Positions 1 to 48,086 of a stretch of DNA of 48,086 nt are shown here, piece after piece. A model generated the notes under the pieces. That model worked only from the letters and a program-made list of their open reading frames with translations, was not told the origin of the DNA and searched no databases. The DNA is from a virus. The stretch is taken from IMG/VR virus record IMGVR_UViG_3300037761_000162, positions 1 through 48,086 of that record; one strand, 5' to 3'. The position numbers were made by a program, and so were the translations under genes. Each line of letters starts with the position of its first letter. The first letter of the stretch is position 1.

Positions 1-127
1 CGGGGTGACCTGATCTACGCCGAAATCGTCACCGCCATCAATGTGGAGCATGATAGCAGGCCGACCGCGTAGCGTGGTTTTCGTTGCCATTTTCTAACCT
101 CCATTTACACATTAGGACAGTAGGGCA
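1..127. repeat. Terminal redundancy, copy 1 (identical to 47960..48086)
   Basis: Read directly: bases 1-127 match the last 127 bases letter for letter. Bases 1-90 (minus strand) duplicate the 5-prime end of CDS 47648..48049. A length of 127 fits a k=127 assembler overlap on a circular contig. Confidence 0.95.
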
Positions 128-160
128 GCCATACGGGATGGCTACCCGATGACCCAACGG

Positions 161-478
161 TCACACACCCCAGGATGAACGTACGTCCACCCCGTATAGC
201 GTGTTCTCACCATGTACCGTCCGGCCGCACTCGCAACCCGTCCGGTGTCTATGGGAACCAACATCACCCGGATGGGCAAGCTTAAGATCGCTCGCCCATG
301 CTGACCGATGCCCGTACCCCGGCCCTACAGGCTCTAGGGTCACCACCACGTCAAGCGGTGCCCGTACATGATTCACAGACAGCCTTGACGATTCGATAAC
401 CTCTGTGATCCTGCCCAGATTGCCGTAGCGACCACGCACAAGCGTACCGATAGTTTCGATTCGCTTAACCTCACCCAT
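161..478 (-). CDS. hypothetical protein (105 aa)
   Basis: ATG at 478 with GGGAGG 5 nt upstream (complement of 484-489). No motif recognised. Confidence 0.55.
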   Translation of the reverse strand: MGEVKRIETIGTLVRGRYGNLGRITEVIESSRLSVNHVRAPLDVVVTLEPVGPGYGHRSAWASDLKLAHPGDVGSHRHRTGCECGRTVHGENTLYGVDVRSSWGV

Positions 479-546
479 TGTTACCTCCCTAGTGCCTGAT
501 GTATCCCTTTGGGTAACAGTGCAAGCCTGCTACCCGTAGCCATACA

Positions 547-810
547 TCACGCGTCAGGCATCCTGAGTACCGGAAACAGCTCACCAGGCCAGGAACACGC
601 CAAGCCGCCACCGTCAAACCACTCGATATGGTATGTGCCGTCCCAATATGAGTCCACCATGGCCAGCATATCGTTACGGGTATCGATCACAACTGTACCC
701 CGCGTGAGCTGCTCAATAGGCTGCCAACCGGTCACCACAGCATTGCCGATAGGCTTGCCATCACGCACCAGCGGCACCTTATCGCCTGCCTTAAGCAAGT
801 ATGTTTCCAT
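547..810 (-). CDS. hypothetical protein (87 aa)
   Basis: ATG at 810 with GGAAAGGG 6 nt upstream (complement of 817-824). The ORF track starts 2 codons earlier at TTG 816. No motif recognised. Confidence 0.55.
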   Translation of the reverse strand: METYLLKAGDKVPLVRDGKPIGNAVVTGWQPIEQLTRGTVVIDTRNDMLAMVDSYWDGTYHIEWFDGGGLACSWPGELFPVLRMPDA

Positions 811-832
811 GTCCAACCCTTTCCGAATGTAT

Positions 833-884
833 CTGACACACTCCCTAGGCGCACAGATGACCTGTGCGCCAGTGGCAGTGTCAG
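833..884 (-). repeat. Compound palindromic intergenic element, copy 1
   Basis: Outer arms CTGACAC/GTGTCAG (833-839 / 878-884). Inner perfect 9-bp hairpin GGCGCACAG-atgac-CTGTGCGCC (848-870). Ends shared with the copy at 1231-1303. Confidence 0.7.
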
Positions 885-1202
885 CTAGCGTGAAAACTCC
901 ACACCCTTAGCCATCATGGCATCCCTCCACTTGCGGGATGCGCTCCCCAGCCAAAACGTCTGACTGGGCGAAACAACCATATGCGCGGTACGGTCATTGG
1001 TTTCGAGCGCTAGGCCGTAATCCAGCGTAACCCGCGCGCCACCACGCTCCGCCGTACGGCCTACGAACGTCACACGCACGGCGTAGGTGCCGTTGCCCTT
1101 ACGGATGGCAGGCACCCACGACGACCCATCGCGGGCAGCCTCGATTAGAACAACGTCACCAACCCGCAAACTAGCCGCTGTGATCTTACCAATTGCAGTC
1201 AT
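885..1202 (-). CDS. hypothetical protein (105 aa)
   Basis: ATG at 1202 is preceded by a CATGGGAAGGG block (complement of 1209-1219). The 171-aa track ORF extension overlaps the neighbouring ORF and the hairpin element and looks non-coding. Confidence 0.55.
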   Translation of the reverse strand: MTAIGKITAASLRVGDVVLIEAARDGSSWVPAIRKGNGTYAVRVTFVGRTAERGGARVTLDYGLALETNDRTAHMVVSPSQTFWLGSASRKWRDAMMAKGVEFSR

Positions 1203-1230
1203 TCTCAACCCTTCCCATGTATGCCCTTGA

Positions 1231-1303
1231 CTGACACACTCGCTAGGGACGCAGCGCCAGGTCTTGATCTTGCTCCGGCGCTGTGTCCCTAGGGCAGTGT
1301 CAG
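1231..1303 (-). repeat. Compound palindromic intergenic element, copy 2
   Basis: Three nested arm pairs: CTGACAC/GTGTCAG (1231-1237 / 1297-1303), CTAGGGAC/GTCCCTAG (1243-1250 / 1285-1292), AGCGCC/GGCGCT (1253-1258 / 1277-1282). The left 17 nt differ from copy 1 at one base. The right 11 nt are identical. Confidence 0.7.
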
Positions 1304-1494
1304 GCAGTCCACAAACAACGTTTGCAAGGCTTACCACCTTTGCCGCAGATACCTGACTCATGTGGGGCGTAGTCAACCCAACGGTTCGGATTGTTGCCAC
1401 GGTTCAACCACCAGGTAGCCATGCGTGCCAGCCATGCGAACGGCACGCGCACCACATACCCGGTTGTCTCCCGTGGGTTAATCACATACCACAT
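1300..1494 (-). CDS. hypothetical protein (64 aa)
   Basis: The ATG shares 1 nt with the TGA of the upstream gene (TGATG coupling). Short, no motif. Confidence 0.4.
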   Translation of the reverse strand: MWYVINPRETTGYVVRVPFAWLARMATWWLNRGNNPNRWVDYAPHESGICGKGGKPCKRCLWTA

Positions 1495-1781
1495 CAGGCA
1501 CGCTCACCCGATGTCGGATGCCGCACCCACACGCGGGTGTCAGACATCAGTTTGCGACCGCCGTTGTCCCTGTCGACATAAAACCAAACCTGTTCGATTC
1601 TGTCGACATCAGGCAATCTTAGCGGGTTACTGGCGTCATCATCGAATGCGATGACACCAAGTTGTAGGTCATAGTCCCACACCCGTAGCCCCTTCGTGAT
1701 CTCCACCCGGTCGAGTGTTCTCACGGTGCGCTCTTCTACGCGGAATTGTTCGGTTGTGTAATCGAAAACCCTAACTAGCAT
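1494..1781 (-). CDS. hypothetical protein (95 aa)
   Basis: ATG at 1781 is preceded by the same CATGGGAAGGG block (complement of 1789-1799). Confidence 0.55.
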   Translation of the reverse strand: MLVRVFDYTTEQFRVEERTVRTLDRVEITKGLRVWDYDLQLGVIAFDDDASNPLRLPDVDRIEQVWFYVDRDNGGRKLMSDTRVWVRHPTSGERA

Positions 1782-2149
1782 TACTTATCCCTTCCCATGC
1801 AACGATGGCGCGGCGGCATGCGAGACCAGAACGGTAGAACAGCATGCCACCCACCAACCAAACATGAAAACAGGAAGGTAGGAAGTTGATCAAAGCAACT
1901 CGACAGACACGGAATCAACAGATCACCATACGGCTAGCCACAACACACGCTCCCCGTGATTCATGCAAAGCATATAAACGGATCATCGCACGCTATTGCA
2001 GCTCTACGCATTCACTGCGCCGTGTCTCGTCGCATATCCAGATGTCAACCCGCAATCCCACACCCCAGACATTCCAGGTCCAATCTAAGCCAACGGCCGG
2101 TTTTCTCGCCTGGCGCTCCGGGGCGGAGCACTGCCCACACTACAGACCA

Positions 2150-2177
2150 GCGCCGGTTACGGCACCATAACCGGCGC
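2150..2177. other. Perfect 10-bp GC-rich stem-loop in an ORF-poor gap
   Basis: GCGCCGGTTA-cggcacca-TAACCGGCGC, read directly. Confidence 0.6.
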
Positions 2178-2548
2178 ATCGTTACCAACCTGTGACCTGA
2201 TCATGACGAGATAGGCGCTGGCTAGCATAGATACACGCGTGTGCCTGTGTCGATACAGCCTGGCTGCGGGTGTCGGCTGGTAATGGCTCGTTTACCGGCA
2301 TAGTCGCTATCCACACACAGCGTGCTATATCATAGCGAATCCGGACAGACCAGACGGCACAGACCGGGGCGAAGGTGGTATACCGGACACGAGCTCGGTC
2401 AGGGCAGATCGGGCCAAATCGGTCTATGTCCGACAAGTACGACCCGGGGTTTTTTACGCGCGCGGCTCCACTGCCTCATATACCCCCACACAAATTTGCG
2501 TGCAAGGAGGGGGGGCGGCCACCTCTCCTAGCCGAACGTATCCACCGG

Positions 2549-2773
2549 TCACTCATCATAGGTGGTAAGCCAAGTGTATGCGGATGACCAAATATACGGT
2601 TCTAGTGTGGCAAGATGCTCCCGACTGATGTCAGGGCGGCCCCCTGCGAGCTGTCGCTTCTTCCACTCGGCGATCTTGGCCTCAGCCTGTCCCCGGGTCT
2701 GGAAACACGCGTTGGTGACCGGGGCACCGGTTGTCCGGTCGCGTATTGACCAGTACACGACGGCGCCGTTCAT
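2549..2773 (-). CDS. hypothetical protein (74 aa)
   Basis: ATG at 2773 sits in an ATGA overlap with the stop of the methyltransferase gene. The track ORF starts 4 codons earlier at TTG. Confidence 0.5.
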   Translation of the reverse strand: MNGAVVYWSIRDRTTGAPVTNACFQTRGQAEAKIAEWKKRQLAGGRPDISREHLATLEPYIWSSAYTWLTTYDE

Positions 2774-3378
2774 CTTGTTGCCCAACTCGCGATGAACTCG
2801 CGGCTACCGTTCATGGCCCGGGAGTACACGAAGTCCGGGTAGGTGATCGTATGCCGGCGCTTCCAGATCGCCTTGTCCTCGTGCACCTTTTCGTTGCCGA
2901 CGATCACGTACAGTCCGCAGTTAGCGAGGATGTCCGGCTCGTCCACGCCGACTTCGTTGCCGCCGGCCTCCGGCCGGCGCGGGTCCCACTTGTGTGTCAC
3001 CCAGCAGCCGATCACCACGTCCGGCTTGAACCGGCGTACCGCGCGGGAGGCGTGGCAGTTGATGACGTTCGGGCCGTAGGGCACGCACGGCTGGCCGGTC
3101 GCAGCGTAGAACGCGCGGTAGCGTGCCTGTTCTTGCATCCGGTTATCGGTCGCGGGAATGCCTAGCGCCTCGGCTAACACCCCGTGGCCTGCGCCGATCT
3201 CGATGGCCGTCCGTCCGGCGACCAGTACGCGCAGGTGCTCAACGAGTTCCGTGGTGGGGAAGCTGTACAGGCCGTGTCGGTGGCCGAATAGGGCACGCTC
3301 GGCGGGTGTGGTGTCTGCCCAGAATGCGGCCGGCAGGACTTGCAGCCGCCCGTCAGGGCCGAGGGCTTCAGGAGCCAA
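2770..3378 (-). CDS. class I SAM-dependent methyltransferase-like protein (202 aa), substrate unknown
   Basis: Motif I-like AIEIGAGHGVLAEALG followed by ATDN. TTG start. No DPPY/NPPY or PC DNA-methyltransferase motif seen. Confidence 0.6.
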   Translation of the reverse strand: MAPEALGPDGRLQVLPAAFWADTTPAERALFGHRHGLYSFPTTELVEHLRVLVAGRTAIEIGAGHGVLAEALGIPATDNRMQEQARYRAFYAATGQPCVPYGPNVINCHASRAVRRFKPDVVIGCWVTHKWDPRRPEAGGNEVGVDEPDILANCGLYVIVGNEKVHEDKAIWKRRHTITYPDFVYSRAMNGSREFIASWATR

Positions 3379-3429
3379 GTCACGGATGCTAGTTGGATCT
3401 AGTATGAAGCTGTTCAGTGTTCGCTCCCC

Positions 3430-3903
3430 TCATTGGAACCATTGGTAGTAGGTGTGTCGCTCCGCCGCGCGGAGCAGGATTGGCTGTTCGCCAACCTTGA
3501 TCTGATGCCACCAAAGAAGTAACCGGCCAACCCTACCGTTACCGTCGATAAAGGGATGGATCAGCTCAAACTCGACATGCATGTCTTTGGGGGCATATTG
3601 CGCCGGGTGCTGCATCTTGCGCAGCCAGTCAGCCAGCAGAGGAGGAACGGCCGGCCACTGGGGGCAGATGCGTACTCCTACCCGAACATTCACCCGACGT
3701 GTCCTGCCAGCCTCCTTGCCAAGCTGGCGAGCGGTGATCAGTCGGTGTGTTGTCAGAATGCGTGTCCTGGTCAGGCGACTGAAAGGCGCCAACCATTGCC
3801 AGGCGCCTGCCATGGCGATGTCTGCAACGGGATCGTCGATACCCTCAATAAGCGACGATTCTCGCAAGTGCTCGCGGGTCAGACCCGCGATGTCATCCCC
3901 CAT
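3430..3903 (-). CDS. fic: Fic-domain protein (157 aa), putative AMP-transferase
   Basis: Canonical active-site motif HPFIDGNGRVGR. N-terminal SSLIEG fits the (S/T)xxxE(G/N) auto-inhibition motif. AAGGAGG RBS (complement of 3910-3916). Confidence 0.85.
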   Translation of the reverse strand: MGDDIAGLTREHLRESSLIEGIDDPVADIAMAGAWQWLAPFSRLTRTRILTTHRLITARQLGKEAGRTRRVNVRVGVRICPQWPAVPPLLADWLRKMQHPAQYAPKDMHVEFELIHPFIDGNGRVGRLLLWWHQIKVGEQPILLRAAERHTYYQWFQ

Positions 3904-3933
3904 CTGTTGCCTCCTTGGCGCCGGCGAGCCGGC

Positions 3934-4338
3934 CTAGACCCCAGACTCCGTGATGTCAGCGTAGGTGGCTAGGAGCCGCCGGTACCTGTCGTCGATAGTC
4001 CGCAGGCCGTCACGCTCAGCCTTGACCTCAGCCAGGAACTTGCCGGCCTTGCTAGCCAGTTCCTCTATCATGTCGATGAATCCCTCCAGCTTCGCAATCG
4101 GGTCTTGGTTGGGCACGGGGTTGCCGGCGGTGGGCACGGTGTTGGCCGAGGGTGCCGGCGGCGGGGTGGAGGATGGCCCAACTTGCCGAGCTGCCGCCTC
4201 AATGCGGGCGGCGTGAGGCCGATACTGAACCAGGCCATCCCGGCTGACACACCTTTCTCCGGGGCTCTGCTGGCAGAACTCGGCCGGGCAGGCTGCCTGA
4301 AGTGCTGCCTCAACTTCTTCCGCCGTGAGTTTAGTCAT
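3934..4338 (-). CDS. hypothetical protein (134 aa), first gene of the leftward operon
   Basis: GAGAGGTG RBS. N-terminal Cys/His cluster (CPAEFC..C..H), a Pro-rich linker, and a helical C-terminus. Confidence 0.55.
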   Translation of the reverse strand: MTKLTAEEVEAALQAACPAEFCQQSPGERCVSRDGLVQYRPHAARIEAAARQVGPSSTPPPAPSANTVPTAGNPVPNQDPIAKLEGFIDMIEELASKAGKFLAEVKAERDGLRTIDDRYRRLLATYADITESGV

Positions 4339-4523
4339 CGGGTTTCACCTCTCAAGCCTTCGGGTTTGGGCCTCCGAGCATACGACGTGTAACGGTGTTG
4401 TGTGGTGCTGTACTGGCCCACTAATGGCTGTGATCTTGCTCACACTTCTTAATGGTTACGTCCCGGTTTTTCCTACTTTATACGACTTTCCCCTCTTGAC
4501 AAGGTTTGCTATGCTCAGGGCAT

Positions 4524-4551
4524 GGGGAAAGGGGGGTAGGGGGGTTAGGGG
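4524..4551 (+). other. G-quadruplex-forming motif
   Basis: GGGGaaaGGGGGGtaGGGGGGttaGGGG: four G-runs of 4-6 with loops of 2-3 nt, in the divergent regulatory gap. Confidence 0.5.
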
Positions 4552-4569
4552 ATATGTAGTACACCCCTA

Positions 4570-4584
4570 TAGTAGATACTACTA
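4570..4584. promoter_or_regulatory. AT-rich palindrome TAGTAGataCTACTA (candidate operator)
   Basis: Perfect 6-bp arms. The half-site CTACTA recurs at 4625-4630. It is flanked by three CCCCTA motifs (4564, 4622, 4660). Confidence 0.3.
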
Positions 4585-4590
4585 CAATAA

Positions 4591-4613
4591 GCCCGACCCC
4601 GGAGGGGGCGGGC
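4591..4613 (+). terminator. Stem-loop 1 upstream of the late operon (terminator-like)
   Basis: GCCCGACCCC-gga-GGGGGCGGGC (9 of 10 pairs) followed by CTTTATAA. Confidence 0.4.
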
Positions 4614-4642
4614 CTTTATAACCCCTACTATCAAATACTTAC

Positions 4643-4663
4643 GGGGCAGACTTCGTCTGCCCC
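4643..4663 (+). terminator. Stem-loop 2 upstream of the late operon (terminator-like)
   Basis: GGGGCAGAC-ttc-GTCTGCCCC, a perfect 9-bp stem, followed by TACTTAGTT (weak U tract). Confidence 0.4.
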
Positions 4664-4733
4664 TACTTAGTTAGGGAAACTTTCTTTTGCCAAAGGAAAG
4701 CGCGTGCGCGCGCGAGCGTCAGTGGAGGACACG

Positions 4734-5489
4734 ATGGCGACCAAGGCATACCACCGCTGGGTCGAGGCCGGCCGCCCATGGACCCTCGCCCGACCCATCC
4801 GGCAGCTTCGCGACTGGGCAGCCGCCAATAGCGTCCAGATGCTTGGGACGATCGGCAACGAAGCCCACCTGACCTCTGACTGGCCACAGGACCATACGCC
4901 GTTCTCGTTTACCGCCTGGCCGGTCCCTTTGCCCGGTTACATCGTGACCGCTATCGACTTGGCCGACGCCGATGGCCTCGGCGGGGCGATTCTGGCTAAC
5001 GCCCGCGCTGACCGTTACCCGTGGTTGAAATACATGAATGTTGCCGGCAAGAACTACAGCTATGCCGATGGGTTCAAGCAGGGATCTTCGAACCCTGACC
5101 ACCACATTCACATCAGCGTTTTCTCTGACGAGCTTGATACCAGCATCTTGCCGTTTGAGCCACAGGAGGATGACATGCCGTTGACCACCGCTGACGTTAG
5201 CAAGATTTTTCGCACTGACGGGGTGATTCCGGCGCCGAGTTCGGCAACTACCCAGGCCGAGAACCCGTTCTGGTCGGCCGCGAGCTACCTGTCCAGCATC
5301 CGAAATTGGGCAGTTGCCGCAACCGAGCGGACCGCCGTCGTTGACGCCAAGGTCGACGCGATTGCTGAGGCCCTGGAGGGCATCGTGCCTGGCATTCTGG
5401 CCGCGGTTCAAGAGGCTGTCGCCTCGGTCACCGCCGAACAAGTCGCTGACGAGCTGGAGATCCGGGTGCGGCAACCGGTTAACGCCTGA
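4734..5489 (+). CDS. putative endolysin, LAS-type zinc peptidase-like (251 aa)
   Basis: ATG at 4734 with GGAGGA RBS (4724-4729). HLTSD (HxxxD) and HHIHIS (HxH) resemble LAS/VanY-type zinc ligands. Two membrane-protein genes follow directly. Confidence 0.55.
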   Translation: MATKAYHRWVEAGRPWTLARPIRQLRDWAAANSVQMLGTIGNEAHLTSDWPQDHTPFSFTAWPVPLPGYIVTAIDLADADGLGGAILANARADRYPWLKYMNVAGKNYSYADGFKQGSSNPDHHIHISVFSDELDTSILPFEPQEDDMPLTTADVSKIFRTDGVIPAPSSATTQAENPFWSAASYLSSIRNWAVAATERTAVVDAKVDAIAEALEGIVPGILAAVQEAVASVTAEQVADELEIRVRQPVNA

Positions 5490-5680
5490 TGCAGGGAATC
5501 GAGATTTCCGGCCGCGAAGTCTACGACCTGATTCAGCAGCTTTCGACTCGCGTGGTTGTGTTGATGGAGAAAGTTGACCGCCTCGACCGTGTTTCGCACC
5601 AGACATCGCTTCCGATTTGGTCCATGGCCGCAGCTTGGGCTGCGGTTGCGGTCATCTTCGTTAAGGAGTTCCTGATCTGA
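5489..5680 (+). CDS. holin-like / lysis membrane protein (63 aa)
   Basis: The start overlaps the lysin stop (TGATG). One C-terminal TM segment, LPIWSMAAAWAAVAVIFV. Confidence 0.5.
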   Translation: MQGIEISGREVYDLIQQLSTRVVVLMEKVDRLDRVSHQTSLPIWSMAAAWAAVAVIFVKEFLI

Positions 5681-5946
5681 TGGTACCAATGTCTGATTGG
5701 CTTACCCGTTATCGACCTCAGATCGAGCTTCTGGGGCGCCTGGCGCCCGCATGGGTGACCCGCTATCGAAAGTTCCTGATCGCGGCGCTCGGTCTTCTTG
5801 TCGAAGTCGCAGCTCTGTGGCAGAATGCCCCTCAGTGGGCTATCGCGGTAGGCGTTATTGCCACCGCACTGGTTTGGGCGGTTCCCAACACTGAACCCCC
5901 GGAACCCCCGGAACCCGCTGAGAGCGATTTTGGGCTGTTCGCATAG
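5680..5946 (+). CDS. holin-like membrane protein (88 aa)
   Basis: The start overlaps the previous stop. Two TM helices (FLIAALGLLVEVAALW, WAIAVGVIATALVWAV) and an acidic Pro-rich tail. Confidence 0.5.
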   Translation: MVPMSDWLTRYRPQIELLGRLAPAWVTRYRKFLIAALGLLVEVAALWQNAPQWAIAVGVIATALVWAVPNTEPPEPPEPAESDFGLFA

Positions 5947-5981
5947 CCGTTCTTCTCCTGGCCTACCCCTAACCGAGAAAA

Positions 5982-6226
5982 CGCGCGCCTACGGGGCGCT
6001 GAGCGGGTTTAACGGGCAGGTTTAGGTTAGCGCGGCCCCGAAACGTACACGACCCATTCCCTTCGAGGTTTGGGACGGGGGCCGCCCAGCGCGCCGGTTT
6101 GCCTGTAGTGGGCAGGTGGTCAGATAGCCCGGCACCGGCGCGCCTGTCATGCAAGGCCGGTAGGTGGGTTCGGATGGGCCAAGTCGCGCGACTCCTCCCG
6201 CGCGCCTACACACGCGCGCGCGCGTA
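5982..6226 (+). repeat. Direct 11-mer repeat plus alternating purine-pyrimidine tract upstream of terminase (candidate packaging-site region)
   Basis: CGCGCGCCTAC occurs at 5982-5992 and 6199-6209. The second copy runs into a 20-nt strictly alternating Pu/Py tract (6207-6226) flanked by CCTAC/GTAGG arms. Confidence 0.5.
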
Positions 6227-6258
6227 GGCCGGTCCGGAGAATAGGGGTAGCGCCTAGC

Positions 6259-8091
6259 ATGACTCTCACCAGAGCGCAGAAGACGCAGAATACGCGCCGC
6301 CAGAACCGGATGCTGGAGCTGGTAGCTACTGGCGCCAGTGTTAAAGAGGCGTGCCGGGAGATCGGCATTCACCGCACCACGTACCAGCGGTGGCGGTCCG
6401 AAGACCCCGCCTGGTCCATGCGCATGGACCAGATACAAACCGCCGCCCTGGCCGTCACCACCAACACCAAGGTCCCCGACTTCCCCGAGTTTTGCCGACG
6501 ATACCTCAAGCAGCCGATCTATGCCCACCAGCAGCGCTGGGTCGACCTGCTAGGAGGCAAACAGCTAAACAATCTTCACTCGTCGATGGTCTACGAGTCG
6601 GGTTCACCGAATCACATCTTGATCAACACTCCCCCGGAGCACGCGAAGTCGACTACGCTGTCGATCAACTATCCGACTTGGCGGCTGATAGCAGACCCGA
6701 ACGTCAAGATCATGCTCGTTTCCAAGCGGGCAGAGCTGGCCGAAGAGTTCCTGTACGCCATCAAATACCGTCTGACCCACCCGCGGTACGCGGAATTGCA
6801 AAAAGCATTCGGCCCACCTGAGGGTTTCAAAGCCGACGCGGCCATATGGGCAGCCGACCGGATCTACCTCGGCTCCCAGCGGGACTCCGGCGAGAAAGAC
6901 CCCACCGTCCAGGCGGTTGGACTAGGCGGTCAGATTTACGGCGTACGGTCTGATCTGATAATCGTCGACGACGCAGTTATCCTCTCGAACGCTCACGAGT
7001 TCGAGAAGCAGACCCGATGGTTGCAGCAGGAGGTTATAACACGGCTCGGAACTTTCGGCACTTTGGTTGTCGTAGGCACCCGGGTTGACGCAATCGACTT
7101 GTACCGGCACCTGCGCACGCCCGCCCTCTATCCGACCGGCGAATCCCCGTGGACCTACCTGGCCCAGCCGGCGGTCCTAGAGTTTGCCGAAGACCCTGAT
7201 GACTGGGTGACTCTCTGGCCAAAGGCACAAGAGCCCTGGCCCGGCTCCAAGAATCTTCAACCGGACGACGATGGTCTGTACGACAAATGGACCGGGCCGT
7301 ACCTGTCTCGCCGGCGTGGCATGATCTCCTCCCGAACCTGGGCACTGGCGTATCAACAGGCTGAGGTTGAAGAAGATGCAGTCTTCCCCGCCGAGAAAGT
7401 CAAGAACTGCATAACCCGACGTAACGCCGGCAAGCTGCGCAAGGAAGAGTGCGGCCGAAACATGGATGGTCTGTATGTAATTGGGTCAATGGACCCGGCA
7501 ATGGTTGGGGATACGGGTGTGCTGGTTTATGCCGTAGACCGTCACACGAAGAAGCGGTGGATACTTGACGGCCGATTGCGTACGGGTGCTACTCCAGGCT
7601 GGATACGAGGTATCATCAAAGAACTGACCACTATGTACGAGATTCACGAGTGGCGTATCGAAAAGAACGCCTTCCAGGCGTTCCTGACTCAAGATCCCGA
7701 ACTTCAAGAATGGCTTGGTTCCCAAGGCGTCAGACTCTCTGAGCACCACACCGGCAAAAACAAGTGGGACCCGATGTTCGGTGTAGCGTCCATGTCAATT
7801 CTGTTCGACCTACAGCTAATTGACCTTCCCGGTCTTAACCGTCCCGAGGCGATAAAGCAGCTTGTAGAACAGCTCATTGTGTGGTCACCGGAGTCTGACG
7901 CTAAAGACGACCTTGTCATGGCGCTCTGGTTTGCGGAGATTCGGGCTCGCGAAGTCTGCCAGGCCAGCTCGCTGGACGGATCTGGCCCTCAGGGCTACCA
8001 GCGGAACCGGTGGTTGTCCAGGCGCGGCAGGCAGAACCAGGTGACGGTCAATTTGAACGATTTGGCGGCGGCAAAGGTGCAGCATGCTTGA
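6259..8091 (+). CDS. terL: terminase large subunit with N-terminal HTH extension (610 aa)
   Basis: Walker A-like PPEHAKST. Walker B LIIVDD. RNase H-like nuclease start VIGSMDPAMVGDTGVLVYAV. The N-terminal 60 aa form an HTH (ATGASVKEACREIGIHRTTYQRWR). Directly followed by the portal gene. Confidence 0.85.
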   Translation: MTLTRAQKTQNTRRQNRMLELVATGASVKEACREIGIHRTTYQRWRSEDPAWSMRMDQIQTAALAVTTNTKVPDFPEFCRRYLKQPIYAHQQRWVDLLGGKQLNNLHSSMVYESGSPNHILINTPPEHAKSTTLSINYPTWRLIADPNVKIMLVSKRAELAEEFLYAIKYRLTHPRYAELQKAFGPPEGFKADAAIWAADRIYLGSQRDSGEKDPTVQAVGLGGQIYGVRSDLIIVDDAVILSNAHEFEKQTRWLQQEVITRLGTFGTLVVVGTRVDAIDLYRHLRTPALYPTGESPWTYLAQPAVLEFAEDPDDWVTLWPKAQEPWPGSKNLQPDDDGLYDKWTGPYLSRRRGMISSRTWALAYQQAEVEEDAVFPAEKVKNCITRRNAGKLRKEECGRNMDGLYVIGSMDPAMVGDTGVLVYAVDRHTKKRWILDGRLRTGATPGWIRGIIKELTTMYEIHEWRIEKNAFQAFLTQDPELQEWLGSQGVRLSEHHTGKNKWDPMFGVASMSILFDLQLIDLPGLNRPEAIKQLVEQLIVWSPESDAKDDLVMALWFAEIRAREVCQASSLDGSGPQGYQRNRWLSRRGRQNQVTVNLNDLAAAKVQHA

Positions 8092-9892
8092 TGCGAATGA
8101 CATCTATGACAAGCTGAAGACTCTTCAGCGTCGGCACTCGGCCACGGACCGGGTGTGGGAAGATGTGCATGCCGCCCGCCGTGGCGACCTTGACCTTATC
8201 GCTCCGGAGATGGTCTCGGAAAGCTACCCGAAGCAGATCGTGGCTAACTTTGTCGATACCGTCGCTCGCGATCTAGCCGAGGTGTTCGCACCGCTTCCCT
8301 CCTTCAACTGCTCATCGGCCAACATGTCTTCGGACACCGCCCGCAAGTTTGCCGACCGCCGCACCAAGATCGCTCAGTGGTACGTGGATCACTCCGACCT
8401 AGCCGAACAGAACTTGTACGGCGCGGACCATTACGTGACCTACGCCCGCCAAGTCTTCTATGTCGAACCAGACTTCGATGCTCTGGCCCCGCGGATTGTC
8501 GTCGAGGACCCTCGCGGCGGGTATGCCGAGTTTGACCGCTGGGGACGCACACTGTCTTACTTCAAGCGGTGGTACTGCGACGTTGAAGTTCTTGCTAATG
8601 TCTATCCGGAGTATGCGGGTGCCATTCGGAAACATGCGATCTCTACTCCTCTGACCGGAGAGAAGCAGGCTGAGCTGGTTCGCTACTGCGACGGTGACCA
8701 GATCGCACTGGTTCTGGTTAGCGAACATCCGAGCATGCTCGAAAGCGTGCCGAATCTTCTAGGTGAGACGCCGATTGTCATACTGCGGCGCCCATGGGTC
8801 GACGCGTCAATACCCAAAGGCCAGTTTGACGACGTGATATGGGTTCAACTAGCTAGGGACATTCTCGCTAAACTCCAGCTTTCGGCTGTCGAAAAGCAGG
8901 TCGAGGCACCATTGGCGCTGCCGAACGACGTTCAAGAGCTAAATTTCGGTCCTGAAGCGATTATCCGCACGAACACGCCTGAAAAGATCAGGCGTGTCGG
9001 TCTTGAGATGGGCACGACAGCATTTGCCCAGCAAGAGCTGATGATGGCCGAAATGCAGCGAGGCGCCCGGTACAACGAAGCCCGCACCGGCGGAATCGAC
9101 GCGTCCATTATTACCGGCAAGGGCGTCGAAGCATTGATGGGCGCCTTTGACACGCAGATCAAAACCTACCAGGTGGCGGCCCAGGTTGCGCTTCAGAACG
9201 TGATGCGCCTGTGTTTCAAGATGGACACCGTCTACTGGCCTGGTGTAGAGCGCACGATTCGTGGACGGTCACAGGGGGCACCTTACGAGGTCGCATACAA
9301 GCCGTCCCGAGATATTCGCGGTGACTACTCATGCGACGTATCCTACGGCTTCGCTGCCGGCCTTGACCCTAACCGGGCAGTTGTGATGATGCTTCAGCTC
9401 CGAGCCGAGCGGCTATTCTCACGGGATTTCATGGCCCGCCAATTGCCATTCGGCTACGACGTGACATCCGAACTGGCGAAGGTTCAGGTCGAGGACGGCC
9501 GGGAAGCGTTGCTCCAGTCGATGTACGCGCTAGCTCAGTCAATCCCGGCAATGGCTCAGATGGGGCTTGACCCGGCGGCCACCGTCCACCAGTTGTCCGC
9601 AGTGATCAAGGGCATCCAAAAGGGGCGGGCGGTCGAAGACATAGTTTCCGAGGTCTTCGCGCCTCCCGAGCCGCCCCCGACTGCGGAGCCGTCAGAGGGT
9701 GCTCCAGTAGATGCCACCACGGGCGGCCTCGGTGGCGGCCTCACCCCAAGCGGTCTGATGGGCGGGGTGCCCGCGGGGCAGGCGGGCATGGCGCCCGGTG
9801 GGCGCCCTGACCTCTCCGTCATGCTGGCCGGCCTGACGGCCGGCGGGGCGCCTCAGATGTCCGCTTCCACGATGCGGCGGCGTCGCTTCTGA
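8084..9892 (+). CDS. portal protein (602 aa)
   Basis: Overlaps the terminase 3-prime end by 8 nt. Size and position are typical for a portal. Gly/Pro-rich C-terminal tail ending RRRRF. No motif-level proof. Confidence 0.75.
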   Translation: MLDANDIYDKLKTLQRRHSATDRVWEDVHAARRGDLDLIAPEMVSESYPKQIVANFVDTVARDLAEVFAPLPSFNCSSANMSSDTARKFADRRTKIAQWYVDHSDLAEQNLYGADHYVTYARQVFYVEPDFDALAPRIVVEDPRGGYAEFDRWGRTLSYFKRWYCDVEVLANVYPEYAGAIRKHAISTPLTGEKQAELVRYCDGDQIALVLVSEHPSMLESVPNLLGETPIVILRRPWVDASIPKGQFDDVIWVQLARDILAKLQLSAVEKQVEAPLALPNDVQELNFGPEAIIRTNTPEKIRRVGLEMGTTAFAQQELMMAEMQRGARYNEARTGGIDASIITGKGVEALMGAFDTQIKTYQVAAQVALQNVMRLCFKMDTVYWPGVERTIRGRSQGAPYEVAYKPSRDIRGDYSCDVSYGFAAGLDPNRAVVMMLQLRAERLFSRDFMARQLPFGYDVTSELAKVQVEDGREALLQSMYALAQSIPAMAQMGLDPAATVHQLSAVIKGIQKGRAVEDIVSEVFAPPEPPPTAEPSEGAPVDATTGGLGGGLTPSGLMGGVPAGQAGMAPGGRPDLSVMLAGLTAGGAPQMSASTMRRRRF

Positions 9893-10209
9893 GGAGACCC
9901 AGTGGGCGATCACGAATAGTGCACACCCCAACACATTCATCACACCCGCCGGGCTCAGGGTGTCCGCGACGGTCGAACCCAGCAGCCACGTTGCGTTCGC
10001 GACAGCCCCGGCGTGGCTCACCCTTCGGAGCCAGCTTCCTACCATGATCGGATCGTAGCGGATGCCGCTCAAGAGTCAAGCCCAGCGGCGATGGATGCAC
10101 GCGAACAACCCCAGGATGGCTGACCGCTGGGAGCAAGAAACGCCTACCGGAAAGCGTCTACCCCGAAAGCTCGGGAAAAAGACCCAACCGAAACGGAGAA
10201 AACAGCGAA

Positions 10210-10470
10210 ATGCCTAAGAACATTGGCTACAAGCCGACCGCAAACCGCGCCAGTGCCCGGCTGGGAGAGCCCCGTCCTCCCAAGCCTCGCAGTCAGGGGG
10301 ACGCGAAGACTTCCGGTCCCGGGTCCGGCACTCTCAAGCCGGCGATTCGAGCTGGTAACAGCATGGCGAAGCCAGCGCGAGGTCGGCTGGCAACCCGAAG
10401 CATGAAGGCACCCGGCTCTGGCACTCGGGGAACCGGACGGACCCGGAATTCGGTTCCGCGGACTGGCTAG
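10210..10470 (+). CDS. basic, disordered small protein (86 aa)
   Basis: GGAG RBS (10195-10198). Rich in Arg/Lys/Gly/Pro. Confidence 0.5.
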   Translation: MPKNIGYKPTANRASARLGEPRPPKPRSQGDAKTSGPGSGTLKPAIRAGNSMAKPARGRLATRSMKAPGSGTRGTGRTRNSVPRTG

Positions 10471-10485
10471 TCAAATACCCGGTCC

Positions 10486-10710
10486 ATGAATGGGTCGAGC
10501 GTGGCAGCGAAGGCTGTCGTCGATCCTAAGAATACGCCGAACTGGAGACCAAGCTCCATGCCGCTTTCCGGGAGCAGTGCCCCGACAACATCTACAGCGA
10601 ATAGCGTGAAGAAGCCGGCAAATACGCAGTACATGGATCCTGTCAGCTTGCGCCAAGTCGATCTGCTCATTCCGGTAGCTTACCAAGGGCACGAAAGGTT
10701 TGCAACGTGA
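10486..10710 (+). CDS. Ser/Pro/Thr-rich small protein (74 aa), tentative
   Basis: The stop sits in a GTGA overlap with the start of the next gene (translational coupling). No clear RBS. It shares wobble positions with the antisense ORF 10467..10670. Confidence 0.35.
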   Translation: MNGSSVAAKAVVDPKNTPNWRPSSMPLSGSSAPTTSTANSVKKPANTQYMDPVSLRQVDLLIPVAYQGHERFAT

Positions 10711-11168
10711 CGCAGCCCAGAGGCGGATATCAGCCGCCACGGCACCCCGCGCCAGTATCGGGACCCGGGCGCCTGTCACGGCGCACCGATGGCGGCCCGG
10801 GTGATCGTCGAGCTAGCCAGCCGGTTCGCGACCTCCCCAACCCTGCGTATGGCGAGCAACAGACTTTCCGGGATACCCAGGCTGCCGCGCCGATGGCGCC
10901 CGAAGCTAGCCCGCTTCCGGTCAGCCCGGTCGACCTGTCTGGTATCACATCGCTCAACGCACCCTCCACCCGTCCAGGCGAGCCAATCACCGCTGGTGCC
11001 GACAGTGGCCCCGGTCCGGGTCCGGCCGCGCTCGGATTGGGCATCGACGCTGACCCAGGGGTACAGACGTTGCGCGCCTATTTGCCGGCTCTGGAAATGA
11101 TGGCTGAGTCGCCCCAGGCGGCCCGTGGTTTTCGTGCATGGGTTAGACACTTGCGGGCGGTTCTCTGA
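10707..11168 (+). CDS. Pro-rich disordered protein (153 aa)
   Basis: GTG start with GAAAGG upstream. The stop overlaps the ATG of the giant ORF (ATGA). Confidence 0.55.
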   Translation: MTQPRGGYQPPRHPAPVSGPGRLSRRTDGGPGDRRASQPVRDLPNPAYGEQQTFRDTQAAAPMAPEASPLPVSPVDLSGITSLNAPSTRPGEPITAGADSGPGPGPAALGLGIDADPGVQTLRAYLPALEMMAESPQAARGFRAWVRHLRAVL

Positions 11169-14100
11169 TGGGCCTGATTGATCGCTTTGCTGAGGTGAAT
11201 TGGCGAGACTGGGATTTCCGGTGGGCAGAGACCGGTGGGAACCTGAAAGGTTCGTGGGAGGCGGCCCGCGACTTTTGGAAAGAGCAGCACGCCGTTGGGG
11301 CCTCGCTTTGGAACACGGCCTTTGGGGCGGGGGACGCGAAGGATAACGCCGACGCGTTCTGGGCTTCCGCGAACGTGCTTGACCGGGCGTTCAGTCAGGT
11401 TAGCCGCGGTGGCCAGGCAGTTGGCGGTGTGGCCTCCGCCCTGGGCGACCAGCCGCTTTTCAGGCAGGTGTTCGGTACGCTCGACGTAGCACAGCGTGAG
11501 TTTGTCGGGCGTCCAATAGCAACCGTCAACCTGGCGCGCGCTGATGCTCTTAACGAGCGCAATCTGGGTTTGTTGTTTGACGCCGACACGTGGAAGCAGG
11601 CGTATAACACAACCACGTTCGTCACGCCGGGGCAAGCGTTCGTTTTTGCAACTATCGGTCAGGCGCAAGACGTTACCGAAATGCTCGGGATCAACCCTTC
11701 GGCTGAGCGCCGCAAGGCGGTTCTCGAACAGTCCCCCACCGTGGGCATCATTCTTCAGGACCCTGACAAGTTTGATCCTCGCCTGCGCGGCGAGGATGGT
11801 CGCCAGTCGTACTACGAGAATTCTCTGATGAAGGGTGTCTCGGGTACTCTCGATGTTGGTATTGTCCTTGCAGGAGACCCCGCACTAGCGGTCAGCAAGT
11901 TAGCGTTGCTTGCGAGATCGCGCTTTTTGTCAAAGGAGATGACTGCTGCCGCTCTCCAGTCGGGGAAGCTTGAGTCTGTCATTGACGGTCGGTCCTATCG
12001 TAAGGCGAAGGACTTTATCCGAAGTGCCGACAATAGTGAACAGGTTCGCCGGCGGATGTTCAACAATCATTATGACGGTGATCTTGCTGCTGCGCTTCTT
12101 TACGATTCAGCTCGGATGCAGGACGATTATGCATCTCAGGGCGGCGTTATCGACCTCTACGACACGACGTTTCGGGCTTTGTATGGCGACGCTGGCGCGT
12201 GGGATACGCTTGCCCAGGAGGCACCGCGTATCGCTGATGTGATTGGTCACGCTCAGGCGAACTACACTCTCGCCAATGCGGCCAAGCACTACGGTGAAGG
12301 CAACCCTAAGGTTAATAGTCAGATCGAAGCTCTGATGGAGACCAAGCGGCGCGCATGGGTGGACGCGACCGTTAACGGTCATGGCACGTGGGGTCAGCTT
12401 GGCACTTCAGCCAAGGCCGGCGGTCTCCTGTCTGGTACTGCACCTCCGCGCTTGACGTGGACCTCGCTCTGGCGCTCCGGAACCTACGAATACGTGCGAA
12501 ACATTACCCCCGTCAAGCTCGGACACTGGGCTCGCCGGAGCCGCCACTTTCTACCGAGCCAGCGGTCCGGCAGGATGTTGGACCTGAATGACCCGAACAG
12601 TGTTGGCGTGTTTCGGAGCACTCTTGGGCTATCGCGTTTAGATCAACGCGAAATGGACCGTTGGGTTGGCGCTTATGCTCGGGCGACCTCACCGGAGGCC
12701 CGGTTTGCGATTTATAACGCAGCGGAGAACTTCGCCTTTCACAAGCACGGGTCCGCGTATGGGCTTACCATGTCTGACCTTGATGTACTGATCCCGGTGA
12801 TGAACCGGCATCGGCGGGGGAACCGTCAGATCCTTTCCGCCAACCGCCGCTACGCATCACAGGACGTGCTTGAAGAATACGAACGGAAGCTCAAGGCTAA
12901 CAAGATTGCCTCAGCCACCCGGATCGCTGCCGTCAAGCATCAGATTGACCAGGCGGTACAGCGTGGCGACGTGCCATCGCATTACATTGAGTTGCCTGAC
13001 GAGTTCGGCAACCTAACTCTTATCCCAGAAGACCTGAATATTCGCCTTGACCGCCCGGTTACTATTACGCAACATGGCGATATTGTGCCGATGGTCGACT
13101 GGAATGTACTGGAGAACGCACTCTGGTGGCACGTTGGTTTTGGTCGTGGGCGGCCCAAGCTGAAAGGTGATGACACCCCTACCTGGACTGCGCAGTTCGG
13201 GAAGCAAGTTTATGGTGCCCAGGATATCACCCGGGCTACGCTGGAAGCGGTTATGTCAACATGGAAGGTCACTGCGATCCTTCGTCCGGGTTACGTGCCG
13301 CGCACTTTGTCTGATGAGCTGGGTCGAGTCTGGGCCAAGCTGGGTGCGTTCTCCTCTTTTGCGACGGTAGGCCGAGGGACAAAGAACACGTTGCACAATA
13401 TCCGGTCTCGCCGGCGCCTGGTAGGTGAGATTGTCGCTGCTCGCCGGGCTCGCGGTGAAGGTTCTGTGGAGGTTGATGCCGAGGCCGAGGTCATCGCAGC
13501 ATCGGCACCCAGTCCACGTGGCGCTCGGCTTTCCGAGGACGCCAGTTTCGACCCGAGTAACCCGGTCAGCCTGACGGACACCGGTAAGGCGTATCGCTCC
13601 TATGAGGTGGCGTTTGCTGATGGCGTTATCCCGCTTGATGATCTCGTTGATCGGGTTGAGGCGCACGCATCGGCGGGAACGTTGAACTCGCAGCTTGCGG
13701 AGATATACGGATCGCTCGAATCGGGTGCCATGACTCCAGCCGAGTTTCGGACCGCTGTTGGCGCGTATGCTCTGCGAGCTGCTGACCGGGGGGCGTACCT
13801 TTCCCCGGCATGGCAACAATCCTACTTGCGTCACGTCGTCCGTGCGCATGAGCGCAGATCGCATGGTGAGCCGGCACGGATTAGCGTGGTTGATCCTTTC
13901 AGTGGTGAGTCTCCTGATCTGACCACGGACCAGATTCGTCAGAACATCACTACACAGCATCAGCGGCTCATTGTCCGTGCAGACGACGGTGTGTTCAACC
14001 CTGAGGACGTTCGGGCGTTTGTCGAAGAACATCTTGATGAGCTGCTACGGCCCGATAGCGTTCTGGTTTCGCATATGTGGCCAGACGGTAGGATCGCCCT

Positions 14101-16678
14101 TGCCGTTGGGCGAAACAACACACCCGAGGCTGCGGTGAAGCGGAGTGCGGGGGTAAGAGTCCGTCTGCCTTTCTCCGCACGCAAGGGTGACCTGATCCAG
14201 GACTCCGGTACGGCAGAGATCACCCTGAATACCGCAGCCGGGAAGGTCACTATCCGCGGCGGGTTTGACGGTGACCACGGGGACCGGCTCCGTAAGCAGG
14301 TCTCTAACCGCGGTCCCGATGACGCATGGGTGGATGCGGCTACCGACCTGAAATTTGCCGAGTTCATTGCGGCCTCGCGGCGCTATGTGGATGTCGCCCC
14401 AGACGACTGGAAGACGTACCAGGAGGCGTGGAGCCGTGCGGTGATGCTCCAGCTTGCCAAGGACCCGGCTGCTAGGCAGTTTTTGGCTGGCCGGTCATAC
14501 TCAGATGTTATTAAGTGGTTGGTGTCCACCTCTGAAGGACGAGCCTATCAGTGGCGAATGGGTCCATGGCGGTCGCAGTTTGCTGAGCAGGTTGCGATGG
14601 TTCAGGCAATGGTTGACGCGTATGTTCCCTTTGCTCCGGCGCGACGTCCAGAGTCATTCGAGCTACGACGGAAGGTTCTTGCGGGCGAGGCCACAACGGC
14701 AGACCTTGAGCGCGTTGTGAGCCGTAGCGAGATGCCTCGGGTACACGGATTGTCACTTGAGGCGGCTACCGGCCGCGGTCCGCTAATGGACAAGATCAAG
14801 AAAGCTACTGACGACACGTTCAAGCGTCTATCGGATATGCCGAACGATAAGCTCGTCCGGTTCCCGTTTGCTGCTGAACGGTATCGCATGCACGCCCAAA
14901 CACTTGCTGAGCGGAGGGGTGGGCAGCTAGCCGGCAGAGGTGAGCACTTCCGGGTCGACGACCTGCGCGCGATCGAGCAGGTCGCACGCAGGCGGGCGTT
15001 GCGGGATGTCCAGCGGTATCTTTACACGACTAATGCGACTTGGGATCTCGCGAAGGCGCTTCGCCTGTATGTCCCGTTCATGTCGGCCATTGCGGACTCC
15101 GGCCTCAAGTGGGGTGTGGTACTTCGTGAGAACCCGACTGCTGCACTGCACATTTGGAAACTGTGGAGCCTGCCTGACCGCGCCGGCCTGGTGACTGATG
15201 AGAACGGTAACGAGCTAGTTGTCGAGGACGGTCGTGAGACCTGGTACTCGGCGCATCCTCAAACCGGTGAACGTGTAGAATTGGTCGACCACAAGCCGGC
15301 TGACAGGTTCATCACGTTCCGCTTGCCGTCGTGGCTTTCGCAGCGTTACTATGGTGACGACTCTCGTCCACAGGTGCGAATCAACAAGCGGGTCTTTCGC
15401 ACATTTCTTGACCTGCCAACCGCTGGGCCGATCATAACTGTGCCAGCTAACAAGTTTGCGCTGGATAACCCGGAGTTTGCAGAGAACGAGTTTGTGAAGC
15501 AATGGATTCTCCCCCTTGGGCCGAGCGCTGATTCATCTGCTGCGGTCATTCCGACCAACGTGAGAAACATCCGTCAGGTCGTATTTCCTGAATGGGCTGA
15601 GCAGGATCGGCAAATCGCCGAAGGTCAGGCTACTGCGATCTTCGCGTCGGACATGACATCCTACTCACTCGGTTTGCGGCCAAACCCGCCGACCTTTGAG
15701 GAAGCGCGTGACAAGGCTGCGTCGATGCGTGGTCTGCGCTTCTGGGCGGCGTTTGGTGCCGGTATTTCCCCGCAGATCCAGAGCCCGTACCAGCCTTACA
15801 TCGACTACTACCGGCAGTTGCGGGCGCGCGAGGCGACCCTGCGTGAGCAAGCGGCGGCCGAAGGCCGCGACCAGGCAGAGGTGCCGGCGGCCGACCAGCT
15901 CTTTTACGATGAGATGGGTGAGGAGTTCTTCGCACTGACCGCCCGGGTTACCCGTAACGCGTTGGGCATTCCTGCAACGATTAAAACCCAGCGAGCGTGG
16001 CAAAAGTACCAGGACTTGATCGACCGCCATCCCGATGTTGCGACCCTGATCATCGGCCAGGAAGGCGGAGGCGAGTTCTCGCGTGCCGTTTATGAGGCGC
16101 AAAAACTGCAAGAGCTGCGTCCAGGGTCTAGCGAAAAGCAGCGTGGACGACTGTCTCCTGAGGAATCGTGGGAGGATTCTCAGAAGCGGCTGGGATGGAT
16201 TGAGTATGGCAAGTTCCAGGATCTGATACACATCGACCTTGCGTCACGTGGTTTGACCAGTATCGAGCAGACGGGCGCGGAACGCATCAGGGCTGCGAGA
16301 GACAAGTGGCTTCAGGATCGGATGTTCGTTGAGTCGCCCTGGGGAGAGACAACTCTTAACCCATGGTTCGAAGATTTTCGAACCATCGACACTTCTCGCT
16401 TGACGGGCCGCCTCCAGAGTTTTCGGGAGATCGTTCAGGACAGGCGGCTACAGGGACGCGACGATATTCGCGGGCTGATCGAGTATCTACGACTACGGGA
16501 CCGATTTCGCGCGTTCATGGATCGTCAGGGCTGGGCTACGTTGGCTAATGACGATGCAGCAATGTTAAGGGCGCAATGGCAGCGGATCGTATTCCAGCTC
16601 AAGGAAGATAGCTTGGCGTTCTCGGCATTGCATGACCGGTGGCTAACCGGTGATGAGACTTTGGCGGCTCGGGGGTGA
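11168..16678 (+). CDS. giant virion-module protein (1,836 aa), function unknown; candidate internal/ejection protein
   Basis: One uninterrupted 5.5-kb ORF, coupled to its upstream gene and located between the portal and scaffold genes. I recognised no catalytic motif by eye. Confidence 0.8.
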   Translation: MGLIDRFAEVNWRDWDFRWAETGGNLKGSWEAARDFWKEQHAVGASLWNTAFGAGDAKDNADAFWASANVLDRAFSQVSRGGQAVGGVASALGDQPLFRQVFGTLDVAQREFVGRPIATVNLARADALNERNLGLLFDADTWKQAYNTTTFVTPGQAFVFATIGQAQDVTEMLGINPSAERRKAVLEQSPTVGIILQDPDKFDPRLRGEDGRQSYYENSLMKGVSGTLDVGIVLAGDPALAVSKLALLARSRFLSKEMTAAALQSGKLESVIDGRSYRKAKDFIRSADNSEQVRRRMFNNHYDGDLAAALLYDSARMQDDYASQGGVIDLYDTTFRALYGDAGAWDTLAQEAPRIADVIGHAQANYTLANAAKHYGEGNPKVNSQIEALMETKRRAWVDATVNGHGTWGQLGTSAKAGGLLSGTAPPRLTWTSLWRSGTYEYVRNITPVKLGHWARRSRHFLPSQRSGRMLDLNDPNSVGVFRSTLGLSRLDQREMDRWVGAYARATSPEARFAIYNAAENFAFHKHGSAYGLTMSDLDVLIPVMNRHRRGNRQILSANRRYASQDVLEEYERKLKANKIASATRIAAVKHQIDQAVQRGDVPSHYIELPDEFGNLTLIPEDLNIRLDRPVTITQHGDIVPMVDWNVLENALWWHVGFGRGRPKLKGDDTPTWTAQFGKQVYGAQDITRATLEAVMSTWKVTAILRPGYVPRTLSDELGRVWAKLGAFSSFATVGRGTKNTLHNIRSRRRLVGEIVAARRARGEGSVEVDAEAEVIAASAPSPRGARLSEDASFDPSNPVSLTDTGKAYRSYEVAFADGVIPLDDLVDRVEAHASAGTLNSQLAEIYGSLESGAMTPAEFRTAVGAYALRAADRGAYLSPAWQQSYLRHVVRAHERRSHGEPARISVVDPFSGESPDLTTDQIRQNITTQHQRLIVRADDGVFNPEDVRAFVEEHLDELLRPDSVLVSHMWPDGRIALAVGRNNTPEAAVKRSAGVRVRLPFSARKGDLIQDSGTAEITLNTAAGKVTIRGGFDGDHGDRLRKQVSNRGPDDAWVDAATDLKFAEFIAASRRYVDVAPDDWKTYQEAWSRAVMLQLAKDPAARQFLAGRSYSDVIKWLVSTSEGRAYQWRMGPWRSQFAEQVAMVQAMVDAYVPFAPARRPESFELRRKVLAGEATTADLERVVSRSEMPRVHGLSLEAATGRGPLMDKIKKATDDTFKRLSDMPNDKLVRFPFAAERYRMHAQTLAERRGGQLAGRGEHFRVDDLRAIEQVARRRALRDVQRYLYTTNATWDLAKALRLYVPFMSAIADSGLKWGVVLRENPTAALHIWKLWSLPDRAGLVTDENGNELVVEDGRETWYSAHPQTGERVELVDHKPADRFITFRLPSWLSQRYYGDDSRPQVRINKRVFRTFLDLPTAGPIITVPANKFALDNPEFAENEFVKQWILPLGPSADSSAAVIPTNVRNIRQVVFPEWAEQDRQIAEGQATAIFASDMTSYSLGLRPNPPTFEEARDKAASMRGLRFWAAFGAGISPQIQSPYQPYIDYYRQLRAREATLREQAAAEGRDQAEVPAADQLFYDEMGEEFFALTARVTRNALGIPATIKTQRAWQKYQDLIDRHPDVATLIIGQEGGGEFSRAVYEAQKLQELRPGSSEKQRGRLSPEESWEDSQKRLGWIEYGKFQDLIHIDLASRGLTSIEQTGAERIRAARDKWLQDRMFVESPWGETTLNPWFEDFRTIDTSRLTGRLQSFREIVQDRRLQGRDDIRGLIEYLRLRDRFRAFMDRQGWATLANDDAAMLRAQWQRIVFQLKEDSLAFSALHDRWLTGDETLAARG

Positions 16679-16682
16679 CCAG

Positions 16683-17900
16683 GTGACCGTTGTTGGCGCA
16701 GGGCGTGAGCCTACCGTATGGGAGCGCATTGCGCAGACCATGACCAAGGCGTCGCGACTGTTCGCTCGCCCGGATGTCAACGCTATGGTACGTAGTCGGT
16801 CGCTGAACCCGGATATCCGTGAGCAGCAGCGTCAGGAAGACCTGATGAGGCAGGCCGACCGCGAACGCCTAATGGGTCCCGTGCAGCCGCGCGGTAAGGA
16901 TCGCCTGGCTACCGAACTGAAGCGTAATCCTCACAAGCCTGGTTCAGTGGAATATGATCGCTGGGTGATCGGTCTCCGGGAAGTCTCGGATGACCCTGAG
17001 TTCAACATTGCGCTCCGGTCGGCGCAAGGACCCGCGTTTCGTCGTGAGCAGATGCGTTCCGAGGGCGGGCTTTTCGGTCAACGGGACAGCGATCCCGATG
17101 TCACCCCTGAGGGGTTTTCGGCCCGCCAGCAGATTATCGATCGTCCACGTTCGGTCATCGTGGGTCCGGACGGCGAACCGGTACCAGATCAGTTTACGAT
17201 TGGCGTTGACGGTAGTATTGTTCCGGCTGGCACTGAACTAGCCGCAGGGGTTGACCCGACTTTGATCAGTGGCGAGGACGCCGTGCGCTCGGGTCAGTTT
17301 GTGTGGATGGGCGGGATGGGCGCGGAGGAGGCGGCAGGGCGGTTTGGGACCGTACCGGTCGTCGAGGATGCCTACATGTCAGCTAATGATGCCGTTCTTT
17401 TGCCGTACCGCTGGACTCCAGCCCAGATTGCCTACGCACAGGAGGCTATGGGGCTCGATATCACTGGCTTTGCCGACCAAGCCGTGATCAACGGTTGGGC
17501 TCAGGTTGTCGCCTCGGCAGCAGGATATGCCCAAGCCGGTCGGAGAGTTGACCCGTTCATGTTGCTCGATATGGTTTTCGATGCGACCCAGGCTGCCAGC
17601 CGCGGTGGCGGAGGGGGAGGTGGCGGGGGTGGCGGTACCGCTTTCTCGGTCTCGGAGACAACGGCGTTCTTAAACTCCGTAATGCTGGAAGAAGCTGGGC
17701 GCGAAGCGACCAACCAGGAGGCCGAGCAGTTTAACGCCGCTTTCAACGGAGCTGGCGAGGTCGATCCGACTCAGTTTGCCGTTGATTGGGTTCGCAGCAT
17801 AGCAGGCGGAGAGGCTGGGACCTTCCAAGCCGCTACGGACTACTACCAGGCGATGCTGGCAGTGCTTGGCGCAAACACCCAAGCCGAGGGGGGGCCGTAA
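16683..17900 (+). CDS. virion-module protein with poly-Gly linker (405 aa)
   Basis: GTG at 16683 follows GGGGGTG. Alternative ATG at 16653 overlaps the giant ORF by 26 nt. A run of about 11 Gly codons lies at 17604-17636. Confidence 0.65.
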   Translation: MTVVGAGREPTVWERIAQTMTKASRLFARPDVNAMVRSRSLNPDIREQQRQEDLMRQADRERLMGPVQPRGKDRLATELKRNPHKPGSVEYDRWVIGLREVSDDPEFNIALRSAQGPAFRREQMRSEGGLFGQRDSDPDVTPEGFSARQQIIDRPRSVIVGPDGEPVPDQFTIGVDGSIVPAGTELAAGVDPTLISGEDAVRSGQFVWMGGMGAEEAAGRFGTVPVVEDAYMSANDAVLLPYRWTPAQIAYAQEAMGLDITGFADQAVINGWAQVVASAAGYAQAGRRVDPFMLLDMVFDATQAASRGGGGGGGGGGGTAFSVSETTAFLNSVMLEEAGREATNQEAEQFNAAFNGAGEVDPTQFAVDWVRSIAGGEAGTFQAATDYYQAMLAVLGANTQAEGGP

Positions 17901-18950
17901 GTGTCGTACGACCTTTTCTTCGATGACACCGGAAAAGCTGCGCCTACCACATCAGCGCCGCGCAAGCCTACAACTGCGCCAACCCCCCGCCCCAGTGCCG
18001 GCAGCAGCAGCGGTGGAGGTGGGAGCGGAGGTGGCGGGGGTGGCGGAGGTAGCGCTCCTCGCCCAAAGGCCGAGAAGCGGCTTAGCCTTGACGAACTCGC
18101 CGCGCAATATGGTTACGCCGCTGCGTTCTTCAGGTCCGACGCTGAACTTCGCAAGCTGATTCAGCAAGCCGTCAAGGACCAGTGGTCAACGGCCAAGTTC
18201 CAGGCCAAGCTTATGGCGTCAAAGTGGTATCGGAAGCACACTGCGTCCGCTCGCACCTGGCTTGAACTTGAGGCCCGGGACCCGAAGGAGGCATCTAGCC
18301 GGGTTGCTGAACAGACCAGAGCTATCCGTGCGCAAGCGAACCAGATGGGTATTTCGCTCTCATCTGGACGTGTTAAGAAAATGGCCCGCGAAGCGCTGAT
18401 GATGGGATGGTCGGCGCAGCTCATCACTGACGCGGTTGCCGATGAGTTCAAGTATGACCCTGGCGAAACGTCGGGTCAGGCCGCCTCAATGGAGACATTC
18501 ATTAAGCGAACTGCGGGCGACTTCGGTGTTCGGGTCTCGGATTCGCGAGTCGGCGATTGGCTCGGTAAGACGCTTCGCGGTGATTTCACCGAGGATAATA
18601 TCACGGACCTGGTAGCCGACATGGCTCGTAGCCGTTACCCAGGCTTGAACGAGTTTATCGACCAGGGTAAGACGGTGGCGGATGTTGCTGAGCCTTATCG
18701 TGAAGCATACTCTCGGCTGTTGGAAGTTCCGTTCGAGACCGTTGACCTGTTCGATGGCATAGTCCAACAAGCCCTACAGGGCACTCGGAGTGCTACTGCC
18801 AAGGCCGGTGACCCCCTCCAGGTGCAGTCGCTTTACGACTTTGAGCGAACTTTGAGGCGCGACTCTCGCTGGCAGTTTACGCGAAATGCACGGCAGTCGG
18901 CGATGGATACCACGATCGGGATTCTGCGTGATTGGGGTCTAAGTGCCTGA
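17901..18950 (+). CDS. virion-module protein with Gly/Ser linker (349 aa)
   Basis: GTG start directly after the previous stop, with GAGGGGGGG RBS. Gly/Ser tract at 18000-18053. Confidence 0.65.
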   Translation: MSYDLFFDDTGKAAPTTSAPRKPTTAPTPRPSAGSSSGGGGSGGGGGGGGSAPRPKAEKRLSLDELAAQYGYAAAFFRSDAELRKLIQQAVKDQWSTAKFQAKLMASKWYRKHTASARTWLELEARDPKEASSRVAEQTRAIRAQANQMGISLSSGRVKKMAREALMMGWSAQLITDAVADEFKYDPGETSGQAASMETFIKRTAGDFGVRVSDSRVGDWLGKTLRGDFTEDNITDLVADMARSRYPGLNEFIDQGKTVADVAEPYREAYSRLLEVPFETVDLFDGIVQQALQGTRSATAKAGDPLQVQSLYDFERTLRRDSRWQFTRNARQSAMDTTIGILRDWGLSA

Positions 18951-19758
18951 GTCAGCCTTTGATGTTATGCACGCCATGCTAAGAGATTTGGGACTTGGGT
19001 CGCTTGTGCCGGCGGCGCGTGAAATGCTGGAGGATGGCCACACGGTTGAGCAGATTTCAGTCCTGATCCAGGACACCGAAGCGTATAAGCAACGGTTTGC
19101 GGGTAACGAACTTCGGCGGAAAAAGGGGTTGCCTGTGTTAAGCCCCCTCGACTACTTGAATACCGAAGCTGCGTACCGGCAGATCATGGAGTCGGCTGGC
19201 TTACCGCCAGGGTTCTACGACAGGCCAGAGGACTTTACCGAGTGGATTGCCAACGATGTGGCGCCTGTTGAAATCAAGACTCGGGTAGACGAGGCTTTGG
19301 CTGTTGCGTTTCGTTTGGACGACGCTACCGCTAACGCGTTTCGCGACTTCTACGGTATTACTCGTGACAACCTCGCTGCTTTCTTTCTTGACCGTGAGCG
19401 CGGGCTGCAAGAGCTTGAGCGCATCAGCCGGGCTGGGCTTATCGGTGGTGCGGCCCGGGCGCAAGGGCTCGGCGTTGACCGCACGCGGGCTGAGCAGCTT
19501 GCCGCAAGCGACCTCGTTGGCGAGGGCGACTATAGATCGGCGCTCGGCCAGGTGGCGCGGCTAACGAAGGACGCCGGGCGGCTGGCTGGGATTCATGATG
19601 TTGATTACGGGCAGCAAGAGGCTGAGCAAGAGATTTTCTTTGCCGACGAAGAGTCACGGCGGAAGCGGCGGAAGCTGCGCAGCCTTGAAGAGGGTCAGTT
19701 TAGTCAAGGGTCGGGGGGTTCTCCGGCGAGCTTGGCGAGGCCGTCAGGTCAGGTTTAG
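18943..19758 (+). CDS. virion-module protein (271 aa)
   Basis: GTG start overlapping the previous gene by 8 nt. Helical, with an acidic/basic C-terminus. Confidence 0.6.
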   Translation: MPESAFDVMHAMLRDLGLGSLVPAAREMLEDGHTVEQISVLIQDTEAYKQRFAGNELRRKKGLPVLSPLDYLNTEAAYRQIMESAGLPPGFYDRPEDFTEWIANDVAPVEIKTRVDEALAVAFRLDDATANAFRDFYGITRDNLAAFFLDRERGLQELERISRAGLIGGAARAQGLGVDRTRAEQLAASDLVGEGDYRSALGQVARLTKDAGRLAGIHDVDYGQQEAEQEIFFADEESRRKRRKLRSLEEGQFSQGSGGSPASLARPSGQV

Positions 19759-19798
19759 CTTGTCCTCTGCCGTCCTACGGGACTGACAGAGCTTGACG

Positions 19799-19870
19799 CG
19801 CGGGTAGGTGCGTCGGTCGCACACGGGCCTCATAAGCCTGAGTTAGCCGGTTCGACTCCGGCACCCGCCA
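19799..19870 (+). tRNA. tRNA-Met(CAU)-like gene with atypical features
   Basis: Manual cloverleaf. Acceptor CGCGGGT/ACCCGCC has 6 pairs plus a C1xC72 mismatch. D stem GTGC/GCAC. Anticodon stem CGGGC/GCCTG with loop CTCATAA. T arm GCCGG-TTCGACT-CCGGC. Discriminator is A. A8 and G14 are non-canonical and no CCA is encoded. Confidence 0.45.
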
Positions 19871-20001
19871 CTCCGCACCATCTTATAACCGGCGGATGGA
19901 TTGCGTGATACAGCCGGTAGCCGTGCGTTCCGGTGGCTTGTCCCCACGAGGCCACTGTTGGCGTACGCAGACATTTCCTTTCTGAAAGTGGGTGTTTCGT
20001 A

Positions 20002-20535
20002 ATGGCAAACGACTGGGATCAGCTTGACGACTTCGACGAGAATTCGGACGAAGGGGGTCAGGAACCCAAGAAAACCAACCCGCTGCGTAAGCGCATGCGT
20101 GAGCTGGAGAGGGAGAATCAGCAGCTAAAGGAAACTAACTCGAAGCTTGCCAAGGAAACTCGGAGTTCGAGCCTCGTGCAGCTTCTTCGCGCGGCAAAGG
20201 TCAAGCATGCTCCAAAGGTAGCTGTCTTGGTGCCATCTGATGTCGACTCGACTGAGGATGGGGTCAAGAAGTGGCTGGAGGATTATGCCGAGGTGTTCAA
20301 CATCCAGACCGAGCCTACCGGTGAAGGTGAAGGCGAAGGCGAAGGCGCCACTCAGGAGCCTCCGGAGCAGACCGAGCAAGCCGAGAAGCTGGGGCGGATC
20401 GGTAAGGTTACCGCCTCCACAGCGACGGTTACCAAGCAGGCTGACCTTCTGCGGCGTCTGAACGACCCGAACCTCAAGAAGGAGGAACTTCTCCAGATGA
20501 TCTATGACGCGGGCGGCGGTCCCGGTTCCGGCTGA
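20002..20535 (+). CDS. scaffolding protein (177 aa)
   Basis: ATG at 20002. Very acidic. Coiled-coil segment RKRMRELERENQQLKETNSKLAKE. EGEGEGEG tract. Lies directly upstream of the capsid gene. Confidence 0.7.
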   Translation: MANDWDQLDDFDENSDEGGQEPKKTNPLRKRMRELERENQQLKETNSKLAKETRSSSLVQLLRAAKVKHAPKVAVLVPSDVDSTEDGVKKWLEDYAEVFNIQTEPTGEGEGEGEGATQEPPEQTEQAEKLGRIGKVTASTATVTKQADLLRRLNDPNLKKEELLQMIYDAGGGPGSG

Positions 20536-20577
20536 GTCTAGTCGCTTAGAACCCCACTTTAGGAAAGGGGGTGAATT

Positions 20578-21543
20578 ATGGCTTTCACTGACATTGAGTC
20601 CGGTGCATCCCTTGGTGTTCAGCTTGTTCAGACGGCGTTTGATAAGCTGGTGGAGTACGCGCTTCGTGCGCAGCCTCAGTTTCGGGCGGTTGTGGACAAG
20701 CGCCCAGCACAGCAATCTATGCCGGGTGCTAGCGTAGTGTTCAATCTTTACCAGGACCTTACGCCGAACACCTCGACGCTGACCGAGACGGTTGACCCGG
20801 ATGCGGTTGCGATTCCGCAGACCACTCCGGTTACCGTGACTTTGAATGAGTACGGTATGTCGAGCCTGGTGACGCGGAAGCTGCGGCTCCTGTCGTTGTC
20901 CGACGTGGACCCGGGCATCGCCGATATTATCGCGTTCAACATGCTCGATAGTATCGACGTGCTTGTGCGCGATACCGCCCTTGGTGGCACGAATGTTATT
21001 CGAGTGAACGCGACTAACGTGCTCATCAACTCGGGTACCACCGGTGCCGTTGCCGAAGGCGACATCATGGAGTCTAAGGTAGGGCGGCTTGCAGTAGCCG
21101 CACTGCGTAACTTCAAGGCGCTTCCCCGCGTGGACAACCTGTTTGTCGCATACGTGAATCCCGACGTTTCGTTCGACCTTCGTAGCGAAACCGGGACCTC
21201 GCAGGCGACCTGGCGCACGCCACATGAGTACAGCGCGGCTGGCAACATCTGGGGCGGCACTATCGGTGAGTACGAGGGAATTCTCTATGTCGAGACCCCG
21301 CGTACGTTCTTCGCTAATGACGGCGACACCTCGGAGACTGTTCACCGGTCTATCGTGTTTGGCCGGCAGGCAATTGCTGAGGCGGTTGCCGAGGAACCTG
21401 GTGTTCGCATCGGTCCGGTTACCGACAACTTGATGAGGTTCCGACCCATCGGTTGGTATGGATTGCTGGGTTGGAACATCTATCGGGATGAAGCTGTTAT
21501 CCGGGTAGAAACCGCTTCCAGCATCAACACCACTTCTCTGTAA
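20578..21543 (+). CDS. major capsid protein, HK97-fold type (321 aa)
   Basis: Very strong RBS AGGAAAGGGGGTG. It follows the scaffold gene and is followed by a 17-bp hairpin. The sequence pattern (LTPNTSTLTETVDPDAVAIPQTTPVTVTLNEYG) recalls HK97-like capsid proteins. Confidence 0.8.
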   Translation: MAFTDIESGASLGVQLVQTAFDKLVEYALRAQPQFRAVVDKRPAQQSMPGASVVFNLYQDLTPNTSTLTETVDPDAVAIPQTTPVTVTLNEYGMSSLVTRKLRLLSLSDVDPGIADIIAFNMLDSIDVLVRDTALGGTNVIRVNATNVLINSGTTGAVAEGDIMESKVGRLAVAALRNFKALPRVDNLFVAYVNPDVSFDLRSETGTSQATWRTPHEYSAAGNIWGGTIGEYEGILYVETPRTFFANDGDTSETVHRSIVFGRQAIAEAVAEEPGVRIGPVTDNLMRFRPIGWYGLLGWNIYRDEAVIRVETASSINTTSL

Positions 21544-21547
21544 CCAC

Positions 21548-21584
21548 GTTTGAGGGGGAACCTCAATGAGGTTCCCCCTCAAAC
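21548..21584 (+). other. Perfect 17-bp stem-loop after the capsid gene (attenuator or RNA-stability element)
   Basis: GTTTGAGGGGGAACCTC-aat-GAGGTTCCCCCTCAAAC, read directly. No U tract follows. Confidence 0.6.
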
Positions 21585-21612
21585 TCTGATCTTCTTCGAA
21601 AGGGGGTGGCTA

Positions 21613-21978
21613 ATGGCAGTTGGATGGTCTGTGACCGCCGGCAACAGCGCCCTTACCACACTCACCGGCACTTACGACTTCATTCAGCTTCACGTTGGTG
21701 ACCCCGGCTCTGCTGGCACTGCAAACGTGGCCACCGAGAATACGCGCATGGAGGCAACATTCGGTACGGCCAGCGGTGGCTCGATCTCGACCACTGCCGA
21801 CCTTGAATGGCTTGATGTTCCCGCTGCTGAGGATTTCACCCACTTTAGCGTTTGGACGCTAGTAACCGGCGGAACGTTTGGTTTTTCCGGAACCATCACG
21901 GCTAACGCGGTTGGCATCGGCGATGACTTCGTGATCCAGACTGGCGATCTCACGGTCTCTGTCGACGTAGCGGCGTGA
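21613..21978 (+). CDS. virion structural protein (121 aa), possible decoration or head-tail protein
   Basis: ATG at 21613 after GGGGGTGG. A Gly/Thr/Ala-rich beta-type protein directly after the capsid gene. Confidence 0.5.
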   Translation: MAVGWSVTAGNSALTTLTGTYDFIQLHVGDPGSAGTANVATENTRMEATFGTASGGSISTTADLEWLDVPAAEDFTHFSVWTLVTGGTFGFSGTITANAVGIGDDFVIQTGDLTVSVDVAA

Positions 21979-21982
21979 TCTA

Positions 21983-23290
21983 ATGGCCGTTCGGCATTTC
22001 GACGGCAGCTCGCGTATCGAACTTGACCTGGGTAACGTCTCTACCCTTAACGCCGGCGCCTACACAGTTGCCGCAATTGCCAAACGGACCACCGATGGCA
22101 ATGACCGTACACTGGCCTCGGCGGAGGCTGCGACTAGTTCCCGACGCGCTTTCATGATTGCGCCCGATGACGATATGATATTCGTCTCGGGCGGCATAGT
22201 GGTGGACTCTACGGTAAGTTGGGACTCGTCACTGGATTGGTGCCTAGTCGCTATCACAAAGGCATCCGGTAACTCGACACCCCGATTTCACCGCTACGTG
22301 TTCGACACTGACACCTGGACACATCAGGACGGCTCGGGTACCCGCTCGGACGACAGCGAGGTCCTTGACCACATTGCGATTGGACAAGCCGACCAGAGCT
22401 TCGGATTTATCGGCCGGCTTGCGGTTGCCGGGGCCTGGCAGAGCCCTTTGTCTGACCTTACGCTTGAAGGATTGACTGACGAGCTGTCTGCATGGGTCAC
22501 GGCCTCGCCTGATGCCCTGTGGCCGCTGAACCAGGCTAGCGTCACAACCGCTGTCCAGGACATCACTGGAGGCGGGGCCGACCAAGTTGCCCGCGTCGGG
22601 ACTTCGGTTGTCACAGGCGACGATCCACCAGGGTTCGACTTCGCATTGACTCAGACTGTACTTGGCGATGGATCGGCTGATCTTGGACCACTGACCGCAT
22701 CCGCAACCGGTCTACGAACCATTCATGGAGTCAGCCTTGGCGACCTTGGCACACTGACCGCCACCGGTACCGGGCAGCGGACTGTGTACGGTGTTGCTCT
22801 CGCGGACCTTGGGTTTACGGCGACTGCGCATGCCGTGGAGTTCGGAACTGCCGTGGCCGATCTGGGCCTCTTGGCTGCAACCGCCTCCGGGCACGTGATC
22901 CGCTACGGTGTCGCGATAGCCGATTTGGGTGCTCTCGCTGCTCACGCCAGGGCACCCATCACGGTTACTGGAGTTGCGGTGGCGAACCTCGGCGGCCTTT
23001 CGTCGATGCTTGTAGGCGATCGGAGCCAATTGCCGAGGTTTATTCTGGTTGGGCCAACGTATCAGGAAAATCTTCGAACCAACGATCGGTTGTTCAGCCG
23101 CTATCAGTTGCCCCACGGAACTACTCTTGCTGTTGTTAACGGTGTCGTAACTGAGCTGATCTACCCCTACCAAGAAGACTTGGAGCAGTACGACAGCGTT
23201 TACCTTGGTGGTTTTGAGCATCGTATTACCGCTAATGAGGCGAACATCCTGATCGTTGCTGGGTATGGCGAGTTCGTTACACCAATCTAG
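21983..23290 (+). CDS. virion protein with internal tandem repeats (435 aa)
   Basis: The N-terminal ~170 aa weakly resemble LamG/concanavalin (by eye). Six tandem 19-21-aa repeats centre on ADLG-x-L-[TA]-A. C-terminal globular part. Confidence 0.6.
   Translation: MAVRHFDGSSRIELDLGNVSTLNAGAYTVAAIAKRTTDGNDRTLASAEAATSSRRAFMIAPDDDMIFVSGGIVVDSTVSWDSSLDWCLVAITKASGNSTPRFHRYVFDTDTWTHQDGSGTRSDDSEVLDHIAIGQADQSFGFIGRLAVAGAWQSPLSDLTLEGLTDELSAWVTASPDALWPLNQASVTTAVQDITGGGADQVARVGTSVVTGDDPPGFDFALTQTVLGDGSADLGPLTASATGLRTIHGVSLGDLGTLTATGTGQRTVYGVALADLGFTATAHAVEFGTAVADLGLLAATASGHVIRYGVAIADLGALAAHARAPITVTGVAVANLGGLSSMLVGDRSQLPRFILVGPTYQENLRTNDRLFSRYQLPHGTTLAVVNGVVTELIYPYQEDLEQYDSVYLGGFEHRITANEANILIVAGYGEFVTPI
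22664..23005 (+). repeat. In-frame tandem repeat array (six units of ~57-63 bp)
   Basis: Protein units: GSADLGPLTASATGLRTIH / GVSLGDLGTLTATGTGQRTVY / GVALADLGFTATAHAVEF / GTAVADLGLLAATASGHVIRY / GVAIADLGALAAHARAPITVT / GVAVANLGGLSS. Confidence 0.75.
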
Positions 23291-23301
23291 AAAGAGGACT
23301 A

Positions 23302-23463
23302 ATGCCGAAGAAGAGTAAGCGGGTTCCGCCGGCTGCGTCGCCTATGGCCGGAAAGAACAACCCGACATCGTACCGGGCAATGCCCCCAAAGGGTCGTTCC
23401 AGTGCGTCCAACCAGGGCGGCGGCCGTGGAATCCGCCCCGCCAAGAGCATGAGGAAGAGTTGA
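23302..23463 (+). CDS. small highly basic protein (53 aa), below the ORF-track cutoff
   Basis: Hand translation: MPKKSKRVPPAASPMAGKNNPTSYRAMPPKGRSSASNQGGGRGIRPAKSMRKS. AAAGAGGA RBS at 23291-23298. The stop lies 1 nt before the next ATG. Confidence 0.5.
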   Translation: MPKKSKRVPPAASPMAGKNNPTSYRAMPPKGRSSASNQGGGRGIRPAKSMRKS

Positions 23464-23464
23464 T

Positions 23465-24091
23465 ATGGTTTATTCGACTGTGGATGTTGTAGGTGCTTCG
23501 TCGGTTACGGCTGGTACTTCAGCAACTATCAACGCTGGTACTGCCGCAACTGGCGATGCCGTTTTCCTGCACATTGTGTGGACGAACCCAGCCGTCAGTA
23601 GCGTTGTCGACAATGACTGGGTCGTTGTTCCCGGCACTAATGTGGTTGGCCCTGACTATGCGTCTGCGGTCTACTCCCATGTGCTTGACGGCACTGACTC
23701 AATCAACTTGTCGTGGACTGGCTCTAGCCATTGGACGTGGCAGCTTATTGCTTGTGACGGGCTGACTGCCACCCCGCTAGACCTGTCCGAGACGGCGCAG
23801 AGCAACAGTGCTGCCACCCTGCCGCGTCTAAATGGTGTCGGTGCTACTGACCATGTGCTGTGTTTCGCTGGATCGGTCAACGGTTTGTCCCAGACGAATG
23901 TACGGGCTTACCCGGATGTCGGGTTTGTCGTGGCGGAGGAAACTCAGAGCGCGGCCGGGCGGCCCACTCTTTGGGTGGGGCAGTTTAGCGGTCCGATCGG
24001 CGATCTCGCCGTGACGCTTCCTGCGTCGGTCTATTTTGACCCGCCGCCGACTCACAGCGTAGGGCACACGCTTTCAGTCCTGGTTGCGTAA
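23465..24091 (+). CDS. virion structural protein (208 aa)
   Basis: Tightly packed in the tail module. Beta-rich, no motif. Confidence 0.55.
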   Translation: MVYSTVDVVGASSVTAGTSATINAGTAATGDAVFLHIVWTNPAVSSVVDNDWVVVPGTNVVGPDYASAVYSHVLDGTDSINLSWTGSSHWTWQLIACDGLTATPLDLSETAQSNSAATLPRLNGVGATDHVLCFAGSVNGLSQTNVRAYPDVGFVVAEETQSAAGRPTLWVGQFSGPIGDLAVTLPASVYFDPPPTHSVGHTLSVLVA

Positions 24092-24094
24092 CCG

Positions 24095-24397
24095 GTGGGC
24101 GTGCGCTGCACGTGTGGTCATGGACACGAGACTTTTGGCGCGTGTATACGCGCCAAAAGTCTGTCAGTGGGATATTGCCGGAGCCACGTAGTGAACAATC
24201 CCGCCCGCCATGACAAGGCTGCCAACCGTCACCATGAACGCGAGTTGGACGAATACTACCGGGCGCGTATGCAAGGGATTCGGCCGGGCGCAACCACCAT
24301 GGCAGCGGTGCGGCATGCCCTTGACCGATCTGATCAACTCGGAGCCCCCTACAACGCCGCCGACCCGCTCAGCCATTTCGACGCTCTAGGAGACTAG
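24095..24397 (+). CDS. small Cys/His-rich protein (100 aa)
   Basis: GTG start. N-terminal CTCGHGHETFGAC..C..H cluster. Confidence 0.45.
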   Translation: MGVRCTCGHGHETFGACIRAKSLSVGYCRSHVVNNPARHDKAANRHHERELDEYYRARMQGIRPGATTMAAVRHALDRSDQLGAPYNAADPLSHFDALGD

Positions 24398-24398
24398 G

Positions 24399-25283
24399 TT
24401 GCCTGAGAGCCCGTTCACGGTTCGCGCGATCATCACCGAGGCGCGAGACATCCTGTACTCCTACGCCGGCCAGGACCAGAGGACAAGTCTGGCGCAACCG
24501 ATCACGGCGAGCGACCTCACTTTTTCGGTCTCAGGGAGCACGCTTATCTCTCGTGGTGTAATCGAGATTGACGATGAGCTGGTCTACGTTGGCAGCGTTG
24601 ACTCAACAACGGGGTTGGCCACGGTTGAACCGTGGGGTCGCGCTCAGTCGGGGTCGACGGCAACGAACCATGCGGCTGGTTCGGAGATTGCGATGGCACC
24701 TCGCTTTTCCCGCCAGCGGCTAGCCAGTATCGCGGCGTCGGTGCTTAGGGAAATCTTCCCCGCAGTGTATCCAGTTTCGCAGACTGAGTTGACAGTTAAC
24801 CCAGCACGCACGAATTACGTTCTTCCGTCCGACGCTTACAACGTCCTCTCTGTGGAATTTAACTGGCCTGGTCCGACTGGCATGTGGTCGCCCGTGAAGC
24901 GATGGCGTCAGAATAAGCCTGTTGAAGGTCTGGAGCTGGAGTTGATTTCCGCAACCTGGCCCGGTGAAGACCGCGTGAGGGTCAAGTACGCGAAGACGCC
25001 GAAGTCGAGTTGGGCGATCGACGATGACCTGGCCACGTTCGGCTACGATTTCGAGGTGCGTGACGTGGTGATCCTCGGGATTGCTGCACGTGCGTTGGCG
25101 TTCATTGAGCCGGTTCGTGTCAGCGTGCAGTCGGTTGAGGCGCACGGGCGCTCGGAGGTTGTTCCGGCGGGCGCAGCGGCGGACGCATCGCGATACCTGT
25201 TCGCTTTGTTCCGGCAGAGACTTGACGAGGAACGTAGTCAAATCCTGCTTCGGCACCCGATCCAACCGCATAGGACGCACTGA
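24399..25283 (+). CDS. tail/adaptor-type virion protein (294 aa)
   Basis: TTG start with AGGAGA RBS (24388-24393). The N-terminal module IEIDDELVYVGSV..GRAQSGSTATNHAAGSEI is shared with the next gene. Confidence 0.55.
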   Translation: MPESPFTVRAIITEARDILYSYAGQDQRTSLAQPITASDLTFSVSGSTLISRGVIEIDDELVYVGSVDSTTGLATVEPWGRAQSGSTATNHAAGSEIAMAPRFSRQRLASIAASVLREIFPAVYPVSQTELTVNPARTNYVLPSDAYNVLSVEFNWPGPTGMWSPVKRWRQNKPVEGLELELISATWPGEDRVRVKYAKTPKSSWAIDDDLATFGYDFEVRDVVILGIAARALAFIEPVRVSVQSVEAHGRSEVVPAGAAADASRYLFALFRQRLDEERSQILLRHPIQPHRTH

Positions 25284-26251
25284 TGGCACGTAAGTATTCG
25301 AACACGTCAGTTGAAACGACGCTGGTCAACAGCGTCAACTCATCAGTGACCAGTATCGAAATAAACGATACCGGTGGTCTCCCGGCGACGTTCCCTTACT
25401 CCCTGATTCTTGATTTCGAAACCGCTAACGTCGAGGTCGTTACAGTCACGAATCTCGCTGGCGGCACGTTGACCGTGACTCGCGGCCAGGATGGAACCGC
25501 TGCGCAGTCCCATAACACGGGTGCCGTTGTGGTGCACGGGCCTACCGCGCGGGATTTCTCCGAACCGCAGGCGCACATCGACGCAGCTTCCGAAGTGCAT
25601 GGGCTTGCGGCTGGAAGCGAGCTTGTTGGTACAACCGATACGCAAGCGTTGACTAACAAGACGATTAGCGGGTCTGCCAATACGCTGACAAACATTGCTG
25701 GCAGCTCTCTTGCTCCTGCATTTAACGCTTCAACGGTCGATGCTACGTTCCAAAGTGTAACACTCTCTGGGCCGGACCCGGACGTGGACGTAGCAACTGA
25801 GCTAGCAGATTTGCAGGCAGGGCTTCCGGTACCCGGGCAAAGGCCCGGTGAGGTAATCGGCACGCCCACGGTAGAGACCTCCAACAGCTCTACCTTCACA
25901 ACCACCGAAACGCAGGTATCTAGTATCACGGTGCCACTGGTATCTGGCCGAACCTACTGGGTCGAGGCGTTTATAGGGTTCAACTCAACAGTTGTCGGTG
26001 ACGTGATCAGTGGACGCCTTCGCGAAGACAACGCATCCGGAAACATCATCGACCAAAACGTCATCGCCACCGTGTTTGTGAGCGGCTTCCGGAAGACCAC
26101 GTGCCCGCTATACTTCCGGTTTACCGCATCTGCAACCGCGAATAAGACGTTTGTGGCTACTGGCCAGAGGGACTTTGGCACCGGTACGTGCCGAATGGAG
26201 GCTAATACTAACCGACCAAGCTTCATGCGGGTTATCTACGAGAGCGGCTGA
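25283..26251 (+). CDS. tail fibre / receptor-binding protein candidate (322 aa)
   Basis: N-terminal module VEVVTVTNLAGGTLTVTRGQDGTAAQSHNTGAVV. The TDTQALTNKTISGSANTLTNI motif is of the kind seen in actinophage fibre proteins. Beta-rich C-terminus. Confidence 0.6.
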   Translation: MARKYSNTSVETTLVNSVNSSVTSIEINDTGGLPATFPYSLILDFETANVEVVTVTNLAGGTLTVTRGQDGTAAQSHNTGAVVVHGPTARDFSEPQAHIDAASEVHGLAAGSELVGTTDTQALTNKTISGSANTLTNIAGSSLAPAFNASTVDATFQSVTLSGPDPDVDVATELADLQAGLPVPGQRPGEVIGTPTVETSNSSTFTTTETQVSSITVPLVSGRTYWVEAFIGFNSTVVGDVISGRLREDNASGNIIDQNVIATVFVSGFRKTTCPLYFRFTASATANKTFVATGQRDFGTGTCRMEANTNRPSFMRVIYESG

Positions 26252-26256
26252 TAGCA

Positions 26257-28167
26257 ATGCGGCTACCTAGTCGACTCCCAGCCAGCCTTGGTCGAGGCAT
26301 TGGCTCGGGAGACCTCTTCGTAAGGTCCGGTGTCGCCTACAGTTATGCTGTCGGCGGGTTGCCGTTCATGTCGGCCGCGTCGACCGCCCGTCCGATCATT
26401 CGTGAGACGGCACCGATCAGGAAAGAGCAGTTTGACAGTCAGACCCTTCCTGGTGAGCAGTCGTTAGAGTTCTGGTGGCTGCGGTCTCAGCAGTCTTTTC
26501 ACGGCGGAGCCGGCCAGGTATTTGCCGACCCTACCGAAGATAATCCGTTCAGCAGCATTCGCTTTCGCTTTTCACGTAATGTTAACGTGTGGGACCAGGG
26601 TGAGGCGAAGCTTCTTAATGATGTCGGTACCATTGATGGCGCAACTGCGGTCCCTGGGCTGTCTGACGCGACCGAGGTGACGTTTGGCGATGGCGAACAC
26701 GCGGCCGCAACAATCGACGAAACAAGCGTACACTTTGTAACCTCGGACGACTACGTTGAGCGTACGCTTGCGGTGACGACTTCCGCCCAGACCATAACGT
26801 CGGACGGCACTCACATGTACGTTGGCGCACAGGACGGGGTATGGTCGGCTCCGATACCGGCCAGCCTTGCCACTGCGCCATCATGGACACAGGAGTACGA
26901 TTTCACGACCTCGGACCCAGTGTTTATGGCGTTCGTGAAACAGCGGCTTATTCTGGCCGTAGGACCCGCACTCTATGAGCTTGACCCTCACCCGCCAACC
27001 CCGCCTGCCGTACTGCCGGCCGCGCTTTTCACTGATGTCAACCCGGATTGGGTGTGGACCGGCATTACCGAGGTTGCGGGAGCGATTCTGGTCGTAGGCA
27101 ACGCCGGTGGCATCCGGGGTGCGATTCTGAAACTTACTGTTGACGTTGACGGCGAGATTCCGGTCCTGACCGCTCCGTCAACCGCAGCCCAGCTACCTTT
27201 TGGCGAGGTACCCTACTCGGCTGCTGGATACCTAGGACGATTCGTTGGCATCGGCACCAATAAGGGCGTCCGTATCGGCATAGCTGACTCGGCTGGCGAC
27301 ATCGAGTATGGGCCGCTGTTGTTCGCGTCAGAGTTCCCGGTCAGAGCATGGTCTGCCCGTGACCGTTTCCTGTGGTGCACTGTTTCACGGGGGAACGAGG
27401 GCGATTCGGGGCTTTACCGGATTGATTTGTCAACTGAGCTGGCCGAGCTGCGGTTCCCATATGCCACTGACCTGGTTGCCGATGGCGATACGGCAGATTG
27501 CAACGTCATAGCGCATTTGGGGGCCTCGGACCAACTATTCTTCGCCACCGGCAGCAATGGTTACCGCCAAGACCTGACTAATCTTGCACTCGTTGGGACG
27601 CTACAGACTAGTCGGATTCGGTTCAATACGGTTGAGCCGAAAGTGTTCAAGCTTATCCGGGTACGTGGTCCGGTACTAGCTGGACCATTGGGTCTAGAGA
27701 CCATTGACCAGGCAGACAACGTTGCGTCTTCGCACACCTTCCCGTCTGGCAGGTCGCCCGGCGATACCGATGTCGCGGTATCTTCCCCGTCCGAGCCGAT
27801 TGACTTCATGTCATTGCGATTTACGTTTAACCGCCAGATTTCGCTCAACGGGCCAATTCTGTGGGCCTACCAGCTCAAAGCGTTGCCGGGCTCTCCGCGA
27901 CAGCGGATCATCCAGCTTCCGCTCTGGTGCTTCGACTGGGAGCTTGATCGCTTCGGCCAGCGGCGAGGCGGCCATGGCGGGGCGTGGCGGCGCATTCGAG
28001 CACTGGAGCAAGTCGACGCAGCCGGTAACACCGTGATACTTCAAGATTTCGATATTGGGGAGAATGCCGAATGCGTGATCGAGAGGGTGAGCTTCGAGCA
28101 GACGGCGCCTCCTCCGACCGCGGAGGGCTGGGGCGGGGTCATCACACTAACGCTCCGGACCGTGTAA
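26257..28167 (+). CDS. large tail protein (636 aa), nozzle/spike candidate
   Basis: The largest ORF at the distal end of the virion module. No tape-measure or tube genes anywhere in the genome. No motif. Confidence 0.5.
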   Translation: MRLPSRLPASLGRGIGSGDLFVRSGVAYSYAVGGLPFMSAASTARPIIRETAPIRKEQFDSQTLPGEQSLEFWWLRSQQSFHGGAGQVFADPTEDNPFSSIRFRFSRNVNVWDQGEAKLLNDVGTIDGATAVPGLSDATEVTFGDGEHAAATIDETSVHFVTSDDYVERTLAVTTSAQTITSDGTHMYVGAQDGVWSAPIPASLATAPSWTQEYDFTTSDPVFMAFVKQRLILAVGPALYELDPHPPTPPAVLPAALFTDVNPDWVWTGITEVAGAILVVGNAGGIRGAILKLTVDVDGEIPVLTAPSTAAQLPFGEVPYSAAGYLGRFVGIGTNKGVRIGIADSAGDIEYGPLLFASEFPVRAWSARDRFLWCTVSRGNEGDSGLYRIDLSTELAELRFPYATDLVADGDTADCNVIAHLGASDQLFFATGSNGYRQDLTNLALVGTLQTSRIRFNTVEPKVFKLIRVRGPVLAGPLGLETIDQADNVASSHTFPSGRSPGDTDVAVSSPSEPIDFMSLRFTFNRQISLNGPILWAYQLKALPGSPRQRIIQLPLWCFDWELDRFGQRRGGHGGAWRRIRALEQVDAAGNTVILQDFDIGENAECVIERVSFEQTAPPPTAEGWGGVITLTLRTV

Positions 28168-28214
28168 CAGCCTTTCCACTGCCAAGGGGACACGTTTTTG
28201 GACCGTCGCCTCTT

Positions 28215-28778
28215 GTGGTTACACATCACGATGGGCGGTCCAAGCCTGATGGTATAGCATTGCGTCGTTGGCAGAGCTGGTTTGCCGGCGGCTGGCGCCG
28301 GCCTTGGATGCACCCCAACGGCCGCTACGACGGCCTGACCCAGCGGGCGGTGCTGGAGGTCCAAGACCGGGCTGGCCTGCCGCGTACGGGGCTGCTGGGG
28401 CCGCGAGAATGGGCAGCCGTGTGGACCCTGACCCCGTCCCCTAAGCCACCCCGGAAGCCGCCGGCCAGACCCACGGGACTGACCGGCCATGAGCGCCGGG
28501 CACGGCGGAGGTACTGGCGGCGGTTCTCGGGGTGGCATGTCGAGCCTGGCAGTGATCCAGAGGCACCTGAGTGGTATCCCGGTCGCCCGTTCGGACCCCA
28601 CTGTCGAGGCGCCTACGTGGTTCCGGTGCAAGAGGTTCTAGGGTTCAAGCCGACCGGCCGCTTCCAGGTCGCCCTTGGGAGACGAGTTGCCGGGTTGCAA
28701 CGGGTGAACGGCCTGCCCGAATCTGGCGTGGTCGATGCGCGCACCGCGCGCGTAATCGAGTCAATGCGGGACAAATAA
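28215..28778 (+). CDS. protein with two peptidoglycan-binding (PG_binding_1-like) repeats (about 187 aa)
   Basis: Two repeats: GRYDGLTQRAVLEVQDRAGLPRTGLLGPREWAAVW and GRFQVALGRRVAGLQRVNGLPESGVVDARTARVI, joined by a basic Pro-rich linker. Start uncertain (GTG 28215 or ATG 28308). The track start at 28071 lies inside the previous gene. Confidence 0.65.
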   Translation: MVTHHDGRSKPDGIALRRWQSWFAGGWRRPWMHPNGRYDGLTQRAVLEVQDRAGLPRTGLLGPREWAAVWTLTPSPKPPRKPPARPTGLTGHERRARRRYWRRFSGWHVEPGSDPEAPEWYPGRPFGPHCRGAYVVPVQEVLGFKPTGRFQVALGRRVAGLQRVNGLPESGVVDARTARVIESMRDK

Positions 28779-28825
28779 AATGGCGGCCCCCATCTGAGCT
28801 AGCGGGCTTGGTGGGGGCCGCCATT
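28779..28825. terminator. Stem-loop at the convergent junction of the late operon and integrase
   Basis: Perfect 14-bp arms AATGGCGGCCCCCA / TGGGGGCCGCCATT with a 19-nt loop, starting 1 nt after the TAA stop. Confidence 0.5.
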
Positions 28826-28977
28826 CTGCGTCTCTGACATCGACCCAATTTCGCCGTGGTGAGGGCCGAGCCCAACGCGGCCTACCAAAGTGAGTGGACC
28901 TGACCCGGTAGACCCATATTCAGTTGTGGATGGATGGAGCAGTCAACCGGGGAGCACCCGTATTGACGCCGGCCAGC

Positions 28978-30198
28978 CTACATCATCGTTTTCGAGACTG
29001 TCAACTCGGAGGCGGTAACCCCGTTGATCACCACCACCATGGGTGCCAGCCCGGTCACCGGAGGTGCTTCGGGCGCGGGCGCGTCAGGTCGTAGCAGCAC
29101 CTGCCGAAGCGCCTGCTCAGCGGCCGTGGCGGTTGCCTCGGCCAGAGTTGGCTCTGCGATCCCGGTGTAGACCTGCGTCTGGGTGTCTCTCGTATGGCTG
29201 GCGATCATCTGAGCTGCCGCAAGCCCGCCCGCCAGGCGGGCGTAGGTCAGCCCACTACGGCGTAGCAGGTGGGCGGCTTCGTCCCGGAGGTCGATTTCCG
29301 GCCCGTAGAACGCCCTGAGGGCGCGCTTGACGGTCGCACTGGCCTGTTCGGCACCCATGGGTGCGTCCGGAACCAACGGCCACTCAGCTCGCATCAGCCG
29401 CTTCGGGACGCCAGCCGGTAGCGTGGACGCGTGCGGCTTCTTCGCCAACACCGGCCACTCCGACTTCGGCTCGCCGTACCGGTCCACGAACCATGCGAGG
29501 TAGCGGTCTAGCTCGACAGCCACCGGCGGGCCGATGGGGAGCTGGAACTCGACCACCCGGCGCCGGCTTTTCGCGTTGATCAACTCTGCCCAACCGTACG
29601 GGTGAGCAGAGTCGATCTCGTCACGGTGAAGATCGCCCCAGCGAAGCACCACCAGACTGGACGCACGGAGTGTCCAGCGCAACCCCAGAGTGACCAAGAG
29701 ACGGTCCCGAGGATGGAACGCGCAGTCCAGCAGACGGGGCCATTCATCAAATGGGATGCGTCGAAAGACCTTTTGGCGCCGGATGTCTTCCGGCGCAACC
29801 TTTCGCGCTGTGTTGCTGATCTCATACTCGGCCCGGAACGTTGGGCTAATCCACTCCTCCCGGTACAGCATCTCAACGAAACCTCGAAGGGCGTTCCGGT
29901 CTAGGGTGAGGGTCCCGCCCCGGCGGCCCACCCGGACACCTCGGCCTTCGGCCCGCTGGGCAGTCTGGGTTGCGTCACTGGCGCCCTGGTAGAGGTCGAT
30001 CAGGGCATCGCGGAAGTGTTCCCGGCGGAGGTTACGGGTCAGGGTGTGGAGCCCGCGGGGGGTTTGTCGAGCGAGGGCAAGGAGCGCACTTCGCTTCATG
30101 CGGACGGTCTTGGCGATGAGGCCCCGGTGGGCCTCTTGGCGGGCGTAATGGTCGATCGCCTCGGCCAGGGTGACGGAGGCGATCTGCTTTCGTGGCAT
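28978..30198 (-). CDS. int: tyrosine integrase (406 aa)
   Basis: ATG at 30198 with GAAGGAG RBS. Catalytic pattern LRWTLRASSLVVLRWGDL (Arg), HLLRRSG (HxxR), SHTRDTQTQVY (His...Tyr). Confidence 0.85.
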   Translation of the reverse strand: MPRKQIASVTLAEAIDHYARQEAHRGLIAKTVRMKRSALLALARQTPRGLHTLTRNLRREHFRDALIDLYQGASDATQTAQRAEGRGVRVGRRGGTLTLDRNALRGFVEMLYREEWISPTFRAEYEISNTARKVAPEDIRRQKVFRRIPFDEWPRLLDCAFHPRDRLLVTLGLRWTLRASSLVVLRWGDLHRDEIDSAHPYGWAELINAKSRRRVVEFQLPIGPPVAVELDRYLAWFVDRYGEPKSEWPVLAKKPHASTLPAGVPKRLMRAEWPLVPDAPMGAEQASATVKRALRAFYGPEIDLRDEAAHLLRRSGLTYARLAGGLAAAQMIASHTRDTQTQVYTGIAEPTLAEATATAAEQALRQVLLRPDAPAPEAPPVTGLAPMVVVINGVTASELTVSKTMM

Positions 30199-30639
30199 CG
30201 GCAACTCCTTCGTTGTCCACCGGTAAACGCGAGTTGCCAGCCTCCAGTATACCAGGACAGACCGGTTGTCACAAGGCAAATGGATCGTTACCGGTATAAG
30301 ACCGGCTACCTACGCTTACCAGGCGATATGGATGTGTGTCACTTGAGGTTCAGACCCTAAGGGGTAAAACGGCGTTTGTCAAGTTGAGACACGTCGATTC
30401 GGTCTGTACCTGACCGGTTGACCGTTGAGGCTACAAGGTCCACACTGCCGTCGTGGCCATCTACTGCTCCGACCAGTGCCGAACGGGCGACTGTGGCGAA
30501 TGCGAGCCTGTTGAGCTGGACTTGTTCTTGGCAGGCAGGGACCCGGGTCCACCGTGCGGTCACGCGTGCCACGACTGGCCGGATGTGCCACTTGCCGGCG
30601 AGAACGACCCGTACGACTGGCAGTGATCACCCCGCCTCT

Positions 30640-30873
30640 CTAGCTCTTTCGTCGCGAGTCCCTGATCCAGCAATCGTAGCATATGCCGTCTTGGTGGTGA
30701 TCAAAACCATATTTATACTTCTTGCACCTTTTGCAACGGAAAAATTGGCCGGGTAACGCTGCGAGGTGCGGGAAGTCAGGGCTGGGTGGCTCTACATGAG
30801 CATAGACCAGCTCCCTAATGTGCTTGATTTCGCCACCACAGGTGACACATGTTCGAACGATCCACTTACCCAC
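30640..30873 (-). CDS. zinc-ribbon-like small protein (77 aa)
   Basis: Three CxxC pairs (CVTCG, CKRCK, CYDCW). GTG start with a weak RBS. Confidence 0.4.
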   Translation of the reverse strand: MGKWIVRTCVTCGGEIKHIRELVYAHVEPPSPDFPHLAALPGQFFRCKRCKKYKYGFDHHQDGICYDCWIRDSRRKS

Positions 30874-30883
30874 AACGCCAATC

Positions 30884-30913
30884 TTGACAGATGACGGTTG
30901 ATCTCTATAGGGT
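30884..30913 (+). promoter_or_regulatory. sigma-70/SigA-type promoter candidate
   Basis: TTGACA (30884-30889), an 18-nt spacer, then TAGGGT (30908-30913). Alternative -10 TATAGG with a 16-nt spacer. It points toward the tRNA-Arg-like sequence. Confidence 0.3.
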
Positions 30914-31076
30914 GGGGCGGCGGAACCCCCCGCACGCCCCGGGGTCTTGAGGGTTTGATTTACTCCCGGCTTTCAAGACCCTGGGGCTTACCTTTACGGC
31001 ATCGGACATGCTATTGTCGCGAAGACGAAACCGAAGGTCGGTGTGGCGGGCGTCACATCCATTAACGGGAGGTTCC

Positions 31077-31352
31077 GTGTTTTTCCGGCGTTTCAGGCGG
31101 CGTCAGCAACGACTTGACCAACAGATCATTGCTTGGGCGGCCTGGCTACGAGATAGCCTCAAGCGGGACGAGGAGCGCCGGGGCCTCGGCACCCTGCGTC
31201 ACGAGCTTGCCGGCGGGGGGGGGACCTGGGATGTACAGCGCTCGGGTACCAGCTTCGCCTCGAAGGACGATCCCCCACCCCCTCCCTGGCAACGGCCCCC
31301 GATGCGCAAGAGGCGCCTGCGGACGGTTCTGCCGCCCGACCTGACTCCGTAG
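31077..31352 (+). CDS. Arg-rich hypothetical protein (91 aa), tentative
   Basis: GTG at 31077 lies 4 nt after GGGAGG (31067-31072). The stop codon lies inside the tRNA-like sequence. Low-complexity composition. Confidence 0.3.
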   Translation: MFFRRFRRRQQRLDQQIIAWAAWLRDSLKRDEERRGLGTLRHELAGGGGTWDVQRSGTSFASKDDPPPPPWQRPPMRKRRLRTVLPPDLTP

Positions 31353-31414
31353 CTCAGGGGATAGAGCACCGCCCTCCGGAGGCGGGAGCGCAGGTTCGAA
31401 TCCTGTCGGGGGCG
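31343..31414 (+). tRNA. tRNA-Arg(CCG)-like sequence: phage tRNA or attP core derived from a host tRNA-Arg gene
   Basis: Manual cloverleaf. D arm GCTC-AGGGGATA-GAGC. Anticodon arm CCGCC-CTCCGGA-GGCGG (anticodon CCG). T arm GCAGG-TTCGAAT-CCTGT. Acceptor GACTCCG/CGGGGGC has one A-G mismatch and one G-U pair. No CCA. It lies 1.1 kb from int. Confidence 0.6.
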
Positions 31415-31720
31415 CGGGATCTGGTCTAAGCAGACGGCCACACGACGCCGGCCAGGATGTGTGGCGTACTGCGCCTGGTTTGGCCACCGGGTTACTAAGA
31501 CGCCTGCCGTGGAAGGCAGGAAATCCGGGTGGGAACCCCGGGTGACCGACAAACCGGGAAGGAACAGCGGTGGACAGCTAGGCAAGGCCCGTGCTAGCAT
31601 CCCTGCGTCGCCCGGTCTCAGCTCGAACTTGCTCGATCCCCGGGGGGCAAACGGGGGGACGGGTCCTGGGAGGCTTCGGCTCTATTGCAACACTGACAAC
31701 TGAATAGGCAGTCAACACGA

Positions 31721-31760
31721 CAAAGAAAGAGGGCTGGTTTTATCCGGCCCTCTTTCTTTG
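31721..31760. terminator. Bidirectional rho-independent terminator
   Basis: 17-bp stem CAAAGAAAGAGGGCTGG / CCGGCCCTCTTTCTTTG (one G-U pair) with loop TTTTAT. A GC core with TCTTTCTTT runs on both strands. Confidence 0.8.
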
Positions 31761-31783
31761 TGCTCAGTCTGACGCCCGATCGT

Positions 31784-32152
31784 CTACCCGGGGTTCTCCC
31801 CTGCCATGAGAAACAGGCGGTCCCCCGTGTGTGCCGCAAGCCATGCGTCAACCACCATCGGACGACCTGACTGGTATGGCGTGCAGTTCGGCAGCACCAT
31901 CGCGTACCCGATCTTGAGCCGTAGTCCGAAGTCCAAGATTGGCAACTGCATTCCGACCAGGTCTTCAATTGCGTCTACGGGTGGTGGGGTCCCTAACGGT
32001 CCCCTTATGCCGATGAAGGTGTGGTCGGCCGTTTTTTGGGCGCATGCCAGCGAGCCGGACAAGCAGCGTGTACACTGCATCGCGCAGGCAACCTCGATGC
32101 CCCGTAGGAGTCCTACAGCATACAAGTCAACTCTTTGGGCTGTCGTAGCCAT
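31784..32152 (-). CDS. hypothetical protein (122 aa)
   Basis: Ends 24 nt before the terminator. GGGAGTGG RBS. The start overlaps the upstream gene by 26 nt (alternative ATG at 32080). Confidence 0.4.
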   Translation of the reverse strand: MATTAQRVDLYAVGLLRGIEVACAMQCTRCLSGSLACAQKTADHTFIGIRGPLGTPPPVDAIEDLVGMQLPILDFGLRLKIGYAMVLPNCTPYQSGRPMVVDAWLAAHTGDRLFLMAGENPG

Positions 32153-32513
32153 CGGACATCCACTCCCGATATATGCCTAAAGTCAACGCGGTGTTATCTG
32201 GGCAATCCCCATCATGTTTATTAAGCGCACCCTCACCGTGCGCCCATTCCTTCATCAGCTCGATGTCGGCTGTGATTTCGTGGTGGCGGCGGAAATCGGG
32301 GTTGGTCACACACCGGTGGCCTACGGCTAGCAGGAACCAATAGCGGAATGGATCGCTGCCAAAGTTGTCCCCGCTATGGGGTCCACCGCCGAAGCTGTCG
32401 AACATCTTGAACAGAGTTGTAGCCGCCTCCGCGTAGTGCCCCTGAGCGGCGGCTTCAATCGCACGGGCCTGGCCCTCGCCGAACCGGGCAGCGAAGGTGT
32501 CACGGGCACTCAT
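32127..32513 (-). CDS. hypothetical protein (128 aa)
   Basis: ATG at 32513 after AGGAG. The upstream 102 codons of the track ORF look non-coding. Confidence 0.5.
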   Translation of the reverse strand: MSARDTFAARFGEGQARAIEAAAQGHYAEAATTLFKMFDSFGGGPHSGDNFGSDPFRYWFLLAVGHRCVTNPDFRRHHEITADIELMKEWAHGEGALNKHDGDCPDNTALTLGIYREWMSDGYDSPKS

Positions 32514-32825
32514 TTCGTGCTCCTGGCATGCCGGTGGCGGTAGCGACGATTGTGTGGTCGACGAGTCGTGCGGGCAAAACCGGCCACAAAGAGGCTTGCC
32601 GCCAAACCAGTCACTAGGCAGAGCGCGATGTAGGCTGCCGCCCCGAGGGCGAGCTGGACAAGCACCCCACACCCCCCTTACGCGGATTTTGCGACCCAGG
32701 ACAATGGTAGGCCGCTTTCCCGACGATTTTTGTGCGAGGGGTCGACCCCCCGTCAGACCGCATCTCATCCCATGCTGCAATGCGGGCCGCGAGCCCGCCA
32801 CCCGCGGCCCCCCCGCCATGCTTTG

Positions 32826-33014
32826 TCACTGCCACCCATCCCTTCCAATTCGTTCAATCTCGATAGCTGCATCACGTAGACCAACCATGAAGCGTGCCAG
32901 GGCTATGCATCCTACCATTACTCCAAGCTTGACCAGTGCATCCTCGGCAGATACAAAATCCGCTAAGGCGAACGTCGGAACCGTTATCAGCACCGCAAGC
33001 GTTGCAGCCTTCAT
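32826..33014 (-). CDS. small membrane protein (62 aa, two hydrophobic helices)
   Basis: ATG at 33014 in an ATGA overlap with the upstream stop. TM segments AATLAVLITVPTFALADFV and LGVMVGCIALARFMVGL. Confidence 0.5.
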   Translation of the reverse strand: MKAATLAVLITVPTFALADFVSAEDALVKLGVMVGCIALARFMVGLRDAAIEIERIGRDGWQ

Positions 33015-33394
33015 AGGCGTACCACTACTGATCCAGCAATAGCGATCATAACCAGCACAACTGACGATGTCAGATAAAGCTGCTTGACTGGGGACTGCCT
33101 TCCCCACAAGTCAAGGACCTGGTGAATAACCACTCTGTCACAGTTGATAAATGCGTCGTTAAGCGCCAATACCGAACAGAGGTCATCCGCGCTCAAACCA
33201 AAAGTGGGGACCGAGACAGTAACTTCGTGAGTGACATCCAGCTTTGCTGCGACTTGGGTTGTCCGAATTACCCGCGCGAGAGCGCCCATTGCTGTCGCAT
33301 GATCCTCGCGTGGCATGATCAGCACCCGACTGACCAACTCAGCCCTTTGGCCATCTAGCCAAAGGTCGATAAGCGCGTGTATGTCAACTGCCAT
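33011..33394 (-). CDS. hypothetical protein with C-terminal TM anchor (127 aa)
   Basis: C-terminal SSVVLVMIAIAGSVVV. Overlaps the upstream gene by 11 nt. Confidence 0.5.
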   Translation of the reverse strand: MAVDIHALIDLWLDGQRAELVSRVLIMPREDHATAMGALARVIRTTQVAAKLDVTHEVTVSVPTFGLSADDLCSVLALNDAFINCDRVVIHQVLDLWGRQSPVKQLYLTSSVVLVMIAIAGSVVVRL

Positions 33395-33713
33395 ATGGTA
33401 GCTCCCTCATCAGAGCGTCGAATTCTTGAAAGCGTCGTTCGGCTGGTATATTTCGACGCTCAGCAGCTTCGTACCCCACTTTGCGCCTCTTGGGAGTCTT
33501 ACGGGCCTTCGGTTTAACCGATGGCGGTGGCTTACGTATGCCGAGCAGTCTTCGGATTTGTGCCTCCATATTCTTTATTGCACGGCGGTCGGATGTTGAT
33601 ACGCTCATTATGAGCATCTGACCATGGTGCATTATGGCGAGGTGCTTACCTCGCGGCACTACGTTCCGCTCAAGGTCGTATCTAGCGAGCATTTGACGTA
33701 CTTCCTTGTTCAC
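33384..33713 (-). CDS. HicA/YcfA-like small protein with basic tail (109 aa), tentative
   Basis: KEVRQML..RGKHLAIMH..IMSVSTSDRRAIKNMEAQIRRLLGI resembles the HicA fold pattern by eye. Lys/Arg/Pro-rich C-terminal half. GTG at 33713 (GAAAGGGAAAA RBS) or ATG at 33692. Confidence 0.4.
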   Translation of the reverse strand: MNKEVRQMLARYDLERNVVPRGKHLAIMHHGQMLIMSVSTSDRRAIKNMEAQIRRLLGIRKPPPSVKPKARKTPKRRKVGYEAAERRNIPAERRFQEFDALMRELPYGS

Positions 33714-33867
33714 GGGGTTTTCCCTTTCGATGCTTGGCGGAAGCGGTAGCTTTGGCGACTACCTGACGATTCCGCACGGCAACCGGGTCAACGCGGTGCT
33801 GACAGTCACACCACGTGTCCCCCGGGCATTGGCCGTGCTCCCCAGCCCTGCATGGGTGGCAGATCAT
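33682..33867 (-). CDS. Cys/His-cluster (zinc-finger-like) small protein (61 aa)
   Basis: ATG at 33867 in an ATGA overlap. Motif CHPC-x7-C-x6-CDCQH. Basic tail. Confidence 0.45.
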   Translation of the reverse strand: MICHPCRAGEHGQCPGDTWCDCQHRVDPVAVRNRQVVAKATASAKHRKGKPREQGSTSNAR

Positions 33868-34022
33868 CTCGGCTCCTCCCACAGGACCCATCCGAGAGTC
33901 GTGGCGAACAGACCCAACACTAGGGCCGCTACCGCGACCACAAGCGCGACGCTGGCGAGAAGCCGAGCATGGGCGTCAACTGACTGGCGAGGGCGAGGCC
34001 GGGCATGCCGTGGAATTGTCAT
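33864..34022 (-). CDS. small single-pass membrane protein (52 aa)
   Basis: ATG at 34022 after AGGGGGG. Arg-rich N-terminus followed by LLASVALVVAVAALVLGLFATTLGWVLW. Confidence 0.45.
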   Translation of the reverse strand: MTIPRHARPRPRQSVDAHARLLASVALVVAVAALVLGLFATTLGWVLWEEPR

Positions 34023-34239
34023 AAACCCCCCTAACTGGCCATATGCGGACAAGCCTGGCTGAGGAAACGGCTGCGGAAACGTGAAGAGACCTCGTCAACA
34101 TAGCCCTGTGTAGTCACACGCGCCGGCACTAACGTGCGTGACCTACGTCACAATTTCCTCAAAGGTATTGCACCTGAGGAGTTGGGCTGTCACACTCGGT
34201 GATGGCTACGGAGACTCACAATCCCATTAGGAGGAGTCC

Positions 34240-34434
34240 GTGGCCAGATTGGTTCTTCCGCCGCATTTGTCCTACTCAGGACTAGTTGATTACCTCAAAT
34301 GTGGTAAATTCTACCAATTGTCCCGCGTCTTGGGGCTCGAACAGACTCCGGCCTGGTGGAACGTCGGCGGTCATGCCGTCCACCAGGCGACTGAGGCGTG
34401 GGACCGGCAGGTCTACGCGATCAGCGGCGGCTAA
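34240..34434 (+). CDS. Cas4/RecB-type PD-(D/E)XK exonuclease, N-terminal fragment (64 aa)
   Basis: GTG start with AGGAGGAG RBS. LSYSGLVDYLKCGKFY carries the first Fe-S cysteine. GGHAVHQATE motif. Stops at TAA 34432-34434. Confidence 0.7.
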   Translation: MARLVLPPHLSYSGLVDYLKCGKFYQLSRVLGLEQTPAWWNVGGHAVHQATEAWDRQVYAISGG

Positions 34435-34439
34435 GCGCC

Positions 34440-35171
34440 ATGCCCCCTCTCACTCTCGCCCCCGCGGTCACCCTGTTCCGGGACGCGTTCAACGCCGAGC
34501 TTGACGACCTGCTTAGCGGCGGCAACGTGACCAGGGCCGACTTCCGCGCGGCCGGACGGCGTGCCACTAAGGCCAACCCCAATCCCGCCGGCGAGGACGA
34601 GTCCTGGTGGCGCCGCGAAGGCCCCAAGATGACACAAGCCTGGATCGACTGGCGCAAGGCAAGCAAGTGGCGTATCTGGACAACACCGGACCAGCAGCCC
34701 GCGATCGAACTCGCTCTCATAACCGAGGTTGCCGCCATGCCCCTCAAAATGGTCATCGACCGCGTAATGGTCATCCCCGCCGCGTCTAACGCGCTCTGCA
34801 TCGTCGACCTCAAGAGCGGTTCTCGGACACCCGAATCCGATCTCCAGCTCGGCGTCTACCGTTTGGGTATTCTACGAACTTTTGGTTGCCAAATTGACTT
34901 CGGCGCCTACTGGATGGCACGGACCGGCAGACTAGGCGACATCGTCAACCTTAGCCGGTACACGGAGCCGGTACTGGAGAAGTGGTTTTCCGCCTACCGC
35001 CGGGCTGTCGAAAACGAGATATTCATTCCCCACCTGACTACATTATGCCGGGCCTGCGGTCTGAACCGGTATTGCCTGGCTTTTGGCGGGTCGCAGGCTC
35101 ACATGGACCCGGACAGTTCCGACCACAAGGAGGAGCAAGCGATATGCGCATTAACCGACGGGCCGCACTGA
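34440..35171 (+). CDS. Cas4/RecB-type PD-(D/E)XK exonuclease, C-terminal fragment (243 aa)
   Basis: Different frame, open from 34398. Motifs IDRVMV, IVDLKSG, QLGVYRL and CRACGLNRYC (C-x2-C-x5-C Fe-S cysteines). Confidence 0.75.
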   Translation: MPPLTLAPAVTLFRDAFNAELDDLLSGGNVTRADFRAAGRRATKANPNPAGEDESWWRREGPKMTQAWIDWRKASKWRIWTTPDQQPAIELALITEVAAMPLKMVIDRVMVIPAASNALCIVDLKSGSRTPESDLQLGVYRLGILRTFGCQIDFGAYWMARTGRLGDIVNLSRYTEPVLEKWFSAYRRAVENEIFIPHLTTLCRACGLNRYCLAFGGSQAHMDPDSSDHKEEQAICALTDGPH

Positions 35172-35497
35172 ACGCACTTAGGCAATGCGTTGACGAGCGA
35201 GGGGGCTTCTACGTCTACGAAAGTACCGTTTGCCGCAATTGGGAACGTGACACCGATCAGCCTGGCTGTATCGTCGGGTTGGCATTGTTCAAGCTTGGCG
35301 TACCACGCGCTTTTCTTAAGGACGAGAGTCACGAAACTATGTCAATCCGTGCGCTTGTCCCATACCTCAAAGGTACGGGTATCACTTTGAGCAAACCTGC
35401 GATACGGGCTTTCTGGATTGCCCAGATTTTGCAGGACCGGCGGGCGACCTGGGGCGATGCCGTGGTCGCCGCCCGTGTCGCCGCATCTGATTTGTAG
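35144..35497 (+). CDS. hypothetical protein (117 aa), paralogue of 35509..35892
   Basis: ATG at 35144 with AAGGAGGAG RBS. Shares ALRQCVDERGGFYVY..PGCIVGLALFKLGV with the next gene. Confidence 0.6.
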   Translation: MRINRRAALNALRQCVDERGGFYVYESTVCRNWERDTDQPGCIVGLALFKLGVPRAFLKDESHETMSIRALVPYLKGTGITLSKPAIRAFWIAQILQDRRATWGDAVVAARVAASDL

Positions 35498-35508
35498 AGG
35501 AAAGTGCC

Positions 35509-35892
35509 ATGATTGAAATTGGCTACGATGCGGCCGTGCAAGCCCTTCGCGAATGTGTCACCGAACGTGGGGAAAACTACGTCTACACCCCGTGTTCAAT
35601 ATGGGGATGCGTGTATTGGCATGATAAGACCAACGAGCCCGGCTGCTTGATCGGTCTTGCACTGTACAAGCTTGGTGTGTCCAGCAGCGTATTGCAGAAA
35701 TTAGGCAATCTCCACGTGCGTGACAGGGATAACACCAAAGCGTTCGCGGCAGCAGGCTTTGCGTTAACGAACAGTGCGACCGCAGTTTTCGCTCACGCCC
35801 AGAGCTTGCAAGACCACAGCATGCCGTGGGGCAGGGCAGTTGCAGAGACCATCACCTGGTTCGACACAGCTCACAAGGGAGAACGCGAATGA
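35509..35892 (+). CDS. hypothetical protein (127 aa), paralogue of 35144..35497
   Basis: Shares ALRECVTERGENYVY..PGCLIGLALYKLGV with the previous gene. Confidence 0.6.
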   Translation: MIEIGYDAAVQALRECVTERGENYVYTPCSIWGCVYWHDKTNEPGCLIGLALYKLGVSSSVLQKLGNLHVRDRDNTKAFAAAGFALTNSATAVFAHAQSLQDHSMPWGRAVAETITWFDTAHKGERE

Positions 35893-36293
35893 CCGACGAC
35901 TACGCCTACCAACTATCGACCAAGTTTGGCATCCATGACGAGAGCATGATCAACGTAAGGGCGGCTACAGCACATGAGTTCGATGCACGACTCCGATACG
36001 TCATTGACCAGGCCGGCCCTATTACGGTGGCTGCGGAGACAATTCGTGCTACAGCTTTGGAGGCTAAGTCTGCGGATTCCGGCAATTTCTACGTCCCGAC
36101 TCCCAACCCTCCAGCCTCGTCAACACCTGCAACGTATCCAACCTACCCCGCTCAGCCTGCCACTCCTGTCTGTGCGCATGGTCCGATGATCCACAAGAGC
36201 GGTGTCAGCAAACAAAACAAATCGTACAACGGTTACTTCTGCCCAGCACCTCAGGACCAACCTCGGTGCGCCCCCGTTTGGCCGAACTCATAG
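35889..36293 (+). CDS. hypothetical protein with C-terminal Cys cluster (134 aa)
   Basis: ATG at 35889 in an ATGA overlap. Pro/Thr-rich linker. CAHGP..FCPAPQDQPRC. Confidence 0.55.
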   Translation: MTDDYAYQLSTKFGIHDESMINVRAATAHEFDARLRYVIDQAGPITVAAETIRATALEAKSADSGNFYVPTPNPPASSTPATYPTYPAQPATPVCAHGPMIHKSGVSKQNKSYNGYFCPAPQDQPRCAPVWPNS

Positions 36294-36301
36294 GAGGAGA
36301 A

Positions 36302-36532
36302 ATGCCCACCGCAACAGGGATTGGCGACGCCGATCGTAAGCAGCTCATCAGTTCGATCGAGGTAGCGGTAGTCGCATACAAGAAGCTCATTACGGCCATC
36401 AAGCAAGACGACTACACCGAGTTTCTGGTACAGGTCATATCCGTGGAATTTGCCGCGGTGCGTCTCAACGCACACATGAAGAACGCGCTCAATGCAATCA
36501 AGGCAGCGCGTGTAAGCGACGGTGACCAGTGA
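36302..36532 (+). CDS. hypothetical helical protein (76 aa)
   Basis: ATG at 36302 after TAGGAGGAGA. Confidence 0.55.
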   Translation: MPTATGIGDADRKQLISSIEVAVVAYKKLITAIKQDDYTEFLVQVISVEFAAVRLNAHMKNALNAIKAARVSDGDQ

Positions 36533-37275
36533 GCTATCCGGCATTTACCAAGATTCCCCGGTGGAATCGCGAAACCGTCCTGACCGAGAAGCTTGACGGT
36601 ACTAACGGCCTGGTCGCTGTCTGCCCGCCGGATTCTAACTGGCACGAGATGATGTCCGTTCGTAGTTCAAGCCCGCCCCGGTTTCGCATCTTGACTGACG
36701 GCACTCAGGTAGCGGCTGGTTCCCGTAAACGTTGGCTGAACCCGCAGTCCGACAACTTCGAGTTTGCCCAATGGGTATGGGACCATGCGGAGGAGCTGGC
36801 GGCGCTTGGCAAGGGACTGCACTACGGAGAATGGTACGGCAAGGGCATCAACCGAGCCTACGGGCTCCCTGATCGCCGTTTCGCGCTGTTCAACGTAGCA
36901 CGGTGGGGGATGCCCGGGTGGACCCGGCCGGACTGCTGCGAGGTGGTCACCGCGTTGGCTTGGCCTAACGCAGCGCACCTAAACGACACGCTCCGCTTCT
37001 GGCTCGATTCGTTGGCTGAGTACGGCAGCGTCCACGTGTCCGGGTTTCGCCGCCCAGAAGGAATCGTCATCTACCACACAGCCGGGAACAACCTTTACAA
37101 GGTGACCTTTGAGGGGGATCAGGCGAAGACACTCGATGGTTACGTGGTACGAACCGCGGGCCGCCAAGTTGACATCGGCCTCGACCCCGAGGAACAAGCC
37201 CAAGAGAAGATACGCAACTGGTCATCGCCACCGGGCACACGCCAGTTCGTGACCCAGTTAGCGACGACGACCTAA
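36529..37275 (+). CDS. RNA-ligase-family nucleotidyltransferase (248 aa)
   Basis: Motif I EKLDGTN (KxDG lysine). HYGEWYG (motif III). FALFNV (IIIa). EGIVIYH (IV). LYKVT (V). GTG start in a GTGA overlap. Confidence 0.75.
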   Translation: MSYPAFTKIPRWNRETVLTEKLDGTNGLVAVCPPDSNWHEMMSVRSSSPPRFRILTDGTQVAAGSRKRWLNPQSDNFEFAQWVWDHAEELAALGKGLHYGEWYGKGINRAYGLPDRRFALFNVARWGMPGWTRPDCCEVVTALAWPNAAHLNDTLRFWLDSLAEYGSVHVSGFRRPEGIVIYHTAGNNLYKVTFEGDQAKTLDGYVVRTAGRQVDIGLDPEEQAQEKIRNWSSPPGTRQFVTQLATTT

Positions 37276-37276
37276 G

Positions 37277-38089
37277 ATGCCGGTGCCTCTGCTGCGTGCA
37301 GCCGGGGCCACGCAAGCTGGCCAACTGCCAGACCCGTTTCCGGGGTTAGCCCGCAGCCGCTACAGGGTGCATTTCAGACGAGGGCAACTGTGCATGCTGG
37401 CTGGCCCACCCGGGGCAGGCAAAACGATGATTGCGCTCATAGCCGTACTGAGGATGGGGGTACCAGCCTTGTACTTCAGCGCCGATAGTGACGAGTGGAC
37501 GATGGCGGCCCGTACGGCGGCTGCTATCACCCGACATCCTGTCCTCAGCATCGAGAAGACGATCCAACACGGCCTGTACAGTGACGAATACGGCCCCGCC
37601 GTGGCAAACCTACCCGCACGCTTCGTTTTCGAGCCCTCTGAGCCGTCAATGGAAGACCTGGCTCACACTCTCACTGCATGGCTGGAAGTCCATGGCACCC
37701 CGCCCCAAATCATCGTTGTCGACAACCTGATGAACCTGCAAGCCAGCAACGCTAACGAATGGGCTGGCATGCGCGAGGCCGTGAAGGACCTGCACTGGCT
37801 AGCTCGCACGTCGAAAGCATGCGTCCTGGTGCTGCACCATACATCGGAGCAGGATAGCTCGCATGTCACGGCTGCCCCACCGAGGCGGGCAATCCAGGGC
37901 AAGGTGGCGCAGTTGCCGGCGCTAATCCTTACCTGCGCCTTCAACTCGCTGACTGGGGAAATGTGGATAGCTGTGGTTAAGAACCGGCACGGCATGTCTG
38001 ATCCCCACGCCCAGGAACCTCTTCGGTGGGCGGCGGATTTCACTTGCTGCCAAATCTTCGACACTCCTTTACCGAGAGGAAACGTGTGA
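37277..38089 (+). CDS. RecA-fold P-loop ATPase (DnaB C-terminal-like / AAA_25-like) (270 aa)
   Basis: Walker A GPPGAGKT. Walker B IIVVDNLMNL. Helicase versus recombinase mediator cannot be decided by eye. Confidence 0.7.
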   Translation: MPVPLLRAAGATQAGQLPDPFPGLARSRYRVHFRRGQLCMLAGPPGAGKTMIALIAVLRMGVPALYFSADSDEWTMAARTAAAITRHPVLSIEKTIQHGLYSDEYGPAVANLPARFVFEPSEPSMEDLAHTLTAWLEVHGTPPQIIVVDNLMNLQASNANEWAGMREAVKDLHWLARTSKACVLVLHHTSEQDSSHVTAAPPRRAIQGKVAQLPALILTCAFNSLTGEMWIAVVKNRHGMSDPHAQEPLRWAADFTCCQIFDTPLPRGNV

Positions 38090-38454
38090 TGCATACCGCC
38101 AAGCATACCTGGCACGAACGGTTCTACCTGTACCGGCAAACCGACAAGACCGGATACTCAGGCACCGGTGTTGTCGCTGAGGGGATTCGATTCGAGGACG
38201 GCGTGTGTGTAGTCCACTGGTGTGTTCCGAATAAGCCGCGGTCGATTGTCATTCACGAGTCGATTGTGGATGTGATGTCGGTTCACGGGCATGACGGGGC
38301 GACCACTGTGATGTGGCTGGACACCACAGAAGAAGTCCCGGACGTAGGCACTGCTTGCGAAGGTCCCTCATGTGACCATAACCTCAAGCTCAACGTGTGT
38401 CAGGTTGATGAGACCTGTGGCGAGGAAGACTCGCCGGCCGAAACGGATGCATGA
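38089..38454 (+). CDS. hypothetical protein (121 aa)
   Basis: ATG at 38089 shares 1 nt with the upstream TGA. Confidence 0.55.
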   Translation: MHTAKHTWHERFYLYRQTDKTGYSGTGVVAEGIRFEDGVCVVHWCVPNKPRSIVIHESIVDVMSVHGHDGATTVMWLDTTEEVPDVGTACEGPSCDHNLKLNVCQVDETCGEEDSPAETDA

Positions 38455-38807
38455 TGAGTACCGGACCGGACGAGGACAGCGACCTGCACACCGGCATTCA
38501 CGTCTGCTCGGTGCTACGTAGCGCTGGCTATCCGGAGCTGGCGACGTGGGTAGCCGCCCGTGGTCCCGCCCCGACCGAGTATGCGCTTCCGGTGGAACCG
38601 CCGCCGGAAGTCATCGAGCTGCAAGACAAGTTCGGCAGCCGGTGGGAGCGGGAAGACAACATTTGGTACGACGTTGAGCGGCGCATGAATCCGCGTACGT
38701 GGCCAGAGTTGCTGGCACGCGGCCCACTGACACCACCCGAGCCCGATTCGCTGCGCCAACGTGGTACCGGAGTCGCAAACGCAAACCTGGGGGCACTGGT
38801 GTCATGA
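38451..38807 (+). CDS. hypothetical protein (118 aa)
   Basis: ATGA-type overlap with the upstream stop. Confidence 0.55.
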   Translation: MMSTGPDEDSDLHTGIHVCSVLRSAGYPELATWVAARGPAPTEYALPVEPPPEVIELQDKFGSRWEREDNIWYDVERRMNPRTWPELLARGPLTPPEPDSLRQRGTGVANANLGALVS

Positions 38808-39142
38808 CCAGAAAACAGCGCGGTATGCGAACACAAGCGCTCATGGCCAGGCGATGGCACACAAGTGGCATGTTTCCCGGTTGCACGGATGCCGGCGCCG
38901 GCCGTCCCGGCAAAGACCTACTCAACACCCCCGGTCTTACCGTCGAGGTCAAAGCCAAGGGGGAAGTCAGTCTCGTTGCGATGCTTCGCAAGGCGAAGCG
39001 TGATGGCGAGCTGGGCGATATGCCGGCTGTGATTTGGCGGCACAACGGCCAAGGTGAGAAGACGATTGACCAATGGACTCTGACACTGTTCGTCAGGGAC
39101 TTCGAGGAGTTGTGGAGGAAAGCGCATGCCTATGTATCGTAA
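38804..39142 (+). CDS. PD-(D/E)XK nuclease, Holliday-junction-resolvase-like (112 aa)
   Basis: ATG at 38804 in an ATGA overlap. GKDLLNTPGLTVEVKAKG gives a D..ExK signature. Confidence 0.5.
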   Translation: MTRKQRGMRTQALMARRWHTSGMFPGCTDAGAGRPGKDLLNTPGLTVEVKAKGEVSLVAMLRKAKRDGELGDMPAVIWRHNGQGEKTIDQWTLTLFVRDFEELWRKAHAYVS

Positions 39143-39497
39143 AAAGGGAACGGTCGAGGCTATTCAGTGGGACGAGACGAACTACCGCCAAGTCGAGGAG
39201 TTTGTAGGTAAGAAGTACACGGTATACCTGCATCCGGACAATGATGAACTATGCATTTACCGGGCTACCGAAAACGACTCGTTCCGGTGTTCAGGTGGCG
39301 ATTGGGTTGTTCGCTCCACTACTGGTCCGACTGAGCGTTTCTACCGCATGTCCAATGCCACCTTCCGCGGCGTGTACGAGCCTACCCTGCCGGCCGCTGG
39401 CCTGGACGGCCTGATCATGGGCCTCCATTCGATAGCGAAGAGGGCCAATTCGATGCTACTAGATGTCCGTGAGAACGAGAACGGAGAGAGCAAGTGA
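39126..39497 (+). CDS. hypothetical protein (123 aa)
   Basis: Overlaps the upstream gene by 17 nt. No motif. Confidence 0.55.
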   Translation: MPMYRKKGTVEAIQWDETNYRQVEEFVGKKYTVYLHPDNDELCIYRATENDSFRCSGGDWVVRSTTGPTERFYRMSNATFRGVYEPTLPAAGLDGLIMGLHSIAKRANSMLLDVRENENGESK

Positions 39498-39946
39498 TCC
39501 CACAAACAGGTGACACAGTCGAGGTCCGGTACGCCGGCGAATACTCACACCGGGGAGGACACAAGACGACCGCGACCACCGCGGCTGGGTGGCACATGAC
39601 CCTCGTGGGCGGCAAGGTGGCAGCAGCCCCGCCGAATGCCACGATCACCGTACTCCATCCGTACGAGCCCCCGGAGCCACCCCCCCGGAGCATCGTCCGC
39701 GACCGGGTGACTGGGGCTACGTGGATGCGCGTCGGCCCCGAAGACGAGTTTGGCCCGTTGGCGGGGGTGCCATACGCCATGGGGACGGCACGCTGGGCGT
39801 CCATTGACGCGCCGCACCTGACCTACGCCAAGTGGCGCAGCATGGTGGCTGCCACCAACCGGGGCTCCGACCTGGAGGTGTACCTGCCGTCTGCTTGCTG
39901 GACGAACTCGGCGGCACGGAGGCACGCCGGCGAGGCGGTTGGGTGA
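39494..39946 (+). CDS. hypothetical protein (150 aa)
   Basis: GTG in a GTGA overlap. Confidence 0.5.
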   Translation: MIPQTGDTVEVRYAGEYSHRGGHKTTATTAAGWHMTLVGGKVAAAPPNATITVLHPYEPPEPPPRSIVRDRVTGATWMRVGPEDEFGPLAGVPYAMGTARWASIDAPHLTYAKWRSMVAATNRGSDLEVYLPSACWTNSAARRHAGEAVG

Positions 39947-40317
39947 GGTTCGACATGGGGGCGGTCCTGGTCCACTACGGGGCCGCCCCATCCTCGCCGC
40001 GAATGGGATGGACCCCGATCCGGTGTCCTTTCCACGAAGACCGTCACGCATCAGCCGCATACCATCCCGGCGAAGGTCGTTTCCACTGCTTTGTATGTGG
40101 CATCCATGAGGATGCGGTTGGCCTGATAATGGAGCGCGAACATGTTGACTTTAAAACTGCTGTCACGGAGGCAGAGCGAATTACTGGCCAGAGCGCAGAG
40201 CCTTTACGCGAGCAGTCTGACCTTGGCGGCTGGTTTCCTCAACGCCCGCGGAATCACTTTGGAGGTGGCTGCGAAGTGGGGAATTGGCGTGGTGCAATCA
40301 CCGGTTCTTTCGCATGA
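39943..40317 (+). CDS. DnaG-type primase, zinc-finger part
   Basis: CPFHEDRHASAAY..FHCFVCGIHEDAVG is a CHC2 zinc finger. Start is GTG 39943 (GTGA overlap) or ATG 39955. The sequence stops looking primase-like after about 40200. Confidence 0.75.
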   Translation: MRFDMGAVLVHYGAAPSSPRMGWTPIRCPFHEDRHASAAYHPGEGRFHCFVCGIHEDAVGLIMEREHVDFKTAVTEAERITGQSAEPLREQSDLGGWFPQRPRNHFGGGCEVGNWRGAITGSFA

Positions 40318-40786
40318 GCGGTTTGCCGGGCGGCTGGTTGTGCCGTATTGGAACCGGGCGGGTGTTGTGGCGCTCAAGTTTCGGTGCTTGGAGCCTCACA
40401 CCTGCACCGACCACCCGAAATATGACCAGCCAACAGGTCAGCAGCACCGATTGTTCAACGTCCTCGCGTTAGAGGAGCCCAGTCGCACAATCCACGTGAC
40501 CGAGGGCGAGCTTGACGCGGTTGTCCTGTCCGAGCTGCTTTCTGAACCCGTGGTGGGCGTCCCATCGGCCACTTCTTGGCAACCGCACTGGCCATATCAC
40601 TTTCACGATTTCGACCGCATTGTTGTGTGGGCAGATGGGGACCAGGCAGGACGAAAGATGGGCGCCTCATGGGCAAACAAGGTAAGCGCAGAAGTGGTCG
40701 AACTACCAGACGGTCACGACGTTAACAGCCACTACGTTGCCAACGGCGCGAACTCAGTACGTCAGCTTTACCGGGAGGAATCGTGA
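40142..40786 (+). CDS. DnaG-type primase, TOPRIM part (214 aa)
   Basis: FLNARGITLEVAAKWGIG linker. TOPRIM motifs IHVTEGELDAV and VVWADGDQAGRKM. It is in the +1 frame relative to the zinc-finger ORF, with a 176-nt overlap. Confidence 0.75.
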   Translation: MLTLKLLSRRQSELLARAQSLYASSLTLAAGFLNARGITLEVAAKWGIGVVQSPVLSHERFAGRLVVPYWNRAGVVALKFRCLEPHTCTDHPKYDQPTGQQHRLFNVLALEEPSRTIHVTEGELDAVVLSELLSEPVVGVPSATSWQPHWPYHFHDFDRIVVWADGDQAGRKMGASWANKVSAEVVELPDGHDVNSHYVANGANSVRQLYREES

Positions 40787-41184
40787 CGCGCTTAGCGGAG
40801 GTGGAAAGCGACCAGGACACCGCCCACCGCGACGCGTTCGAACGCCATCTCGACCAACACCAGTGCGGCACCGGCGACTATAAGAGCCCGCACTACATTG
40901 GCGGATTCATAAAATGTCCCGAAGCTATGAGTCTCTGGAAACTTCTGCCCGACGACGACCAGATCATACTGGCCCTTAGGGGGACTGGACCTGTCGTCGA
41001 TGAACACACAAAAGGAGGAGGAGAGGCTGTGATTACCAAGGATTACGGTTGGGTAATAGTCAACGACCCAATCCCCGGACAGGGCTACGAGGACGACGAA
41101 GATGAATGGGCAAACCTTTTTGAACGTGACGACCGGACGGACGTGTACGACCTGTTCGGGAGGCTGCGCGATGAACGTGTATAA
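40783..41184 (+). CDS. acidic hypothetical protein (133 aa)
   Basis: GTG in a GTGA overlap. Confidence 0.5.
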   Translation: MTRLAEVESDQDTAHRDAFERHLDQHQCGTGDYKSPHYIGGFIKCPEAMSLWKLLPDDDQIILALRGTGPVVDEHTKGGGEAVITKDYGWVIVNDPIPGQGYEDDEDEWANLFERDDRTDVYDLFGRLRDERV

Positions 41185-41386
41185 CGACCAATACGGTTTT
41201 CGGTGGGGACTGATCAAGGTTGAACGGACTGGTGCGATCGAACGTCGGAAAGGGGCAGGTAAACATCGCACACTCACTGTCATAATCGGTAAGCCGGGTG
41301 AGGTCCCCTATCACGAAGTAGACATCCACGTTTCTCCCACCGGCCGTAGCGTTCGCATATACCTCGACCACCGGGAGCTGACATGA
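41171..41386 (+). CDS. hypothetical protein (71 aa)
   Basis: ATG at 41171, overlapping the upstream gene by 14 nt. Confidence 0.5.
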   Translation: MNVYNDQYGFRWGLIKVERTGAIERRKGAGKHRTLTVIIGKPGEVPYHEVDIHVSPTGRSVRIYLDHRELT

Positions 41387-41715
41387 CCCAGGTCGAGATT
41401 GAGCAACGGAAGGCTAGGGCTGTCGCGGCTGGTTACGATCCCGACGACGAGTTCTTTTACTCCTTGTACCAGATCGAAAAGCTGTTGCCATATGCCCTGG
41501 ACCCACAAGCGACACCGCCACCCACACTCGCCGATACGCTAATGATTAACCGGCGGCATGCGGGTAAGGCGGAGGGTTACGGCGGGTGGGAGGCTGCCAT
41601 TGCAGACATTCGTAAAGCGATCCAGCAAACCGGAAGTGTCAACCCGCGGGCAATACAGCATTTTCTAGGGGGTGCGAACCCGTATGCTAAAGCTGGCGAT
41701 AGTAGGCAGTCATAA
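41383..41715 (+). CDS. hypothetical protein (110 aa)
   Basis: ATGA overlap. Confidence 0.5.
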   Translation: MTQVEIEQRKARAVAAGYDPDDEFFYSLYQIEKLLPYALDPQATPPPTLADTLMINRRHAGKAEGYGGWEAAIADIRKAIQQTGSVNPRAIQHFLGGANPYAKAGDSRQS

Positions 41716-42073
41716 GCTCACCGCAGAACAAACAGCTACCGCGGTAATCCTGGTAAATGGCATTATCTCAGTCTATCGTGAATCGCTTATGGGTGCCGAT
41801 CTTAGCCCATTAACTATCGTATCCGGCGGAGCTAGCGGAGTTGACACCATAGCTGAACACATCGCCGTCCAGCTTGGCTTGTCAACGGAAATCTACCACC
41901 CTGCCCATCCGCAATGGGAGCCGAAAGGCTACAAGGACCGCAACGTCCGAATAGCAGAATCGTGTGATGAACTCTGGTGTATCCGGGCGCGCGATACCAC
42001 CACGGGCGGCTCGCAGTTTACGGCCAACCATGCTCGTGCGCTCGGGAAAACGGTGCACCAGTGTTGGATTTAA
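41684..42073 (+). CDS. DUF2493 / YspA-type SLOG-domain protein (129 aa)
   Basis: KLAIVGSH..TIVSGGASGVDTIAEHIA..DRNVRIAE..GGSQFTANHARALGKTV matches the GGxxGxD..RN..G SLOG pattern. AT-richer than its flanks by eye. ATG at 41684 or GTG at 41672. Confidence 0.65.
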   Translation: MLKLAIVGSHKLTAEQTATAVILVNGIISVYRESLMGADLSPLTIVSGGASGVDTIAEHIAVQLGLSTEIYHPAHPQWEPKGYKDRNVRIAESCDELWCIRARDTTTGGSQFTANHARALGKTVHQCWI

Positions 42074-42089
42074 GAAAGGAGATAGGTAA

Positions 42090-42227
42090 ATGAGAGACTA
42101 TCGTGGCGCTAAGTGTCGGAGGTGTGGCCTGCCACCCGCGGAGCATAAGCCGAGGCCGCTTCCTTGGCGGGACGAGAAAGGCAGCGAGGTTCCGGTGCAC
42201 GGTTTTGACCTGGCAACAAACAACTGA
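42090..42227 (+). CDS. small CxxC peptide (45 aa), below the ORF-track cutoff
   Basis: Hand translation: MRDYRGAKCRRCGLPPAEHKPRPLPWRDEKGSEVPVHGFDLATNN. AAAGGAGA RBS at 42075-42082. Confidence 0.45.
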   Translation: MRDYRGAKCRRCGLPPAEHKPRPLPWRDEKGSEVPVHGFDLATNN

Positions 42228-42258
42228 TACCATCACAAGCGGAAGGTGGTCAATAGGG

Positions 42259-42711
42259 ATGATCCATCTCACAAGCGGAAACCTGCTTCATGCCGACGTT
42301 GACGCTCTCGTAAACGCCGTTAACACAGTCGGCGTGGCAGGGAAGGGAATCGCGTTACAGTTCCGTTTAGCGTTTCCCGAAAGTCACAAGGCGTATGTTG
42401 CAGCAGCTAAGGCAAGGACGGTGACGCCTGGACAGATGCTGGTAGTTCAAACAGGGGCTGTACCAAAATACATTATCCACTTCCCGACAAAGCGGCATTG
42501 GAAGGACCTAAGTCGGATTGGGGACATTGAGTTGGGGCTCCAGGATCTTGCGCAGGTAATCGCACAGTACGCGATTCGCTCTATTGCGGTGCCGGCGCTA
42601 GGTTGCGGCAATGGGGGACTTGAGTGGTCGCAGGTCCGGCCGCTTGTCGAGAGTGCGCTGGGTTCAGTCGACGCAAAGGTTCTTCTGTTTCAACCGACGG
42701 ACTTAGCATAA
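42259..42711 (+). CDS. stand-alone macrodomain protein, DarG/TARG1-like (150 aa)
   Basis: ATG at 42259 after GGAAGGTGG. Motifs GNLLHADVDALVNAVNTVGVAGKGIALQF, YIIHFPTKRHW and IAVPALGCGNGGLEW. The track ORF N-terminal extension looks non-coding. Confidence 0.8.
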   Translation: MIHLTSGNLLHADVDALVNAVNTVGVAGKGIALQFRLAFPESHKAYVAAAKARTVTPGQMLVVQTGAVPKYIIHFPTKRHWKDLSRIGDIELGLQDLAQVIAQYAIRSIAVPALGCGNGGLEWSQVRPLVESALGSVDAKVLLFQPTDLA

Positions 42712-43047
42712 ATGGAATGTCAGCACTGCGGAAAACCGTTTGACCCGATACGACACCGCTGGCTATGTCCGTGGTGTAAAACTAAAAACACGTGTTGTGA
42801 AGGCACAAAAAAAGGGGGACCACCTCTATGGGTGGTCCCCCTTTTGACTTCATACTCTCTCGGCCGCGACAAGAGTAGCTCGCCGGGCGTAATCCGCCAT
42901 ACTCAGGCCAGCTTGGCTAGCCGCACGCTGGATGGCGGCGGCCTCCTCGACATTGAGCCTCATCTCCAACCGTCGAGCGCCTCGGATATCACCTTGCGGT
43001 GGCCGCCCACTGTTAGCGGACAACCACTCCAAAACCGCCATTCGTAG
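42712..43047 (+). CDS. zinc-ribbon ORF that reads through the terminator (doubtful beyond about 30 aa)
   Basis: ATG directly after the macrodomain stop. MECQHCGKPFDPIRHRWLCPWCK has two CxxC pairs. The frame has no stop before 43047, so it crosses terminator 42807-42845 and overlaps the convergent gene. Confidence 0.25.
   Translation: MECQHCGKPFDPIRHRWLCPWCKTKNTCCEGTKKGGPPLWVVPLLTSYSLGRDKSSSPGVIRHTQASLASRTLDGGGLLDIEPHLQPSSASDITLRWPPTVSGQPLQNRHS
42807..42845. terminator. Bidirectional rho-independent terminator between convergent operons
   Basis: AAAAAAA-GGGGGACCACC-tctatg-GGTGGTCCCCC-TTTT: a perfect 11-bp GC stem with an A tract on one side and a T tract on the other. Confidence 0.85.
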
Positions 43048-43236
43048 CTGGACGTTAACGCGGTGAGTCCGGGAGTCCCGAACCCAGACGCAAATGCGAC
43101 GAAAGTGCCTCCGGCACTCTGTCGAGTGCATTTTCCCGCTTGCGATGAGAAGTGCCCACTGGCGCTCCCGGCTTCCCGCCGGCAAGGCCGGCGCAAGCTT
43201 AGCCGCCAGGTCTCTGATTTCGCTCACGTCGGTCAT
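42850..43236 (-). CDS. ribbon-helix-helix (CopG/MobC-like) domain protein (128 aa)
   Basis: C-terminal RLEMRLNVEEAAAIQRAASQAGLSMADYARRATL. ATG in an ATGA overlap with the upstream stop. GAGAGGAGAG RBS. Confidence 0.55.
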   Translation of the reverse strand: MTDVSEIRDLAAKLAPALPAGSRERQWALLIASGKMHSTECRRHFRRICVWVRDSRTHRVNVQLRMAVLEWLSANSGRPPQGDIRGARRLEMRLNVEEAAAIQRAASQAGLSMADYARRATLVAAERV

Positions 43237-43598
43237 TGCTCTCCTCTCACGTACGCAAGGGCCACTTCTTCCGGAATGCGCCCCTTACCGTGCGGTCCGG
43301 GCTCGGGTAGGCCGAGCGCTTGCCACCTAGCCTCCCACCAACTGCGCAAGCGCTTAGTGTTGCCTGGCCTGCGCGTCTCCCGCAGGCCAATAAGCTCCGT
43401 GACGATGCGAGCGGGTACCCGAGCAACCCCAACGTTCCGGATAAACGGCTGGATCGCCTTTCGGAACGCAACGTAGCTTGCGGGGGACAAGTCCACTAAA
43501 TAGCGGCGGCTATTGACGACCAGCAATAGCTGCCTGCCGTCGTTCACCTCCGTTAACGTGTAATCGTCGATTACGCGTTCACTTACTGTTACAGCCAT
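43233..43598 (-). CDS. Lsr2-like protein, paralogue 2 (121 aa)
   Basis: N-terminus VTVSERVIDDYTL..YLVDLSPASYVAFRKAIQPFI parallels the Lsr2 dimerisation domain. C-terminus LRSWWEARWQALGLP..GKGRIPEEVALAY parallels the RGR DNA-binding motif. GGGGAGGTG RBS. Confidence 0.6.
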   Translation of the reverse strand: MAVTVSERVIDDYTLTEVNDGRQLLLVVNSRRYLVDLSPASYVAFRKAIQPFIRNVGVARVPARIVTELIGLRETRRPGNTKRLRSWWEARWQALGLPEPGPHGKGRIPEEVALAYVRGEQ

Positions 43599-43677
43599 TT
43601 TCTTACACCTCCCCTCTGACCGGCCTTAGCGGCGGATGGGCGGTCAAACCCATCCACCACTAGGACCGGTCAAGCGG

Positions 43678-44298
43678 TCAACTCGTCGCCGGCAAGAGCG
43701 TCGGGTCTTGGGCGTCGAACGCGGCTACAACCCGAGGATTGAGCCGCCCCTTGGCAGGCACCACGAAGCCGTGCAGCTTGCACCACCGGGTCACCTGCTC
43801 CCGGTAGTCGCGACGCTGGGCCGCTGTGAGCCGCTGTGAGCTAGCCTTAGCCGACCGTGCGGTCACGTCCGTTTGCGGCTCAGCGGCCTTCTGAGGGGCA
43901 TTCCCGGGGGTTGCTGAGCCAACCTCCGCGTGGTACGCCGAGATGATGGCCGGGGGGATGCGCCCCCGGTCAGCCACCTGCATACGCTTGCCGCGAGCCC
44001 ACTCCCGGATCGCCCTGTTTTCCGCCCGGCTTTCCGCCCGGTTCGCAGCCTGGCTAGGCGTACGCCCTGGCCCGGTGTGCCCGTTGGGCCTGGTGGACGA
44101 CTGGCGCCGACGTGCGCCGGTGCCACCAGAGTCCCGGCGGCCGGCTACGATGTAGTCAGCCAGCTCGGCCCGCAGAGCCGTAGCGTTCGCCGCAGAAAGG
44201 TCGATCTCGTACTGCACGCCGTCCAGCGAAAACCTCACGGTTTCCGCGGCCTCCGTGCCATCGAGGTCGTCCAACATGCGGACGATTGTCTCGCGCAT
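43678..44298 (-). CDS. lsr2: Lsr2-like nucleoid-associated protein with duplicated DNA-binding domain (206 aa)
   Basis: ATG at 44298 after GAAGGAGG. IVRMLDDLDGTEAAETVRFSLDGVQYEIDLSAANATALRAELADYIVAGRR is the Lsr2 N-domain. AIREWARGKRMQVADRGRIPPAIISAYH is DNA-binding domain 1. VTRWCKLHGFVVPAKGRLNPRVVAAFD is DNA-binding domain 2. Confidence 0.85.
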   Translation of the reverse strand: MRETIVRMLDDLDGTEAAETVRFSLDGVQYEIDLSAANATALRAELADYIVAGRRDSGGTGARRRQSSTRPNGHTGPGRTPSQAANRAESRAENRAIREWARGKRMQVADRGRIPPAIISAYHAEVGSATPGNAPQKAAEPQTDVTARSAKASSQRLTAAQRRDYREQVTRWCKLHGFVVPAKGRLNPRVVAAFDAQDPTLLPATS

Positions 44299-44380
44299 TT
44301 CCTCTACCTCCTTCAAGGCCAGCCGATCTGACTGGTCATAGCGACACACCCGTAATGAAGGGGTGCACCACTAGAACCGT

Positions 44381-44557
44381 TCAGGTGGACTCGGACTGCT
44401 CCGGTAGGATGTACTGCCCCGGGTGTCGCTGCTGCATAAGCCGGATTGCATGCAGTAGTTGGGCCTTACGCTCCAGCCTAGTCACGGTGGATAGCCCGAC
44501 ATCCCGCGCATACTGGCGCAGCTCCCTAATCGTCATCTTCTCCAGCGGTTTCGCCAT
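44381..44557 (-). CDS. Rho_N / SAP (HeH)-like small DNA-binding protein (58 aa)
   Basis: ATG at 44557 after AGGAGGAAC. KMTIRELRQYARDVGLSTVTRLERKAQLLHAI. Confidence 0.5.
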   Translation of the reverse strand: MAKPLEKMTIRELRQYARDVGLSTVTRLERKAQLLHAIRLMQQRHPGQYILPEQSEST

Positions 44558-44571
44558 AGTTCCTCCTGTGC

Positions 44572-44775
44572 CTATTCGCTGACCCGAATCCAAGGGCCGG
44601 GTAGCTCAGGACTAGCGGCATCGTAAGTCCGCAACCACCAGGCGTCGCTATGATAGTCGACCTGGCAACTGTCCACCGTAGGACAGTGGATAGCTGGGCT
44701 CGCTGGCGCGTGCGCCAGCCAACCGACCACAGCGCCGGCCGCCACCAGGGCTACGGCAATGACAGTCCTAGGCAT
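44572..44775 (-). CDS. small secreted/membrane protein (67 aa)
   Basis: N-terminal hydrophobic segment VIAVALVAAGAVVGWLA. GAGGAG RBS. Confidence 0.45.
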   Translation of the reverse strand: MPRTVIAVALVAAGAVVGWLAHAPASPAIHCPTVDSCQVDYHSDAWWLRTYDAASPELPGPWIRVSE

Positions 44776-45091
44776 TCATTTTCTCCTCGGATATGACAAT
44801 TGCTTGGATACGCGCCCACTCCTCCGCTGCGGCCACGATATCCTCAGGCTCCCGGACAACCGTAGCGAGGCTGAAACCCAGTTGCTCCAGCCGCCGGGCG
44901 ATTCTCTCACCCAGCTCGGTCAGCTCCAGGCACCCGGTCCAGGTTGCTTGGCGACGGATCAACCCAACGGCCCACAGTGCCGCTACGGTCTCCTCGCCGA
45001 ATTGAGCATTCCAGGTCTCAACATAGCCATACCAGCCAGTACGCCGGTCGCCGTCTATGAGCGCGGAAGCCATTTCACGTGTCAGATACAC
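44768..45091 (-). CDS. hypothetical protein (107 aa), possible winged helix
   Basis: GTG at 45091 lies 4-5 nt after TAGGAGGAAAC. LELTELGERIARRLEQLG is a weak wHTH resemblance. Confidence 0.5.
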   Translation of the reverse strand: MYLTREMASALIDGDRRTGWYGYVETWNAQFGEETVAALWAVGLIRRQATWTGCLELTELGERIARRLEQLGFSLATVVREPEDIVAAAEEWARIQAIVISEEKMNA

Positions 45092-45172
45092 GTTTCCTCC
45101 TAATCTTGACCTTGCAATGGTCGCACCCCCAGCAGTCCGGAGACTGCCAAGGATGCATCCGCTACAAGACCG

Positions 45173-45511
45173 TCACAGCTTCCGCTCCCGCAGCATCGCC
45201 ACCAGTTCCTCTGTCGCCTTGTACGGGTCGCGCGGGTACTGCCCCGGGGGATGCGGGCAGGCCGAGTGCCGGTGCACGGTAACCGGGTTCTCCGGGTCGC
45301 CGGTCGACACGAGGGCGCCTACGGCGTCGCCCGACTCTATGAGCTGCATGCAGGTCGCGCACAGCTTCACCGCGGCCAGGTCGCCGACGCGGTATCCCTG
45401 GTTCTTCTCGGCCTCCATGGCGGAGAAAGGCGTGTGCTTGTGGAACCACGCCAGCGTGTTGTCGGTGACCGCCACTGCGCGGCCATCGCGAAAAACGATC
45501 GACTCTCCCAT
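45173..45511 (-). CDS. hypothetical protein (112 aa)
   Basis: GGAAAGGA RBS. Confidence 0.55.
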   Translation of the reverse strand: MGESIVFRDGRAVAVTDNTLAWFHKHTPFSAMEAEKNQGYRVGDLAAVKLCATCMQLIESGDAVGALVSTGDPENPVTVHRHSACPHPPGQYPRDPYKATEELVAMLRERKL

Positions 45512-45586
45512 TACCGCATCCTTTCCACTTGCCCCCCTAATTGGGCACTGGCAGGCACCCCGTTAGGGATGCCCACCCGAACCCCG

Positions 45587-46069
45587 CTAGGAAATCTGCC
45601 CGCCCAGACTGCCGTACTTACCCTCAGGGTCGATGCGCTTACGCTCATTGTGCAGCTCAACAATCCTGACCTGTAGCCGGTGCGCTTCCTCCAGAAGCGC
45701 CGACCGCTTAGTGTCGCAGCTCTGCCGCTCCCTGCGCAGGTGTGCCACCCCGGCCCGCACTGGCGCATCCGGGTCACGCCGCATCGCCTCCCGCACCGCT
45801 TCGTAGCAGTGTTCCAGGATCTTGGCCCGAATGGTCCTAGGCGCTGCCGCATCCGAATACCGGAAGTAATCCCGCCGGTTGACGGATATATACGAGTCGG
45901 GGCGAGGGCGCCAACCCTGATCACGCCAGACATGTACGCTAGTTGTGTATTCCTTGCCTCGGACGGTCAGATAACTACCGTTCAAGCTACTGACGTTCAC
46001 GTGATCGAACTCCGTGAACGACACTTCTAACGGCCCGATCTCCGTCTCAATAATGATGTTCTCGTGCAT
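45587..46069 (-). CDS. hypothetical protein (160 aa)
   Basis: ATG at 46069 after GGAAGGAGTGGGG. C-terminal coiled coil. Confidence 0.55.
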   Translation of the reverse strand: MHENIIIETEIGPLEVSFTEFDHVNVSSLNGSYLTVRGKEYTTSVHVWRDQGWRPRPDSYISVNRRDYFRYSDAAAPRTIRAKILEHCYEAVREAMRRDPDAPVRAGVAHLRRERQSCDTKRSALLEEAHRLQVRIVELHNERKRIDPEGKYGSLGGQIS

Positions 46070-46172
46070 CCCCACTCCTTCCATCCAGCTAGCTACGTAA
46101 CTAGCTCTAGCGACGGCCGGGTAAGCCCGGCCATCACTAGAGTCAGTCACCATTGCCCCCCCCGGGTACCGA

Positions 46173-46433
46173 TCACGGACACCTTGGGCACGGCCGTACT
46201 CCCCTGGTGTGTATCAGGTTATCCGGCACGATGATTCGCGGCTGGTAGACAAACCGTGTCGTTGCCCGGTAACCGTCGATCAGCAATTGCGCCCACCGGT
46301 AAGCGCTGTCACATGAGCTAGAGTCATTGTGGATTGTAGGCTCGCTATCCCCCCACTTTTCTACGACGGAATATAACCCCTTGAAGCTGTTATAGCGCAG
46401 GGTGAATGTTACCCGCTTGTCGCACCGTTCCAT
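46173..46433 (-). CDS. hypothetical protein (86 aa)
   Basis: AAAGGAGA RBS. Confidence 0.55.
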   Translation of the reverse strand: MERCDKRVTFTLRYNSFKGLYSVVEKWGDSEPTIHNDSSSCDSAYRWAQLLIDGYRATTRFVYQPRIIVPDNLIHTRGVRPCPRCP

Positions 46434-46448
46434 CTCGTCTCCTTTCAG

Positions 46449-47024
46449 CTACCACGCCATTGCCGGGCACCGATCACCCGCAAGAGCGCTACCGCACCCG
46501 TCACACGTTGTGTATGCGAAACCCAGCGCTTCGCACGTTTGCGTGTGTTCGTCCGACGTGGCGGCGTGATCGATGCCGCAGCCCGCGACACCCGTAAGCA
46601 TGCCCAGGGTGATTTTGAATGTGCCCCACTTCGCCCGGAGGAGACTTGCCGCCCGGCGCTGCGCGGGCGTTTCCGGCCCGTACTCCAGCGCAAACCTGCA
46701 CTCCTGGCAGATTAGCAGCTTGACCGCCTTTACCTTGATTGTGATTCTTTCGGGAACCACCGGACCGGCCTGCATACGGTCGAGGAACGTTTCCGGCCTC
46801 ATAGGGCCAACATGGGCCAGCAACTCGTAATCGCGCGTGCTGTCATCGTGGCTGCCAGACCACCGAACAACCCGCTCTGTCACGGCGCGTACCTGCTTGG
46901 CGCCCGTACCCTCATGGATGAGCCGGACAACGGCGTCACGCGTGTCGACATCCACCAGCGGCGCGTTTATGAACGTTACCGCATAGCTCACCCGTGTGCC
47001 GCTGCCATCCTTGAATGTGCTCAT
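46449..47024 (-). CDS. hypothetical Cys-rich protein (191 aa)
   Basis: GGAAGGG RBS. Several Cys pairs (CQEC, CDGC). Confidence 0.55.
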   Translation of the reverse strand: MSTFKDGSGTRVSYAVTFINAPLVDVDTRDAVVRLIHEGTGAKQVRAVTERVVRWSGSHDDSTRDYELLAHVGPMRPETFLDRMQAGPVVPERITIKVKAVKLLICQECRFALEYGPETPAQRRAASLLRAKWGTFKITLGMLTGVAGCGIDHAATSDEHTQTCEALGFAYTTCDGCGSALAGDRCPAMAW

Positions 47025-47042
47025 ACCTTTAACCCTTCCTAG

Positions 47043-47104
47043 TTACCTGATGAATCCCCTAGACACACAGACAATGCTGTGTGCCGTAGGCATTAATCAG
47101 GTAA
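47043..47104 (-). other. Long imperfect intergenic hairpin
   Basis: 28-nt arms (47043-47070 / 47077-47104) with 21 of 28 positions paired. The outer 9 bp (TTACCTGAT) and the 7 bp next to the loop (CACACAG/CTGTGTG) are perfect. Loop ACAATG. Confidence 0.55.
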
Positions 47105-47321
47105 TGTCACTGTCCACCGGGAACGCTGTAACGCTGAAAACCACCTTACCGGGGACGCCTTCACTAGCGCTCTCTAACAGGTCCCGAGCGGTACGCTCTG
47201 CGGCTTGGACGTTGAGGATTCCTTGCGGTACATCATGCAAATAGAAAGTCGGCAACTGACGGGTAGCGGTCCACCCGTCCGCCATACTGACATTACGCAC
47301 CGCGTGTATTGCGTAGTACAC
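47097..47321 (-). CDS. hypothetical protein (74 aa)
   Basis: GTG at 47321 lies 7 nt after AAGGGAGG. The track ORF extension overlaps the upstream gene. Confidence 0.5.
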   Translation of the reverse strand: MYYAIHAVRNVSMADGWTATRQLPTFYLHDVPQGILNVQAAERTARDLLESASEGVPGKVVFSVTAFPVDSDIT

Positions 47322-47335
47322 TGTTCGGCCCTCCC

Positions 47336-47566
47336 TTAGCTGACCGGTAGCCGGACGGTAGCCGGACGGTTGGTCACACACTGACCGGTGGCAACGGTGG
47401 CGGTTGTCCGACCGCGATGAGTGACCGGTACATACTGCCACCCGTTCGACGTGTAAATGTCGCCTGCAATCACACCAGGGTGCCAGTGTGCGCCGTTACG
47501 CCACTCGATAGCGGTACCGGGCGTGAATGCCTCACGCTCATTCTTCGTGAAACGTGTACGCGCCAT
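47336..47566 (-). CDS. hypothetical small beta-barrel-like protein (76 aa)
   Basis: GGATGGAG RBS. Confidence 0.55.
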   Translation of the reverse strand: MARTRFTKNEREAFTPGTAIEWRNGAHWHPGVIAGDIYTSNGWQYVPVTHRGRTTATVATGQCVTNRPATVRLPVS

Positions 47567-47647
47567 TACTCCATCCTATCCCTAGAGCCTAATAACTCCC
47601 CTATGGTGCCGGCCATTAGCTCCGGCACCCGTAGGCAATCATCAGGC

Positions 47648-48049
47648 TTATCGCCAACCTCTGGTGTCGCACTCGCACCCGTCTTGCAGGTCGTGACGCG
47701 CGCACATGACCCGGTGGGACGCAAGGTGAATCACGCCACGCGTGATCTCCTTCACCCGCACCACGGTAGCCAGGCCGGTCCCGAGCAGCTCACCCGCCCG
47801 TATGGACGCAAGCAGGCCGCACGGGTAGATGTCCCGTGGCAGGGTGTACGTACGCGTACGGGAGATCACAGGATGATGCCTGCCACCGGCATCGACAATC
47901 GCCCGGATGACAGTCCCATCCCGCGAGACACTCGACACCACCCCGTACGTATACCGGAGCGGGGTGACCTGATCTACGCCGAAATCGTCACCGCCATCAA
48001 TGTGGAGCATGATAGCAGGCCGACCGCGTAGCGTGGTTTTCGTTGCCAT
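47648..48049 (-). CDS. hypothetical protein (133 aa), spans the assembly junction
   Basis: GGAGG RBS (complement of 48057-48061). The N-terminal 30 codons also appear at 1-90. Confidence 0.55.
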   Translation of the reverse strand: MATKTTLRGRPAIMLHIDGGDDFGVDQVTPLRYTYGVVSSVSRDGTVIRAIVDAGGRHHPVISRTRTYTLPRDIYPCGLLASIRAGELLGTGLATVVRVKEITRGVIHLASHRVMCARHDLQDGCECDTRGWR

Positions 48050-48086
48050 TTTCTAACCTCCATTTACACATTAGGACAGTAGGGCA
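47960..48086. repeat. Terminal redundancy, copy 2 (identical to 1..127)
   Basis: Read directly. Confidence 0.95.

What the first reader, a model, noticed from the sequence alone, without database searches (positions are those of the whole stretch)
41684..42849. Candidate NAD/ADP-ribose counter-defence cassette: SLOG protein, 45-aa CxxC peptide, DarG-like free macrodomain and Zn-ribbon ORF
Seen in sequence: the last genes of the rightward early operon form a compact cassette that ends at a strong bidirectional terminator. The cassette is visibly AT-richer than the replication genes upstream. It encodes (a) a 129-aa DUF2493/YspA-type SLOG protein (SGGASGVDTIAEHIA..RNVRIAE..GGSQFTANHARALGK). (b) An unannotated 45-aa CxxC peptide with a strong RBS. 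(c) A 150-aa stand-alone macrodomain whose motifs (ALVNAVNTVGVAGKGIALQF, HFPTKRHW, PALGCGNGGLEW) match the DarG/TARG1-type clade as I remember it. (d) A short Zn-ribbon ORF. Established knowledge: macrodomains bind or hydrolyse ADP-ribose adducts. The DarG macrodomain reverses DarT ADP-ribosylation of ssDNA, and DarT-DarG systems have been reported to protect bacteria from phage. SLOG domains sense nucleotide-derived ligands, for example ThsA of Thoeris binding a cyclic ADP-ribose isomer. Phages are known to encode sponges for such signals. Inference: the phage may carry a free antitoxin-like macrodomain to erase ADP-ribose marks from its DNA or proteins. The SLOG protein may bind or degrade an NAD-derived alarm signal. 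I do not know of this pairing being described as an anti-defence unit.
Basis: partly seen in the sequence, partly recalled or inferred. Interest (0 to 1): 0.75.

Follow-up and report, generated by a model that had tools for sequence, protein, structure and literature searches.

The report
Orphan DarG-type macrodomain in an actinophage
A metagenomic actinobacterial phage carries a stand-alone copy of the DarG antitoxin macrodomain, most likely to strip host DarT ADP-ribose marks off its DNA as the recently described phage protein AdfM does, and the neighbouring SLOG gene is an unrelated backbone gene, not its partner.

Summary
Four ORFs (SLOG 41684-42073, 45-aa ORF 42090-42227, macrodomain 42259-42711, Zn-ribbon ORF from 42712) close a rightward replication operon at a strong bidirectional hairpin terminator. 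They lie in the lowest-GC stretch of the genome.

The macrodomain is clearly DarG-type. It scores 227 bits against the NCBIfam and PADLOC DarG models. Its model superimposes on the T. aquaticus DarG macrodomain at TM 0.96. All six residues tested by mutagenesis in that protein are kept. It lacks DarG's C-terminal domain, and I found no DarT among ORFs of at least 100 aa. This matches AdfM (PhiKZ gp104), a phage macrodomain shown in 2026 to remove DarT2 marks from DNA.

The "cassette" is not a unit. Sister phage lineages keep gp110, SLOG and the Zn-ribbon in the same place but have no macrodomain. The 45-aa ORF plus macrodomain (42074-42711) is therefore an insertion. Only 1 of 81 other SLOG loci has a DarG-like macrodomain within 5 kb, and 0 of 19 macrodomain loci have this SLOG.

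The SLOG is a viral DUF2493/YAcAr-type protein of unknown ligand. SLOG-Macro neighbourhoods in phages were already described in 2022. Verdict: a new member of a known kind, of modest interest.

The parts
41383..41715 (+). gp110, a 110-aa ORF of unknown function that overlaps the SLOG start by 32 nt. It is part of the lineage-conserved backbone.
   Evidence: 74% and 67-69% amino-acid identity at the same position in L028-L030 and L031/L032. No hit in Pfam, PHROGs or GenBank phages.
41684..42073 (+). 129-aa stand-alone SLOG-fold protein of the viral DUF2493/YAcAr-DprA-like group.
   Evidence: Pfam DNA_processg_A 29.9 bits (cut-off 29.6, partial coverage); YAcAr 18.6 and cpYpsA 19.4 bits, both below cut-off. 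phrog_289. AF2 pLDDT 96.5. Foldseek PDB: ShosA, YpsA and TM1055 at TM about 0.7. BFVD top hits are viral DUF2493/YAcAr proteins. The family has 2446 representatives.
42090..42227 (+). 45-aa ORF with one CxxC and a strong AAGGAG ribosome-binding site. It is an ORFan and its coding status is unproven.
   Evidence: Called as a gene in all sister contigs. No homologue in 5.8 billion proteins or in GenBank phages.
42259..42711 (+). 150-aa orphan DarG-type macrodomain (AdfM-like), a predicted ADP-ribosyl-thymidine DNA glycohydrolase.
   Evidence: NCBIfam antitoxin_DarG 226.7 bits over profile positions 1-150 of 338. PADLOC DarG 227 bits. PDB 5m31 and 5m3i at E about 1e-40. AF2 pLDDT 94.8. TM 0.96 and rmsd 0.7 A to 5m3e. 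N22, K29, K78, H80, W81 and G117 conserved.
42074..42711 (+). Segment (45-aa ORF plus macrodomain) that is present here but absent between SLOG and the Zn-ribbon in sister lineages. It is read as an inserted accessory module.
   Evidence: Synteny of L028-L032.
42712..43047 (+). Zn-ribbon ORF. The conserved core is aa 1-32 (42712-42807): CxxC-x12-CxxC-x5-CCEG. In this window it has no stop before the terminator and reads on to 43047. It is 38 aa in L021 and L022.
   Evidence: 69% and 52% amino-acid identity to ORFs downstream of SLOG in two other lineages. Substitutions are biased to the third codon position (18 of 34) and all six Cys are kept.
42807..42845 (.). Bidirectional intrinsic terminator: 7 A, an 11-bp G+C-rich stem with a 6-nt loop (42814-42841), then 4 T.
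   Evidence: Folds at -36 and -35 kcal/mol, z -7.0 and -6.2 on the two strands. Sister-genome variation is confined to the loop.
42850..43236 (-). Convergent NikA-like/ribbon-helix-helix gene that ends at the same terminator (context only).
   Evidence: Pfam NikA-like 30.4 bits. Syntenic in L028 and L029.

Best explanation
The region is the 3' end of the phage's rightward replication operon. It is a composite, not one co-evolved cassette.

Backbone genes. gp110, a DUF2493/YAcAr-type SLOG protein and a small four-cysteine Zn-ribbon protein are conserved in this order in the phage's sister lineages.

Insertion. Between SLOG and the Zn-ribbon, this phage alone carries a 638-bp segment holding a 45-aa ORFan and a 150-aa macrodomain.

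The macrodomain. It is an orphan copy of the catalytic domain of DarG, the antitoxin of DarTG2 systems. It lacks DarG's DarT-binding C-terminal domain, and I found no DarT among ORFs of at least 100 aa. Most likely it acts as PhiKZ AdfM does. When a DarTG2-carrying host releases DarT2 during infection and ADP-ribosylates thymidines in TNTC motifs of single-stranded phage DNA, the phage enzyme hydrolyses the ribose-thymine bond through its catalytic lysine (K78, equivalent to T. aquaticus DarG K80), and replication resumes.

What is shown and what is inferred. Shown here: family, fold, catalytic residues, orphan status, and the insertion relative to relatives. Inferred: the enzymatic activity, DNA as the substrate, and the benefit in vivo.

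The SLOG protein. It is a nucleotide-binding Rossmannoid of unknown ligand that belongs to the replication-module backbone and is functionally independent of the macrodomain. My best guess is that it binds or processes a nucleotide or ssDNA in the replication or nucleotide-metabolism context.
For: Macrodomain identity:
- Pfam Macro 78 bits.
- NCBIfam DarG 226.7 bits, against 29 bits or less for every other macrodomain family. PADLOC DarG 227 bits.
- 48-50% identity to the solved T. aquaticus and M. tuberculosis DarG macrodomains.
- Model pLDDT 94.8; TM 0.96 and rmsd 0.7 A to 5m3e; TARG1 next at TM 0.83.
- All six residues whose mutation was tested in TaqDarG (N22, K29, K80, H82, W83, G119; PMC5179494) are conserved.

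Origin in DarTG:
- The closest IMG/VR relatives, L001 and L002, are full-length DarG proteins of 357 and 348 aa directly downstream of DarT (PF14487, E 1e-53 and 1e-51).

Orphan status:
- The profile match stops at position 150 of 338.
- No DarT or ADP-ribosyltransferase among all ORFs of at least 100 aa.

Precedent:
- The DarG macrodomain alone rescues DarT toxicity (PMC5179494).
- AdfM, the stand-alone macrodomain of PhiKZ, removes DarT2 ADP-ribose from DNA and is needed on DarTG2 hosts (PMC13309987). It is 30% identical to this protein, E 2e-24.
- NADAR-type orphan antitoxins do the same against DarTG1 (PMC11825919).

Composite structure:
- L028-L030 (SLOG 60% identical) and L031/L032 (53%) keep gp110, SLOG and the Zn-ribbon but lack the macrodomain.
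- 0 of 19 macrodomain loci have this SLOG. 1 of 81 SLOG loci has a DarG-like macrodomain within 5 kb.
- Neighbours of SLOG homologues are replication and nucleotide-metabolism genes.
Against:
- The host is unknown, so I cannot show that it carries DarTG2.
- The nearest homologues (55-67% identity) are stand-alone macrodomains on cellular or mobile-element contigs with no DarT nearby. This stand-alone subfamily might act on a different ADP-ribosylated substrate.
- The NCBIfam score is below the equivalog cut-off (226.7 against 250), as expected for a single domain.
- Physical adjacency to a SLOG gene fits the published idea of SLOG-Macro cooperation (PMC9503650). My neighbourhood test used a DarG-type profile and a 5-kb flank, so it does not exclude genome-wide co-occurrence with other macrodomain clades.
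Confidence: 0.65

Rival explanations
1. One reading: SLOG and the macrodomain (with the two small Cys proteins) form one NAD/ADP-ribose counter-defence unit. The SLOG binds or cleaves a cADPR-type alarm signal and the macrodomain processes the ADP-ribose product or adduct.
For: The two genes lie about 190 nt apart in one operon. Iyer et al. 2022 report SLOG-Macro/NADAR fusions, neighbourhoods and above-chance genome co-occurrence in DNA viruses, and predict that viral YpsA-clade SLOGs degrade cADPR-like signals (PMC9503650). One other locus, L073, has a YAcAr SLOG and a macrodomain 1.4 kb apart. The ThsA SLOG is among the structural matches at TM 0.62.
Against: Sister lineages keep the SLOG at the same locus without any macrodomain. 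Co-occurrence within 5-6 kb is 1 of 81 and 0 of 19. In L073 the two genes are separated by sugar-modification genes. SLOG neighbours are replication and nucleotide-metabolism genes, not NAD/ADPr genes. No other NAD/ADPr domain (Nudix, NADAR, Sir2, TIR, ART) was found in the genome. The macrodomain is of the DNA-specific DarG type, not a small-molecule-processing clade.
Confidence: 0.12
2. The macrodomain acts on a substrate other than DarT2-modified DNA. Candidates are ADP-ribosylated host or phage proteins, ADP-ribosylated RNA, or small molecules such as O-acetyl-ADP-ribose or ADP-ribose-1''-phosphate. On this reading it counters a different ADP-ribosyltransferase defence or serves a metabolic role.
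For: The related TARG1 acts on both protein-glutamate and DNA-thymidine ADP-ribose (titles and abstracts; structural match at TM 0.83). The closest homologues are stand-alone macrodomains with no DarT nearby. Source databases label them O-acetyl-ADP-ribose deacetylase, and homologues in GenBank phage records are annotated 'phosphatase' or 'Appr-1-p processing'.
Against: Scores against O-acetyl-ADP-ribose deacetylase and ADP-ribose-binding families are 29 bits or less, against 227 bits for DarG. W81, equivalent to TaqDarG W83 and proposed to stack on the thymine, and all other tested DarG residues are kept. AdfM, a more divergent stand-alone relative, is active on DarT2-modified DNA. The database labels are automatic names, not tests.
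Confidence: 0.15
3. The macrodomain is the antitoxin half of a phage-borne DarTG module, so it protects the phage or lysogen from the phage's own DarT and not from a host system.
For: Full-length DarT-DarG operons do occur on contigs classed as viral (L001, L002).
Against: No DarT (PF14487 or a PADLOC DarT model) and no other ADP-ribosyltransferase was found among 112 ORFs of at least 100 aa in the genome. The DarT-binding C-terminal domain is absent.
Confidence: 0.02

Closest known systems
AdfM (anti-DarT factor macro; PhiKZ gp104), Morgan et al., Cell Rep 2026 (PMC13309987)
   Same: A phage-encoded, stand-alone, DarG2-like macrodomain of about 150-165 aa with no DarT partner. It shares the catalytic Asn and Lys and the GNGGL loop. 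Detectable homology: 30% identity, E 2e-24.
   Different: AdfM belongs to nucleus-forming jumbo phages of Pseudomonas and Erwinia and is imported into the phage nucleus. It has a roughly 9-residue insertion and lacks K29. The protein here sits in a 48-kb siphovirus-like actinophage. It is much closer to cellular DarG (48-50% identity) and has not been tested.
DarG antitoxin of DarTG2 (T. aquaticus and M. tuberculosis; PDB 5m3e, 5m31, 5m3i; NCBIfam NF048014)
   Same: The macrodomain is near-identical in fold (TM 0.96, rmsd 0.7 A) and keeps every residue shown to matter for DNA de-ADP-ribosylation.
   Different: It has no C-terminal DarT-binding domain and no adjacent DarT, it is phage-borne, and its score falls below the equivalog cut-off (226.7 against 250).
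AdfN, orphan DarG1-like NADAR proteins of T-even and other phages (PMC11825919)
   Same: The same strategy: a phage keeps only the enzymatic antitoxin activity to erase DarT marks from its DNA.
   Different: An unrelated fold (NADAR, not macrodomain) and a different target, guanine-linked ADP-ribose placed by DarT1.
Viral DUF2493/YAcAr (YpsA-clade) SLOG proteins and their SLOG-Macro/NADAR neighbourhoods (Iyer, Burroughs, Anantharaman, Aravind 2022, PMC9503650)
   Same: The SLOG protein here is a stand-alone viral SLOG whose best structural matches are viral DUF2493/YAcAr proteins, and in this genome it lies next to a macrodomain gene.
   Different: In this phage lineage the adjacency is not conserved. 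The conserved neighbours are gp110 and a Zn-ribbon mini-protein. No ligand or activity has been shown for any member of this small-phage subfamily as far as I could find.

Membership tests
Macro domain (Pfam PF01661) | Score above the Pfam gathering threshold over the whole domain | tested here: met
   78.1 bits against a cut-off of 22; residues 18-128 match profile positions 1-116 of 118.
DarG/TARG1-type macrodomain clade | Best sequence and structure match to DarG macrodomains, not to MacroD, viral nsP3 or other macrodomain clades | tested here: met
   NCBIfam DarG 226.7 bits against 29 bits or less for others. PDB 5m31 and 5m3i at E about 1e-40. Foldseek TM 0.96 to 5m3e, then TARG1 at 0.83.
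DarG/TARG1-type macrodomain clade | Catalytic lysine (TaqDarG K80 / TARG1 K84) plus N22, K29, H82, W83 and G119 | tested here: met
   K78, N22, K29, H80, W81 and G117 align to these residues. Their roles are taken from PMC5179494.
DarG antitoxin of DarTG2 (NCBIfam NF048014 equivalog) | Two-domain architecture (macrodomain plus C-terminal DarT-binding domain) and a score of at least 250 bits | tested here: not met
   The protein ends at residue 150, the match covers profile positions 1-150 of 338, and the score is 226.7 bits, below 250.
DarG antitoxin of DarTG2 | Encoded next to a DarT toxin gene | tested here: not met
   No DarT among 112 ORFs of at least 100 aa. By contrast, L001 and L002 have DarT directly upstream.
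AdfM-like phage orphan macrodomain antitoxins | Phage-encoded, stand-alone, DarG2-like macrodomain | tested here: met
   The window is a complete phage genome with portal, capsid and tail genes. The ORF is a single domain. It is 30% identical to PhiKZ gp104.
AdfM-like phage orphan macrodomain antitoxins | Removes DarT2-placed ADP-ribose from DNA and protects the phage on DarTG2 hosts | not testable with these tools
   This needs enzyme assays and plaque assays. The host is unknown.
SLOG superfamily | SLOG Rossmannoid fold with the GGxxGxD-type motif after strand 2 and the C-terminal G-x-x-T motif | tested here: met
   AF2 pLDDT 96.5. Foldseek matches ShosA, YpsA and the LOG-like TM1055 at TM 0.69-0.72, and ThsA at 0.62. 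G48, G49, D54, G109 and T113 are invariant or nearly invariant across 70 homologues.
YAcAr / DUF2493 (Pfam PF10686) | Score above the Pfam gathering threshold | tested here: inconclusive
   The window protein scores 18.6 bits against a cut-off of 28.2. However, 49 of 70 family members hit YAcAr (best E 7e-9), and the top BFVD structural matches are DUF2493/YAcAr proteins.
DprA (TIGR00732 / Pfam DNA_processg_A) | Full-length DprA Rossmann domain above threshold | tested here: not met
   TIGR00732 scores 21 bits against a cut-off of 191. Pfam scores 29.9 against 29.6 but covers only profile positions 47-100 of 212.
ThsA-type cADPR-sensing SLOG or phage signal sponge/degrader | Binds or degrades an NAD-derived signalling molecule | not testable with these tools
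   Only fold-level similarity is available. There is no NAD/ADPr context among neighbours of homologues.
Conserved SLOG-Macro gene neighbourhood (PMC9503650) | The adjacency recurs in related and unrelated genomes | tested here: not met
   0 of 6 loci from sister lineages, 1 of 75 more distant SLOG loci, and 0 of 19 macrodomain loci.
Zinc-ribbon mini-protein | Two CxxC pairs about 12 residues apart, conserved under purifying selection | tested here: met
   The CxxC-x12-CxxC-x5-CCEG pattern is kept in three lineages. Identity is 65% at nucleotide level and 69% at protein level, and 18 of 34 differences fall at the third codon position.
Intrinsic (rho-independent) bidirectional terminator | Stable G+C-rich hairpin followed by a U-run on both strands | tested here: met
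   There are 7 U after the stem on the - strand but only 4 on the + strand.

The most novel reading that the evidence does not exclude
The conserved trio of gp110, DUF2493-type SLOG and CCEG Zn-ribbon at the end of the replication operon is itself an undescribed nucleotide-signal or modified-nucleotide processing module. On this reading the locus serves as a landing pad for accessory counter-defence genes, so the DarG-type macrodomain inserted there cooperates with the SLOG, for example by clearing ADP-ribose species that the SLOG senses or produces.
Probability: 0.08. Interest if true: 0.6.

Novelty: new member of a known kind. Interest (0 to 1): 0.3.

Why it matters
If the prediction holds, orphan DarG-type antitoxins would extend from nucleus-forming jumbo phages of Gram-negative bacteria to an ordinary 48-kb actinobacterial phage. 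The protein here is far closer to mycobacterial and Thermus DarG than AdfM is. DarTG is present in M. tuberculosis and other actinobacteria, so such genes bear on the host range of actinophages. The gene would also be a compact reagent for reversing thymidine ADP-ribosylation.

The negative result is useful too. Adjacency of a SLOG and a macrodomain in one genome is not evidence of a functional pair. The small viral DUF2493 SLOG family, with about 2400 cluster representatives, remains without a known ligand.

Tried and rejected
- Near-identity DNA search of the region and of 24 kb of structural genes against GenBank phages: no match. The portal protein is only about 42% identical to those of Streptomyces phages, so no annotated relative exists.
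- The consensus terminator and promoter scan missed the real hairpin. The one sigma-70-like site it reported, 42205-42233 upstream of the macrodomain, is no more than chance predicts.
- SLOG as a single query in IMG/VR found nothing. The 70-sequence alignment was too diverse for pattern search. The 4-sequence alignment worked.
- tblastn of gp110, the Zn-ribbon core and the 45-aa ORF against GenBank phages gave nothing significant.
- The 45-aa ORF against 5.8 billion proteins found only itself.
- Codon-position GC content does not discriminate the coding frame for the two short ORFs.
- Rfam found no RNA family in 40500-44500.
- A Zn-ribbon downstream of SLOG is not a general feature. It occurs only in this lineage and one other group, 6 of 44 loci.
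- The literature search for 'YAcAr/DUF2493' returned only caiman papers because of prefix matching.
- The genome-collection scan gave only distant SLOG relatives, mostly in Clostridia MAGs, so it gave no clue to the host.
- A phage-borne DarTG module was rejected because no DarT is present.
- The local Pfam copy did not reproduce the precomputed Acb5 hit for 38089-38451. The likely reason is that the model is newer than the local copy.
Full report
**What the window is.** The 48,086-base window is a complete, circularly assembled metagenomic phage genome. Its last ~127 bases repeat its first ~127. It is 100% identical to a Logan contig and about 99% identical to a 47,970-bp JGI contig. It has no near-identical relative in GenBank phages. 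Its portal protein is about 42% identical to those of Streptomyces siphoviruses. It carries Lsr2-like genes typical of actinobacterial phages.

The finding lies at the end of a rightward operon. That operon encodes a PD-(D/E)XK nuclease, an L5 gp49-like protein, a ligase-like protein, a DnaB/RecA-like ATPase and a two-part DnaG-type primase.

**Check of the observation.** All four ORFs exist with the quoted peptide strings:

| Feature | Coordinates | Length |
|---|---|---|
| SLOG | 41684-42073 | 129 aa |
| 45-aa ORF (one CxxC, AAGGAG 8 nt upstream) | 42090-42227 | 45 aa |
| Macrodomain | 42259-42711 | 150 aa |
| Zn-ribbon ORF (starts right after the macrodomain stop) | from 42712 | see below |

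- The terminator is real and strong. An 11-bp G+C-rich stem (42814-42841) is flanked by A7 and T4. It folds at -36 and -35 kcal/mol on the two strands, z -7.0 and -6.2.
- The convergent NikA-like gene stops at 42850-42852.
- The cassette is 54.2% GC against 59.6% for the genome. It falls in the lowest 0.1% of equal-sized windows.

Two corrections are needed.

- In this window the Zn-ribbon ORF has no stop before the terminator and runs to 43047. In two sister contigs about 99.7% identical to the window (L021, L022), a 1-nt deletion and two substitutions, all in the hairpin loop, create a stop after residue 38.
- The 45-aa ORF has no homologue anywhere. It rests only on its ribosome-binding site and on gene-caller output.

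**The macrodomain.**

- It passes Pfam Macro at 78 bits.
- It scores 226.7 bits against NCBIfam antitoxin_DarG over profile positions 1-150 of 338, and 227 bits against PADLOC DarG. Every other macrodomain family scores 29 bits or less.
- The best solved relatives are the DarG macrodomains of T. aquaticus and M. tuberculosis, at E about 1e-40 and 48-50% identity.
- A high-confidence model (pLDDT 94.8) superimposes on 5m3e at TM 0.96 and rmsd 0.7 A. Human TARG1 follows at TM 0.83.
- Jankevicius et al. 2016 tested TaqDarG N22, K29, K80, H82, W83 and G119. They found K80 essential, and showed that the macrodomain alone rescues DarT toxicity (PMC5179494). All six residues are conserved here as N22, K29, K78, H80, W81 and G117.
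- The closest IMG/VR relatives, L001 and L002, are full-length DarG proteins directly downstream of DarT.
- This genome has neither the DarG C-terminal domain nor any DarT or ADP-ribosyltransferase among ORFs of at least 100 aa.
- Its nearest homologues (55-67% identity) are stand-alone proteins of 150-170 aa. In the three neighbourhoods examined, on long contigs that look cellular or mobile-element-derived, there was no DarT and no SLOG.

**What is already known.** A phage-encoded stand-alone DarG2-like macrodomain has been characterised. AdfM (PhiKZ gp104) removes DarT2-placed ADP-ribose from DNA, neutralises DarT2 toxicity, and is needed for growth on DarTG2 hosts (PMC13309987). The protein here is 30% identical to AdfM, E 2e-24. 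The parallel NADAR case against DarTG1, AdfN, was published in 2025 (PMC11825919). About 290 GenBank phage records encode DarG-like macrodomains.

**The SLOG protein.**

- Pfam gives a borderline, partial DNA_processg_A hit and sub-threshold YAcAr (formerly DUF2493) and cpYpsA hits. PHROGs places it in phrog_289.
- A profile search found 2446 cluster representatives, mostly stand-alone proteins of 115-140 aa. Of 70 aligned members, 67 hit DNA_processg_A and 49 hit YAcAr.
- The model (pLDDT 96.5) matches ShosA, YpsA and the LOG-like TM1055 at TM about 0.7, and ThsA at 0.62.
- In BFVD the top matches are viral DUF2493/YAcAr proteins from phages and giant viruses.
The ligand is unknown and cannot be tested here.

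**Is it a cassette?** The answer is no.

- Relatives with 60% (L028-L030) and 53% (L031/L032) identical SLOG proteins keep the same layout: primase, small genes, gp110, SLOG, then the convergent operon. They have no macrodomain.
- The Zn-ribbon ORF is conserved in both of these lineages, downstream of SLOG and ahead of the convergent genes. Amino-acid identity is 69% and 52%, all six Cys and the CCEG motif are kept, and 18 of 34 nucleotide differences fall at third codon positions. It is therefore a real gene and part of the backbone.
- It follows that 42074-42711 (the 45-aa ORF plus the macrodomain) is an insertion between SLOG and the Zn-ribbon. L028-L030 carry a different 49-aa Cys-rich ORF in that slot.
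- More widely, 0 of 19 DarG-like macrodomain loci contain this SLOG. Only 1 of 81 SLOG loci outside this phage (L073) has a DarG-profile macrodomain within 5 kb, and there glycosyltransferase and aminotransferase genes separate the two.
- Genes flanking SLOG homologues are dominated by replication and nucleotide-metabolism functions.
- The pairing idea itself was published in 2022 (PMC9503650).

**Mechanism and confidence.** I commit to the following at 0.65 confidence. The macrodomain is an AdfM-like orphan antitoxin that hydrolyses ADP-ribosyl-thymidine on phage ssDNA through K78, defeating host DarTG2. It was acquired as an accessory insertion. The SLOG and Zn-ribbon are independent backbone genes.

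The rivals are:

- a coupled SLOG-macrodomain NAD/ADPr unit (0.12);
- a different macrodomain substrate (0.15);
- a phage-borne DarTG module (0.02).

**Verdict.** This is a new, untested member of a known kind. The macrodomain call is solid and the 'cassette' reading is not supported. Interest is modest at 0.3. What remains interesting is the actinophage setting, the closeness to mycobacterial DarG, and the still-unknown function of the conserved SLOG/Zn-ribbon pair.

Noticed in passing
window 38089-38454 (+): A 121-aa gene in the same rightward operon carries a precomputed Pfam hit to Acb5 (PF26761). Acb5 is a family of phage enzymes that cleave 3'3'-cGAMP to defeat CBASS and is reported as enriched in actinophages (bioRxiv 10.1101/2025.07.12.664507). 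The hit recurs in the sister lineages L030 and L031. The local Pfam copy did not reproduce it.
   Followed up: partly
window 42712-43047 (+) and 42814-42841: The conserved Zn-ribbon ORF has no in-frame stop before the terminator in 4 of 6 near-identical genomes. It would be translated through the hairpin into the antisense of the convergent gene. In L021 and L022, loop mutations create a stop after residue 38. This could be translation-termination interplay, or tolerated non-stop translation.
   Followed up: partly
window 3433-3903 (-): A 157-aa Fic/DOC-domain protein (Pfam 51 bits). The whole-genome PADLOC scan also returned a SoFic hit (E 1.4e-14), presumably this gene, but I did not map it. 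It lies in the leftward operon and could be a host-modifying or defence-related AMPylase.
   Followed up: no
window 1-127 and 47960-48086: The ends of the window repeat each other by about 127 bases. Sister contigs run across the junction, so the window is a circular assembly of a complete genome of about 47.96 kb.
   Followed up: yes
L028 1894-2043, same slot as window 42090-42227: Sister lineage L028-L030 carries an unrelated 49-aa Cys-rich ORF (CxC...CxxC) between SLOG and the Zn-ribbon, where this phage has the 45-aa ORF plus the macrodomain. In that lineage the Zn-ribbon is in frame with an 84-aa domain, giving a 117-aa ORF.
   Followed up: partly
window 42243/42244: A 3-nt (AGG) indel distinguishes near-identical genomes within the Shine-Dalgarno region upstream of the macrodomain start. 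It may tune translation of the macrodomain.
   Followed up: no
window 43236-43598 (-) and 43681-44349 (-): Two Lsr2-like genes sit in the convergent operon, next to a NikA-like ribbon-helix-helix gene. One has only the dimerisation domain (sub-threshold). The other has a full Lsr2 with its DNA-binding domain.
   Followed up: no
GenBank Streptomyces phages Quantum, Kradal, Satis and others (hits H6-H13): In these 185-200-kb Streptomyces phages the DarG-like macrodomain match (41-45% identity) falls inside genes annotated 'ADP-ribosyltransferase'. This is either a macrodomain-ART fusion or a mis-annotation.
   Followed up: no
L110 2949-3479 and the P0010 context: In two of three neighbourhoods examined for the closest stand-alone DarG-like macrodomains, a SocA_Panacea-domain gene lies 1-2 kb upstream on the same strand, in settings that look like mobile elements or defence islands.
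   Followed up: no
window, ORFs not localised: The whole-genome PADLOC scan also gave hits to PDC-S04 (E 6e-15), HicA-like (E 1e-5) and PDC-S24 (E 1.5e-5). I did not map these to specific ORFs.
   Followed up: no
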